A stretch of DNA of 64,000 nucleotides from an uncultured Methanosarcinaceae archaeon. GTDB lineage: Archaea; Halobacteriota; Methanosarcinia; Methanosarcinales; Methanosarcinaceae. Positions 1-64,000 of this stretch are shown here, piece after piece; the first letter of the stretch is position 1, and each line of letters opens with the position of its first letter. The notes below the pieces were generated by a model. The model had not been told where the DNA came from. It did not search any database and saw only the letters and a program-made list of their open reading frames with translations. The position numbers were made by a program, and so were the translations under genes. Location: positions 372,482 through 436,481 of the forward strand of contig CAVSHT010000009.1 in assembly GCA_963727895.1 (NCBI GenBank), given 5' to 3'.

Positions 1-344
1 GAAAAGCAGGAAGTCCTGCAATCTATGGAAACAAAATAATTTGGAGTGATATTAATACTGGAGTCTCGAAAATTCATATTTATGATATGTCCACTAAAAA
101 ACAGAGTTATATAAACAGTTCAGCAAGCAAGATGAATCCTGCTATTTATGGAAACAAGGTAGTGTATGAAGACCTTCGGAATGGTGGACCTGATATTTAT
201 ATGTATGACATTTCTTCTAAAAAAGAGACTCAAATCACTAATTTAGAAAATGCAGTTTATCCTCATATATTTGGAAATATTATTGCATGGGATACAGAAT
301 CGGGTTACAGTGTTGGCATATATGATTATACCACTAAAAAAAAG
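1..344 (+). pseudogene. Beta-propeller (TolB-like repeat) cell-surface protein, 5' end outside the window, 3' end truncated by an IS1 element
   Basis: The frame is open from position 3 (KAGSPAIYGNKIIWSD...PAIYGNKVVYEDLRNGGPDIYMYD), the same repeat type as 49908..51368. It runs into the IS terminal repeat at 345 and stops at 359 inside the IS. Confidence 0.8.
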
Positions 345-1075
345 GGCATTGTTACTTAACTATATCTAGTTCTTTATTTCTTTATTTCATCAATAGAATA
401 ACCGAGTACTTTAGCATTTCAAGACTCTTCGTATAACACTTTGTCTTTCTTCTCAACCTTGCCAAAAAGTGCCTCAATATGCTGTTATATCCTTCAACAG
501 TATACGTTTCTGCTTTTGATTGAGTATGGATCTTTTCTGGAAGAAACTCTGCATATGCTCTCCAGTGATCGGTCATCACTTCTCCAATCTCTTTTTTCTT
601 CAATTTTTTTCAGAGTAGTTTTCCAGTTTCCGTTCCTCTGCTGCCAAAAGAGCAGTTAATAAACTTTTTCCCAACTCTATCAACAGCAATCCAGATCCAG
701 CAATATTTTTTTTTGTTACCGATGTAAGTGTGCATCTCATCCATTTCAACAATAGATATCTCACTTTCACTTTTTAGGTTCTCTCACTCTTGACCAAATT
801 TCTTTATCCATTTTTGGACAGAAACATGACTCACCCCTAAAACTCTTCCTATTGAACGAAAGCCCAATCCTTCAAGGTAAAGTTGTAAAGCCTGTTTTTT
901 GACAGAAGCGGAAAAAGCAGTTGATTTTAGCTCTACTGTATAGTTATAGCCACAATCATGGCATTTGTACCGTTGACGCCCACCAACTATACCATTCTTT
1001 TTGTGATTAGAACTATTGCATTCATGAAGAAATATATGTTATAAGCATATATATCTATTTTTGAGTACCAATGCC
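345..1075 (-). mobile_element. IS1-family insertion sequence, degenerate copy (transposase pseudogene)
   Basis: Terminal inverted repeats GGCATTGTTACT (345) and AGTACCAATGCC (ending 1075); near-identical to 12842-13578. Relative to that copy it has a 10-bp deletion just after the ATG, a TGA in the InsA part and a premature TAA near the C-terminus. No target-site duplication. Confidence 0.92.
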
Positions 1076-1243
1076 TTTTATAAAAATGCATAAGATTTTA
1101 TGGGGGCACTCTTGAATCAAAGAAAAAGTTCAGTAATAAACACAGTGTACAACAAGAAACCAAATCAGACTTAGAATCAAGACTTGAAGCATTAGAAAAT
1201 AAAGTCAATGCGTTCTTAGAATCCGAAAACAAGGATAATTAAG

Positions 1244-1317
1244 TGGGCCCGCTGAGATTCGAACTCAGGACCTCCGCCGTGTGAAGGCGACGTCATAACC
1301 GTCTAGACCACGAGCCC
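1244..1317 (-). tRNA. tRNA-Val (anticodon CAC)
   Basis: Reverse complement GGGCTCGTGGTCTAGACGGTTATGACGTCGCCTT-CAC-ACGGCGGAGGTCCTGAGTTCGAATCTCAGCGGGCCCA folds as a cloverleaf with a TTCGAAT T-loop; CCA is not encoded. Confidence 0.96.
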
Positions 1318-1649
1318 ATAACCTGCATTTGAAAATCATAAAGGTTAAGCAACCATAAATATAACTTCTTAGGTATAAGTTTATCGCTTCAAACTGATAT
1401 TGGGCTTGCTTGAATATGTAATAGAATTAACTTGAGTTTTTTGCCACATAAATTACCTTTTGCTTATTTTGAAGTATAAAGTAAAGAGAAAAGTAGAGAG
1501 AATTCCTGCTTGAATTTATCTTTTTGTAGCTGAGATTTCCTATCTGAGATTTCCTATCTGATTTTTGAAAATTACAATTGAACGACAAAGTAAAAAAGTA
1601 AAGAAGTCTTATGTAATAACTATATAAATAATTTAGTTATCGGGTTATT

Positions 1650-2414
1650 ATGATAGAAATACTCAAAATCCTCTTCAGCATACCCTTTTTACTTTATTCT
1701 TGCTATTCCGATCTGAACTCCCGCAGAGTTTCGAATAAAGTGTGGAAGTATATGCTCGCATTGGGTTCTATATTTGTGTGTTATGAAATAAATACAGAAG
1801 GAATGCCTTTTATAAAGTCTCTTCTTTTATCAGGAGTTCTCGTATTTACTGTCGTATACATCCTTTTTCAGCTTGGAGCCTTTGGAGGAGGAGACGCAAA
1901 AGGTCTAATAGTACTTTCTATCCTTTTTCCATCTTATTCGGTTTATCATTTATACGGAGAAACTTATCCCTTGCTAGGACTTCCTCCTATAGGGCTTTTT
2001 ACATTCACCGTCCTTGGAAATGCTCTTCTGGTAACAATAATTGTTCCACTTGAAATGTTTTGCTACAATCTCCTGCATTTATCACCTGAGATGATTAAAA
2101 ATCCGTTTTATATGTTTCTAGGTTATAGAACCGAGGTTTCTTCCCTGAAACATAAAAAGCACTTTGGTTTGCTTGAAAAATTTGAGCTTGACGAAAGTGG
2201 AAGACTCAAAATAAAATTTTCGCGAATAGGAAATTGTTTCGATGAAGACCAGAGACCAGAAATTGAAGAGTATCTGAAAAAAGGCTTGATTAAAAAAGAT
2301 ATTTGGGTTACCCCCTGCTTACCCTTCATGCTTTCAATTACAGCTGGCTTTTTCATAACAGTTATTTTAGGGGATTTAACTTTTTATATAGTTACGCACC
2401 TTATTGCAAACTAA
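1650..2414 (+). CDS. Prepilin/preflagellin peptidase (A24 family, FlaK/PibD-like)
   Basis: Multi-pass membrane ORF with YSDL and GGGDAK (GxGD) aspartate motifs and the C-terminal IWVTP-LPF motif. Confidence 0.88.
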   Translation: MIEILKILFSIPFLLYSCYSDLNSRRVSNKVWKYMLALGSIFVCYEINTEGMPFIKSLLLSGVLVFTVVYILFQLGAFGGGDAKGLIVLSILFPSYSVYHLYGETYPLLGLPPIGLFTFTVLGNALLVTIIVPLEMFCYNLLHLSPEMIKNPFYMFLGYRTEVSSLKHKKHFGLLEKFELDESGRLKIKFSRIGNCFDEDQRPEIEEYLKKGLIKKDIWVTPCLPFMLSITAGFFITVILGDLTFYIVTHLIAN

Positions 2415-2469
2415 AATAAAAACTAATCCCATATGTCTACAAACCAGAATTTACGTTATATTTTAAGAA

Positions 2470-3057
2470 TTACTTATTTTGTACGATAAGCAACCCATAA
2501 AGAATTGTTTTTGGAACAGGGGGATTCTCAGGAGTGCCTGTTGTTATCTTTTCTTCAGGATAGCCAAGGTTTTCGCAGGTGTAAAGCTCAGCTTTGATAC
2601 TCAGTTCTCGCAGGACTTCCGCAACTTCAAGTGAGCCAAAGTTTTCTTCCGGAAGCAGGAAGATATTTCTTCCGTTCTTTAATTCCCGGATAAGTTCAAC
2701 TTTTGCGGGTTCGGAATCTCGACCATGAGCTGTAATTGCACAGAGATTGGTAAGATTAACTTTTGTACGAGCACAAGCCACCTGCATCGAGGAAATTCCC
2801 GGAATAACTGTGTCCTTTTCACCTGCAAATTTTCCAAGCCCTGAAAACATAGGATCGCCGGTAGATAATATTACTGCATCTGCTGGCAAGAGATGAAGAG
2901 ATTTATAATCCTTAATCGGTTTTGCCTCGCAGGTAATATAATCCTGAGCAATTTCAAGAGCCCTTTTTGCACCATAAACCACCGAAGCTTTCCTTATAGC
3001 CTGTATTCCCTCTTCCGTGAGCATTCCAGGCCCAACTCCGACTCCTACTACAATCAT
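2470..3057 (-). CDS. cbiE: Cobalt-precorrin-7 C5-methyltransferase
   Basis: VVGVGVGPGMLT, STGDPMFSGLG, PGISSMQVA and ENLGYPEE tetrapyrrole methylase motifs; adjacent to cbiD. Confidence 0.85.
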   Translation of the reverse strand: MIVVGVGVGPGMLTEEGIQAIRKASVVYGAKRALEIAQDYITCEAKPIKDYKSLHLLPADAVILSTGDPMFSGLGKFAGEKDTVIPGISSMQVACARTKVNLTNLCAITAHGRDSEPAKVELIRELKNGRNIFLLPEENFGSLEVAEVLRELSIKAELYTCENLGYPEEKITTGTPENPPVPKTILYGLLIVQNK

Positions 3058-3193
3058 TATTTTTCCCTTGCCGTTAATTTATAGTTTCAATTTTACGGTC
3101 TGCTTTTGCCACGTAATTTACGTAAATTACTGCACAAATCTATTAGAATTCCAGTTTAATTCAACCTTTCAACAGGAATTTCAGTTTTCAAGT

Positions 3194-4213
3194 TTAACTC
3201 TTGCTTTTACTGTCCATCAGGACCGAACCGTCTCTGTCAATTACTACAATCCTTGCACCTTTCCCTTTCTCAATTGCCATTTCAAAAGCTTCTTTCAGAC
3301 GAGGATGTTCAGGATCTTTTTCAAGCATCTCGACAACTGTTGCATATTCACCGTCTTTAAGCATATCCGGGTTTCCCCATTTGAGAACAAGACCAGGAAG
3401 CCCACAGATAACTACATCGCCAGAAGCGTAATCCAGTCCTTCTGAAATCCTGCTTCCTATCATAACAATTGTATAATCGGGAAAAAGCATATGTGAATAG
3501 CGCATTCCTATACGGCCTGTAGTTAGGACTACTTTGTCCGTGCAGCGGATAAGATCTCCTTTCATCTCACCCAGATGGTCGTTCCAAGGCTCAACAAAAC
3601 CCGTGCTTCCAAGCACAGAAATTCCACATTCAACCCCTATTCTGCTGTTCAGAGTTTCCTTTCCAATTATTTCCCCGTCAGGAATTGAGATTGTAACCTC
3701 GGCTCCTCTCAAACCCAGTTCTTCTACAGCTTCCTTCACTGCTGCCTTTATCTGTTCCATCGGTTTTGGATTAATAGCTGGCTGACCCCTTGGAACTTGA
3801 AGCCCATCCCTTCTAACAACTCCAATACCTTTTCCTCCGAGAATTCGGATTTCTTCTGCTTCCTTTGCTTCTCCTACAAATTCGAGTCCCCGGGTAATAT
3901 CAGATTCATGGTCATTAAGAATCTTTTTCACAACTGCATATCCCTTTGAGGATTCAGCGACCTCAAGATGAGCTCTCAATCCTACAGGAGTCGGAACGGA
4001 CACACTATCAACCGCTTTCTTAAGGGAAAGGACTGCAGCTTTTGCAGCAGCACTTGCTGTAGTTCCTGTAGTGTATCCTCTTTTGAGGACAGAACCGTCA
4101 CTTAGAACCACAATCATCCCGGATGCGATTTTTGTTTCAAGCTCTTCCCTTGGCAATCCTGTGCGGGCAATCCATTCGTCAGGAATTTTGAAATTGTTAA
4201 CAGGATCTATCAT
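3194..4213 (-). CDS. cbiD: Cobalt-precorrin-5B C1-methyltransferase
   Basis: [22 protein letters not shown] and [24 protein letters not shown]biD signatures. Confidence 0.93.
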
Positions 4214-4394
4214 GGGGAATATTCAGAGGTTTTTTATTATAAATGTATTGACGTGAAAATAGGAAAAAACCCAATAAATCCTCAGTGTAAGCCTTGCTCA
4301 CTTCCTGCTCACAACATTTGATAACGACATTAAGCACTATAGAATTATGGAATACAGAAAATAGAAAAAAGGCGGATAGAATACAGAAAATAGA

Positions 4395-4575
4395 AAAGAG
4401 GTGGCACCATTCCAGGATTAGGGAATTTTATGGGGATTCGTGTTTTGGAAATGGATATTATCCTAGATTTTGGAACGATTGGGGATCGTTTCTTATTGGG
4501 GGGTTTTTGGGTTGGTGTGTGAAAAATAGCCTTGTGGAATGATGCCTATTTCAAACGCCAGGATTCGCCTGGCAC
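4395..4575 (-). ncRNA. Candidate structured small RNA (unassigned family)
   Basis: Minus-strand TATA box TTTATATA (4598-4605), 5' hairpin GTGCCAGG-CGAAT-CCTGGCGT, 12-bp long-range stem (4535-4546 with 4403-4414), internal hairpins with CCCCA loops, and a T-rich tract after the closing stem. Confidence 0.55.
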
Positions 4576-4884
4576 ACTATTACATCTTAAGTTCTATTAT
4601 ATAAACATATAGGAAACTAAGAATGACATCTCTAAATAGAACTATATTTTCAGATTAGAGACATATTGACTAGTTATTTACATAAAATCACTACATATTC
4701 GAGCTACAAACTGATTTTTTAACCGTGATGAAAGAAATTCCTTTTAAAAAAGAGATTCATTTAATTTTAAATGAATTAAAAGAAAAAAGTAGTACTGTTC
4801 TGTATTTATAAAATATAGAAAAATTAAACTCTGTAAGAGAGATATGAAAAAACAGAAAGGATATTTTTCAGGTTACAGCTTTTT

Positions 4885-6942
4885 TTACAGGATTCTTGCA
4901 AACATGCGGTCCAGCTCTCCTTTCGTAAATGTAATTATAGTAGGTCTTCCATGAGGACAAGAGTATGGATTTTCTGCCCTTTTAAGTTGTTCTATTAGAT
5001 CTTCCATCTGCCTTGGGTTACAGACAGCTCCACCCTTAATTGCGGCTCTACATGCAAGGATTTTACAGACCTTTTCCGAAATACCGGTATCTTTTTTAAC
5101 TTTTCCTGAAGCCAAAAGGTCCGAAACTATATCATGGATAATATCAGTATCTTCAAGCCTTCCGAAAACCTCTGGCACGAAGGTAACCACATATGTATTC
5201 TCGCCAAATTCAGAAATCCCGAAACCGTAGTCTTCAAGATATGGAATATATTCTTCCATAAGCACTTTCTCTTTAGGAGTAAGGTCTATGGTTACAGGTG
5301 TTATCAGCTCCTGCACACTGGATTTTTTCATTTTTAAAACTTGTTCGTAAAGAATTCTCTCATGAGCAGCATGCTGATCAATAATAACAAGGTCTTCTCC
5401 CTTTTCAGCAAGAATATACAATTTAGAGACCTGCCCTATAATCCGGAGGTCTTCAAGAGAGTCAATATTAGAGTTATTTTTTAGTTTAGACCGTCCTTCT
5501 GAACGTATTTTTTCTCTATATTTCACTTCAACATCTGTTTGTCCATTTTCCTTATCATGAAGAACTGTTTGTCCTTTAACAGCATCTTCATTCTCTCTTT
5601 CCTGCTCTTTTTTATGATCCAAAGTTTTATCTATTTTCTGCGTAGCATCCTCTACAGTGAAATTCAAGAGACGTTCAGATCTTTTTAGTTTTCTTTCGGT
5701 ATCTTTTACCGGATATGTATAAGTTTCAGCTTGTGTTCTGGGAATCTTATCGTTTTCAGGAAAAATGGTCTTTTCCAGAGTTTCTGGAATCTTTCCAGCC
5801 GTTTTCTCGAAAGTTTCCGCGGCTTCTGAGACCTTAAATCCATCTGAGGGACCTGAAACTTCAAAAGTTTTCTGGAAGATTTTATCTCTTTTTTCTCTGA
5901 TTTCAGGAATTAAGATATTTTCTGAAAGTACATTTTCAATCACAAATGTAACTGCATCTCCAAGTTCTTTTTCCCGGCTGAAACGTACTTCAGCTTTACG
6001 AGGATGAACATTTACATCCACCTCTCCGGGATCGAGAACCAGAGAAAGTACTGCTACAGGATAGCGTCCCTTTGGAATCTTGGTATAGTAACCTTCGCGA
6101 ACAGCTTTATTGATGGCTCTTGAAGTCACTGGACGGGTATTTACGAAAAGAAAAAGCTGATCACTTTCTCCTCGAGTGATTTCAGGCTTTGAAATATATC
6201 CCTGAATCTCAAAATTTTCAGTTTTATATTTCAGAGGAAGCATGGAACGAGCCGTATCTGGCCCTAAAAGATTTACAATGCTTTTGAAAGACTCATTTGA
6301 CCCCGCATTTCTTATGATTTGCTTCCCTTCACTTAACAGAGTAAAAGAAATTTTCGGATTTGCCAGGGCAAGCTGCATAACTGTCTCTGTAATATGGGCA
6401 AGCTCAGTACGATCACTTTTCAGGTATTTCTGCCTTGCTGGAATATTATAAAATAGATCTTTCACATGAACACTCGTACCTGGAGCCGTGCCTGTATCCG
6501 AAGTTTCAAGCACTTTGCCCCCATGAACCGTTATTTTAGTGCCTGTGATATCTTCTGGAGGTCGGGTAAGAATTTCCACTTTTGCAACAGCCGTAATAGA
6601 TGAAAGAGCCTCTCCCCTGAAACCCATTGTAGAAATAGTATCAAGATCTTCAATACGCGTAAGCTTGCTTGTTGCATGTTTTTTGTATGCGAGCAAGGCA
6701 TCCTCTCTACTCATTCCACAACCGTTGTCTCTTACAAGGATAGAGCGTTTTCCACCCTTTTCTACTTCAATACGGATATCCGTAGCTCCTGCATCAATTG
6801 AATTGTCTAGCAGTTCTTTTACTATAGATGCTGGACGTTCAATTACTTCTCCTGCAGCGATTTTATTTATCGTATCTTTGTCAAGGATTCGGATTTTGTT
6901 TCCTTGAATATTTTCTTTATTTTGAATAGATTCTTCCACCAT
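4885..6942 (-). CDS. mutL: DNA mismatch repair endonuclease MutL
   Basis: NKIAAGEVIERPASIVKELLDNSIDAGA, GFRGEAL, DQHAAHERILYE and CPHGRP motifs. Confidence 0.97.
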   Translation of the reverse strand: MVEESIQNKENIQGNKIRILDKDTINKIAAGEVIERPASIVKELLDNSIDAGATDIRIEVEKGGKRSILVRDNGCGMSREDALLAYKKHATSKLTRIEDLDTISTMGFRGEALSSITAVAKVEILTRPPEDITGTKITVHGGKVLETSDTGTAPGTSVHVKDLFYNIPARQKYLKSDRTELAHITETVMQLALANPKISFTLLSEGKQIIRNAGSNESFKSIVNLLGPDTARSMLPLKYKTENFEIQGYISKPEITRGESDQLFLFVNTRPVTSRAINKAVREGYYTKIPKGRYPVAVLSLVLDPGEVDVNVHPRKAEVRFSREKELGDAVTFVIENVLSENILIPEIREKRDKIFQKTFEVSGPSDGFKVSEAAETFEKTAGKIPETLEKTIFPENDKIPRTQAETYTYPVKDTERKLKRSERLLNFTVEDATQKIDKTLDHKKEQERENEDAVKGQTVLHDKENGQTDVEVKYREKIRSEGRSKLKNNSNIDSLEDLRIIGQVSKLYILAEKGEDLVIIDQHAAHERILYEQVLKMKKSSVQELITPVTIDLTPKEKVLMEEYIPYLEDYGFGISEFGENTYVVTFVPEVFGRLEDTDIIHDIVSDLLASGKVKKDTGISEKVCKILACRAAIKGGAVCNPRQMEDLIEQLKRAENPYSCPHGRPTIITFTKGELDRMFARIL

Positions 6943-6989
6943 TCATTTACTCCGTCCAGACCAGAATTTTTTATTGGACATTTAGTACT

Positions 6990-9689
6990 TCAATTAATCA
7001 ACCTTTTCAGCTCATGAAGCTTATTGAGAGCTTCTATTGGAGTCATCTCATCTACATTCAGCTTTCTCAGAGATGCTTCTACTGGGCTTAACCTGTTTGC
7101 CTTTGAACTTCCACCACTGTCTCCAGGGTCAAAAAGCATCATCTGAGTATAACGTGCTGTTGTCTTATTTTTCTTCTTTTTTCCGTTTTCTCCATCTTCA
7201 GTTTCTTCAAGCACGTTTTCTTTTTCGAGATCTTTTAGAATTTCATTTGCCCGTTCGATTACTTTTTCAGGAACGCCTGCAAGTCTTGCAACCTGGATTC
7301 CATAACTTCGGTCTGTCGCTCCAGGCACTATTTTTCTCAGGAAAACAAGTTCATGACCTTCTTCTTTTACTGCGATGTGATAGTTTTTGACTCTTTTTAG
7401 TTTCTCTTCAAGAGCTGTGAGCTGATGATAATGAGTTGCAAATAGTGCTCTTACTCCCACTTTTCCTCTGTTATGCAAGAATTCTACAACAGATTTGGCA
7501 ATGCTGTACCCATCATAGGTACTTGTTCCCCTACCGATTTCATCAAGAAGTACAAGACTTTTAGGGCTTGCATTATTAAGGATGTTTGCAAGTTCAACCA
7601 TCTCTACCATAAAGGTGCTTTGCCCGCTTGCAAGATCATCAAATGCCCCTATTCTTGTAAAAACCTGATCAATAACCCCTATGGAAGCATAAGATGCAGG
7701 AACAAAAGACCCTATCTGAGCCATAATAGCTATAAGAGCAGTCTGTCGCATATAAGTAGACTTGCCTGCCATGTTTGGCCCTGTTATTAACAAAAACTGA
7801 TTTTCGTTACAATCCATTTCAGTATCGTTTGGAACAAAGCCTCCATATACGGCATTTTCAACTACCGGATGTCTTCCGTCCCGTATTAAGATCTTACAGT
7901 CATTTGTAAGTTGAGGCCTGATATAATTATTATTTTCTGCGACTTCAGCCAGAGTCGCAATGACATCAAGCGAGCCTATTTTTTTGGCAGTTTCCTGGAG
8001 TTCTCTTGAATGGACTGAAAGCGCCTGTACAATTTGTGTAAAGATTTCGTATTCGAGAGCTACAGCTTTTTCATTAGCTGTCAAAATAAGACTCTCTTTT
8101 TCCTTGAGTTCAGGAGTAAAAAAACGCTCGGCATTTGCCATGGTTTGTTTTCTGATATAATCATCAGGAACCTGGCTACTGTTAGAATTCGTGACCTCTA
8201 TATAATATCCAAAAACCTTATTATATCCCACTTTAAGAGATTTAATACCACTTCTCTCTCTTTCTTTCTGCTGAAAATTTGCAATCCACTGCCGACTGTT
8301 GCTCGCAATATCCTTGAGTTCATCAAGTTCTTCATTATACCCAGGTTTTATCATGCCTCCTTCCCTAACAGAGATAGGAGGCTCATCAACTATTGCTTTA
8401 TTTATCATTTCAGACAGATTTTCAAGCTCTGAAAACGATTCAAGCCCAATTGCAACTTTAGTTAAAAGTTCAGATTTAGCATATTTCAAGAGAGAATCAC
8501 GAACAGAAGGTAAGACTTCAAGAGATTTTTTAAGAGCGATAAGATCCCTTGCGTTTGAATTTCCGTATACCACTCTGCCCACGAGGCGTTCTATATCCCT
8601 TACTTCTGAAAGCCATTTCCGTAAATCATAGCGGAGCAGAGGATTTGCTGTCAGTTCCTCTACAGCATCGAGCCGAAGGTTGATATTTTCTACGGAAAGC
8701 AGAGGTTTTAAAAGCCATTTTTTCAGGGTGCGGCTTCCCATTGGAGTTTTAGTGCAATTTATAGTCCGATAAAGAGAATTTCCATCTCCTTCATCTCTCA
8801 CGTTTCTCACGATTTCGAAATTTCTTAAGGTTATGGAATCAAGTATCATGAATTCTGAATTTGAGTAGGTTCTCAAAGTATTGATATGGGTAAGCTTTCT
8901 CATCTGTGTGGTCTGTGCATATTCCAGAGCAGCACAGGCAGAATACACTGCGAAATCAAGATTTTCACAACCCATGCCTTCTAGGGTTGCAACCTTGAAA
9001 TGAGCTTTCAATCGTTCTCTGGCTTCCTTTGATCCTGAAATATCTGGAGCAAATTCCTGCACAATAGTCTGGGTTCTCAGCCGATCTACAAGATCAGAAT
9101 TTCCATATAGAGATGGAGGCAGGATGCACTCGGAAGGGCGCATGCGGGCAAGTTCACTTAGAAGCTTCTCAAAGTTTTCTGAGTCCCTAAACTGTGTTGT
9201 AAGGAATTCCCCTGTGGAAATATCAAGAAAAGATACTCCAACTTCGATTTCTTTTTCACTGTGCTTTCCAGATCTTCCGATTTCCCGTCCAACAACCGCC
9301 ATGAGATAATTGTTTGAGGCATCAAAAAACATGGAAGAATCAATTGCGGTGCCTGGCGTGACGACCCTGACAACTCCTCGCTTTACAACTCCCTTTGCCT
9401 TTTTCGGGTCTTCAAGCTGTTCGCAAATTGCCACCTTATACCCTTTATTTATTAGCCTTGGCAAATAAGTGTCAATTGCATGATAGGGTATTCCTGCAAG
9501 AGGCATTTTTTCTCCTGATTTGTCCTTCCCTCGAGCTGTAAGCGTGATCTCAAGCTCTTTTGCAATAATTTTTGCATCATCTCCGAAAGATTCGTAGAAA
9601 TCTCCCATACGGAAGAAAATTAGGGTGTCAGGATATGCCTGCTTGGCTTCGTAGTACTGGCGCATTGCAGGGGTCATCATTTCAGTCAT
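6990..9689 (-). CDS. mutS: DNA mismatch repair protein MutS
   Basis: FFRMGDFYE, Walker A TGPNMAGKSTYMRQ, STFMVEM, DEIGRGTST and SYGIQVARLAG motifs. Confidence 0.97.
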   Translation of the reverse strand: MTEMMTPAMRQYYEAKQAYPDTLIFFRMGDFYESFGDDAKIIAKELEITLTARGKDKSGEKMPLAGIPYHAIDTYLPRLINKGYKVAICEQLEDPKKAKGVVKRGVVRVVTPGTAIDSSMFFDASNNYLMAVVGREIGRSGKHSEKEIEVGVSFLDISTGEFLTTQFRDSENFEKLLSELARMRPSECILPPSLYGNSDLVDRLRTQTIVQEFAPDISGSKEARERLKAHFKVATLEGMGCENLDFAVYSACAALEYAQTTQMRKLTHINTLRTYSNSEFMILDSITLRNFEIVRNVRDEGDGNSLYRTINCTKTPMGSRTLKKWLLKPLLSVENINLRLDAVEELTANPLLRYDLRKWLSEVRDIERLVGRVVYGNSNARDLIALKKSLEVLPSVRDSLLKYAKSELLTKVAIGLESFSELENLSEMINKAIVDEPPISVREGGMIKPGYNEELDELKDIASNSRQWIANFQQKERERSGIKSLKVGYNKVFGYYIEVTNSNSSQVPDDYIRKQTMANAERFFTPELKEKESLILTANEKAVALEYEIFTQIVQALSVHSRELQETAKKIGSLDVIATLAEVAENNNYIRPQLTNDCKILIRDGRHPVVENAVYGGFVPNDTEMDCNENQFLLITGPNMAGKSTYMRQTALIAIMAQIGSFVPASYASIGVIDQVFTRIGAFDDLASGQSTFMVEMVELANILNNASPKSLVLLDEIGRGTSTYDGYSIAKSVVEFLHNRGKVGVRALFATHYHQLTALEEKLKRVKNYHIAVKEEGHELVFLRKIVPGATDRSYGIQVARLAGVPEKVIERANEILKDLEKENVLEETEDGENGKKKKNKTTARYTQMMLFDPGDSGGSSKANRLSPVEASLRKLNVDEMTPIEALNKLHELKRLIN

Positions 9690-9916
9690 TTTTTACTCAC
9701 GTAGGCCTTAATCGTTTTGTGTAAAATTGGGAATATTTATCTGAATTTTGGTTTTTTCAGGGGTCTTTAGGATAAAAATATCCTTTTTTGATTAGAGAAA
9801 CTATAGATAATATATTGGATGGATTAGATATTAGATAATACATCTTTATTAAAATCATCCTTCTTATATATATTTAACAATTCGATGTTGTAAACCATCT
9901 TGAAAGAGAAACTACT

Positions 9917-10123
9917 ATGGATCAAGAAAAACTCATTGAAATTTGCCCCATCTGCGGAAATGCAGATATAGATTATGAAGTTGGTGGGTATGCAGGTACA
10001 GTTTACCATTGCAAAGAATGCGGATATATAGGAGCTTTCGTTATTGAAGCTAATGATGAAATGATAGAAAAAATTCGAGAGAAATATAAGCGTGAAAAAG
10101 TGAACGAAAATGCGCAAAAATGA
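9917..10123 (+). CDS. Small zinc-ribbon protein (CPxCG...CxxCG)
   Basis: 68-aa ORF with CPICG and CKECGY zinc knuckles. Confidence 0.75.
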   Translation: MDQEKLIEICPICGNADIDYEVGGYAGTVYHCKECGYIGAFVIEANDEMIEKIREKYKREKVNENAQK

Positions 10124-10208
10124 ATGAAGAGAACTAAAAGATGAGAAAGTAGAAAATATATCATAATAGCGTGTAAAAACGTATCAAAAAAGTATCTAAA
10201 TAAAGTTT

Positions 10209-10286
10209 TGGTGGGGCCGCTGAGATTTGGACTCAGGTCGCAAGACCCCCAGCCTTGCAGGATGGACCAGGCTACCCTACGGCCCC
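10209..10286 (-). tRNA. tRNA-Pro (anticodon GGG), CCA encoded, atypical T-loop
   Basis: Reverse complement GGGGCCGTAGGGTAGCCTGGTCCATCCTGCAAGGCT-GGG-GGTCTTGCGACCTGAGTCCAAATCTCAGCGGCCCCACCA. Confidence 0.93.
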
Positions 10287-10502
10287 GCAGAGTAGATTGT
10301 GATTTTTCAATAGCAAACCTCTTTCTTTGTTTGCCATCATCAACTATTCTAATTAAATACGTTGTATAAATGAGTATCGGTAGAAGAAAATAATGATACT
10401 CATTTTGTTGTAATTAATATTATTTCATATCAATATAAGTTCATCATTTAGAGACGACACCAGTGCCATTATTATCTAGCGCTTTTAGTAAGGTTTTGTT
10501 GA

Positions 10503-11120
10503 TTATGGTTGTTGAGAATCAACATCATAGGACGTGTTTAATATGCTTTTTGCCTTAAGGACTCTCTGGATAACAGTGATATGAGAAAGTACAGCTATAA
10601 TTACAAGAGCCCAGTTAAGAAAACCTGAAATTCCTCCCAGAGCCAGAATAATCATTCTTTCTGTACGTTCGGCAATTCCAACTGATAGTTTTTGGCATCC
10701 TGCGGATTCCGCACGGGCGCGGGTATAGCTTACTAGAAAAGAGCCTATCAAAGCATAACCTGCCCAGAGCCAACCTTCAACTTGCACAATAGGGGAAAGG
10801 GAAAGTTTACCGTTAACTGCACCTGCTATTATCCCAAGGAATATCAAGCCATCAGAGTAACGGTCGCAAACTGAATCAAGTACGCCTCCAAAAGGCGTTA
10901 TCCGGCCTTTTGCCCTTGCGACACCTCCATCAAGAACGTCAAAAATCCCGCTGAAAAGAATTAGAAGCCCACCAATAAAAGGGTTGCCTAGAGCAAAAAA
11001 AGCCCCAGCTACCACGCTTACGGCAAACCCCATTAGAGTAAGGGTATTCGGAGATAGAGGAATCAAGCGAGCAACAGGAATTACCAGTTTTCTTACACTG
11101 TTTTTGAGTTCATTGAAGAT
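10503..11120 (-). CDS. CDP-alcohol phosphatidyltransferase, probably archaetidylinositol phosphate synthase (start uncertain: ATC at 11120 or TTG at 11066)
   Basis: SPNTLT and the DVLDGGVARAKGRITPFGGVLDSVCDRYSD CDP-alcohol phosphotransferase motif; SYTRARAES. Confidence 0.88.
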   Translation of the reverse strand: MFNELKNSVRKLVIPVARLIPLSPNTLTLMGFAVSVVAGAFFALGNPFIGGLLILFSGIFDVLDGGVARAKGRITPFGGVLDSVCDRYSDGLIFLGIIAGAVNGKLSLSPIVQVEGWLWAGYALIGSFLVSYTRARAESAGCQKLSVGIAERTERMIILALGGISGFLNWALVIIAVLSHITVIQRVLKAKSILNTSYDVDSQQP

Positions 11121-11565
11121 TTTAATCCCTTCCTTCTACGGTCTAATAATCGCTTATATAGTATGACATTATGGTTGAATATTAGCTTATCTTTTTGGAA
11201 AAAACCTGTTCACATTTATAATTGCTTGTTAAAGGTTTCCTATAGTTTCAATGATGGTTATCCAAAGGTAAATGTAGGCAAAGAGAATGAGAATTTGTAG
11301 AAAGATATGAAAATTCATTTCAAGAGAAGAATATTACAATTATTTTGTAATGATTTTTGAAAATTTTATACAGGTATAGTTATTGTTATCAATATATTAC
11401 TTTTCTAGTGTTGTAATTTCTTATTATTTTCTAGTAAAGAAGGAACTTTTAAGGACTTCTTGCCAAAAAGGACATTAATGATTCATAAAAACATAATTAA
11501 TGATCCATTAAAACATAAGTATAACATAGAATACCCACCAAGTTTAAAATGAATGGAGTTAAAAA

Positions 11566-12714
11566 ATGGAACTTGTCGAAAAGCATAGGTCAAATTGTAT
11601 AAAATGCGGGAGATGCCTCAAAATATGTCCTCGCTACAGTGACCTTGATTTGCTTGACAAGCTGTATGGATATCTAGAAGGTTATTCGGATATTGATGAA
11701 AACTGTTTGCCACGCTGCCTGACATGTGGACTCTGTAAGGATGCCTGTCCCGAGGAACTCGGAATCAAAATGCTTATTTCTCCTGCCAGACAGAAATGGG
11801 TAAATGAACATGGACTTACAGACAAGCAAACAATGATAGACCCTGAAGCTGGAAACAATCTTTTCAAGAAGATTGCAGAGATGGACAAAATTCCTGTTTA
11901 TAAAAAAGGTTCAGGCTCAATAGTATATTTTCCTGGCTGTGCAGGTACATATATCAACAAAATTATGGCACAAGCTACAATTGCACTGCTAGATAAAGCC
12001 TCAGTTGATTACACTGTCCTAAGCGGAGTTGAATACTGCTGTGGGGCTGTATCTGCAGGTTATGGAGATCCTGAACCTATTCGCAGGAATGGACAAAGAA
12101 ATATTGAAGAAATCCAAAAAAGGGGAGCAAAAATGTTTATAACAGCCTGCCCAGGATGCTTTAAGGCATTTAAAGATATCTACCCTAAAATGTTTGGAAA
12201 ACTTAATTTTCAGGTTCTGCACGTTTCACAATATCTTGAACTTCTTCTAAGGGAAGAAAAACTTGCTCCCAAAAATGTTCTAAAGCATAAAGTTTTTTAT
12301 CATGATCCCTGCCATCTGACCAGGGCAATGGGAGTATACAAAGAAGCAAGGGATGTGCTGAAGCACATAGAGGGCACCGAACTTGCTAATGAATCCCCGA
12401 AAAATTCGGCATGCTGTGGATTTGGCGGGGGAGTAAGGACTAATTATCCTTCTGAGTCTCTTGATGTAGCTTCAAACCGCTATAGGGCTGCTGAAAATTT
12501 AGGTTGTGATATAATTATCACAAATTGCGGAGGCTGTATGCAAAATCTTATTGAAGCTGGGAAAAATGAAAAAATAAAAATTTTTGATCTTGCTGAATAT
12601 CTTTCCCTTGCCTGTGGAATAAAAATAGAGAGAGAAGATGCCAGAATGCTGGCACTCGTAAATAAGGCTTATAGACTTTGTATTGACGGTTACAAAAAGC
12701 TAGAATATTTATGA
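11566..12714 (+). CDS. Fe-S oxidoreductase, GlpC/HdrD-like (two 4Fe-4S motifs plus two CCG domains)
   Basis: CIKCGRCLKICP, CLTCGLCKDACP, YFPGC, YCCGA, CPGC, YHDPCHL and CCGFGGG motifs. Confidence 0.88.
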   Translation: MELVEKHRSNCIKCGRCLKICPRYSDLDLLDKLYGYLEGYSDIDENCLPRCLTCGLCKDACPEELGIKMLISPARQKWVNEHGLTDKQTMIDPEAGNNLFKKIAEMDKIPVYKKGSGSIVYFPGCAGTYINKIMAQATIALLDKASVDYTVLSGVEYCCGAVSAGYGDPEPIRRNGQRNIEEIQKRGAKMFITACPGCFKAFKDIYPKMFGKLNFQVLHVSQYLELLLREEKLAPKNVLKHKVFYHDPCHLTRAMGVYKEARDVLKHIEGTELANESPKNSACCGFGGGVRTNYPSESLDVASNRYRAAENLGCDIIITNCGGCMQNLIEAGKNEKIKIFDLAEYLSLACGIKIEREDARMLALVNKAYRLCIDGYKKLEYL

Positions 12715-12841
12715 TCTTACCTTATAACTTGATTAGCTTTATAATAGTACTTTAACTTCTCGTTTTGACTTTCTTACCTTTTTACGATTTAACAAAAAAA
12801 TTAATAAGATAATTCAGAACCAAAAAATGAGATATAAATTT

Positions 12842-13578
12842 GGCATTGATACTTAAACATAGTTATATATTATTAGAAAGTATATTTCTTCATGAACTGC
12901 CCCAAATGCAATAGTTCCAGTCACAAAAAGAACGGTATAGTTGGCGGGCGTCAACGGTACAAATGCTCTGATTGTGGCTATAACTATACAGTAGAGCTAA
13001 AATCAACTGCTTTTTCCGCCTCTGTTAAAAAACAGGCTTTACAACTCTATCTTGAAGGATTGGGCTTTTGCTTAATAGGAAGAGTTTTAGGGGTAAGTCA
13101 CGTTTCTGTCCAAAAATGGATCAAGAAATTTGGTCAGGAGTTAGAGGACCTAAAAAGTGAAAGTGAGATATCTATTGTTGAAATGGATGAGATGCACACT
13201 TACATCGGTAACAAAAAAAATATTTCTGGATCTGGATTGCTGTTGATAGAGTTGGGAAAAAGTTCATCAACTGCTCTTTTGGCATCAGAGGAACGGAAAC
13301 TGGAAAACTACTTTGGGAAAAAGTGAAGAAAAAAATTGGAGAAGTGATGACCGATCACTGGAGAGCATATGCAGAGGTTCTTCCAGAAAAGATCCATACT
13401 CAATCAAAAGCAGAAACGTATACTGTTGAAGGATATAACAGCATATTGAGACATTTTCTAGCAAGATTAAGAAGAAAGACAAAGTGTTATACAAAAAGTC
13501 TTGAAATGCTAAAGTACTCGGTTATTCTATTGATGAAATACAGAAATAAAGAACTAGATCTAATTAAGTAACAATGCC
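12842..13578 (+). mobile_element. IS1-family insertion sequence, apparently intact, 737 bp
   Basis: TIRs GGCATTGATACT and AGTAACAATGCC; 8-bp target-site duplication ATAAATTT (12834-12841 and 13579-13586); InsA zinc-ribbon/HTH ORF plus InsB DDE ORF. Confidence 0.95.
12892..13571 (+). CDS. IS1 transposase InsA/InsB fusion via -1 frameshift at the A8 run (13213-13220)
   Basis: InsA (MNCPKC...CSDC...EMDEMHTYIGNKK) continues in the -1 frame as YFWIWIAVDRVGKKFINCSFGIRG..., which is in frame with ORF 13323..13571 (TDHWRAY...VEGYNSILRHFLARL). Confidence 0.88.
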
Positions 13579-14151
13579 ATAAATTTATTCTTTTTTAGTA
13601 AATTGAGCCTTAAGAGAACATTAAAAATAAAAAAGAAATTTTCAAAATAGAATTAGAGGATTTTTTGATTAATTTTCCATGATATTAACATAAAATTTGC
13701 CGTCTTTGAAGCTTATTTTTGGAAATATCTATTAGCAAATTATTTATTTTTACCCAGATAAATCTCTTATTTCTTTTTGTAATTATTGAGAGGTTTCATA
13801 AATAAGTTTCTATGTATAAGAGAGTGTAATCAGGAATATTTATATAGTATGTAACCGGAATTAGGATTCTGATTACTTGTTTAGATACAAACTCTAAACT
13901 ACTATAAAACCTTGAGGAATGGCAAAAATGATTACAGAAGTAGATTTTGAGCAAAAACTTTCTAACTTAACTGGTTGCTGCAACAGGAAAGGTGTTCCTG
14001 TAGCCATATAGAATGAAATGTCAGACTTCTTCCACAAAAAAAATTCCAATTATGAGAAGTCTGGGAAAATAAACGCTGTTTATAATAGTTTTATGGAACG
14101 AGGACTGCTCCTACCTTTTAGAATGCAGAATGTGTCTAAGAGGTGTTACTT

Positions 14152-15645
14152 ATGAGTGGAGAAGACCACGACCTTGGAATCGATTGGGAACACGGTCCTC
14201 AGTGCAGTAAAGTGATCTGTGAAGCAGAAGAACTCAAAAGAACAATTGACTGGAAACAGGGGCTTGCGATTTCTCTTGGGGTTCCTTTATTGATCCTTCC
14301 TTCAATAGGTTATCTTACGGGTTATCTCTGGGCTTTTTCAATAATAGTATGGGGGTTAACTGTCCTTCTTGGTTTTCTCCAGAACACTTCATTCGGAGAG
14401 ATGGCAACTGTTTTCCCAAAAGCTTTGGGAATGCCTGGCTATACTCAAACTGTTTTTAGCTCAGGTGATGAAGATGCAGGTAATAAATCGAAAAGTATAG
14501 GTAAATTCATAGGAGGTTTCAGCGCCTGGGGTTACTGGATAGGCTGGAGTCCGGTGCTTGCGATTTATGCAATCCTTATCGGTACTTATCTGCACGGACT
14601 AATTCCGATGTTTAGTTCGATTCCACAGACTCCCTTCAATGTAGTGGTTGGAGCACTTGTATTTGCCCCTATGGTCTATATAAACTCAAAAGGACTTAAA
14701 AACGGAGCTAGTCTCAGTTATATTCTGGCTATAATATCGATATTACCCCTGCTTATTATTAGTATTGCTCCTTTCTTTACCGGAGACTTCCACATTACAA
14801 ACATTACAGGTGCCTGGATACCCACTGACTGGACCTGGGACTTAAAGCATGTATTAATGCTCTTTGGACTTTTCGCAATGGCTGAATGGAGTGCTGTTGG
14901 CTGGGAAAGCGCAGCAATATTTGGGCCTGAGTATAAAAAACCCAATGTTGACACTCCAAAAGCACTGTTATCCTGTGGTTTAGTTTGTCTTGTAATCTAC
15001 GTGCTTGTTCAGGCTTCAGTTGTTGGGTCTCTTGGAGTTAAAGGTGTACTTGCAGATCCAGTCTCCCCAATGCTACCTCTCGCAAAGCTTTCTTTGGGAC
15101 CGACTGGAGGTACAATTGCAATTATCATACTAATTGCAGCCATGCTCCTGATTATTCAGACTGCTTTTCTCTCTTCGGCAAGGTCAATATATTCAATGGC
15201 AATGGAAGGAAACCTCCCATCTGTCTTTGGTAAACTGAACGCAAATGGGAACCCTATGAATGCAATGATAGCGGATGCATTCTTCAATATGTGCCTAATT
15301 CTCCTTGGAACTCCAACAGCAATTATTTCAGCTTCTGCGGTTGGTTACATTGTCGCAAATGGTATGAGCCTCTTTGCCTACGTAAAATATAGAAAAGATC
15401 CAAAACTTTCAAAGCTTGACAGACCTTTCAAAGCTCCTCGCGGATGGACTTACGTAGCTTTGATAACCGGGATTCTGAATATCCCCTTCTTCCTAATCGG
15501 AATCATATATATTAATGCGATGGAAAGTGGATGGACTACCATACTAGTTGGTTTTGTTGTGCTTTTCCTATACATCCCTATTTGGCTCAATTTACATCAA
15601 AAATCAAAGACAGTAAACGACCAAAAATCAGTTATTGCAGAATGA
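14152..15645 (+). CDS. mtbP: APC-family permease, probable methylamine (dimethylamine) permease
   Basis: About 12 hydrophobic segments with ELKRTIDWKQGL and WSAVGWESAAIFGPEYK motifs; RBS GAGGTG before the ATG at 14152; directly upstream of mtbC-mttB. Gene symbol rests partly on context. Confidence 0.75.
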   Translation: MSGEDHDLGIDWEHGPQCSKVICEAEELKRTIDWKQGLAISLGVPLLILPSIGYLTGYLWAFSIIVWGLTVLLGFLQNTSFGEMATVFPKALGMPGYTQTVFSSGDEDAGNKSKSIGKFIGGFSAWGYWIGWSPVLAIYAILIGTYLHGLIPMFSSIPQTPFNVVVGALVFAPMVYINSKGLKNGASLSYILAIISILPLLIISIAPFFTGDFHITNITGAWIPTDWTWDLKHVLMLFGLFAMAEWSAVGWESAAIFGPEYKKPNVDTPKALLSCGLVCLVIYVLVQASVVGSLGVKGVLADPVSPMLPLAKLSLGPTGGTIAIIILIAAMLLIIQTAFLSSARSIYSMAMEGNLPSVFGKLNANGNPMNAMIADAFFNMCLILLGTPTAIISASAVGYIVANGMSLFAYVKYRKDPKLSKLDRPFKAPRGWTYVALITGILNIPFFLIGIIYINAMESGWTTILVGFVVLFLYIPIWLNLHQKSKTVNDQKSVIAE

Positions 15646-15815
15646 GCCTACAAGATGTAACAGCTTGAAAGTATTAAGATAGAACAATATCAGTTTTATC
15701 TTATATCAGTTTTATCTTATTTCTTAATAGAAACTAATCTATATTATATAAATATTAAAGAATATTTTTGAAAAATATTAATAGACATTTATAAAAAGGA
15801 AGTAAGATATATAAT

Positions 15816-15948
15816 GAGCCTATCCTAAAACTCAAAATTTGCTTATTAGGCATTCAATTTCAGATATTCAACCAAGCTTTTGATTGTGAAAACAATTTCG
15901 AAAATTCCCAACAATTAAGAATAATAAAGTAGTTTTTGGGATAGGCTC
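15816..15948. mobile_element. MITE-like element (~133 bp), copy 1
   Basis: Terminal inverted repeats GAGCCTATCCTAAAACT and AGTTTTTGGGATAGGCTC, flanked by AAT on both sides (possible 3-bp TSD). Non-coding and related to 49747-49876. Confidence 0.78.
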
Positions 15949-16288
15949 AATATTTATATTTTATGATTATCTATTTTTATATTTTATTTTGGGATAAACA
16001 AAAAAGACTAAATAGAAAAGTATATATAAAAGATCGTTGGGTACCAAAAAATTGCCAAAAAAATATATATATTAGAAAAAATAAACATGGTTATAAGAGA
16101 CATCTGAAAGACGATATCCCAGAGGGGATTAAAATGGCACAAAATAAACTCCTCTGCTAAAAAAACTCATGAACCCCAATCAGCGTCATCATGGCACTCT
16201 ATAGTTTCATTATTTCGCTTGTGGTAATTATGGTTTCTACCCAGAGTCAGGAAGAGACGTCTCTACTGTTCAAAAACTAAAACGGAGG

Positions 16289-16939
16289 ATGCGTAACATT
16301 AGCAAAGAAGAATTACTTCAGGAACTTGCAGATGCTATAATTTCCTGCAAGAAGGATGCAGTACTTGCTGCAGTTGAAAAAGCTAAAGGAGAAGTGGAAC
16401 CTTCTGAGATAATTGAAAAAGGGCTTGCAGTCGGAATGAACGAAGTAGGTGTCCGTTTTGAGAGGGGAAAACTCTTCCTTCCACACGTGATGATAGCTGC
16501 CGACGCTATGACTGCAGGAGTAGCAGCTCTGAAGGACCTTATGCCAGAAGGAGCTTCCAGCTCAAAACTAGGAGTTATTGTGAACGGTACAGTTGAAGGT
16601 GACGTTCATGATATTGGAAAAGCAATCGTGTCCACAATGCTTCAATCATCTGGTTTTGAAGTGCACGATATCGGCCGTGATGTTCCAGTAAAGAAGTTCA
16701 TAGAAAAGGCAAAGGAAGTAAACGCTAACATGATTGGAATTTCCGCCCTTATGACTACCACACTGCAGGGGCAGAGAGATGTCATTGAACTTCTTAAAGA
16801 AGAAGGAATGAGAGATAAGGTAAAAGTGATGGTAGGTGGAGCACCAGCAACCCAGGCATGGGCTGACAAGATCGGTGCAGACTGTTATGCCGAAAATGCA
16901 AGTGAAGCTGTCGTAAAGGCAAAGGAACTGCTCATTTAA
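16289..16939 (+). CDS. mtbC: Dimethylamine corrinoid protein
   Basis: B12-binding [16 protein letters not shown] and MVGGAP motifs; first gene of the mtbC-mttB-mttC unit. Confidence 0.88.
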
Positions 16940-16976
16940 GTTGTTTCAGGACAGCTTTTATTTGGAGGTTATAAAA

Positions 16977-18464
16977 ATGGCAAAAAATAATGCAGTTGCA
17001 GGATTTAATGCACTTAATGGCGTAGAATTAAACCTTTTTACGAATGATGAACTTAAGGCAATTCACTATGCAACCATGGAAGTTCTGATGGAACCTGGAA
17101 TTCAGGTTTCTGACCCTGAAGCAAGACAGATCTTCAAGGAAAATGGTTGTGAAGTTGATGAGAAAACAAACGTTGTAAAAATTCCGGAATATCTGGTAAG
17201 AAAAGCTCTTCAGCTTGCACCGTCAAGATTTGTTCTCTGGGGCAGAGACAAAAAGTTCAATACAGTCCAGGAATGCGGAGGAAAAGTTCACTGGACCTGT
17301 TTTGGTACCGGTGTAAAGGTGTGCAAGTACCAGGATGGAAAGTACGTAACGGTTGACTCTGTTGAAAAGGATATTGCAGACATCGCAAAACTCTGTGATT
17401 GGGCAGAAAACATTGACTATTTCTCACTGCCTGTTTCTGCAAGGGATATTGCAGGCCAGGGTGCCCAGGATGTACACGAAACACTTACTCCAATTGCAAA
17501 TACTGCAAAACACTACCATCACATTGACCCTGTTGGCGAAAATGTAGAGTATTACAGGGATATTGTAACAGCCTACTATGGGGGAGACGAAGAAGAAGCA
17601 AGGAAGAAACCAATTTTCTCAATGCTCCTCTGCCCAACCAGCCCTCTAGAACTCAGTGTAAATGCATGTCAGGTCATTATTAAAGGTGCCCGTTTCGGAA
17701 TGCCGGTTAACGTCCTGAGTATGGCAATGTCAGGTGGATCATCTCCTGTTTACCTGGCAGGAACTCTTGTAACACACAATGCAGAAGTTCTTTCGGGAAT
17801 TGTACTTGCTCAACTTACAGTTCCAGGAAGCAAAGTATGGTATGGAAGTTCAACAACTACTTTTGACCTGAAGAAAGGTACTGCGCCTGTAGGATCTCCG
17901 GAACTTGGTTTGATAAGCGCGGCTGTGGCAAAACTCGCGCAGTTCTATGGTCTTCCTTCATATGTGGCAGGTTCTTAGTCTGATGCCAAGATCCCGGATA
18001 ACCAGGCAGGACACGAGAAAACTATGACAACTCTTCTGCCTGCACTTGCTGGTGCAAACACAATTTATGGAGCCGGGATGCTTGAGCTTGGAATGACATT
18101 CTCAATGGAACAGCTTGTTATTGATAATGATATTTTTAGCATGGTAAAGAAAGCCATGCAGGGAATTCCTGTATCTGAAGAAACTCTTGCAGTTGAATCT
18201 ATCCAGAAGGTAGGGATTGGAAACAATTTCCTTGCCCTGAAACAGACCAGACAGCTTGTAGACTATCCTTCTAACCCAATGCTTATTGACAGGCATATGT
18301 TTGGAGACTGGGCAGCAGCAGGATCAAAAGACCTGGCAACAGTTGCACACGAGAAGGTTGAAGATGTTCTTAAAAACTACCAGGTAAAGCCAATTGATGC
18401 AGATATTCTCAAGGATATGCAGGCAGTCGTGGACAGGGCTGATAAAGCATTTAGAGGCATGTAA
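16977..18464 (+). CDS. mttB: Trimethylamine:corrinoid methyltransferase, pyrrolysine at codon 334 (TAG 17976-17978)
   Basis: [11 protein letters not shown] start after a GGAGG RBS. ORFs 16941..17978 and 18024..18464 share one frame and are joined across a single TAG (YVAGS-O-SDAKIPD), giving 495 aa. Confidence 0.97.
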
Positions 18465-18495
18465 TTAAATTTTCAGAGATTCAGGAGATCTAAAA

Positions 18496-19146
18496 ATGGC
18501 AAATAAAGAAGAAATAATTGCAAAAGCAAAGGAAGCAATTACAGAGTTCGATGGGGAAATAGCAGCAGAAGTGGCAGAAGAAGCACTTGCTGCAGGAATA
18601 GACCCTGTTGAACTTATTGAAAAAGGGTTTACTGCAGGTATGGAAGAAGTTGGAGAGAAGTTTGGACAGGGGGAACTGTTCTTGCCACATGTGCTTGCAG
18701 CAGCGGAAGCGATGAATGAAGGCATAAAGGTTATTACTCCGGAAATGGAAAAGAGAAAGTCTCAGACAAAGAGCCTGGGAACTGTTGTTCTCGGAACGAT
18801 TGAAGGAGATATCCACTCGATAGGAAAAGACATACTGGCTTCGATGCTGAAAATTGCAGGTTTTAAAGTGGTGGATCTGGGAAGAGACGTGCCTATAAAG
18901 ACGTTTGTTGAAAAGGCAAAGGAAGTTAAACCACAGGTAATTGCATCCTCAGCACTTATGACCACTACAATGGTTAACCAGATACAGATAGAGGAACAGC
19001 TGAAGGAAGCTGGACTCAGGGACCAGGTTAAGACAATGGTCGGAGGAGCACCAGTAACCCAGGACTGGGCAGACAAGATCGGAGCAGATATTTACGGTGA
19101 AAGTGCAAACGATGCAGTAAGTAAGGTAAAAGCAGCGTTAGCCTGA
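18496..19146 (+). CDS. mttC: Trimethylamine corrinoid protein
   Basis: EGDIHSIGK B12-binding motif; immediately follows mttB. Confidence 0.92.
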   Translation: MANKEEIIAKAKEAITEFDGEIAAEVAEEALAAGIDPVELIEKGFTAGMEEVGEKFGQGELFLPHVLAAAEAMNEGIKVITPEMEKRKSQTKSLGTVVLGTIEGDIHSIGKDILASMLKIAGFKVVDLGRDVPIKTFVEKAKEVKPQVIASSALMTTTMVNQIQIEEQLKEAGLRDQVKTMVGGAPVTQDWADKIGADIYGESANDAVSKVKAALA

Positions 19147-19353
19147 AGCAAGTTAAGTTGTAGACAATGTAATCTCATTGGATACATCGTCTACAAAAAT
19201 TTGATTTTTTGTGGGTTTTGCGTAATCTGTATTTGAAAAATCAGATAAAGTCTTTTGCAGGTTACATCTATGGAAATATTATAGAATGTAATTACTGTAA
19301 AAATGGCATTATAAAAAAGATTATTAAAAATTTAATGGCTAGGTGTTATGAAA

Positions 19354-20757
19354 ATGGCAACCGAATATGCTTTACGTATGGGAGACGGGAAACGTGTCTT
19401 CCTTACTAAAGAGAAAATTATAGAGGAGATTGAAGCAGGAACTGCAAATGCTGCTGATCTTGGTGAGATACCTACCCTCAGTGCTGATGAAATTGACAAA
19501 CTTGCAGAAATTCTTATGATGCCTGGCAAGGCCGTCAGTGTTGAACAGGGTATGGAAATTCCTGTAACTCACGATATAGGCACTATCAGACTTGATGGTG
19601 ACCAGGGTAACAGCGGTGTTGGGATTCCTTCAAGCCGTTTAGTTGGCTGCATGACGCACGAACGTGCTTTTGGTGCCGATACAATGGAACTTGGTCACAT
19701 TGACTACAGTTTCAAGCCTGTAAAGCCTGTTGTATCAAATGAATGCCAGGCAATGGAAGTATGCCAGCAGAACATGGTAATTCCACTCTTTTACGGCGCA
19801 ATGCCAAACATGGGGCTTTACTATACACCAGATGGACCTTTTGAGAATCCAGGAGACCTTATGAAGGCTTTTAAAATACAGGAAGCCTGGGAATCAATGG
19901 AACACGCTGCTGAGCACCTGACAAGGGATACTGTGTGGGTTATGCAGAAGCTTTTTGCCTCTGGTGCCGATGGTGTTAACTTTGACACAACCGGTGCAGC
20001 AGGCGATGGTGACATGTACGGTACACTCCATGCAATTGAAGCTCTCAGAAAAGAGTTCCCTGAGATGTACATCGAAGCTGGAATGGCTGGAGAATGCGTA
20101 CTCGGTATGCATGGAAACCTTCAGTACGAAGGCACTACACTTGCAGGACTCTGGCCACACCAGCAGGCACCTCTGATTGCAAAAGCCGGAGCAAATGTTT
20201 TTGGACCAGTGTGCAACACCAATACCAGCAAGACCTCAGCCTGGAACCTTGCCCGTGCAGTAACTTTCATTAAGTCTGCAGTACAGGCATCTCCAATTCC
20301 ATGTCATGTAAATATGGGAATGGGAGTTGGTGGAATTCCAATGCTTGAAACTCCTCCTATTGACGCAGTCACCAGGGCGAGCAAGGCAATGGTAGAAATT
20401 GCAGGCGTCGACGGCATATAGATCGGAGTCGGCGACCCAATGGGTATGCCGATTTCCCACATAATGGCTTCAGGTATGACTGGTATAAGAGCTGCAGGAG
20501 ACCTTGTAGCTAGAATGGAGTTCTCAAAGAATATGCGCATTGGAGAGGCAAAAGAATACGTGGCAAAGAAGCTAGGTGTTGACATTATGTCTCTTACAGA
20601 TGAGCATGTTATGCGCGAACTGCGTGAAGAACTTGATATTGGGGTCATAACTTCAGTACCAGGAGCTGCAAAAGGAATTGCAGCAAAGATGAATATTGAA
20701 AAATTGTTAGATATAAAGATAAATTCCTGCAATCTATTCAGAAAGCAGATTGCTTAA
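19354..20757 (+). CDS. mtbB: Dimethylamine:corrinoid methyltransferase, pyrrolysine at codon 356 (TAG 20419-20421)
   Basis: [13 protein letters not shown] start. ORFs 19348..20421 and 20440..20757 are in frame across a single TAG (GVDGI-O-IGVGDP), giving 467 aa. Confidence 0.97.
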
Positions 20758-20918
20758 GGGATTCAGGTAGTATCCTGAATATCCCGCTCCAGCAGGGGAA
20801 AACAAGATCAAAACTGAACAAATTTGTGCCTGTCAAAAAATATACAATAAATATGAAACCCCTCAGACGGGCCCAAAAAGTTCTTCCTTGAAAAAATAAC
20901 GACCACCATCCCCTGCTG
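20758..20918 (+). other. Structured 3' region after mtbB: hairpin plus 10-bp long-range inverted repeat
   Basis: Hairpin GGGATTCAGG...CCTGAATATCCC (20758-20785); CAGCAGGGGA (20790-20799) is the perfect complement of TCCCCTGCTG (20909-20918); T-rich sequence follows. Confidence 0.55.
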
Positions 20919-21062
20919 TTATTATTATTTTAGAAATTAATTACTTTTTAATAAATTAGGAATTTTCAATCGCACTCAACCCCTAACAACTTTTATTTTA
21001 ATAAAATCATATAAGTAAAGTTATTTATTGTGATTTGAAATTCCATAATTGATCAGATCTCT

Positions 21063-21305
21063 TTTAGAAATGCATTTTAATAATTCACCTTATTTTGTTT
21101 ACACGTAGTTTGTCTTACCATTCTCTGATTTTTCTTACTGAAATTTAGAAATGCATTTTAATAATTCACCTTATTTTGTTTACACGTAGTTTGTCTTACC
21201 ATTCTCTGATTTTTCTTACTGAAATTTAGAAATGCATTTTAATAATTCACCTTATTTTGTTTACACGTAGTTTGTCTTACCATTCTCTGATTTTTCTTAC
21301 TGAAA
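21063..21305. repeat. Perfect tandem repeat, 3 x 81 bp, non-coding
   Basis: Unit TTTAGAAATGCATTTTAATAATTCACC...TTTTTCTTACTGAAA starts at 21063, 21144 and 21225; no spacers; stop codons in all six frames. Confidence 0.97.
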
Positions 21306-21727
21306 TCATCCGGTTATGAAATATTTATATATTTTTAGGTACAGGTTATAATTAGCAAATCAAGTTTTCTTGAGTTGTTCTGTAAAGTGCCATTAAATCT
21401 CCTTAAATCTGCAGACTCCGTAGTAAATTTGTCTTTAAACCTCCATTGTTTTTCTATTTAATTTAGAGATTTTCAGGTTAGAGCTGGATACTCATTCTGT
21501 TTTTGTTTTCTTATATTGCCAAAAAAAGAGTTAAGTAAGAAATAAAAAAGCTAAGGTTCCTCGTATTTAAGCCCAAAGTTTATCAGTTGATAAGCTAATT
21601 ATGCAGGGAATCTAATAGCTGAAAAAAATTATACAACATACTTAGCTTCTGAATAAATGTATGAAGAGATATACATCACTTGTTTTTATATCTATTTCCA
21701 GGTTTATCGGAAATTTTGGTGAGAAAT

Positions 21728-23341
21728 ATGGCTGATACAATTCACTGGGCAGACGTCATAGCCGGAGACGTATTAAAAAAGAAAGGAAAACATCTTGTTG
21801 CTACAGGCATTACTCCGTCTGGACATATCCATATAGGCAACATGAGAGAAGTTGTAACTGCCGATGCTACATATAGAGCACTGATAGATAAGGGAGCAAG
21901 TGCCGATTTTATTTATATTGCTGATAATTATGATCCTCTTCGTAAAGTTTACCCATTTCTTCCAGAGAATTATGCTGAACATGTAGGAAAACCCATATCC
22001 GAAATTCCCTGCCCATGTGGAAACTGCGCAAACTATGCCGAGCATTTTCTAAAACCTTTCCTGGAAGCCCTAAAAAAACTGGGAATCAATCCTCAGGTTT
22101 ACAGGGCAGATGAAATGTATAAGACAGGAAAATACACTGAAGCAATAAAAACTGCCCTTGTTAAAAGAGACGAAATTGCAAAAATCCTGGAAGAAGTTTC
22201 GGGTAAAACCGTAGCACCAGATTGGAGCCCCTTTAATCCCAGATGCGATCAATGTGGAAAGATCACAACCACAAAGGTTACAGGTTTTGATCTGGAAGCC
22301 GAGACCGTGGACTATATTTGCACATGCAGTCATTCTGGAACCGTACCCATGGCAGGAGGAGGAAAACTCACCTGGCGCGTTGACTGGCCTGCTCGCTGGT
22401 CAGTTTTAGGAGTGACAGTAGAGCCTTTCGGGAAGGATCATGCTTCTAAAGGTGGTTCTTACGATACCGGAAAAAGAATAGTAAAAGAAATTTTCGGGCA
22501 TGAACCTCCATATCCTATTGTCTATGAATGGATAATGCTTGGAAAACAGGGAGCAATGTCTTCATCTACAGGAGTCGCTATTTCGATTACGGACATGCTA
22601 GAAGTTGTTCCCCCTGAAGTTCTTCGCTATCTGATTATTCGAACAAAACCTGAAAAACATATTCAGTTTGATCCAGGGCAGCCTCTCCTAACTATCGTTG
22701 ATGAATACGAAAAGCTTAGAACTCAGTTCAAAGAAAATGATCCTTCACTTGGAGATTTTCAAAAGAGAGTGTATGAACTTTCCAGGGCAACAGGTATCTG
22801 TCAGTCCGAAATTCCTTTCAAGCAAATGGTGACTATATATCAGGTAGCAAGGGGAGATTTTGACCAGATCTTGAAAATCGTAAAACGTTCAGGCTTTTCA
22901 ACTGAAGACAAAAAATGTATAAAAGAACTGATAGACAACGTTTCCAAATGGCTCAACCTTTATGCTCCACCTTTTGCCAAATTCAATGTAAAAGAGAAGG
23001 TACCTGTGCAGGCTGCAACTCTATCTGAGCTCCAGAGAGCTTTTCTTTCAGCTTTTGCAGCACTTATTGAATCCAGAAAGGAAATCAGCGGAGAAGAATA
23101 CCATATGCTGATATATTCTGCAAAAGACGAAGCTTCCGAACTTAACAGGCGGATTAGAGAAAAACTGAATAACTCTGCTTCAAAAATAGATCCAAAGGAA
23201 CTTTTCAAAGCAATCTATATATCACTACTGGGGCAGAATTATGGTCCCAAAGCAGGATGGTTCCTGTCTTCTTTTGAGAAAGAATTCCTGGTAGAAAGGT
23301 TTAAAGAAGCTTCAATTTACAGTCCTGAAAAACAAGCATAA
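21728..23341 (+). CDS. lysK: Lysyl-tRNA synthetase, class I
   Basis: [20 protein letters not shown] (HIGN), [20 protein letters not shown] and MSSS motifs. Confidence 0.95.
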
Positions 23342-23343
23342 AC

Positions 23344-24024
23344 GTGAATAAATTGAACAGTCATAACCCCCAAAACATTCAAATAAGTTCTGCAAAGAAT
23401 CATTTTCTTGCATGGGATAGAGAATATGCCCATCTAAAATGGGGTGGGCCTGCACCTCTCCAGAATATTCAGTCTTATCTTTTGCCCAACTCCAGAGTTC
23501 TTGATGCAGGTTCAGGAAATGGTAGATATCTTGGAGAGCTTGCAAGACATTATAGAGCAATTGGAATTGATATTTCGTTAACTGCTCTAAAAGGTTCCAG
23601 AACTCAGCTTGCAAGAAGCAACAGATTTGCTGAGCACCTCAGAGCAAGTATCCTTAATCTTCCCTTCAAAGTTCAGGTTTTTGATGGAATTCTCTGTTAT
23701 GGAGTACTCCAGCACCTCTTCAAAGAAGAAAGGGAATTTGCAGTCAAAGAATTCAGTCACGTACTCAAAGAGGGGGGAGTTATCTTTTTAGAAGCATTCG
23801 GCTGTGAAGATATGCGCTGTGGAGGAAGAAATTCAATTCCTTTTGAAGAGACGACTTTTACCCGACAAAATGGAATAATCTACCACTACTTTACCAAAGA
23901 GGAAGTTAAGACTCTTTTTGAAGGATTTGAAATTATAGAAATAGAAGACATAATGAAAGAAAAAAAGTTTAAAGGAAAAGCCTACAAAAGGCATCTGGTA
24001 AGAGGAATATTCCGGAAACTTTGA
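23344..24024 (+). CDS. Class I SAM-dependent methyltransferase
   Basis: VLDAGSGNGR motif I, GIDIS, FDGILCYGVLQHL and LKEGG. Confidence 0.87.
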   Translation: MNKLNSHNPQNIQISSAKNHFLAWDREYAHLKWGGPAPLQNIQSYLLPNSRVLDAGSGNGRYLGELARHYRAIGIDISLTALKGSRTQLARSNRFAEHLRASILNLPFKVQVFDGILCYGVLQHLFKEEREFAVKEFSHVLKEGGVIFLEAFGCEDMRCGGRNSIPFEETTFTRQNGIIYHYFTKEEVKTLFEGFEIIEIEDIMKEKKFKGKAYKRHLVRGIFRKL

Positions 24025-24129
24025 GTTTATTTTGGAGTAAATCTTGACAAAAACTTATTAGAAAAAAATTTTTGATAAAATTTACCCCATAATTTTCATC
24101 ATTCATACGGTCGTTTTATTTACTTGCTT

Positions 24130-24387
24130 TTACATGAAGGCTATTTTCAGATAATTCAGTACAATTATGACAAGTGCACCAAAAATGCCTCCTATGGCAC
24201 AGACAAGAACTGCAACCCAAGTAATTGCAATTTCAAGCCCGAGTAAAAGTTTTGCCGCCATTAATATTAAAACCCCAAGTACTGCATTTATTGCGAGGCT
24301 AGTTGCAGTCTTCAGGATTTTGTATAAAAGGAAGGCTGCCATAATTGCCAATAACAGTACAAAAATTTCAATAATTCCAACTACCAT
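24130..24387 (-). CDS. Small membrane protein, BofA (pro-sigmaK processing inhibitor)-like family
   Basis: 85-aa hydrophobic ORF with LAINAVLG and AIGGIFGAL patterns. Confidence 0.65.
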   Translation of the reverse strand: MVVGIIEIFVLLLAIMAAFLLYKILKTATSLAINAVLGVLILMAAKLLLGLEIAITWVAVLVCAIGGIFGALVIIVLNYLKIAFM

Positions 24388-24528
24388 ATGTTATAGGTAG
24401 GGGCTCAACTTATTTATAATTATCATTGAGTTTTATAATACAGTTATAAGGTCAAAGTTTTAAATTAAAGGACTCAGCAGGATACTTAACGCCTTTTCTT
24501 TAAAAAAGGTTAATACCAGGTTTTTCTC

Positions 24529-24987
24529 TTAGAGACTTCTAATAAACTCAGTAATAATATTTTTAAGTGAATGTTGATCTTGATAAACTTTTAAGATAAG
24601 TAAAGCGTCAGGATTTCCCAGTACCATTGCCGAAACTGCTGCATTCGGACTGTAAAGGCAGAGTACAGGAATTCCCTGGACAAGCGCTCTGCAAATTTCG
24701 TAACCCACCCCCGTAGAAGGAACTGTAACTTCTGCTATCAGAGCATCGCTTTTTACAAGCAACCTCATATCCCTGGAATATATCTCTTCTTCTGTCATTC
24801 TCATTTCTACGTTTTCCAGTTCTGGATCCACAACGTGCCAGCTGAGCACTTCAGCCCCTGCTTTCTCCAGAGTATCAAACATAAACCTATATGTTTCAAG
24901 CAGTTGCCTTCCTCCGCGGATAGAACCAGATAGAAAGATTTTGGGACTTCTTTTTTCCAAAACTCTTATTTTCTCCAAATTTTCCAT
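24529..24987 (-). CDS. Nucleoside 2-deoxyribosyltransferase / DNPH1 (RCL)-like N-hydrolase
   Basis: [17 protein letters not shown] and [18 protein letters not shown] motifs; AGGTGA RBS before the ATG at 24987. Confidence 0.85.
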
Positions 24988-25029
24988 AGCTTCTTCACCT
25001 TTTAATCCGTTTTTCAGCAATTTCAATAT

Positions 25030-27576
25030 TTACTGCACACCTCTGAAATAATGCCCATTAGTAAAGCCTTTTCCAAGCTTTTCGCAACTTTCTCTTCCCC
25101 GATTTCCAGTTTCGAGATAATTATCAATCGTATTCCTGTAAGCTCTGGTTACCGTTCTGATTTCATCTGGATTTTCCATACCAAGAGTCTCGATCCTGAG
25201 ACTTAAAACTCCGCTTTCAAGGATTTCAGGAACATATTCAAGCATACAAAGCGATCTTGAGTTAAGGAGATGCATCCTGCATTGATAATCCATTAGAAGA
25301 GGAAACTCATAGTGTTTTTCGTCTACAAGCGTAAAAGTTCCTGATCTGCAGGGAGCACTACATTTCCCTTTATTGTTTCCAAGCAGCCCACCTGTAAGGC
25401 AGTGTTCAGATTCCATCAGTTCAAGCCTACCATGAACTATACATTCTGCAGGCCCATAAGAAACAACTTTTTTTAATTTTTCAAGAGTCAACTCTGGAGA
25501 AATTACAGCCAATTGAGCCCCTTCCTGTAAAAGAAAAGAAAAAGTATGGCTGTTAAAGATGTTTAGAGGACTATCAACAATGAAAGGAATATTTCTGGAT
25601 TTTGCAAGGTTCAGAGTCCCCAGATTTGACACAATAACACCATCAACTCCCCGTTGCATTACATAAGAAAGAGTTTTTTCTAAGGACTCCATTTCAGAAT
25701 CTTTCACAATCTTCGGGGTGATGAAATAGATTTTCTTTCCTGCATTTTGCGTTTCAGTTACAGCTTTCTCGAAAATAGAATGAAGCTCCTGTGCAGAGTC
25801 TCTTTTTTGCCCTGTTGCATCAGGTCCCCTGAAAAGCCCCTCACCAAAATAGATTCGATCAGCTCCACCTGCAAGTGCTCCTTCAAGTCCTTCAAGGGAA
25901 TAAACAGAAACTGAAAGCTGAGGAAGCATTGTTTCGTGAATGGTTTTACCTGCCTCCTTTTCTGTTCGTTTGAATGATTCAAAGAACTGAGAAGAAAACT
26001 GAGATACATCGCAAGGTTTACGTTTCCATATAGCAATTCTAAGGTTTTCAAGCTGATTTATTGCTTTTGTCCTCAACTCGTTAAGCTGACCCATAGGAAC
26101 AAAAACATCTCCTTCTACAATAACATGGAGTTCAGCAGCCTCAAAAAGTGTAGTTCCAAGTTTTGAAAGTTGTGTTTCTATCCTGACCTTTGAAGTAGGC
26201 TGCTTTTCAGCCTTCTCGACCAGATATTCAGACTCAACCATAACTGCATTTGAATCTCTGTCTTTTACCTCAAGCCTGACAGGACATCCTGGTGCAACAG
26301 TTGCCTTGATGAAAACAGGGATTTTAGGCCTCAAGCTTCCAGATCCACTTTCTTTTTTGAGAGAATCCATTAGCTTTTTGTCATGCGTCCTGTAAACTGT
26401 GCTTTTAGATGGTGCTTTTGAGTCAAAGGGAATCTCTACTGTATCTCCTGATCCTGCACTGTATACAGGACCCTTTCCTGTATACATTGAAGATATGATT
26501 TTTCCTTTATCTTCGGATCTGGTTTCTGCATTTTCAACCATAATCCCGTCTCCTAAGCGGAGAGGTCTTGAAAGTCTAATATGTATAAGATTTGAATGTA
26601 TGTCATATCCTATAACCATACCTGCCGGAACTCCACGGTTGTGAGGATTTTCTCTACTCATAAGTTCCCAGAGAGGGTTTTCAAAAAAGTAACCCTGAGT
26701 AAAACCCCTATTAAAGAGCTGGGTAAGTGTTTCCTGTTCATCTTCAGAAATGAAATACTCTGCAGGATTTTTAATATACCTGTCAATCAGGCGGCGGTAG
26801 ATCCTGACAACGCCTGCAACATACTCAGGTCTTTTCATCCGACCTTCGATTTTGAACGATTCAATCCCAGCTTCGATAAGAGCTCCCAGGCCAGAAGTTG
26901 TGTTAAGGTCTTTTGGGCTTAAGAGATAGCTTCCAATTGTTTTGATTGGCTTTCCTTCACAGTATAGCCTGTACTTTTTACGGCACGGCTGGGCACAGAA
27001 CCCCCTATTTCCACTCCTTCCACCTATAAGACTGCTCAGTAAACATTGCCCGGAATAGGAAATGCAGAGAGCCCCATGTATGAAAACCTCTATTTCGGTC
27101 CCAGTTATTTCTTTTATCCTTTTGATCTCTTCAAGCGAGGACTCACGTGCAAGAACAGCCCTTTCTATTCCCAATTGTGTTACAAATTCAACCCCTTTGC
27201 TATTATGCAAAGTCATCTGTGTGCTCGCATGCAGCGGAAGGTCAGGCAGAAATTTTTTTGCAAGCGAGATAAGCCCGATATCCTGAATTATTATTGCATC
27301 AGTTCCGATTTTTCTCAACCACGAAAGTAGCTTAAGGGCATTTTCTAATTCTTCTTCTTTAAGTAGAGTATTTACAGTTACGTAAACCTTCACGCCTCTT
27401 AGATGAGCATAATCAACAGCTTCTTCAAGTTCATTATCTGAGAAATTTGAGGCGTATCCCCGAGCACTGAAAGCTCGAGCTCCGAGGTATACGGCATCTG
27501 CTCCATTTTCTACGGCTGCAACAAAAGCTTCCATGCCGCCTGCCGGGGCAAGCAGTTCCGGTTTTTCAGGCATCAT
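25030..27576 (-). CDS. Peptidase U32 family protein with DUF3656 (RlhA-like; probable Fe-S RNA hydroxylation enzyme)
   Basis: ELLAPAG, GADAVYLG, HASTQM, HGALCISYSGQC, GNRGFCAQPCR and KIEGRMK motifs; long C-terminal extension. Confidence 0.9.
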   Translation of the reverse strand: MMPEKPELLAPAGGMEAFVAAVENGADAVYLGARAFSARGYASNFSDNELEEAVDYAHLRGVKVYVTVNTLLKEEELENALKLLSWLRKIGTDAIIIQDIGLISLAKKFLPDLPLHASTQMTLHNSKGVEFVTQLGIERAVLARESSLEEIKRIKEITGTEIEVFIHGALCISYSGQCLLSSLIGGRSGNRGFCAQPCRKKYRLYCEGKPIKTIGSYLLSPKDLNTTSGLGALIEAGIESFKIEGRMKRPEYVAGVVRIYRRLIDRYIKNPAEYFISEDEQETLTQLFNRGFTQGYFFENPLWELMSRENPHNRGVPAGMVIGYDIHSNLIHIRLSRPLRLGDGIMVENAETRSEDKGKIISSMYTGKGPVYSAGSGDTVEIPFDSKAPSKSTVYRTHDKKLMDSLKKESGSGSLRPKIPVFIKATVAPGCPVRLEVKDRDSNAVMVESEYLVEKAEKQPTSKVRIETQLSKLGTTLFEAAELHVIVEGDVFVPMGQLNELRTKAINQLENLRIAIWKRKPCDVSQFSSQFFESFKRTEKEAGKTIHETMLPQLSVSVYSLEGLEGALAGGADRIYFGEGLFRGPDATGQKRDSAQELHSIFEKAVTETQNAGKKIYFITPKIVKDSEMESLEKTLSYVMQRGVDGVIVSNLGTLNLAKSRNIPFIVDSPLNIFNSHTFSFLLQEGAQLAVISPELTLEKLKKVVSYGPAECIVHGRLELMESEHCLTGGLLGNNKGKCSAPCRSGTFTLVDEKHYEFPLLMDYQCRMHLLNSRSLCMLEYVPEILESGVLSLRIETLGMENPDEIRTVTRAYRNTIDNYLETGNRGRESCEKLGKGFTNGHYFRGVQ

Positions 27577-27884
27577 TAAATGAGACTAGAGAGTCTGCCC
27601 TTAATTAAACTTTGGCATCCTCTTCACTTATCTATAAATTAAAAGTTTCATTAAGGTTTCAAGAAATATAAGAAAAAACTGGAATAAAAAGATGGAATAA
27701 AAAGACTGGGGATTAATAACTCGGAAAGGGATAAAAAGAATAGAACCCATCAGAAGGAATTCCCCCATAATCCGGAAAATTTTCTAGAGGATTAATGTCT
27801 TGAATAGCTTTCTACTACCTTAAAAAAGAAGAAAAAAGAAATAAATTGAAAATTTACAGGATAACTTGGATGCTATGTTCTGGT

Positions 27885-28286
27885 TTATGCTTTCGGACCT
27901 ATTATCCAATTCACAGTCCTTGCGACTTTTTCATCTTTTGAAGCTTCACAGAGCATCTTTCCATCAGGAATGTGGCATTCACAGGAGTAGCTGAGTTTGT
28001 CTGTTTTTCCCACGTATCTGAAGTGTAGTTTACAGTACCCTTCCTTACACCCAAATCCGTACTTAACCCAACCTTCAATATCTGCTCCGCCTTCACAACT
28101 TCCTTCACATGCAATTAGTTCAAAGCTCTTTTCTTCATAAGATTCGATTTTAGCTGGAGCTGGACGACCTTTTTTGAATTTCCCTTTCTCAATTTTCTCA
28201 GCTTGAAGAACAAGATCTTCTCCAGTGTTGTTGAGAATTTTCAACTGCAAACCCTCAAGAAATTCCATAGTTTCGGCTTCTGACAT
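27885..28286 (-). CDS. Small Cys-rich protein with an aegerolysin/Cry34-like beta-sandwich pattern
   Basis: Pattern LKILNNTGEDLVL...GKF....PAKI......F.......GGADIEGWVKY...CKLHF.......SYSC, recognised by eye only. Confidence 0.5.
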   Translation of the reverse strand: MSEAETMEFLEGLQLKILNNTGEDLVLQAEKIEKGKFKKGRPAPAKIESYEEKSFELIACEGSCEGGADIEGWVKYGFGCKEGYCKLHFRYVGKTDKLSYSCECHIPDGKMLCEASKDEKVARTVNWIIGPKA

Positions 28287-28554
28287 ATATATCCCCAAAT
28301 AAATGATCCAGATAAGAATTCCGTATAAGAAATTGCCTCTAAGAAATAAAAAAGTATCTATAAGTATCTAGAAGTGAATGAATAAAAATCAAAGAGAAGA
28401 AAAAACTAGATCAATCGGGACCTCAAAAAAATTTCAAAAAATATTGGTAAGAGCGAAAAAAACGAAAACAGCATTTTCTGCATGATAAAGTGACACAATC
28501 TTTTCCAAAATCTCTTTTTCATTCTCACTCTATCTTTTTTGCTGCTTATGTAAT

Positions 28555-29376
28555 TTAAAGCCTTACAGGAATTTCCCGATCTCGAAGGTATTCTTTTACT
28601 TCCTTGATTGAATACTCTCTGAAGTGGAAGATGCTCGCCGCAAGGGCAGCATCGGCTTTCCCAATTGAAAATCCTTCGTAAATGTGCTGAGGGTTTCCGA
28701 CACCTCCTGAAGCTATAATCGGGATATCAAGCTCTTCGGAAAGTTTTCTTGTAATAGGTATGTCATAACCTGCACAGGTGCCATCCCGATCCATACTTGT
28801 GAGCAGGATTTCTCCTGAGCCCAATTCTTCTGCCCTTCTTGCCCACTGTACAGCATCGATTCCTGTAGATTCCCTTCCTCCGTAGATTACAACCTCATAC
28901 CAGGCAGGAGTTCCGTCCTCGAGTTCCAGAATAGTTTTGTCTGGGTTATTCTTTATGTCGGTATTTCGCCTGCAATCAATTGCAGTCACAATACACTGAG
29001 ATCCAAATATCTTGGAAGATTCTTTGATGAAATCTGGATTCTTGACAGCAGATGTGTTAACTGAAACCTTATCTGCTCCGGCCCTGAGAATCTGACGAAT
29101 TGCATCAGTGGAGTTTATTCCTCCTCCAATAGTAAGAGGAATGAAAACTTCATCTGCAGTCCTTTCAATCACATCAATCATAGTTTCCCTGCCATGAGCC
29201 GAAGCTGTAATATCCAGAAAAACAAGTTCATCTGCACCCTCTTCGTTGTAACGCTTGGCAAGTTCCACAGGATCTCCGGCCTCTTTCAGATCCACAAATT
29301 CAATACCCTTTACAACACAGCCACCCGCTCTGTCAAGAGTCACATCAAGGCATGGTATTATTCTTTTAGTGAGCAT
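28555..29376 (-). CDS. hisF: Imidazole glycerol phosphate synthase subunit HisF
   Basis: [38 protein letters not shown] and IASGGVG motifs. Confidence 0.97.
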
Positions 29377-29654
29377 CTACGGAATAATAAATTTAACTGT
29401 TATTAAAAGCTTATTGAAATCAAGCCAATGGAAATATTAGATAGCGATTTCTAAAGATAATAGAAAATCTAAAGATAATAGAAAATAGATTTAAAAGAGA
29501 AATTGTATGAAATAGACTGTTAAAAGAAAAAACTACATGCTACAGACTGCTATGAGAATTAAAATCCGATTTTTTGCAGACTGACAAGACATGACTAAGC
29601 AAAGTTAAGCTAAAATCTTAAAACTTGAAAAAAATATATGAGATTCAATTGGTT

Positions 29655-30119
29655 TTAACTGAAAATGTTTATTACACGAGCGCCTTCAAGTCTTGACATT
29701 TCGATTTCAGAACTTTCAAGCACCTTTTTTCGAACTCTAATCGGAGCTTCAACACGCAGAGCAAGAGCAATGCAATCACTTGGCCTTGCATCAAATTGCA
29801 TGACACAATTATCCTTTCTTATCAGAAGACGTGCATAATAGATTTTGTCTACCTTTTCATCAATCAATGCACCCTCAATTTTTATGTTGAGCCTGTCGAA
29901 AATATTGAGTATAAGGTCATGAGCCATAGGTCTTGGTGGAGAAACTTTTTTAATCACGTTTCCTATTGAAAGAGCCTCTAGATGTCCTATATATATCGGA
30001 AGCATATTCCCCTGCAGATCTTCAAGAAGCACTACAGGAGTTGGATCTGTAAAAACATCAACTATATAGACATCTTTAACTCGAATTTCTTGAAAATCCT
30101 CATAGAAGTTGATGCTCAT
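29655..30119 (-). CDS. Bifunctional nuclease family protein (DUF151)
   Basis: LPIYIGHLEA, PPRPMAHDL and DARPSDCIALALR motifs. Confidence 0.9.
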   Translation of the reverse strand: MSINFYEDFQEIRVKDVYIVDVFTDPTPVVLLEDLQGNMLPIYIGHLEALSIGNVIKKVSPPRPMAHDLILNIFDRLNIKIEGALIDEKVDKIYYARLLIRKDNCVMQFDARPSDCIALALRVEAPIRVRKKVLESSEIEMSRLEGARVINIFS

Positions 30120-30223
30120 ATTTAATAAATAACTTCACACTTATTAATACCTTATTTAATTTTTTTGAATATATTAAAAATGAGGATTATAACTCAAGTT
30201 TAGTCCATTTATGACCAGAGAGT

Positions 30224-30973
30224 TCAGCATTCCAAACCTTTTCGAAAGCCATGTTTTCCGAGAAGGGGAACAAAAATAACTTCTCCTTTTCTCTTTTTAT
30301 GTATACGGCCTTTAATATCTTTTTTCACTTTGTATAATTCCTGGAAATAATCCCCTACAGGAATAACCATTATGCCTCCAGACTTCAACTGTTCCAGCAA
30401 AGGCTCAGGGATATAAGGAGCTGCACATGTCACAATTATTCTGTCGTAGGGAGCACACTCAGAGTAACCCATTGATCCATCCTCAAGTACCACTGTGACA
30501 TTTTTGTACCCTGTTTTTGTCAGATTTTCTTTTGCAAAGTTCGCAAGGGCTTCAATACGTTCAACAGTATATATATGTCCGTTTCGTCCTACGATTTCTC
30601 CCATCACTGCAGCATTATATCCTGAACCTGTCCCTATTTCCAGGACTTTATGCCCTTCTAAAAGCTCAAGGAGTTCACACATAATCGCAACCATATGAGG
30701 GGCAGATATTGTTTGCCCGTGACCGATATCAAGGGGTCTGTCCATATAAGCTACTCTTTGCTCATATTCCAGAACAAATTTATGCCTTGGGACACGGAGC
30801 ATAGCCTCGCGAACTTTATCTCCCAGCAACAGGTAAGCCCCAAGATTATCTATGAGGCGTCTGTGCATCGTTTCTAGATTTTCTTCCTCTTCTATTTCTC
30901 GTTTATTTTTTCCTTTACCACGGCCCTCTTCGGAAATCACGCTGACCCGAACCTTCCCATTTCTTTCTCGCAA
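30224..30973 (-). CDS. pcm: Protein-L-isoaspartate O-methyltransferase (start uncertain)
   Basis: [31 protein letters not shown] and [12 protein letters not shown] motifs. Confidence 0.94.
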
Positions 30974-31550
30974 AAATCCTTTTTACGTATTTTGCAAGTA
31001 CAACATCGCCTTTTCTGGATCTAAATGCCCCATCTCTCACTTTGATTTTCGTGATGAAAAGGCGCTTGTTCCCCACTTTTTCTTCGTTTCCTATAACAAA
31101 TTCATAATCTCCAGGTACGCGTTTTTCAATTACTTCGGTTTTTTCAATTCCTGATTGCGCGGAAAATTTTATAGTTACCTCATCAATGGCTCTGCCCCAG
31201 ATAGTTTCGATATCTTCTGCCTTGGCGATCTGGACTCTTTTTCCTCCTGCATCAAGAGCAGTAATCAGGATCGGCACTACCATTCCTGTTTCTTCGGCAT
31301 CTACAACCATCTCATCGTCTAACTGAAGAACAGTCTTGGAATCAAGTTCAGTCTTATAAGTGTTTGAAATGTCCATCTTGTTAACTATCACTTTCAATCC
31401 GACGGATTTGGGGGTTTTAATTTTCGCTGCATGCACCTGACCGCAATCTACACAACGAACAATGGGGCTTTGCCCCTCTTTCAAAACCTCATGCTCCACT
31501 TCTTCTTCCGGGGAACATGAAGGGCACTCAACTTCAATATTTCTCATCAT
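30915..31550 (-). CDS. Archaeal zinc-finger protein (HVO_0476-like)
   Basis: ECPSCSP...HEVLK...[10 protein letters not shown]-terminal zinc finger; commonly found next to pcm in euryarchaea. Confidence 0.75.
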
Positions 31551-31672
31551 GATCTGATCAATAGATGGATTCGAGATACTAAATACTTAACTTCTCCGGT
31601 GATGTTTTTCCAAAAGGTATACCAGCTAGAATTTGCGATCAAAAGTTTTATTATAACAGAGTACATAATAGA

Positions 31673-31708
31673 CATCTCAGAAATGAGATGCGTCTCAAAA
31701 ATAAGACG
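31673..31708. promoter_or_regulatory. Two abutting 18-bp palindromes, candidate operators upstream of ribK/rbkR
   Basis: CATCTCA-GAAA-TGAGATG (31673-31690) and CGTCTCA-AAAA-TAAGACG (31691-31708), between a TATA-like TTTTATTA (~31646) and the GTG start at 31710. Confidence 0.7.
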
Positions 31709-31709
31709 G

Positions 31710-32396
31710 GTGCCAACAGTGCCTGACATTGAATACCTTAAAAAACTAGCACTTATAGGAGCAGTAAATAAAACCATCAAGGTCTCATCAAGTGAGTTTC
31801 AAAAACATACTGGGGCAAGCTCCAAAACCGCAGCAAGAAAGTTAAAACAGCTGGAAGAGGAAGGGCTTATCGAACGGAAGATTGTTTCTAGTGGCCAGTT
31901 GATAAAAATGACAGAAAAAGGAATTGAAGTACTTAAGAACGAATACCTCGATTACAACAGGATATTTTCTCCGGAACCTGAAACTCTGGTGCTTGAAGGA
32001 AAGGTGCTTACAGGTCTTGGCGAAGGTCAATATTACGTAAATATACCAGGATACAGAAAGCAATTTGAGGAGAAATTGCATTTCGTACCTTTTCCCGGAA
32101 CTCTGAATGTGCAACTTTCTGAAGGCAGTTTGCCTCTTCGAAGTCTTTTGCGTGAAATTCCAGCTACTCGGGTAGAAGGCTTCAATGACGGTGAACGTAC
32201 ATTCGGAGGAGGAAAATGTTATCCAGTTGTCGTTGGCGGAATAGAGGCCGCTATAGTGACTCCTGAAAGAACACATTACCCATCCGATTTGATTGAGATC
32301 ATTGCACCTGTAAAGTTAAGGGATGCTTTGGAACTGAATGATGGAGACAAAGTTGTAATACAGGTAAAAAAACAGGATATGGAGAATCAGAAATGA
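31710..32396 (+). CDS. ribK: CTP-dependent riboflavin kinase with N-terminal winged HTH (RbkR-type)
   Basis: wHTH (SSKTAARKLKQLEEEGLIER) plus GKVLTGLGEGQYY, PFPGTLN, PERTHYP and EIIAPVKLR kinase motifs. Confidence 0.92.
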   Translation: MPTVPDIEYLKKLALIGAVNKTIKVSSSEFQKHTGASSKTAARKLKQLEEEGLIERKIVSSGQLIKMTEKGIEVLKNEYLDYNRIFSPEPETLVLEGKVLTGLGEGQYYVNIPGYRKQFEEKLHFVPFPGTLNVQLSEGSLPLRSLLREIPATRVEGFNDGERTFGGGKCYPVVVGGIEAAIVTPERTHYPSDLIEIIAPVKLRDALELNDGDKVVIQVKKQDMENQK

Positions 32397-33133
32397 GTGG
32401 AAGTACGGTTTACAATTGTCTTACTTATAGAAACGAAAATATCAATCAGGCACTGGAAGCCATTCGGGCTGGAAAAATGATCCAGATCTATGATTCGGAC
32501 GCAAGAGAGGGAGAAACTGACCTTGTAATCCCTGCAAAAGCGGTCACTTTCAAAGAAGTAAAGTGGATGAGAAAAGATGCAGGAGGCCTTATCTGTGTAG
32601 CTGTTGATCCTGTTGCATCAAAACAGCTCAGGCTACCTTTCATGGCTGAACTTGTTAGAGAAGCCAGCAAAACCAGTGACATGCTTGGGGAAGTTGTGGA
32701 AAAAGAAGGTGATCTAAAGTACGATTCTCATTCTTCTTTTTCTCTCTGGGTAAATCATAGAGAAACCAGAACCGGAATTCCTGACAATGAAAGAGCTCTT
32801 ACCATCCAGAAAATAGGAGAAATTACAGAAAAAAAGCTCTCAGGAGATGCAATCCATTTTGGAGACGAATTCCGAACTCCTGGACATGTTGCACTGCTCA
32901 GAGCTGCCGAAGGACTTGTAGATGAGCGCAAAGGTCAGACCGAACTTTCAATTGCCCTTGCCCGTATGGCAGGCATCGCTCCTGCAATGGTAGTCTGCGA
33001 AATGCTGGACGATACTAATGGGAAAGCTCTCTCAAAAGAAGACTCAAAAGAATACGGTAAAGAACATGGTCTTGTATTTCTAGAAGGACAAGAAATAATA
33101 GACGCTTATATGACGTGGGCAAGCTCAGACTAA
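32393..33133 (+). CDS. ribB: 3,4-dihydroxy-2-butanone-4-phosphate synthase
   Basis: DSDAREGETDL, TGIPDNERA, FRTPGHV, RKGQTE and VCEML motifs; overlaps the ribK stop. Confidence 0.95.
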   Translation: MSGSTVYNCLTYRNENINQALEAIRAGKMIQIYDSDAREGETDLVIPAKAVTFKEVKWMRKDAGGLICVAVDPVASKQLRLPFMAELVREASKTSDMLGEVVEKEGDLKYDSHSSFSLWVNHRETRTGIPDNERALTIQKIGEITEKKLSGDAIHFGDEFRTPGHVALLRAAEGLVDERKGQTELSIALARMAGIAPAMVVCEMLDDTNGKALSKEDSKEYGKEHGLVFLEGQEIIDAYMTWASSD

Positions 33134-33552
33134 AAATTTATTTCTTCCATCCTTTTTAGTTTTATTTTTGTTTATTTCTTTGATTTTTTTCATCTTTTTT
33201 TAAAACGCAGAATTTTATAGACAGTGTTGCAAATTTGCTATAAATTTGAAGCCAAGTTTTTATATACTCTGGAAAAAATTGAGCTCTCGACATGGAATTT
33301 TTTATTCAATTACTTCATGAGATTTGTTATTTTGCGGATAAATTATGCACAACTCCACCACTTGTTTTCATAATTTGTTTTTTGTAAACTTTTTTGAATT
33401 TAGAGCTCTTGCACTTTGTTAAATTTGAGCATATTTATATATTCATAAGTATATCGTCCGTAACAAAATAAAAAGAGAAGAAGATTTCAGTAGTGGACTG
33501 AAGAACACTAAGCGATAAGTTTTGGATAAGTTATTGAAATTGGTGGATAAAA

Positions 33553-36128
33553 ATGGCTCGTATATATGTGTCTTCAACTTTTAAGGATCTTAAGGAATGT
33601 CGTGAAAAGGTTAGAGTCACCTTAAAGCGAATGAGCCATGAAGATATAGCAATGGAATATTATGTTGCAGAGGACAAAAGACCAGTTGACAAATGCTTGG
33701 AAGATGTCGCCTCTTGCGACCTATACATAGGTATCTTTGCGTGGAGATACGGTTTTGTGCCTAAAGAATATGATAAATCCATTACTGAACTTGAGTATAG
33801 AAAAGCAGTAGAAACAGGAAAAAATTGCTTAATATTTTTGTTACATGAAGACGCTCCCTGGCCACGAAATTTTATTGATAAAGGTGGAGATCAAGAGAAA
33901 ATTGAGGCTTTAAGGAACGAATTGTCTGCTGAAAAAGAGGTTAGCTTTTTTAAATCAGCAGAGGAACTTGCCAGCGTTGTAGGTCCAGCTGTTCGTAATT
34001 GGGAAATGAACGGAAACCCAGTTCGAGATTCTTTTCATATAGCACCCATTCAAGTCCAAGCATTGACAGAACCTTTTGTAGAACTCCCTGTAATGCAAGA
34101 AATTAAAAGCCATCTCCTCAATGGTAGCAATTCAAAAGGGATACTTGCTATTACCGCAATTCAAGGACTGGAAGGTATTGGAAAAACAACCCTTGCTAAG
34201 ATTGTAGCTCATGATAAAGAGATCCAAAGTTATTTTTCAAATGGAATACTCTGGGTTACTCTTGGTCAGGAACCTGATAAACTCTCTTTGCTAAATGGCT
34301 GGATAAAGGAACTTGGAGATTCTCAATCTAATCATACAACGATAGAAACAGCATCGAATCATTTGATAACACTGCTTTACGAAAAACGCATTCTTTTAGT
34401 CGTAGATTATGCCTGGAACTCCAGTGATGTAAAACCTTTTTTAGTAGGTGGGTCCAGCTGTCAGACTATAATAACAACAAGAAAAGCTTACATAGCTGAT
34501 TATTTAGGTGCAAAATGTTATTCTTTGAATGTAATGACAGAAGAGCAATCTTTAGAGTTATTTGCCAAAATTCTGAAAGATTCCTGGGAAGAAAATGAAA
34601 AAGAGGACGCCCTTAAAGTCGCCAAAGATATTGGTTACCTTCCATTAGCTTTAAATCTGGCAGCTAAAAGAGGAAAAAGGAACTATTCCTGGATCAAGAT
34701 ACACGAAGCGCTTGAAGAAGAAATTGCTCATCTTAGTGTTTTAAGTCCACGAATATTAGGAAAAGGAGAAGAAGGGCTAGAGGCATCTTTAAATTTAAGT
34801 TTAAACGCTCTCAGATCTTATAATGAAGAAGCTTTTTTAAATTTAAGATGGCTTGGGGTTCTGCCTGATGACATTAAAGTGAATGAAAAAATGGCTTCTA
34901 CTCTTTGGGGCATAGATAAAGAAGAAGCTGGAAATATACTGGAAGTGCTATGGGAAGAAGGTCTGCTTACACAAGATTCAGCAATTCATTTGGGGAACGA
35001 AAAACTAAAAACGTATCGTATACATGACCTTTTTCATGATATTGCTTGTCATTATTGACATGTTCCCCCGTTGTGAAAAATAGCACAGAACTTCCTGGTT
35101 TAAGATTAACACTTAATGAAGCTCATGCTTCTTTATTAAAACGTTATCAATCAAAAATGCAGACCGAGGGTTTATGGCATACATTAGAAGATGATGCCTA
35201 CATCCACAGTCATCTGACCTGGCATATGGAGAAAGCAGGAAAGATTGAAGATATCCATAATTTATTAACTGAGGAAAACGAAAAAGGAAAAAATGGGTGG
35301 TATGAAGTCCTTGAATCCCTAAAACTAAATGCAGTTTTTATTGAAGATCTTATGCGAGCTTAGAATTTATCCGAAAAAAATTCAGAGCAACAAATAGAAC
35401 AGGGCAATAAAACTTATTTCATTGGACTGGAAATTCGTTATGCTCTCATATACACTTCGATTAACAGTTTGTCAGCTAATATTCCTACAGAACTACTGGT
35501 TACACTTCTTGAAACTAAAAAATGGACTGAAACTAAAGTATTCATATATGCACAAAAGGAACCTGAATTTTATAGAAGAGTAATCAAATTAATCTCGATT
35601 CATCAAATAATAAATGATAAATCTATAAAAAAAGAAGTAATTGACAAAGCCCTTGAAATAGCCTCAAATATTCAAGATGATTATGAAAGAGCAAAGGCAC
35701 TTTCTGCTATTGTTTCTCATTTAGATGGTCAAAGAAAAGAAGAACTGATGGAAAAGTCTCTTGAAATAGCCTCAAATATTCAAGATGATTATGAAAGAGC
35801 AAAGGCACTTTCTGCTATTGTCTCTCATTTGGATGGCCAAAGAAAAGAAGAACTGATGGAAAAAGCCCTTGAAATAGCCTCAATGATTCAATCTGATTAT
35901 GAAAGAGCAAAGGCACTTTTTTTTGTATTATCTCTCATGAGAAATTCGCCAATAAATAAACTTTATTTTTGGTGGAAAAAAATAATTCAAATCCTCAGAG
36001 AATATACTCGAAGTAACTTACTTTTTAGCATCATCACATTAATTCCAGTTATAAATGATTTGGGTAAAGATGAAACGCTCTTTGAAATCTCTCGGGCTAT
36101 TATAGACGTGTCAAATTGGTTTCTGTAA
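33553..36128 (+). pseudogene. NLR/STAND-like NTPase: DUF4062 + NB-ARC + Apaf-like helical domain + 36-aa helical repeats; disrupted by a frameshift (~35053) and an in-frame TAG (35361-35363)
   Basis: IYVSSTFKDL...SITELEYRKA (DUF4062), Walker A GLEGIGKTT, LLVVDYAW, IITTR, GYLPLAL and IHDL motifs. ORFs 35046..35363 and 35469..36128 share one frame across the TAG. Confidence 0.85.
35646..35919 (+). repeat. Intragenic 108-bp (36-aa) tandem repeat, about 2.5 copies
   Basis: CTTGAAATAGCCTCA recurs at 35652, 35760 and 35868; protein unit ALEIASNIQDDYERAKALSAIVSHLDGQRKEELMEK. Confidence 0.93.
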
Positions 36129-36369
36129 AGTAAGTTTCTGATGGGTACTGTGTAGAAAGGAACCTATTTTTCTTTGTCCAGATGATTGTGATAAAAAGTC
36201 ATCTCGAAAACCTAGCACTTTACTTTTGGTACACTGCCATTTTATATGAAGATAAATTAGTATATCTAATAGGTTCTTGATAGTTTCAACAGTATTAGGT
36301 TTCTTAACCATTTTCTCATTCACCGCCTTTTTTTCGGTTTCGCACATTTGATGTCGGGGGGTTAGAATT

Positions 36370-37233
36370 ACGTTACAGAGATTCAAAAAAGTACAACAAG
36401 TTCTGATCTATGTACTAATTCTAAACCTTGCAGTTTCATTTACCAAAATAATTTACGGAACTATGACTGGCGCGTTAAGTATGACTGCAGATGGTTATCA
36501 TTCTCTTTTTGATGGAGTTTCAAATATCATAGGATTGGCTGGAAATTTTATAGGAGAGCGCCCGCCTGATATAGCACATCCTTATGGGCATAGAAAATAT
36601 GAAACATTAGCCTCTATTCTTATCGCTTTACTTTTGATATTTGTAGGTGTTGAGATTTTCCGGAATGCGCTCAATCGATTCCTTATCCCTAGCACACCAG
36701 AAGTTACAGCTATAAGTTTTCTTATAATCCTCGTGACAATGGGCATCAACTATATGGTAACACAGTACGAATATAAACAGGGTGAATCTCTCCGAAGCCA
36801 GATGCTTGTAGCAGATTCAATGCACACAAAAAGCGACATTTATGTATCTCTATCGGTTATAGTAAGTCTAGCTGCCGTAAAGATCGGTTTTCCTTTCGTG
36901 GATCCTTTAATAGCTGTATTAATTTCATTCTTTATTTTCAGAGCAGGATATCGAATTGTAAAAGAAGGTTCAATAGCCCTTCTGGATATATCCAGAATTG
37001 AAGAAAAAGAAATTTGTAACTTAGTAATGAAAGTTGAAGGGGTAAAGGGCTGCCATAAAATTCGAACTCGTGGGAGCATGGGAGATATCAAGGTTGATAT
37101 GCACCTGCTTGTTCAGCCGGATAAATCTCTTAAGGACGCACACCTTATCTCTCACAAGGTCAGTAAAAAGCTGAAAAGTGAATATCAGGATATTTCTGAT
37201 GTAGTAATCCATATTGAACCTTTCTTACAATAA
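36370..37233 (+). CDS. Cation diffusion facilitator (CDF, FieF-like) transporter; TM1 lies upstream of the first ATG (36463)
   Basis: ADGYHSLFD, HPYGHRKYE, ADSMHTKSD and DVVIHIEP motifs; the frame is open back to ACG at 36370 and encodes VLIYVLILNLAVSFTKIIYG. Confidence 0.85.
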   Translation, partial: TLQRFKKVQQVLIYVLILNLAVSFTKIIYGTMTGALSMTADGYHSLFDGVSNIIGLAGNFIGERPPDIAHPYGHRKYETLASILIALLLIFVGVEIFRNALNRFLIPSTPEVTAISFLIILVTMGINYMVTQYEYKQGESLRSQMLVADSMHTKSDIYVSLSVIVSLAAVKIGFPFVDPLIAVLISFFIFRAGYRIVKEGSIALLDISRIEEKEICNLVMKVEGVKGCHKIRTRGSMGDIKVDMHLLVQPDKSLKDAHLISHKVSKKLKSEYQDISDVVIHIEPFLQ

Positions 37234-37271
37234 CCCGAAGAATCAAATAGCAAAAAAACAAGTTAAGATGC

Positions 37272-38369
37272 ATGGCTGGAAACGTTTTCGGGCAGATGTT
37301 TAGAATAACCACCTGGGGTGAATCTCACGGCAGGGCTGTAGGTGTCGTGGTAGACGGATTGCCTGCAGGGCTTCCTTTCTCAGAAGCTGACATTCAGAAA
37401 GAACTGGATAAAAGACGCCCTGGACAGAGTAAGGTTTCAACTCCCAGGCGTGAGGCTGACAGGGTGGAAATCCTTTCGGGAATCCTTGAAGGAATGAGTA
37501 CAGGTACCCCTGTTTCCATGCTTGTCTGGAATTCGGATGCAAAGTCTTCGGCTTATGATGCAATAAAAGATATTCCAAGACCCGGACACGCTGATTATAC
37601 CTATATGACCCGTTATGGGATGAGGGACCATCGTGGAGGAGGAAGATCTTCAGCCCGGGAAACAATAGGCAGGGTTGCAGGTGGAGCCCTTGCAAAACTC
37701 CTGCTTTCCAGCTTTGGAATCAAAATTGTCGGGCATGTTCTGGAACTCGGAACCATCCGGGCAAAGCCTCTTTCTTTTGAAGAAATTCTTGAAAACGTAG
37801 AAAAGACCCCTGTGCGCTGTGCTGATCTTGAAACCGCTGAAAAAATGCTTGAAAAAGTTGCAGCCCTTCGGCAGGAAGGAGACAGCATAGGAGGCATTGT
37901 AGAACTTATTATAAAAGGTGTACCTGCAGGTCTTGGAGAGCCTGTATTTGATCGGCTGGATGCAGACCTTGCAAAAGCACTCATGAGTATTCCTGCTGTC
38001 AAAGGTTTTGAAATCGGAGCAGGATTTGAGGCTGCCCGTTTGCGTGGGAGCGAAATGAACGATCCTTTCCGGCTCGAGGAAGGAAAAATAACCACTTTGA
38101 CCAATAATGCAGGCGGTATTCTCGGAGGAATCTCAACAGGTCTGGATATTATTTGCAGGGCGGCAGTAAAACCAACTCCCTCAATAGGGAAAATTCAGAA
38201 GACAGTTGACCTCAAAACACTGGAAAATACTGAAATTGCAATAAAAGGAAGGCATGACCCAACGATTCCTCCACGCATGGTTCCGGTTGCTGAAGCAATG
38301 GTTGCCCTTGTGCTTGCTGACCATATGCTCAGGAGCGGTTTTATTAATCCCAGAACTCTGCTGGAATAA
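37272..38369 (+). CDS. aroC: Chorismate synthase
   Basis: [25 protein letters not shown] and GRHDP motifs. Confidence 0.97.
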
Positions 38370-38654
38370 GGCAATAGGTTATAAAAATGATGAGAAACGC
38401 TAGTGAATTTTTCATAAAAGCAAGGCTTTATTTCCTACGTTCTTTTTATAATTATGCATTTGAAATGATAGAATATTAATATTACTTTATTAATATGAAC
38501 TTTCAAAAATTCAAATATTTCGAGTCTCAATCAGACCAATTACAATTAAATTAATTTGACGTTATTGTTTTTAGAGATAGGATTAACATTTATATAATTA
38601 GTGAAATGTTAATCTCATTAAACTTTGAATGCTATAAGTAAAAACAGTTAATTT

Positions 38655-40263
<1,609 letters not shown>

Positions 40264-40268
40264 AATAA

Positions 40269-40727
40269 ATGGATAAAACGGATGTAAAACTGTTAAAACT
40301 CATGCAGGACGGAATTCCAATCACACATTCTCCATTCAAAGAATTTGCTTCTGAACTTGGTATAAGTGAACAGGAAGTTGTTGACAGGCTAAAAAGCCTT
40401 CAGAAAGCCGGAAAAATTCGACGTTTTGCAGCTTCAATAGGGCATAGGGCAATAGGCATAACAGCCAATGCAATGTGTGTCTGGAATGTTCCTGATGAGC
40501 AGATCGAAACTGTAGGGAATATCATGGCTGAATTTCCTGAAGTAACTCATTGCTATGAACGTCCTCGCTATCCTGACTGGCCATATAATCTGTTTACTAT
40601 GGTTCACTCTTATACCCCAGAGGACTGTGAAAAAGTAGCTATAAGAATCTCAGAAGCCACCGGAATTAAGGATTACACACTCTTTTTCAGTGAAAAAGAA
40701 TTCAAAAAAACCGGCGTCAGACTGTAA
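40269..40727 (+). CDS. ahbB: Sirohaem decarboxylase beta subunit
   Basis: NAMCVW, VTHCYERP..PDWPYNLFTMVH and EFKKT motifs. Confidence 0.92.
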   Translation: MDKTDVKLLKLMQDGIPITHSPFKEFASELGISEQEVVDRLKSLQKAGKIRRFAASIGHRAIGITANAMCVWNVPDEQIETVGNIMAEFPEVTHCYERPRYPDWPYNLFTMVHSYTPEDCEKVAIRISEATGIKDYTLFFSEKEFKKTGVRL

Positions 40728-40766
40728 AGTCTCGAGATTAAGATTTTTATTAAGAGGTTTCTAGCT

Positions 40767-41441
40767 ATGGCCGAAACAAACAATATTCTTCCTCTTATGC
40801 TTGATTTGTCTGGCAAGAAAATCGTTATTTTCGGAGGAGGCTCAGTCGGAGAACATAAAGCTGAACTCTTTTCAGGCTGCGCAGATACCCTTGTTGTTAG
40901 CCTCGATTTCTCACAGAAGCTTAAGGAGCTTGAAGCATCAGGAAAGGTAAAACTTGTTCGGCTTAACCTGCTTGAAGCTTCAGATTCAGAACTCAAGAAT
41001 CTAATATCAGGATCTTTCATTGTTATACCGGCAACAAGCAATTTTGAACTTAACCAAAAAATCGCTGATATTGCACGAGAGAGCGATATTTTGATTAATC
41101 AGGTAGATGCTTTAGGTAGTGTCGTAATCCCATCAGTAATAAAAAGAGGAGATCTTGTAATCGGGATTTCCACTCTCGGCCACAGCCCTGCAGTCTCAAA
41201 ATATACCCGCAGGAAAATCGAAGGTTTGATTACTCCCGAATACTCTGATATGATTAGACTGCAGGATGAGTTAAGGAGTTACCTTAAAAAACATGTGGCA
41301 GAACAGAAGCAGAGAAAGGAAATTATATGGAAAATCCTTGGAAGCGATTCTGTTTGGAGTGGATTTTCCGAATCTTATGAAGAAGCAGCCAAAAAAGCAT
41401 ATTCGATAATTTCGGATATCCTTGAAAGTTCTGACAAGTAA
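40767..41441 (+). CDS. sirC: Precorrin-2 dehydrogenase (SirC / CysG N-terminal type)
   Basis: IFGGGSVGE Rossmann motif, INQVD and IGISTLGHSP. Confidence 0.87.
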   Translation: MAETNNILPLMLDLSGKKIVIFGGGSVGEHKAELFSGCADTLVVSLDFSQKLKELEASGKVKLVRLNLLEASDSELKNLISGSFIVIPATSNFELNQKIADIARESDILINQVDALGSVVIPSVIKRGDLVIGISTLGHSPAVSKYTRRKIEGLITPEYSDMIRLQDELRSYLKKHVAEQKQRKEIIWKILGSDSVWSGFSESYEEAAKKAYSIISDILESSDK

Positions 41442-41638
41442 AACCTATCAAAACCTGTGAATCAAAATATGTTAGAAATAAACCTTAAAGCATTACGGAA
41501 TAAACCCTAAAGTATTCTGTAAATAAAAATTCATTTAGTGAAAAAAGGTTTTGGAGTTCTGGACAAGTTTAATTTACAACTCCTTATATTACCCCTTAAT
41601 TAATTTTATCCCCTTATCATTCTATCCGGAGGCTCTCT

Positions 41639-42961
41639 GTGACAGAAATCTCAAGCATGGTTATATCCCATAAAAAAGCAAAAATTGAGGAAATGGAGTC
41701 CGCCTGGCATGGAGATCTGGACGGTCTTCTCGATCATCTAAGTAATCATGAGTACGTTTACGAGTGTGTTGTATTAAAAACCTGTAACCGTGTTGAAATC
41801 TACGTTGTTTCCCCAAAAAGCAGCAGTGTACTTTTCTCTTTTGCAAAGGAAATGGGAGCTTCCACCCACATTATAGATTTTTATGGACACGACGAGTCCC
41901 TTGAACACCTGCTCAGACTTTCTGGCGGACTTGAATCTATGATTGTAGGAGAAGACCAAATCCTTGGACAGATAAAAGATCTCTATGCATATTGCAAGAA
42001 AAAAGGAACAACTGGAAAAATTCTGGACACTGCTTTTGATAAAGCTATTCAGGTCGGCAAACGTATACGCAACGAAACAAGAATAAATAAAGGTTCTGTT
42101 TCTATAGGTTCTGCGGCTGTAGATCTTGCGGAGGATATTCTGGAAGGGCTTACAGGAAAATCCGTGCTCGTAATAGGAGCAGGAGAAATTGGAGTTCTTG
42201 TAGCAAAAGCTCTTGCTGAAAAAGATATCGAGGCAATTTACATTGCTAATCGTACCTTTAAAAAAGCCGAAGAAATTGCCTATGAACTTGGAGGATATGC
42301 GGTAAAGCTCAATGATGTTCAAGCTCAACTTAAAAATGCTGATGTTGTAATTAGCGGCACCGGAGCCCCACATTACATTTTAACCAGGGAAATGATTGAA
42401 AAAACGATGAGCGAGCGTGATAAAACCCGTAAACTCCTTTTAATCGATATAGCAAATCCCAGGGATATTGAGGAATCAGTTACTGAACTTGAGAACGTAG
42501 AACTATGTAATATTGACAATCTCAGGGTAATTAGTGAAAAAACTCTTAAGATGAGAAAAGAAGAAGCTAAAAAAGCCGAAGATATAATTCAGGAAGAGAT
42601 CAAGCTTTTAAATCTCCAGTACAAGCGCCAGAGAGCCGACAAAATTATATCTGACCTCTACAGGCAAGTGTACGATGTAAGAATAAATGAAAGGGAAAAA
42701 GCAGTAAACAGATTATCTGCTTACCATACAATAGGGAAAATTGAAACTGAGGTACTTGACGACCTTACCCATTCCATTGCAAATAAAATTCTTGCAGAAC
42801 CTACTAAAGTCCTTCGTCAAGCAGCAGAACTCGAAAATGAGGAATTCCTTGATGTAGTTTCGAGGATTTTCTGCCTTGAAAAAGAGAAGGTAAAGGTTGA
42901 AAAAATAAAACCCGATTGCGTAAATGAGTTAAATCAAGTCTCTGAAAAAGGCAACTCGTAA
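41639..42961 (+). CDS. hemA: Glutamyl-tRNA reductase
   Basis: TCNRVEIY, GLESMIVGEDQILGQ, GAGEIG and DIANPRDI motifs. Confidence 0.96.
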   Translation: MTEISSMVISHKKAKIEEMESAWHGDLDGLLDHLSNHEYVYECVVLKTCNRVEIYVVSPKSSSVLFSFAKEMGASTHIIDFYGHDESLEHLLRLSGGLESMIVGEDQILGQIKDLYAYCKKKGTTGKILDTAFDKAIQVGKRIRNETRINKGSVSIGSAAVDLAEDILEGLTGKSVLVIGAGEIGVLVAKALAEKDIEAIYIANRTFKKAEEIAYELGGYAVKLNDVQAQLKNADVVISGTGAPHYILTREMIEKTMSERDKTRKLLLIDIANPRDIEESVTELENVELCNIDNLRVISEKTLKMRKEEAKKAEDIIQEEIKLLNLQYKRQRADKIISDLYRQVYDVRINEREKAVNRLSAYHTIGKIETEVLDDLTHSIANKILAEPTKVLRQAAELENEEFLDVVSRIFCLEKEKVKVEKIKPDCVNELNQVSEKGNS

Positions 42962-43007
42962 GAATAACCAAAAGTTAGATTAAACTAACAATAACAGAAG
43001 TGATTAA

Positions 43008-43982
43008 ATGTTTCCAGATCTAAGGTTAAGAAGATTGAGAAAAGGAAAGATAAAGAACCTTGTGCGTGAAACGACCTTATCCGTGGACGATCTTATCCAG
43101 CCTATTTTTGTGAATGAAAATATCTACTCTCCTGTTGAAATACCTTCCATGCCTGGAATATATAATATTCCTCTCTCTGAGGTTGCAAAAGAGGCAAGGG
43201 AGATTGCAGACCTCGGAATTCCTGCAGTAATCGTTTTCGGAGTACCTGCATTTAAAGATGCAGAAGGCAGTTCCTCTTATGGCAAAAAAGACATTGTTCA
43301 GGAAGCTGTCCGCAGAATCAAGGCAGAGGTTGGAGACGAACTTGTGGTGATTACAGATGTCTGTATGTGCGAATACACAAGCCACGGTCACTGCGGAATT
43401 GTGGACATGGAAACAAAAGAAATTTTGAATGATCCTACACTTGAGATCCTTGGAAAAATTGCAGTGAGCCATGCAGAAGCAGGCGCTGATATAGTGGCTC
43501 CATCAGGTATGATGGATGGAATGGTAGAAGCCATCAGACAAGCACTTGACCGTAATGGATTTGATAATATTCCAATCATGTCCTATGCCGCAAAGTACCA
43601 CTCCTGTTTCTATGGACCTTTCAGGGAAGCTGCTGCATCAGGATATTCCTTTGGAGATCGTTCTACCTATCAAATGGACCCTGCGAACAGCAATGAAGCT
43701 ATAAGAGAAGTGGACCTCGATCTCTCTGAAGGCGCAGATATGATAATTGTAAAGCCAGCTCTTCCCTACCTTGATATTATTTTCCGGGTTAAAATGGAAT
43801 TTGGAATGCCGACAGTTGCATACGCTGTAAGCGGAGAATATTCCATGATCAAAGCCGCCGCAGCTAATGGCTGGCTTGATGAAAAGAAAGCAATTTACGA
43901 ATCTCTTATTTCCATTAAAAGGGCAGGAGCCGATATTATCATTACCTACTTTGCAAAAGATGCTGCCCGCATGCTGAAGTAA
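43008..43982 (+). CDS. hemB: Porphobilinogen synthase
   Basis: [31 protein letters not shown] and VKPALPYLD motifs. Confidence 0.97.
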
Positions 43983-44011
43983 GTGCCTCTTTTTCAGGCA
44001 CACTTCTTTTT
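43983..44011 (+). terminator. Hairpin plus T-tract after hemB
   Basis: GTGCCT-CTTTTTC-AGGCAC followed by ACTTCTTTTT. Confidence 0.5.
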
Positions 44012-44337
44012 AGAAAGCTTATTCCATTTTTCTCTTTCATTTTCTGATCTTTTAAGCCTAATATTAATTTCACTAATTAATTTCACTCATATGCTTATCA
44101 TTACTGCTTAATAGGGAAAAAACTGCTATAATATAGAGAGCAGCAAAAAAGATGTTGCACATTACTTATAAGTGCAATTTAATATATAGTCAGTAGAATA
44201 TAAAAATTCGGTTTAATTCAAAATTCAGTTGGTTAAATTTTAATTCAAAATTCAGTTCAAACTTGAGTTCAGCCCAGAGCTTCACTAAATATATGAATAA
44301 TTATCACAGATTTTCAGCTTAATTTGGTGAGATTTCC

Positions 44338-45612
44338 ATGGTATCTGAGGTAACACTTGAAAAATCAAAACAGATGTACGAGAAAGCAAAGACTCTTATT
44401 CCAGGTGGAGTGAGCAGTCCTGTACGTGCAATCAAGCCCTATCCTTTCTATACAGTATCAGCTAACGGTTCAAAAATAAAGGATCTTGACGGGAACGAAT
44501 ACATCGACTACTGCCTGGCTTACGGCCCTGCAATTCTTGGGCATAACCACCCTGTAATAAAAGAGGCTATTAAAACCCAACTAGATAATGGCTGGCTCTA
44601 CGGAACTCCTATTGAGCTTGAAGTAACCCTTGCAGAAAAGATTGCAGGATATTATCCCAGTATCGATATGCTCCGCTTTGTCTCTACAGGCACGGAGGCT
44701 ACAATGAGTGCTCTTCGCCTTGCCCGTGGTTTTACAGGCAGAAACAAGTTTATTAAAATTGAAGGCGGGTTTCACGGCGCCCATGATGCGGTGCTGGTAA
44801 AAGCAGGATCAGGAGCTACAACACTTGGAGAGCCAGATTCCCTTGGAATTCCTGCAGATTTCACAAAGTATACCTTGCAAGCTCCATACAATGACATCGA
44901 AACAATGTTTGAACTTGTAGAAAAAAACAAAGATGAGCTTGCTGCAGTAATCATTGAGCCTGTACTTGGAAACATAGGACCGATAACTCCTCTGCCCGGG
45001 TATCTGGAAGAACTCAGAAAGCTTACTCTGGAAAACGATGTGCTTCTCATATTCGATGAAGTTATTACTGGATTCAGGCTTGCAATGGGAGGGGCACAGG
45101 AATACTTTGGAGTTGTGCCTGATATGACTACTCTTGGGAAGATCGTAGGTGGAGGTCTTCCAATAGGGGTTTTTGGTGGCAAGAAAGAAATAATGGAAAT
45201 GATCTCTCCATCAGGACCGGTCTACCAGGCAGGAACATTTAGCGGAAGCCCCTGTTCTGTAGCTGCCGGTATTGCAGTACTTGATTATCTGGAAAAAGAA
45301 AAGATCCACGAAAAAGTTAATTCAAAAGGCGATTACATAAGGGCTGTGCTCTCTGAGATCGTTGAAGATGAAGGGCTTGATTACAGCGTATGTGGAATTG
45401 CTTCAATGTTCAAAATTTTCTTTGGAGCCGAACCTCATAATTACCAGGAAGCTCTGAAGTGCGATAAAGAAGGTTATCTTGCTTTCTTCCACAGAATGCT
45501 TGCAACTGGAATTTTCCTTCCTCCTTCGCAATTTGAGACAAACTTCGTGTCTGCAGCTCACAGTGATGAGGATATAGAAAAAACCCTAAAAGCATATACC
45601 GAAAATCTCTGA
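44338..45612 (+). CDS. hemL: Glutamate-1-semialdehyde 2,1-aminomutase
   Basis: [28 protein letters not shown] and YQAGTFSG motifs. Confidence 0.97.
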
Positions 45613-45645
45613 ACGGATTTTCATCTTTTAAAACGAGGATTCTAT

Positions 45646-46596
45646 ATGATTATAGGTACGAGGGGCAGTCAGCTTGCGCTTGCCCAGGCCAAGACTGTTG
45701 CACACCTTTTGAAAGAACAGGGCGTTGAAACAGACATAAAAATTGTAAAAACCAGTGGAGATCGATTTACTGACCGTCCTCTGCATGCAGTATCAAGCGG
45801 AGTTGGGGCTTTTGTCAGGGAACTGGATGATGTTATGCTTGCAGGGGAAATAGATATCGCTGTCCATTCCATGAAAGACATGCCAACAATTCGCCCACCA
45901 ACCCTTCCAACTGCAGCAGTTCTGAAGAGGGATACACCATTCGATATCCTGCTGACTTATGATGGGACACCCCTTGATGAACTTCCTGAGCAGTCTATTA
46001 TAGGCACCAGTTCCCTGAGAAGGGCTGCCCAGATCAAGCGCTATAGGCCTGATCTTATTACACAGGACTTAAGAGGAAATATCGATACAAGGCTCAGGAA
46101 ACTTAAAGAAGGAAAATATGACGGTATCCTTCTTGCCAAGGCAGGGCTTGAACGCATGAATTGGAAAATTGAAGGTGAGATTCTTTCTCCAGATTTCTTC
46201 TGCCCCTCTCCTAACCAGGGTACAGTTGCAGTTGTCACAAGAGCAAGCACTGAAGCGGAAGATACAGTATCCAAGCTTGACCATACTGACAGCCGAATTG
46301 CTACCGAAATAGAGCGTATATTAATATCTGAACTAGGTGGAGGCTGCACCACTCCTATAGGTTCCTATGCTGAAATTATGCCTGACAGGAAAGAAATCCA
46401 TGTGCATGCAGAAGTTCTTTCCTTAGATGGAGAGGAAACTGTCGGAATAAATGAATATATTCCTATGGCAGGAGGCGTTGAAAAAGCCAGAGAACTCGGG
46501 CGCAGCCTTGTAAATATGGGTGGAAAGAAACTGGCTGAAGATGCACTCCTCCAAATTTCCAGAGATTCGTGCGGCTCCGAGAATTTATACGAATAA
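45646..46596 (+). CDS. hemC: Hydroxymethylbilane synthase
   Basis: GTRGSQLALAQ, AVHSMKDMP, GTSSLRR, RGNIDTRL and GGGCTTP motifs. Confidence 0.97.
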   Translation: MIIGTRGSQLALAQAKTVAHLLKEQGVETDIKIVKTSGDRFTDRPLHAVSSGVGAFVRELDDVMLAGEIDIAVHSMKDMPTIRPPTLPTAAVLKRDTPFDILLTYDGTPLDELPEQSIIGTSSLRRAAQIKRYRPDLITQDLRGNIDTRLRKLKEGKYDGILLAKAGLERMNWKIEGEILSPDFFCPSPNQGTVAVVTRASTEAEDTVSKLDHTDSRIATEIERILISELGGGCTTPIGSYAEIMPDRKEIHVHAEVLSLDGEETVGINEYIPMAGGVEKARELGRSLVNMGGKKLAEDALLQISRDSCGSENLYE

Positions 46597-46623
46597 TGCT
46601 ATAGGGTCGAAGGGAGTGAGCTA

Positions 46624-47529
46624 ATGTATACTCTTACAGGAATTAAACTGAAAAATCCAACAATTCTTGCAGCCGGAGTGCTTGGAACAACCGGAGCATC
46701 TCTGTGCAGAGTTGCACATGAAGGTGGAGCAGGTGCGGTTGTAACTAAATCCATAGGTCCCACGCCTAAAACCGGGCATCATAACCCTACTATGATCCAG
46801 CTTGACTGCGGATTTTTGAATGCTATGGGGCTTCCGAATCCTTCCTATCCTGCTTTTCTTCAGGAACTCGAAATTGCAAAAAAGGATTCAGGAGTCCCAA
46901 TAATCGCAAGTATCTTCGGCGGAAGTCCTGCCGAATTTAAAGAAGTTGCCGAGGGCCTACTTCCCGGAAAACCCGATGCTTTTGAGCTTAATGTAAGCTG
47001 TCCACATGCAGAAGGGTATGGAGCTGCTGTTGGTTCTAATCCCTGTCTTGTAGAGGCAATTACAGCCGCAGTAAAAGATGCAGTTAATGTGCCTGTTTGG
47101 GTTAAACTCACTCCTAATGTTTCTGATATTACATGCATAGGAAATGCGGCTGAATCCGGAGGAGCAGATGCGGTTGTTGCAATTAATACTGTAAAAGGAA
47201 TGGCTATAGATATCGAGTCAGGGTATCCTGTCCTTGGAAATCGCTCAGGTGGACTTTCAGGAAAGGCGATTAAACCCGTAGCTGTAAAATGTATCTATGA
47301 TCTTTATACTGCCCTGGAAATTCCTGTAATAGGAGTGGGAGGTGTATCTTCCTGGCAGGATGCAGTAGAAATGATGATGGCAGGAGCTGTAGCTGTACAG
47401 GTTGGATCAGCCGTGTATGACAGGCTTGATATATTCTCTGAAATCAGTACAGGAATCGAAGCTTTCCTTCAAAAGAAAGGATATTCGGATGTAAAAGAAT
47501 TAATAGGGCTTGCCCATGAGATGGTCTAA
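46624..47529 (+). CDS. pyrD: Dihydroorotate dehydrogenase, family 1B catalytic subunit
   Basis: [25 protein letters not shown] and GGLSG motifs. Confidence 0.95.
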
Positions 47530-48308
47530 TGCTTCCTCTTAATGCTACAATAGTACGGATTAATGAAGAGTCACCTTCAGTCAGGACTTTTTTCTTTGAT
47601 CCTTATTTTGAGATTATGAAGCCCGGCCAATTTGTAATGGTCTGGATTAGAGGTGTGGATGAGATACCTATGGGCCTCTCAAATCAGAACTCCATAACTG
47701 TTCAAAAAGTGGGAGAGGCAACTTCAAAACTTTTAGAGTTAAAAGAAGGAGATTCCTTTGGGCTCAGAGGCCCATTTGGAAGAGGATTTTTCCTGCCTTC
47801 GAAGGGAGAAAAAACTCTGGTAATTGCGGGGGGGGTTGGAGCTGCTCCTCTTGCTCCTTATGCTGAGGCAGCCCATAATGCAGGCTCGGAAGTGCATACG
47901 GTTCTTGGAGCGCGGAGCGAAAACGACCTGATTTTTGAAGAACGCTTTGCAGCAGCAGGAAATATATATATTTCTACTGATGACGGATCAAAAGGGAAAA
48001 AAGGCTTTGTAACAGATGTACTTACCGACCTCAAACTATCTGTTTATGACAAAATTGCAGTCTGCGGACCAGAAATAATGATGGCTTCGGTTTTCAGACT
48101 CCTTGAAAACAGAAAAGTCCTTGAAAAATCTGAGTTTAGCCTTCACCGTTATTTCAAATGCGGCATAGGAGTCTGCGGTGCATGCTGTATAGATAAAATA
48201 GGGCTCAGAGTTTGTAAGGATGGACCTGTGTTTTCAGGAATGCAACTTCTTGACTCAGAACTTGGGAAATATATGCGGGATGCCAGTGGGCGAAGAGTTA
48301 AAATTTAA
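47529..48308 (+). CDS. pyrK: Dihydroorotate dehydrogenase electron transfer subunit
   Basis: [23 protein letters not shown] and CGIGVCGAC...VCKDGPVF (2Fe-2S) motifs. Confidence 0.94.
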
Positions 48309-48384
48309 GTTTGAATATAATCCCTTTAAAAAATAAAGAAAAGCGCACGGCAAACTATCTCGAAAAATAGGAGAAGAAACAAAT

Positions 48385-49119
48385 ATGATTGGAAGGTTTA
48401 GATTAGGGGATGAAATTTTTTATGGAGAAATAGAAAATGAAAATGTGTATCCAAAAGGTGGAGTCCTCACAGGAGTTTTTAATCTTTCGGAACTTCGCGT
48501 CCTTCCACCTGCGCCTCCTTCCAAAATCGTATGTGTGGGATTGAACTATCGGGATCACGCTGAAGAGATGAATATGGAAATCCCGGAAAACCCTGTTCTT
48601 TTTTTAAAGCCTCCGTCAGCAGTTATAGGACATGAAGATAAAATAATTTATCCAGCATCTAGCTCTAAAGTAGAGTATGAAGCTGAACTTGCATTCATTA
48701 TTGGTAAACGTTGTAAGAATATCCCAGCCTCAAAGGCTATAGATGTAATTGCAGGTTATACCTGCTTTAATGATATAACTGCCCGGGACCTCCAGCAAAA
48801 AGATGGCCAGTGGACAAGAGCAAAGAGTTTTGATACTTTTGCAGCTATCGGGCCTTATCTTGCTTATCATGACGAAATTGATATTACGGATGCAAAAATT
48901 GTATCCAGAGTAAATGGGGAAATCAAGCAGGATTCCAACACTTCAAACCTTATTTTTGATATTTCTTACCTTGTTGAATTCATTAGTGAGATCATGACCC
49001 TGGAAGTAGGAGATGTTATTGCTACAGGAACGCCTCCAGGGGTTGGAGAAATCCAGCGTGGAGACATTGTAGAAGTTGAGGTTCAAGGAATCGGAACACT
49101 TAGAAACGAGGTTGTTTGA
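48385..49119 (+). CDS. Fumarylacetoacetate hydrolase family protein
   Basis: KIVCVGLNY, YEAEL, NDITARDLQ, KSFDTF and GDVIATGTPPGVG motifs. Confidence 0.92.
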   Translation: MIGRFRLGDEIFYGEIENENVYPKGGVLTGVFNLSELRVLPPAPPSKIVCVGLNYRDHAEEMNMEIPENPVLFLKPPSAVIGHEDKIIYPASSSKVEYEAELAFIIGKRCKNIPASKAIDVIAGYTCFNDITARDLQQKDGQWTRAKSFDTFAAIGPYLAYHDEIDITDAKIVSRVNGEIKQDSNTSNLIFDISYLVEFISEIMTLEVGDVIATGTPPGVGEIQRGDIVEVEVQGIGTLRNEVV

Positions 49120-49424
49120 TGCTGCTTGAGAATATTATAAATGAACTTGACCTTACAGAGCGCCATCTTCTGGTTCTCAAAAAAGTAATTGAAGAAGCCC
49201 CAATCGGAATCCTGAAACTTGCAGAGGTTACCGGAATGCAGAACCATAAAGTACGTTACTCTCTAAGGGTTCTTGAACAAGCTAACCTTATCAAGCCATC
49301 TGCTCAAGGAGCTGTGCCCGGGGATGCAGCTCCTATATTCCTGGAGAATTTTCAGCAAGAGATTGAAAAAATCAATGATAAAATATCTCGCATCCGGGAA
49401 ATTGAAGCTTCTATCCCAAAATAA
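49119..49424 (+). CDS. Conserved archaeal winged-helix protein
   Basis: PIGILKLAEVTG...HKVRYSLRVLEQ wHTH pattern; translationally coupled to the upstream gene (TGATG). Confidence 0.7.
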   Translation: MLLENIINELDLTERHLLVLKKVIEEAPIGILKLAEVTGMQNHKVRYSLRVLEQANLIKPSAQGAVPGDAAPIFLENFQQEIEKINDKISRIREIEASIPK

Positions 49425-49746
49425 GACCCACGTTCATAGTATTGACAAAAAAATTGTCTTTATTTCTCTAATTTTTAGTTTCTTTTATCTATACTACTTT
49501 CCATAGTCCTTTTGAGACTCGTTTTCCTTTTTTGTAGGAGTTAATGGTCTCTATCTGAATGTTAACTTTAATAGTTATTGAACTTTTCAAGGATTCTTTT
49601 CTACGTTTATGCTAAAATATCACTTTCTGCGCAGATTGGTTTCGAGTCTATTTACACTATATAAATCATTTTATAGCAAAAACATAGAATATAATATTAA
49701 AAAGAAAAAAATTAAAAATAAATTTTAAGTTTTGTTATTAGTTATT

Positions 49747-49876
49747 GAGCCGATCCCAAAACTCAAAATTATGTATTTAGATATTGAATTTGCAATCATC
49801 ACTTGATCTTTGGATTATGAAAGCAATACTGAAAATTTTATGATTTAGAGAATAAAGTTGGTTTTGGGATGGCCTC
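49747..49876. mobile_element. MITE-like element (~130 bp), copy 2
   Basis: Imperfect TIRs GAGCCGATCCCAAAAC and GTTTTGGGATGGCCTC; internal sequence aligns by eye with 15816-15948. Confidence 0.72.
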
Positions 49877-49907
49877 ATGATATAGAAAAAGGACAGGATG
49901 AGGACTT

Positions 49908-51368
49908 ATGGGAACTAACAAAAAATTATATTCAGTAACCCTAGCTTCAATAACCCTGATATTATTTTTAACTCTAATTTCATCTACGGCTTCTGCAGCT
50001 TCTCCTATAATCACTGAAACTCGGATTACAACAAATCCATCAAATTCAGAAAATCCTGTTATCTATGGAAACAACATAGTGTGGCAGGATGACCGCAATG
50101 GAAACTGGGACATCTATATATTTAATCTTTCCACAAAAGAGCAGATTCATACTACCAATACGGCAAGTCGGGTATCGCCTGATATCTACGGAAACAAGGT
50201 AGTATGGGAAGACGAGCGTAATGGAGGACATGATATCTATTTGCAAGATCTCGCTACTAAAAAACAGACTCGAATCACCACAAGCGGGGAAGCATACAGT
50301 CCCAAAATTTACAGTAACACTATAGTATGGCAAGATAACCGCAGTGGAAATATGAGTATCTACATGTACGATTTGTCAACTAAGACGGAAACAAAGATAA
50401 ATACCGGTAGGGCAGCATATAATCCTGATATAAATGGTCACAGAATAGTGTGGGTGGATAGAGATGGTTGGCCAGAACTCGCCATGTATGATATATCGAC
50501 CCATAAAGTAACTTTACTTGGTAATGATTATTTATATAATGCTAAAATCTTTGGTGATAAGATAGTAATTCAAACAGATCCCGATAATATTGCCATGTAT
50601 GATTTATCTACCTCCACAGTTACTACACTTGTTCCATATGATACAGATTATGCCCTTGCTATTTACGGTGATAAGGTAGCTTATACATGGACTGATCGTA
50701 TGGGTGTAAATGAGGTATGGATGTATGATATCTCCACTAGTATCAACACTCAGATTTCCAAAAGTGAATCAGCATCATTTCCTGACGTTTATGATAACAG
50801 GATAGTTTGGCAAGATTCTCGTAATGGAAACTGGGATATCTACATGGCTACTCTCAGTTCAAAAAGCGTTGTAGCTGCGTTTTCTGCATCCCCTACTATC
50901 GGATATGCGCCTATGAAGGTAACATTTACTGACAAGAGTACAGGATCACCAACTTCATGGAAATGGAGTTTTGGAGACGGAACATATTCAACGACCAAGA
51001 ATCCAACACATACATATTCTGAAGCCGGAAAATACACTGTTAGCTTAACAGTAAAGAATGATGCTGGAAGCAACATGACAGCGAAAAAGAATTACATAAA
51101 TGTTGCAACATTAAAAGCTCCTATTGCTGCGTTTTCGGCATCTATAAGATCAGGAAAAGCTCCATTAAAGGTTCAATTTACGGATAAAAGTGCCAATAGT
51201 CCAACTTCATGGAAATGGGGTTTTGGAGATGGAACATATTCAACAGCCAAGAATCCAGTACACAAGTACAGTAAAGTAGGAAAATATACTGTTAGCTTAA
51301 CAGTAAAAAATGCGAAAGGAAGCAATACTAAAAACATATCTGGATATATTACAGTAAAAAGCAAGTGA
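49908..51368 (+). CDS. Cell-surface protein: signal peptide, TolB-like beta-propeller repeats, two PKD domains
   Basis: N-terminal hydrophobic signal, repeated PxIYGNxIVWQDxRNGNWDIY units, and two FTDKS..PTSWKWSFGDG PKD repeats. Confidence 0.9.
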   Translation: MGTNKKLYSVTLASITLILFLTLISSTASAASPIITETRITTNPSNSENPVIYGNNIVWQDDRNGNWDIYIFNLSTKEQIHTTNTASRVSPDIYGNKVVWEDERNGGHDIYLQDLATKKQTRITTSGEAYSPKIYSNTIVWQDNRSGNMSIYMYDLSTKTETKINTGRAAYNPDINGHRIVWVDRDGWPELAMYDISTHKVTLLGNDYLYNAKIFGDKIVIQTDPDNIAMYDLSTSTVTTLVPYDTDYALAIYGDKVAYTWTDRMGVNEVWMYDISTSINTQISKSESASFPDVYDNRIVWQDSRNGNWDIYMATLSSKSVVAAFSASPTIGYAPMKVTFTDKSTGSPTSWKWSFGDGTYSTTKNPTHTYSEAGKYTVSLTVKNDAGSNMTAKKNYINVATLKAPIAAFSASIRSGKAPLKVQFTDKSANSPTSWKWGFGDGTYSTAKNPVHKYSKVGKYTVSLTVKNAKGSNTKNISGYITVKSK

Positions 51369-51836
51369 ATGTTGTAAATTCAAACAATAAAAAGTAAAGT
51401 CAGACAGGAGTGGGAGGGTTATTTATTTGCTGACTTTTATCATATGGAATAGTATTTTGAGACAAAAATGTCAATGGCAAACCTTACTAGTATGTAGTAG
51501 AGTCTGTTAGAATTAGTGGGAAGGCAAAAACTATTTTTCAGGTTTACTGGATAGTACAGAAAAAAAACACTTGAAATGAAAAAGCAATCTGAATTAATGC
51601 TAAATTAATTATTGAATTTTTTAGATGGATTTATTGTATCTTGGAAAGAAACTAAATACTTTAACACAATTTTTGAGTAATATCCAGAAATCCGCCAACG
51701 ATTAATATTTTGAAAATATGACATATCGTCGTTTGTTAGATTCAGTAATTAAGTATATATAAATTATACAATTGATCATATTTTATTGTTGGATCTAATT
51801 CTGAATATAAATAATAAGTATTTGGGAGAAGCTTCT

Positions 51837-53552
51837 ATGACCTTAAGTCCTGAAGACCTTAAAACAATTAAAAAATATGCTTATCAAAATGCTGTAAAAT
51901 ACGGAAAAGCTCCCCAACCCAAAGCTGTAATGGGAAAAGTTATGGGTGAGTGTCCACAACTCAGATCCGACCCAAATGCAGTATCTGAGGCTCTTGAAAC
52001 TATTATTCCCGAAATTGCAAAAGGAAATCCTGAAACCTGGGAGGCAACGCTTTCAGAAATTGCCCCTGAGCTTATTGAAGCTCTTAGTGTAAAAAAAGAG
52101 CCTGATAAAGGATTAAAACCTCTTGAAGGAGCAGAAAACGGAAAAGTTGTAATGCGCTTTGCCCCGAATCCAAACGGTCCCGGAACCCTTGGAAGCTCAA
52201 GAGGCATGATAGTTAATTCCAAATACGTGAAAATGTACGGAGGAAAATTTGTCCTGCGTTTCGATGATACCGATCCTGATATAAAACGACCTATGCTTGA
52301 AGCTTATAACTGGTATCTCGATGACTTCAAATGGCTTGGAGTAGTGCCTGATCAGGTAGTCTATGCCTCTGATCATTTCCCTATCTATTACGATTACGCA
52401 AGAAAACTTATTGAGATGGGCAAGGCTTATGTTTGTTTTTGTACTGGAGCTGATTTTAAAAAATATAAGGATGCAAAGCAGGCCTGCCCTCATAGGGATA
52501 CCAGCCCTGAAGAAAATCTGATGCACTGGGGAAAAATGCTTGCCGGAGAATATGAAGACCAACAAGCAGTCCTGAGAATCAAAACTGATATAAAGCACAA
52601 AGATCCAGCTTTAAGGGACTGGGGAGCCTTCAGGATAAGAAAGATGTCTCATCCTCGTCCTGAGATTGGGAACAAATACATTGTCTGGCCACTTCTTGAT
52701 TTTGCAGGCGCTATTGAAGACCACGAACTGGGCATGACCCACATCATCCGCGGAAAAGACCTTATAGACAGCGAAAAGCGACAGGGGTATGTCTATAAAT
52801 ACTTTGGGTGGACGTACCCAAGAACAACCCACTGGGGCAGGGTCAAAATCCATGAATTCGGAAAGTTCAGCACAAGTACCCTGAGAAAAGCTATTGAAGC
52901 AGGTGAATACAGCGGCTGGGATGATCCGAGGCTTCCAACAATCCGCGCAATCCGCCGCCGTGGGATTCAGGCTGAAGCCCTCAAAAAGTTCATGATCGAA
53001 ATGGGGGTTGGAATGACTGACGTCAGCATAAGCATGGAGTCACTCTATGCTGAAAACCGCAAAATTGTAGACCCTATTGCAAACCGTTATTTCTTTGTTT
53101 GGAATCCAATAGAACTGGAAATTACAGATGTAGAGCCGACAGTTGCTAAAGTTCCTCTTCACCCTACTGACCATGCAAGAGGATTTAGGGAAATTGCCAC
53201 AGGAAATAAAGTGCTAATCTGCACAGAAGATGTTGAAAAACTGGATATAGGCTCTGTTATCCGCTTAAAAGACTCCTGCAATATCGAAATCACCTCACTT
53301 TCTCCACTTCAGGCAAAGCTCTCCGACGTTTCTCTTGAAGCCCTTAAAAAAGCAAAAACGAAGATTATACACTGGGTTCCAACTGACGGAATAAATGTGA
53401 AAGTACGCGGCCCTGAAGGAGATCTCAATGGAATCGGTGAACGCGGAATTACAACCGAACTTGATAAGATCATACAGTTTGAACGCTTTGGTTTTTGCAG
53501 GATCGACGCCATAAGTGAAGAAGAAGTTGTAGCGTATTTCGCTCATAAGTGA
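51837..53552 (+). CDS. gltX: Glutamyl-tRNA synthetase
   Basis: MRFAPNPNGP, LRFDDTDP, THIIRGKD, GWDDPRLPT and QFERFGF motifs; GGGAGA RBS before the ATG at 51837. Confidence 0.95.
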   Translation: MTLSPEDLKTIKKYAYQNAVKYGKAPQPKAVMGKVMGECPQLRSDPNAVSEALETIIPEIAKGNPETWEATLSEIAPELIEALSVKKEPDKGLKPLEGAENGKVVMRFAPNPNGPGTLGSSRGMIVNSKYVKMYGGKFVLRFDDTDPDIKRPMLEAYNWYLDDFKWLGVVPDQVVYASDHFPIYYDYARKLIEMGKAYVCFCTGADFKKYKDAKQACPHRDTSPEENLMHWGKMLAGEYEDQQAVLRIKTDIKHKDPALRDWGAFRIRKMSHPRPEIGNKYIVWPLLDFAGAIEDHELGMTHIIRGKDLIDSEKRQGYVYKYFGWTYPRTTHWGRVKIHEFGKFSTSTLRKAIEAGEYSGWDDPRLPTIRAIRRRGIQAEALKKFMIEMGVGMTDVSISMESLYAENRKIVDPIANRYFFVWNPIELEITDVEPTVAKVPLHPTDHARGFREIATGNKVLICTEDVEKLDIGSVIRLKDSCNIEITSLSPLQAKLSDVSLEALKKAKTKIIHWVPTDGINVKVRGPEGDLNGIGERGITTELDKIIQFERFGFCRIDAISEEEVVAYFAHK

Positions 53553-54298
53553 TTTTTAGAAGAATAAAAGGATAATTATCAGTCCTTTTTCTTTTACTTA
53601 CATTCCATTAACTTTTTTGTTTTTTCCATTACTGAAAAAGATCAGTACCTTTATAAAGATAGCAAAAAGATTCCTTTTTGATTTTAAAAGTGAGTTACAT
53701 ATTTATTAAAGATTCAAGAAGTTAATATAAGAAGAAATCTAGCAAATAATGTTATTTTCCCGGAAAAATTATGATTATTTTAGAGTATAACATATTGAAT
53801 TTTTTTCAAAAAATACAAAGATATTTTATAATATGACTTGTATAAACCATAGATGTCAACTTGGAAAATAAACAAAAAGAAAATATAATCTTTTTATAAA
53901 AGTTGACCTGGTTAGAAGCCGTAATTAATGAAATAGAAGATTGGCCAAAAAGAATAACATATGTGGTCAGTGACATATTTTGAGTTACAGAAGATAAGCT
54001 TCTAACATCCAATACACTTCCAATGACTTATCCCTATAATGTGATTGGAGAGTGGAACTCTGTGTGTAAATGTGTAGTCCCACACAAATCACAGAGAACC
54101 GAATTGGATAGATTCGAAAATATTACGCAGACGTAATTAGAATCTTTGAATTACCGTATAGAGCCGACATAATTAGATATTTGATACAAATTCGGTCTAA
54201 TTAGATAGTTCGGAAAAACATTACGGGTAACGTAATATGGAATTTTGAGAAATATATGGGAAAATGTATAGATTGTCATGGAATTTTTGAGTTTAATC

Positions 54299-54528
54299 AA
54301 ATTCTAAGTCCAACTCAAGGTTATACGATGCTAAAAAAGAATTCAGGAACCCTATTCCTGATAAAAGGTCTTATTTTAACAACCGTACATGCTTTGGGAA
54401 AAATATACTGTAACTCTATGAAGTCTCAAATTCACTCAAATTCCAAACCCAACCCAAAGGTGATACGATGCTAAAAAGACAGATAGGAACCCTATTCCTA
54501 GTAACATGCCTTATTTTAACAACCGTAC
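54299..54528 (+). repeat. Diverged direct duplication (~90 bp, period 140) of the RBS/signal-peptide region of the downstream gene
   Basis: ATACGATGCTAAAAA...AGGAACCCTATTCCT...CTTATTTTAACAACCGTAC occurs with its ATG at 54328 and again at 54468. Confidence 0.8.
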
Positions 54529-55438
54529 CCGCGGCGTTAGGCGCACAGAATTCAATAACTGTAAGTCCGACATCTGGGTCCGATGCCCAGACTGCAATAA
54601 ATAATGCAATAAATTCCGTAGCCTCAGGAGCAACATCAAGTAATCCTGGATATGTTCTCCTCAGTGCTGGCACTTATAAGATAAGTGCACCTATAGTTTT
54701 AAAATCCAATGTAGTACTGAAAGGTGCAGGCGATGATACAGTAATCTTTGCTAGCGGTTCAGTTTGTAACTCTGATGGATCACCTGCATATATATTCGGA
54801 TCAGGTGTTTCTAACGTTGAAGTATGTAATCTTCAATTCAAAAGTGCAGCAACGGGAACTGGTGATGGAGGTCACGGAGACTATAGAAACTGCATAAAAT
54901 TCACGTCTATCGAGTGATAGTAAAGTACATGATATTTCATTCACGCGCTATCTGTACGGTGATGGTGTCAGAATCAGTAAAAGTTCTGGAATTGAAATAT
55001 ATAATTGCAGAATGCATTCCGTAGGACACGACGGTGTCTCATTCTTATCAGGCACTAAGGATTCCAGAATGTATAACTGTGATGTTGAGGTCCAAACTAA
55101 TACAGGTGTCAGGATGGACAGCGCCGCAAATATTGAAGTTGGACCATAATACCTTTTCAGGTAGTGCCGGGTCTGGTTGGTGCTGCGTTGAGCTGGAAAA
55201 TTCACTGACAAATGCGAATGTCCATCACAACATTATGCATGATTTCAAAGGATCAAGCAGCAGTGCAGGCGTTGGAAACATTCATGCAAGTGGTTCGATT
55301 AGCGTCCATGACAACGTTATGTGGGGTGTGTCGCCTTACATTCAGGTAGGATCAGGCTCGAATACATTAGGACCATCTGATCACAATGTTGATAACTGGG
55401 TAGCCAAAGGATATGGCTACGGTTCTTCTGACAACTAA
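54468..55438 (+). pseudogene. Secreted right-handed beta-helix (pectin lyase-like / disaggregatase-related) protein with two +1 frameshifts
   Basis: Signal peptide and INNAI...AGTYKISAPIVLKSNVVLKGAG. Reading continues as SDSKVHDISFTRYLYGDGVRI... after a shift at ~54910 and as DHNTFSGSAGSGWCCVEL... after a shift at ~55141. Confidence 0.82.
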
Positions 55439-55958
55439 TTCAACAAACACGATGGAACATTTCAACATTAAGAGTCCATTTTAGAGTACAGGACAGAATC
55501 GTATGATTAAAATGGTTCGATTTTTACAGAACCAATGCCGTAAATGAAGAAGAAGTTGTGGTTTAATTTGCCATGAATAAGTACCTGGAAGATGGAGAAT
55601 AGGAAACCATTCTTTATTCTCCCTAAATTTATTTTTGCCTTTCCTTTTTTCTGAGATTTATTGATCACGCATGATAAAAAGCCACCAGGTTTGTTTAGTA
55701 GATTTAAAGCTTGGTATTAATACAATTTTCAAAAATTGACCTTATATTTAATACGTTAACGCTTTTAAATCGAATTCGAATCTCTTAATTTTTTATTCCA
55801 TTTTTTTACTAACAATCTGAGATAAATAAATATTCACCTTTGTCAGGCTCCGTTTTTTAGGGAAATTATCTTTCAAATTATATGATTATTATAAAAATAA
55901 GATTAAAAAGAGAAAATTTAAAAACTGACATGAAATTCAAATTATTAACATTTTTCAG

Positions 55959-57224
55959 ATGAAAAATAAAATAAAAAAACAGATTAGGGAACGTATGAAA
56001 ATAATAGCACCATATACTAAGTGGATACGAACTTATGGAGTAGAAAATGGTCTGGAATATGCTGGCCCAGTAGCTCATGAGATGGGGATCAAGACTGCAA
56101 TTAGTGCATGGCTTAGTGGAGATACTGAAGCAAATGAGAGACAGATAAAAGAGTTGATCAATGAAGCAAAAGCTGGTGATGTTGATCTAGCCATAGTGGG
56201 TATTGAAACACTTCAAAGAAATGATCTTTCAGAAGATCAGCTTATTGATTATATCAAGCGCGTTAAACAGGCAGTGCCTTCTGGCACCAATGTTACAACA
56301 GCAAATACGTACAGCGAGCTTCTGAATCACCCCAAGATAATGGATGAGTGCGATGTCATCATGTATAACAGTTACCCCTACTGGGAGGGCGTTGGCATTG
56401 ATAACGCAGTGAAAATTCAGGATAGTCGCTATAAGAACTTAGTTAAGAATGTAAAGAATAAACCAATTATAGTCTCTGAAACTGGATGGCCCAGTGCAGG
56501 AAACACGATTGGAGATGCTGTGCCATCACCTGAAAATTCTGCCAAGTATTGTTACGATTTTGGTTCATGGGCGCGTAAGAATAACATTCAATACTTTTAC
56601 TTTGAAGCATTTGATGAAACATGGAAAAATGTAAATGAAGGCCCACAGGGTGCTCACTGGGGAGTGTGGGACAAAGATGGCAGTATGAAACATGGAATGG
56701 AAAAGATCTTTACAAAAATCCCTAAGGCAAATTTTGCTGGATCTCCGACCTCAGGAAAAGCTCCGTTGAAAGTTCAGTTTACTGACAAAAGCACTAACAA
56801 TCCAACTTCATGGAAATGGAGTTTTGGAGATGGAAAATATTCAGCAACCAAAAACCCTTCACATACATACAGTAAAGCAGGAAAATACACTGTTAGCTTA
56901 ACAGTAAATAATGCAGCTGGAAGTAATACGTTAAAAAAATCAAGCTATATAAATGTCGCAGCACCCCTAAAGGCTCCAATTGCTGCGTTTTCTGCCTCAC
57001 CAAGATCAGGAAAAGCCCCACTAAAAGTGAAGTTTACTGATAAAAGCAGCAATATTCCAACGTCATGGAAATGGAGTTTTGGAGATGGAATTTATTCAAC
57101 ACTCAAGAATCCTGCACACACGTACAGTAAAGCAGGAAAATATACTGTCAGCTTAACAGTAAAAAATGCAGTTGGGAGTAATACTAAAAGCGTATCTGGA
57201 TATATCATAGTATCCAAAAAATAA
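55959..57224 (+). CDS. Glycoside hydrolase family 17-like domain plus two PKD domains; N-terminus appears truncated (no signal peptide)
   Basis: WIRTYG, AIVGIETL, YPYWEG, VSETGWPSAG, YFEAFDETWK and EGPQGAHWG motifs; C-terminal PKD repeats. Confidence 0.8.
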   Translation: MKNKIKKQIRERMKIIAPYTKWIRTYGVENGLEYAGPVAHEMGIKTAISAWLSGDTEANERQIKELINEAKAGDVDLAIVGIETLQRNDLSEDQLIDYIKRVKQAVPSGTNVTTANTYSELLNHPKIMDECDVIMYNSYPYWEGVGIDNAVKIQDSRYKNLVKNVKNKPIIVSETGWPSAGNTIGDAVPSPENSAKYCYDFGSWARKNNIQYFYFEAFDETWKNVNEGPQGAHWGVWDKDGSMKHGMEKIFTKIPKANFAGSPTSGKAPLKVQFTDKSTNNPTSWKWSFGDGKYSATKNPSHTYSKAGKYTVSLTVNNAAGSNTLKKSSYINVAAPLKAPIAAFSASPRSGKAPLKVKFTDKSSNIPTSWKWSFGDGIYSTLKNPAHTYSKAGKYTVSLTVKNAVGSNTKSVSGYIIVSKK

Positions 57225-57452
57225 ACTATTAAAATGGAAAAACAATGAAAAAATAAAGACAAAAGGATATGAGAAAAAAGATCAAAGCTAAAGAGTCTGG
57301 GACCATCGGATCAAATCATGAAAAATGGATATGTTCTTTAGATTTATGAGATTTAGAACATCCATATTGCTTAGATTGTCATTAACTGATCCCATACCTA
57401 CACTATCTACTTCGAGTTTTACCGCCATTTTCTTCAGCTTTTTTCATTACTC

Positions 57453-58565
57453 TCATTGTCTCTTATTTTTTCCGGTTAAGAAATAAGCTGCTCCTATAGA
57501 CAATCCGATAATTCCAGACCCCGGACCAGGAGATTTTTTTTCTCCAGAAGTATTTCCTTCATTAGTGGTATTGTTGGTAGCATTTTTAGCGGTAGATTCA
57601 TTTGCCTCTTTGGTTTTGTTTATATTGATTTCGTTTGATTCTCTAGTGGCTATACCCTGTTCATAAGCAGTGGTATTAAGCTCACTCTCAAGAGTTTTAA
57701 CAGCATTGGGAACTTTAGGGAAAAGTGGATACTTGTCGACTCCTCCGCCTGTGAGGTTGTATGGCACATCGCAAATCCCGTTACTATTATTATCTAGGCT
57801 GGTTTGACTGTAGCCTTTAACTTCCGGATCAGCCCAATAATTTCCTCCAATGTAAGGACCCTTGACGAGATTCTGTTTTGTTATGAGAGGACTCTGCCAG
57901 ATGTTTTCCTCATTTACGGATTTTTCTTCCACATTTGCAGTATTGTTAAGGTAATTGTTATAGATAAGATTCTTAACGCTTGTTTGAAGGGAGATTCCTG
58001 GACCGTAATTATAGGCAATTATATTATTCAGAATCTCGTTTGAGTTTGAGCTTTCGAGCCTTATTCCTTTTTCATTAAGTGTAATGAGATTGTTGCGTAT
58101 GGTATTATTATTGGAATCATTGAGGTAGATACCGTATTCAGATCCCTGAACGTTGTTGTTGTTAATATAGCAGCTTTTAGCCTCATCAAGTAAGATTCCT
58201 GCTTTTTTCGAACCTTCGATACCAAAACCACTGAATAAAGCACCTTCTTTGCTGATTTCAACAGTACTCTGTGTGGGATCAGCCGCCCTAATGACGGTCT
58301 TATCTGGATTGTTTCCTTCCGACCAGATTCGAACCTCTTTATTGATTTTAATATTTTCGGCATATACACCAGGACTTACAAAAATCGCGTCTCCAGCATC
58401 TGCTGCGTCGATTGCAGCCTGTATAGAAGAATAATCGCTGTCTGTTGTCGAATTTACTCTTAAATTAGAAGCCGAAGCAGTTGAACAGATACAGAAAACA
58501 GCCAGAATAACCGCAACTGCTGTCAGCTTAAAAGTTCTCAAGCTCTGTCTATTTATTTTTTTCAT
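57453..58565 (-). CDS. NosD-like parallel beta-helix cell-surface protein with C-terminal membrane anchor
   Basis: Signal peptide, SIQAAIDAA...PGVYAENI, repeated GIYL..SNNN.I..N units, GGNYW, an N/T-rich linker and a KSPG-hydrophobic-basic tail. Confidence 0.85.
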   Translation of the reverse strand: MKKINRQSLRTFKLTAVAVILAVFCICSTASASNLRVNSTTDSDYSSIQAAIDAADAGDAIFVSPGVYAENIKINKEVRIWSEGNNPDKTVIRAADPTQSTVEISKEGALFSGFGIEGSKKAGILLDEAKSCYINNNNVQGSEYGIYLNDSNNNTIRNNLITLNEKGIRLESSNSNEILNNIIAYNYGPGISLQTSVKNLIYNNYLNNTANVEEKSVNEENIWQSPLITKQNLVKGPYIGGNYWADPEVKGYSQTSLDNNSNGICDVPYNLTGGGVDKYPLFPKVPNAVKTLESELNTTAYEQGIATRESNEININKTKEANESTAKNATNNTTNEGNTSGEKKSPGPGSGIIGLSIGAAYFLTGKNKRQ

Positions 58566-58881
58566 ATTAGGTCTCCCTTCATCGTTTAAAGCTTCCTTTT
58601 TCCTTTAATCAGGCACTAGCTTTTTAGAAAAGAGAAGGTTTCCTTCCTTAGACATTTAACTAGCCTTTATTAAAAAACTCTATTAATACTTTGTTAAGTA
58701 AGAAAATTTATTCCTAGATATACCTTTGGAAACTAAAAATTCCAAACAGCTATCCTTAAATAATAGTTTATTATCCTCTACAATAGAAAAAATTAATTTC
58801 AATTAAGAGTCTTACATACTGTAAATCGAAGATAATTCTAAAATTTATTGTGTTGTTATTGTCTCTAATGGAGGCTTAAAA

Positions 58882-60253
58882 ATGGATGAAAAGCTTGCGC
58901 CTCACCTTGAAGAGTTAACCAGGGCGCTTGGAGACCTTGAAAATACTGGCATTCGGGCAGAGTTTGAGAAACTTATTGCTTTTCGCGTACCACTCGATGT
59001 TGCAAAAGAGAGTATCCTCCGCAAGTTCGGAGGAAAAAAGAAAGTTCTGAAAGTAAAAGATCTGTTCTGCGAACCTTAAGAGTTTCGAACTTACAGGCAG
59101 GATTCTGGATCTTGGGGAGAAATCAATCCGCCCGCGGGAAGGAGCTCAGGAAAAGCCTTCTAGGCTTTATACCGGAGTTCTTGCGGACGAAACCGGATCA
59201 GTTCTGTTTTCGTCCTGGAAAGAGTTTCCATGTTCGATCGGTGATGTGATCAACGTCAAAAACGCTTATACCCGTATCTGGCAGAATCGAATCAGGCTTT
59301 CTATGGGGGAACAGTCTTTTGTGTCAAAAATCTCTGACTCCACGCTTCCGTCTTTATCCGAACTTTCAGGAAGCAAGAAAAAAAAGTTAATAGACATAGG
59401 ATCTGTAGATTTTTCCGTGGATACCATAGCCTGCGTGCTCAAGCTTTCTCACAGGGAAGTTCTTGTAAAGGGTCGCCAATCTGTGGTGATCTCAGGCGTG
59501 CTTGCAGATGAAACTGGCAGGCTGCCTTTTACAGCATGGATTGAACTTGCTGGCATCGATATTGGAAGCATCCTCCAAATAGAAGGAACTCAGATTCGAA
59601 TATTCAGAGGAATGCCATCGATAAATATTCTGAGCAGTACAAAAATTTCCCCTATCGGGTCAGAAGAAACCGAAAAACTCGAATTTACTTTTGAATCAAT
59701 AGTAAAAGAGCCTGCCCCTATCAAAATTGAAGAGATAGATTCAAGAGACAGCATGTTTGACGTGGTTACGGCAGGCAATGTGATTTCAGTCAGGCCTGGT
59801 TCAGGCATAATTTCTCGCTGCCCTGAATGCAGCCGTGTAATCCAGAAAGGACACTGCAGGGTTCACGGCAAAGTAGAAGGCATACGAGATATGCGGATCA
59901 AAGCTATACTGGATGACGGAACAGGCTCCATGTCGGTTATGTTTCCAAGAGAGCTTGCGGAAATTGTCTATGGAAAGACTCTTGAAGAAGCCGAACAGTT
60001 GATGTTCTCTGACGTCTCTAAAGATGCAGTTTATGAAGATTTAAGACGTTATCTTACAGGTCGCTATCTTGCAGTACGCGGAAATTCCTCAAAAAACGAA
60101 TTTGGTATTTCTTTTGTAGCCGAGAATTCCTGGGTACCTGAAGACGATCTTGAAGTTAGGGTAGTGGAGTTACTTCGCAGACTCGGACCAGATGAGGAAA
60201 GCAGGCAGGATAGAAATTTGCAGGTTTTCGATGGAGGAATCGATCTTGCTTAA
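58882..60253 (+). pseudogene. Replication protein A-like OB-fold/zinc-finger protein with an apparent +1 frameshift at ~59065
   Basis: Removing one T at 59065/59066 joins MDEKLAPHLEEL...KVKDL to SANLKSFELTGRILDLGE...GVLADETG and to ORF 59246..60253 (RCPECSR...CRVHG, ILDDGTG). Confidence 0.8.
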
Positions 60254-61115
60254 ACGAGAGGTTGCAAAAAGAGTTTTTGCAAGAGAATTTGAAGCCTGCA
60301 GAGAACTTGAAAAAAACGCACTTTCGGACTCGGAAGCTGAAGATTCAAAAACTCCAAATTTGCTTATTAGCTCTCTTGGACTTATTCTCAATCGTGTTTT
60401 TGTGGTTGGAGTTGTTACAGAACTTGACAACATTGGAACACAGAGTGATATGTGGAAGGCGAGAATAGTCGATCCAACTGGAGCTTTTACAGTATACGCA
60501 GGTCAGTATCAGACTGAAGCTTCAATATTCTTTTCAACGGTACAGGTTCCTTCTTTTATTGCACTTACCGGAAAAGCCAGAATCTATGAACCTGAACCTG
60601 AATCTGTTTTTGTATCTGTTCGAGCTGAAGAAGTAAATGTAGTGGATGAAGAAATTCGCAACAGGTGGTTTGTGGATACCGCAGAACAAACCGTTGAGAG
60701 ACTTGAAATTTTCTCTGAAGCTCTGACCAGCGGATATTGCGGAGAGAAACTTCGAGAATACCTTATGGGAAAAAGTGTTTCTTCTGAACTCGCAGAGGGA
60801 ATATCCATTTCACTTGAACGAGAACAGTATCCAGAGGAATTTATAAAAATACTTAGGACTTCTATCAGGGAAAGTCTTAAAACGCTGGATTTATATTCAG
60901 AAAGTGACGCAGGAGTCAAGATAGATCAGAAGGAATTTGTGTTAGAATTACTCAGAGAAATAGGGGGAAATAAAGGAGTAGATTACGCAGTTTTTGTGGA
61001 TGCTGCAACCTCTAAGGGAATTTCTGAGAATGTTGTAGAGGAAACTGTCCGTTCTCTACTTTCAGGCGGCCAGTGTTATGAACCAAAAATAGGTATAATA
61101 AAACTTGTAGGGTAA
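60246..61115 (+). CDS. RPA-associated OB-fold protein
   Basis: REVAKRVFAREF, NRVFVVGVVTE and ARIVDPTGAF.VYAGQYQ motifs; TTG start after GGAGG, overlapping the RPA stop. Confidence 0.82.
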   Translation: MLKREVAKRVFAREFEACRELEKNALSDSEAEDSKTPNLLISSLGLILNRVFVVGVVTELDNIGTQSDMWKARIVDPTGAFTVYAGQYQTEASIFFSTVQVPSFIALTGKARIYEPEPESVFVSVRAEEVNVVDEEIRNRWFVDTAEQTVERLEIFSEALTSGYCGEKLREYLMGKSVSSELAEGISISLEREQYPEEFIKILRTSIRESLKTLDLYSESDAGVKIDQKEFVLELLREIGGNKGVDYAVFVDAATSKGISENVVEETVRSLLSGGQCYEPKIGIIKLVG

Positions 61116-61264
61116 TCGTGTAGGAAAAAACCTATGAGAAAGAACAAAGCAAGAAAAATATACTTAAGAATACGTGTGATAACGCTTAAGTGTAATTAGG
61201 TTAATTGGTATCTCTGTTAAAATTTAATGTTTCATGCTTATCGTATTGATCTGGAGAAATTGAC

Positions 61265-62836
61265 ATGAAAGTATTAGTCAGTGATTCACTCTCCAACGAA
61301 GGATTGGAGATTTTAAAAGAACACTTTACTGTTGACGTTTCCACCGGGCTTTCCGAAGAAGAGCTGGTGAAAAAAATCAAAGATTATGATGCTCTTGTAA
61401 TAAGAAGCGGTACCCAGGTAACCCAGAAAGTAATAGAGGCTGCCGACAACCTTAAAATTATAGGGAGAGCTGGGGTTGGAATTGACAATGTAGATGTGGA
61501 TGCAGCTACAAAGAAAGGTATTATTGTGGCTAACTCTCCTGAAGGAAATATGATTTCGGCAGCAGAGCACACTATTGCCATGATGATGTCAATGTCCAGG
61601 AATATTCCTCAGGCAAATGCTTCTCTGAAAGCCAGAGAATGGAAACGCAGTAAATTTACGGGTGTTGAGGTAAAAGGCAAGACCCTGGGAATCATAGGTC
61701 TCGGGAGAATCGGCTCAGAAGTTGCAAAAAGGGCTTCAGGGCTCGAGATGAACCTTATGGGATATGATCCCTTTGTTTCCCAAAAACGGGCTATCGAGCT
61801 TGGAATAAAGCTGGGAACAGTTAATGAAATAGCAAAGGCAGCCGATTATATTACAGTGCACACGCCTCTCATTAAAGAAACAAGAAATATCCTTGATGAA
61901 GAGCAGTTTGCCCTGATGAAGCCAGGTGTCAGAATTCTTAACTGTGCCCGTGGTGGTATCATCAATGAAGAAGCTCTGGCAAAAGCTATTGAAAGCGGAA
62001 AAGTTGGCGGCGCAGCAATAGATGTTTTTGTAGAAGAGCCTCCTTTTAACAGTCCTCTTTTGAATTTTGACAATGTTATTGTGACTCCTCATCTTGGAGC
62101 CTCCACACAGGAAGCCCAGATCAATGTAGCTGTAGACATTGCAAAGGAAGTTGCATCCGTTCTTACAGGTGGGCAGGCAAAGAGTGCCATTAATATTCCT
62201 TCAGTAAAGCCGGAAGCTATGGCAGTCCTTGCTCCTTATATCAGACTCTCTGAGATAATGGGCAAAATTGCAGGACAGCTCGTTGATGGAAACTACGAAA
62301 AAGTAGAAATAAGGTACAACGGAGAAATTTCCGGAAAAGATACCAGACCTCTTACAGTCTCAGCTCTAAAAGGACTGCTTGAAATGGCACTCGGTTCTGG
62401 AGTGAACTATGTTAATGCTCCAATCCTTGCAAAGTCAAGACAGATTGCAGTTGTGGAAAGTAAATCCGAATCTTCGGAGGAATACTCTTCAACTATCAGT
62501 ATAAAACTTAGCAGTAATGGACAGACAAAACTGGTTTCAGGTACTGTTGTTGGAGACGAGCCAAAGATTGTTGCAGTTGATGAGGACAGAGTAGATATCT
62601 TCCCTGCAGGCCGTATGATTTTTGCCAAACACATTAATAGGCCTAATGTTATCGGACCATGCTGCCTAGTTCTCGGTCAAAACGATATCAATATATCAGG
62701 GATGCAGGTTGGTAGGGGAGAAATTGGAGGAGTAACCCTTATGGTTCTTAACGTAGACACCGAGGTTCCTAACCCAATCCTTGAAAAAGTTAGGAAAGTT
62801 GATGGAATACTCGATGCCAAACTTGTAACACTCTAA
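61265..62836 (+). CDS. serA: D-3-phosphoglycerate dehydrogenase
   Basis: GRAGVGIDNVD, GLGRIG, NCARGG and TPHLGAST motifs; C-terminal ACT domain. Confidence 0.96.
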   Translation: MKVLVSDSLSNEGLEILKEHFTVDVSTGLSEEELVKKIKDYDALVIRSGTQVTQKVIEAADNLKIIGRAGVGIDNVDVDAATKKGIIVANSPEGNMISAAEHTIAMMMSMSRNIPQANASLKAREWKRSKFTGVEVKGKTLGIIGLGRIGSEVAKRASGLEMNLMGYDPFVSQKRAIELGIKLGTVNEIAKAADYITVHTPLIKETRNILDEEQFALMKPGVRILNCARGGIINEEALAKAIESGKVGGAAIDVFVEEPPFNSPLLNFDNVIVTPHLGASTQEAQINVAVDIAKEVASVLTGGQAKSAINIPSVKPEAMAVLAPYIRLSEIMGKIAGQLVDGNYEKVEIRYNGEISGKDTRPLTVSALKGLLEMALGSGVNYVNAPILAKSRQIAVVESKSESSEEYSSTISIKLSSNGQTKLVSGTVVGDEPKIVAVDEDRVDIFPAGRMIFAKHINRPNVIGPCCLVLGQNDINISGMQVGRGEIGGVTLMVLNVDTEVPNPILEKVRKVDGILDAKLVTL

Positions 62837-62871
62837 GCATTCCATTTTCAGGAAGACTTTATTTTGGTAAA

Positions 62872-62896
62872 AGTTCAGGAGGATAAATCCTGAACT
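62872..62896 (+). terminator. Hairpin after serA
   Basis: AGTTCAGGA-GGATAAA-TCCTGAACT (9-bp stem) followed by T-rich sequence. Confidence 0.5.
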
Positions 62897-62989
62897 AGAA
62901 CCTTTATATTTTGTGAGTCTGCTTATTGAATGTATATTTTTTAGATTTCAGATATTAGATTAGATTTTAGATTATTCAAATTTTGTAGT

Positions 62990-63077
62990 CATAAAATAGT
63001 ATAATATATACTATTCCTTCAAGTGTCGTAGGCATAAAATAGTATAATATATACTATTCCTTCAAGTGTCGTAGGCA
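62990..63077. repeat. Perfect 2 x 43-bp tandem duplication containing a 21-bp palindrome
   Basis: CATAAAATAGTATAATATATACTATTCCTTCAAGTGTCGTAGG at 62990 and 63033; internal AATAGTATA-ATA-TATACTATT. Confidence 0.93.
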
Positions 63078-63130
63078 CAAAAGGATATTATAACTCTTCT
63101 TTCAAGCACCAATTTTTAAGGAGGCAATTA

Positions 63131-63640
63131 ATGGAAGAACTTAAATACATCGTCTCCGTTCCGTTTAAAAGAACTCTTGCATCTTCTCTCTCGGAAAAGG
63201 ATTTTGAGTATTCCCTGGCTTTCGACCTGAAATGGTTTCCTCCAAAAACTGCCTCAAAAGTAAAGGAGAAAGCTCTTGAAGCAGGCTATTTGATACTTAA
63301 ATCCGATACTCTTGTGCCTGGATTTGATGTGGAAAGTGTCCGGCTTCCGCATGCTTTCAAACCATCGGAGAATTTTCTCGAAAATCAAAAATATTCCGGA
63401 GAAAAAACAACGGTAAAAGAAGAAATTTCCTTTGAGAAAGTACTTGAATTTATTTCTGCAGACATTGGAGTAAACCGACAGAAACTTGTTTCTGAAATTA
63501 ACTCTATGCAGGATAGATTATCTTATCTTGTAGATATTAGAATTGTGGCGCTTATAGTCGCAAAAAAATGGGGATGTAATATAGAAGTACCGTTGGAGAA
63601 GGTTTCCAGGTCTGTACTCGGCTATTCATTTACTACATAA
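63131..63640 (+). CDS. DUF2240-family archaeal protein
   Basis: VSVPFKR, FEYSLAFDLKWFPP and C-terminal VALIVAKK pattern; GGAGG RBS. Confidence 0.75.
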   Translation: MEELKYIVSVPFKRTLASSLSEKDFEYSLAFDLKWFPPKTASKVKEKALEAGYLILKSDTLVPGFDVESVRLPHAFKPSENFLENQKYSGEKTTVKEEISFEKVLEFISADIGVNRQKLVSEINSMQDRLSYLVDIRIVALIVAKKWGCNIEVPLEKVSRSVLGYSFTT

Positions 63641-63816
63641 TCTTTATGTACTAGAAATGTTATTCACATCATACCAATTCTAATTAATCGCTTGTTCTTT
63701 AATTTGTTTTTTTCGGAGTCAAGTTCCGAAGAGGCAACTGTAGCGATGTTCGAACGCGATAGGGAATTTTTTTCCGCGTGAGTAAGATATGTACAAATCT
63801 TGCGGAGGAACATACA

Positions 63817-64000
63817 TTGGGTAAAAAATCACTAGTAAAACTGACAAGAAAAACAAATCCAAGAATCGTTTCCCTGATTCTTACCCTGAAAGAAAGGGCA
63901 AATGCAAACATTGCCCCCATCTGGAAGGATATCGCGGGGCGTCTTGAGATGCCGTCCAGAAACTATGCAACTGTGAATATAAGTAAGATCAACAGACACA
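63817..64000 (+). CDS. rpl18e: 50S ribosomal protein L18e (5' part, runs off the window)
   Basis: TTG start after GGAGG; translation [61 protein letters not shown]. Not in the ORF track. Confidence 0.92.

Follow-up and report, generated by a model that had tools for sequence, protein, structure and literature searches.

The 671-nt spacer between mutL and cbiD in an uncultured Methanosarcinaceae archaeon (assembly GCA_963727895.1, contig CAVSHT010000009.1) raises the question of whether it contains an RNA gene of its own or a leader of cbiD and, in the former case, what such an RNA may do. The stretch of DNA that we analyzed is 64,000 nt long (positions 372,482 to 436,481 of the contig) and is referred to below as the window. 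A first-pass annotation of this DNA had pointed to an unannotated stand-alone structured RNA on the minus strand, and the features from which that proposal was built, namely a TATA box, a 5′ hairpin, a 12-bp stem with one G-U pair, a G-poor and A/C-rich domain with three copies of CCCCA, and a U-rich tract, are all present in the sequence.

Locus and phylogenetic distribution

The genes around the spacer and the features assigned to the element, all of them on the minus strand, are collected in Table 1. Within the window, the domain enclosed by the long-range helix P2 spans 120-122 nt, of which G makes up 6.6%, C 33% and A 39%. One copy of CCCCA is located in the P3 loop (4490-4474), another within a GAAU...AUUC mini-hairpin (4439-4423), and the third in a C6 run (~4503-4498). 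The termination zone holds a 19-nt direct duplication of its tract motif (4397-4379 and 4368-4350).

Table 1. Genes and predicted features at the mutL-cbiD locus, in window coordinates
Feature	Position	Strand	Basis or remark
mutS	6990-9689	minus	Pfam
mutL	4885-6942	minus	Pfam
Promoter: conserved upstream block uuuccuaua and TATA box TTTATATA (4605-4598)	4591..4620	minus	Sequence
Predicted RNA, ~182-189 nt	4387..4575	minus	Covariance model R1 and promoter/T-tract geometry
P1, 5′ hairpin GUGCCAGG-CGAAU-CCUGGCGU	4555..4575	minus	Conserved 7 bp, loop with conserved AGUA
P2 5′ strand GGCAUCAUUCCA, long-range clamp	4535..4546	minus	Alignment, covariation
Invariant single-stranded 25-nt core AAGGCUAUUUUUCACACACCAACCC (also written UAUUUUUCACACACCAACCC)	4509..4533	minus	Alignment columns
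P3 hairpin AACGAU-CCCCA-AUCGUU, CCCC(A) in loop	4474..4490	minus	Alignment
C4-A-N-UUCC-R-A(4-5)-C module and partial second copy	4421..4455	minus	Alignment
P2 3′ strand UGGAAUGGUGCC	4403..4414	minus	Pairs with GGCAUCAUUCCA, 12 bp, one G-U
Termination zone: T4 4397-4394, T4 4390-4387, T6 4370-4365, T4 4361-4358	4345..4400	minus	Sequence
cbiD TATA box TTTATAAT	4243-4236	minus	22 nt upstream of ATG
cbiD	3194-4213	minus	Pfam; ATG at 4213
Tetrapyrrole methylase gene	2470-3057	minus	Pfam

Of the 58 congeneric genomes searched by BLAST with the spacer, 57 yielded the element; the single miss is an assembly of 81% completeness (G023), whose only match falls elsewhere in the spacer. Conservation is concentrated in two blocks, one comprising the promoter and the RNA (~4648-4387) and the other the cbiD promoter (4275-4217), with unconserved sequence in between. 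Identity in the promoter columns (4591..4620) is at least 90% among 58 sequences, and the core is the sole part of the element that BLAST detects in the most distant congeners (query positions 335-384).

Covariance model R1 returned the stretch 4383-4581 of the window when run on the organism's own genome (160.9 bits), exactly one copy per genome in all 34 sampled Methanosarcina genomes, and one copy in each of six genomes of a sister genus (g13). The same model, applied with strict filters to sampled genomes, had no match in 110 genomes from 14 other genera of the family, and an order-level search, likewise in sampled genomes, found none in 32 genomes of other family genera or in 102 genomes of five other families. 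Since genomes were sampled and filters strict, we describe the element as not found, rather than absent, beyond Methanosarcina and g13. Among the taxa sampled, the RNA gene is confined to Methanosarcina and this one sister genus. A scan with a degenerate 22-letter pattern found 118 matches, and about two thirds of the 80 listed were chance matches in bacteria. The own assembly contains one copy of the element, the remaining 15 BLAST matches having E values of at least 0.46. A MITE or other repeat element was considered at this locus and rejected because the element is single-copy in its own genome and in every genome that matches.

Predicted secondary structure and the G-poor domain

A 196-nt stretch has a minimum free energy of -38.2 kcal/mol compared with -27.35 ± 3.26 kcal/mol for shuffled sequences (z = -3.33; none of 200 shuffles was as good). 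Comparative support comes from a MAFFT alignment of 58 sequences (A1), for which a structure consisting of P1, P2 and P3 was written by hand and which was enlarged to 64 by six g13 sequences. Among the 58, standard pairs occupy 97.4% of 1353 pair cells, vs. 28-45% in controls with the 3′ partners shifted by 1-3 columns, and double-sided changes are found in 39 pair cells vs. 17.5 ± 3.1 in shuffles. Compensatory changes among the 64 sequences can be followed at individual pairs: in P1 at pair 9/23 (UA in 30, CG in 13, UG in 13), in P2 at pair 39/174 (UA in 55, CG in five, all of them from g13, and UG in four) and in P3 at pair 93/105 (CG in 31 and UA in 26, i.e., GAACG/CGUUC vs. GAAUG/CAUUC). 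In the alignment, then, all three predicted helices are supported by compensatory changes, and the conservation and covariation in relatives that had been suggested as a check of the original proposal were both observed.

In the long-range clamp P2, ten of the 12 pairs are standard in all 64 sequences, the closing pair forms in 38, and one pair has a single C-U mismatch in one genome; besides the compensatory change at 39/174, the other changes in P2 lead to G-U pairs, and the predicted pairing probability of P2 exceeds 0.8 in every sequence. The 5′ hairpin proposed earlier is present as P1, except that its innermost pair forms in only four of the 64 sequences, so that the conserved helix comprises 7 bp.

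The domain that P2 encloses varies in length (88-152 nt, median 112) and is alike in composition, with 3.8-11.9% G and medians of 36% C and 39% A across all 64 sequences. Its strong depletion of G leaves the domain mostly unpaired, with a median predicted unpaired probability of 0.70. Columns A54, T55, T56, T57, T59 and A63 of the core are invariant in the alignment, and A61, C62, C64, C66, C67, A68, A69, C70, C71 and C72 are nearly so. The single-stranded A-U3-N-U tract made up of A54, U55, U56, U57 and U59 may be compared with an Sm/Lsm site, Sm-like proteins being binders of single-stranded A-U(4-6). As judged by eye, the C4-A-N-UUCC-R-A(4-5)-C module occurs once in most genomes, with extra copies at loci L009, L010, L013, L032 and L044 and three copies at L025; an automated count of the module motif gives 0-3 per genome. 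Indels are scattered throughout the domain, and a 1-nt indel within the conserved 3′ block argues for a non-coding element.

The first-pass annotation had laid its emphasis on CCCCA in small hairpin loops. This description holds for P3, which is conserved, but not for the GAAU/AUUC mini-hairpin, a non-conserved feature that lies inside a module duplication seen in a few lineages; moreover, C4 runs number only 0-1 in six genomes (L059 and L062-L066), in all of which P1, P2, the core and the low G content are retained. From these genomes it follows that what all members share is an open strand, free of G and held by a clamp, in which the core is fixed, and not the CCCCA loops. The anatomy itself indicates that selection keeps a strand that, with almost no G, does not fold on itself and, being of A and C, does not wobble, that is held open by a clamp, and that combines one stretch fixed at the nucleotide level with modules that duplicate.

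Transcription unit, expression in a relative and catalogues

The TATA box of the element is located 22 nt upstream of G4575, the first base of P1 and the predicted start; such a spacing is the standard geometry of archaeal promoters, and the start at G4575 is deduced from it. The distance from the TATA box to P2 is 53-61 nt in 60 loci. At the opposite end, tracts of at least four T within 60 nt 3′ of P2 average 2.97 per locus in 63 loci vs. 0.26 in 126 control windows, and at least two such tracts are present in 58 of the 63. By these sequence features, the RNA has a strong predicted promoter and a predicted multi-T-tract terminator of its own.

The gene cbiD is similarly equipped. As the first-pass annotation had supposed, it appears to have its own TATA box, and the arrangement GTCAATACATTTATAAT...ATG is found in all 61 loci, with the TATA box 22-23 nt upstream of the ATG, a leaderless-type geometry. 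A conserved promoter belonging to cbiD itself indicates that the RNA is a stand-alone gene. Of the 64 loci, 61 have cbiD directly downstream of the RNA on the same strand and the other three end at contig borders, the distance between the two ranging from 47 to 687 nt. Upstream, mutL is present in 56 of 64 loci; in the clade formed by L059 and L062-L066 a divergent carbamoyltransferase gene takes its place, and the adjacency to cbiD is retained. The constant position directly 5′ of cbiD may reflect inherited synteny or may hint at the pathway that the RNA serves. A short pairing with the 5′ end of cbiD (CAGGAU/AUCCUG) was also considered and dropped, as it extends to a maximum of 6 bp and is missing in the M. 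acetivorans-like clade.

Expression was examined in a relative (G001), whose orthologous stretch of 801 nt (L056) was compared with four public RNA runs. Three of these (X1, X14 and X16) are contig-based, with long contigs over everything and transcript ends not resolved. The fourth, X24, consists of raw reads, ~6% of which were examined, giving 40 reads on the 801-nt stretch; its inserts are ~30 nt, judged from adapter read-through. On the gene's strand, the reads cover L056 bins 1105-1293 with a mean depth of 0.2-6.7, the predicted RNA occupying 1097-1286. They leave zero cover over 835-1104 (the spacer to cbiD) and 1294-1347 (the promoter) and show no pile of 5′ or 3′ ends above the reporting threshold; the depth over cbiD in the same run is 9. 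Few as they are, the X24 reads favor a discrete RNA in this relative.

Comparison with Rfam 15 yielded no match to the element: at the gathering threshold, the search of the whole window returned nothing within 4200-4900, and, with E values up to 10, the region 3500-5500 returned three chance-level matches of 12.7-17.2 bits vs. gathering scores of 41-80. For a comparison with the sRNAs of M. mazei, we relied on genome G010, which is taken as M. mazei because the first 110 residues of its CbiD are identical to MM_1681 as printed in the supplement of PMC11456600, and in which mutL ends 207 nt upstream and cbiD begins 288 nt downstream of the RNA. With MM_1681 at 2018546-2019565 and MM_1682 at 2020241-2022310 (PMC11456600), the orthologous spacer of M. 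mazei Go1 is 2019566-2020240, and the RNA orthologue is expected at ~2.0198-2.0200 Mb. Among the features listed in the source data of that study, none besides MM_1681 and MM_1682 starts at 2019xxx or 2020xxx, and no sORF or other feature at the orthologous coordinates is found among the entries listed in its Ribo-seq tables. Its sRNA class places sRNAs041 at 799881-800086, sRNAs162 at 2915256-2915319 and sRNAs154 at 4065321-4065452; two further papers place sRNA154 between MM3337 and MM3338 (PMC3177094) and sRNA162 between MM2441 and MM2442 (PMC3510493). Literature searches by words turned up nothing published about an RNA in the mutL-cbiD spacer, and searches by 12-13-mers of the element had no archaeal paper among the matches listed. 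The RNA thus apparently has no entry in the M. mazei sRNA table of PMC11456600. As a matter of speculation, catalogues may have filed it as a long 5′ UTR of cbiD.

Overall, the element is very probably a genuine, independent, structured non-coding RNA gene. The initial proposal of an unannotated stand-alone RNA is supported by its own TATA box, covarying helices, the excess of T-tracts, the conserved promoter of cbiD, the few reads of a relative, which do not extend to either flank of the predicted RNA, and the lack of an Rfam match.

Possible modes of action and relation to known RNAs

With regard to function, we tentatively favor base-pairing in trans through the core, possibly helped by Lsm, at somewhat less than even confidence. 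In this mechanism, the P2 clamp would present the A/C-rich single strand of the RNA to act in trans, and this strand, which is wobble-free since A and C pair only with U and G, would pair with G/U-rich sites on other RNAs. Its primary seed would be the core, with the C4 motifs adding supplementary contacts, while the invariant AUUU-U tract might recruit an Lsm (Sm-like) protein. Lsm genes are present at two per genome in all five genomes tested. A precedent within the genus is provided by sRNA154 and sRNA41 of Methanosarcina, which act through exposed loops on mRNAs according to PMC5867862.

Searches for targets, carried out by crude methods in a single genome, did not reveal a partner. The original idea was a multi-seed anti-RBS sRNA acting through CCCCA. 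Upstream of the 1358 putative starts of the own genome, enrichment is seen for the 5-mers AGGAG, GGAGG, GAGGT, GGTGA and AGAGG, but not for UGGGG (28 vs. 17), with which CCCCA would pair. Duplex energies of the domain and its segments against the 1358 start regions were no better than those of shuffled queries; their difference from internal regions was as large for the shuffles and reflects a composition effect only, the energies of one run being inflated by long loops. Together with the six genomes that have 0-1 C4 runs, these results leave that version unsupported in its original form. G-run variants are mildly enriched at starts (GGGGT, 39 vs. 6), which would still bring a subset of genes within reach. 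Elsewhere in the own genome, the longest perfect complements measured 14 nt (four observed vs. ~5 expected by estimate), over-represented 10-mers offered nothing outstanding, G4-rich partner loci were coding tandem repeats only, and core-complementary 9-13-mers near ORF starts were without pattern. Complementarity to the rRNA operon of G001 reached 13 nt at most vs. 11-14 nt in 20 shuffles, i.e., the chance level.

Several observations speak against pairing in trans. No target emerged from these searches, expression is seen in few reads and in a relative, and the variable number of modules fits a protein sponge at least equally well; in addition, the adjacency to cbiD is strict even where the upstream gene differs.

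A sponge or scaffold of this kind, in which the G-depleted platform with its C4/UUCC/A-rich modules and U-tract would titrate or assemble a protein that binds single-stranded RNA, such as Lsm or a KH-type poly(C) binder, appears to us somewhat unlikely. In its action it would resemble the bacterial CrcZ or CsrB, though the protein engaged would be another one. In known sponge RNAs, motif copy number varies between lineages, and here it ranges from 1 to 3, but most genomes have a single module. The G-poverty is kept even without C4 runs, which suggests selection for an unstructured platform, and the same sponge reading would accommodate the lack of an RNA target in the own-genome and rRNA searches, the Lsm genes in five of five genomes, and the X24 cover, which would amount to protection if X24 is a nuclease-footprint library. 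Against this, no candidate protein emerged, and invariance over 25 nt would be more usual in a pairing seed than in a degenerate protein site. As for the CsrB-like sponge of the first-pass annotation, CsrA (PF02599) was found in none of 41 genomes, and the scarcity of G leaves the RNA without GGA motifs, which takes it out of that family; the broader notion of a single-stranded C-rich platform for a G-rich RNA or a protein may still hold.

Still less probable, and in our judgment quite unlikely, is a cis element of cbiD, either a regulated leader or attenuator with read-through into cbiD-cbiE or an upstream unit that modulates the cbiD promoter. Such a role is kept alive by the retention of cbiD next to the RNA (61 of 64 loci, the other three being cut by contig ends) in spite of the replacement of mutL by the carbamoyltransferase gene. 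It could also draw on an alternative pairing of UUCCAG in the module with CUGGAA of the P2 3′ strand, between which and P2 covariation cannot discriminate, and, speculatively, on the missing entry in the M. mazei sRNA table if the RNA was read as a 5′ UTR. Other features point the other way, with a mean of 2.97 T-tracts directly 3′ of P2, a leaderless-type cbiD promoter in every one of 61 loci, an unconserved spacer of 47-687 nt, and zero reads between the RNA and cbiD among the 40 of X24. Furthermore, no ligand-binding aptamer is known to resemble a domain that is G-poor, ~70% unpaired and variable in its repeats, and no Rfam riboswitch matches it. The first-pass annotation had likewise ranked an attenuating leader for cbiD-cbiE as the less likely option, and the cbiD promoter, the terminator zone and the empty spacer uphold that ranking.

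An origin of the signal outside the RNA level, as a DNA element (an array of protein sites, a hairpin-forming or a mobile element) or a small-protein gene, is highly improbable: stem covariation would fit DNA hairpins too, the TTCCA...TGGAA arms and opposite-strand G-strings loosely (and weakly) recall origin-recognition boxes, and the conserved AUGAUGCC in P2 could begin a small ORF, but the element is single-copy in every genome, the conserved block is framed exactly by a correctly spaced consensus promoter on one side and the terminator zone on the other, X24 RNA reads match this block, frame-breaking indels follow directly 3′ of AUGAUGCCAC with conservation ending at the first T-tract, and no sORF is found at the orthologous M. 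mazei coordinates among the Ribo-seq table entries listed. The remainder of the probability belongs to an explanation that we have not thought of.

Among known systems, the closest in setting are sRNA154, sRNA41 and sRNA162 of M. mazei, which, according to PMC5867862 and PMC3510493, are stand-alone intergenic genes of ~65-205 nt in the same genus, are genus-conserved, and contact mRNAs through exposed loops or linkers. They occupy other loci, the orthologue of our RNA being located between MM_1681 and MM_1682, a distinction made by locus and description. In contrast to these three, the present RNA has a G-depleted domain with a long-range clamp round it, and the Shine-Dalgarno motif is not matched by its C4 motifs. 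None of the archaeal sRNAs whose descriptions were compared comes close to this design.

Resemblances to other RNAs are partial as well. The RsaE/RoxS-type sRNAs of Firmicutes are G-poor and carry several unpaired C-rich UCCC motifs in loops and linkers that match G-rich Shine-Dalgarno sequences; the RNA described here shares the G-poor sequence and the unpaired C-rich motifs in loops and linkers, but differs in that UGGGG is not enriched at starts, six genomes retain 0-1 C4 runs, and Rfam gives no match. The sponges CsrB/RsmZ and CrcZ, the latter of which is A/C-rich, present repeated short motifs on accessible RNA. Likeness to this group extends to the repeated short motifs and their lineage-variable copy number, and ends with the missing CsrA (0 of 41 genomes), the lack of GGA motifs, the mostly single full module, and the invariant 25-nt core, which has no counterpart there. 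Y RNA has a pyrimidine-rich internal loop closed by a terminal or long-range stem, together with an oligo-U tail, a plan that recalls the stem-closed loop and oligo-U tail of the present RNA, but in the latter a separate 5′ hairpin precedes the internal clamp, and a search of 101 family genomes found the Ro/TROVE protein (PF05731) in none (the control was found in 2 of 14 named genomes). A C/D-box or H/ACA guide was also considered and rejected, given that the UGAUG/CUGA strings lie within perfect Watson-Crick helices, no ACA box is present on inspection, and complementarity to the rRNA operon of G001 is at chance level. On the basis of sequence comparison, we regard the element as an archaeal intergenic sRNA with an unusual predicted architecture and excellent phylogenetic support.

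A bolder reading, which we consider unlikely, would make it the first archaeal "platform" RNA, i.e., a clamp-held G-free strand that acts as a multivalent sink for an Lsm/KH-type protein or for G/U-rich RNAs. It would then be a Methanosarcina-specific global regulator, missed by catalogues as a lookalike of a cbiD 5′ UTR and possibly tied to the supply of cobamide for methyltransferases.

M. mazei, M. acetivorans and M. barkeri are genetic model methanogens, and, to our knowledge, a function has been assigned to no more than three of their small RNAs. The RNA described here is a good candidate to be studied next, being single-copy in every matching genome of Methanosarcina and its sister genus, apparently without an entry in the sRNA table of PMC11456600, and endowed with covarying helices and a near-constant 25-nt core; knock-out, pull-down and probing are directly feasible in existing model strains. 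If it were a sponge or a cobamide-linked regulator, it would represent a new layer of methanogen regulation; otherwise, it would be one more well-defined family for RNA databases.

The RNA and its 3' flank across relatives

Six genomes of the genus (loci L059 and L062-L066) form a divergent clade in which the 5' hairpin (P1), the long-range clamp (P2) and the conserved single-stranded core of the RNA are all retained, the domain closed by P2 is shorter (88-105 nt), and only 0-1 of the CCCC runs (C4) are present. A divergent carbamoyltransferase gene takes the place of mutL upstream of the RNA in these loci, and the distance to cbiD is steady at 297-299 nt. Downstream of the RNA in the window, the T-tract terminator motif is doubled by a 19-nt duplication (4350-4397, minus strand), and repeated TTTTCTAT units, similar to this duplication, are observed 3' of the RNA in other species as well.

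The interval between mutL and the RNA promoter

In the relative G001 (RNA locus L056), reads of the RNA run X24 cover ~100 nt of the minus strand (L056:1348-1455) between the mutL stop (~1503) and the sRNA promoter, with six minus-strand read ends at L056:1369. This coverage likely reflects either the 3' UTR of mutL, which would then stop at a defined site, or an additional small transcript. In a close relative (L013, G026:C137), a search of the 1.6 kb upstream of the RNA found no mutL, and a match to the mutL-proximal end of the spacer lies ~1.7 kb further on, which suggests an insertion between mutL and the RNA promoter.

Other features of the window

The ORF antisense to the RNA is probably not a gene, as the abundance of indels between species in this region argues. 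The two PYLIS matches, which lie farther along the window, identify genes for methylamine methyltransferases that contain in-frame pyrrolysine codons.

Features located in the window
Feature	Position	Strand	Remark
One tRNA	1244-1317	minus	Rfam gathering-level match
cbiD promoter and start	4211-4260	minus	GTCAATACATTTATAAT, 22-23 nt, ATG
82-codon ORF, antisense to RNA	4294-4542	plus	TTG start
19-nt direct duplication	4397-4379 and 4368-4350	minus	TTTTCTATTTTCTGTATTC, period 29
PYLIS_3 (mttB)	17976-18075	plus	Rfam gathering-level match, 96.8 bits
PYLIS_2 (mtbB)	20419-20518	plus	Rfam gathering-level match, 114.1 bits

The cbiD promoter and start

Locus comparison revealed near-identity of the cbiD promoter and start in 61/61 loci of two genera (Methanosarcina and one sister genus). 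The CCUCC/CCUCU in the interval from the TATA box to the ATG resembles an anti-Shine-Dalgarno rather than a Shine-Dalgarno sequence. Based on the TATA-to-ATG geometry, the cbiD mRNA is predicted to be leaderless.
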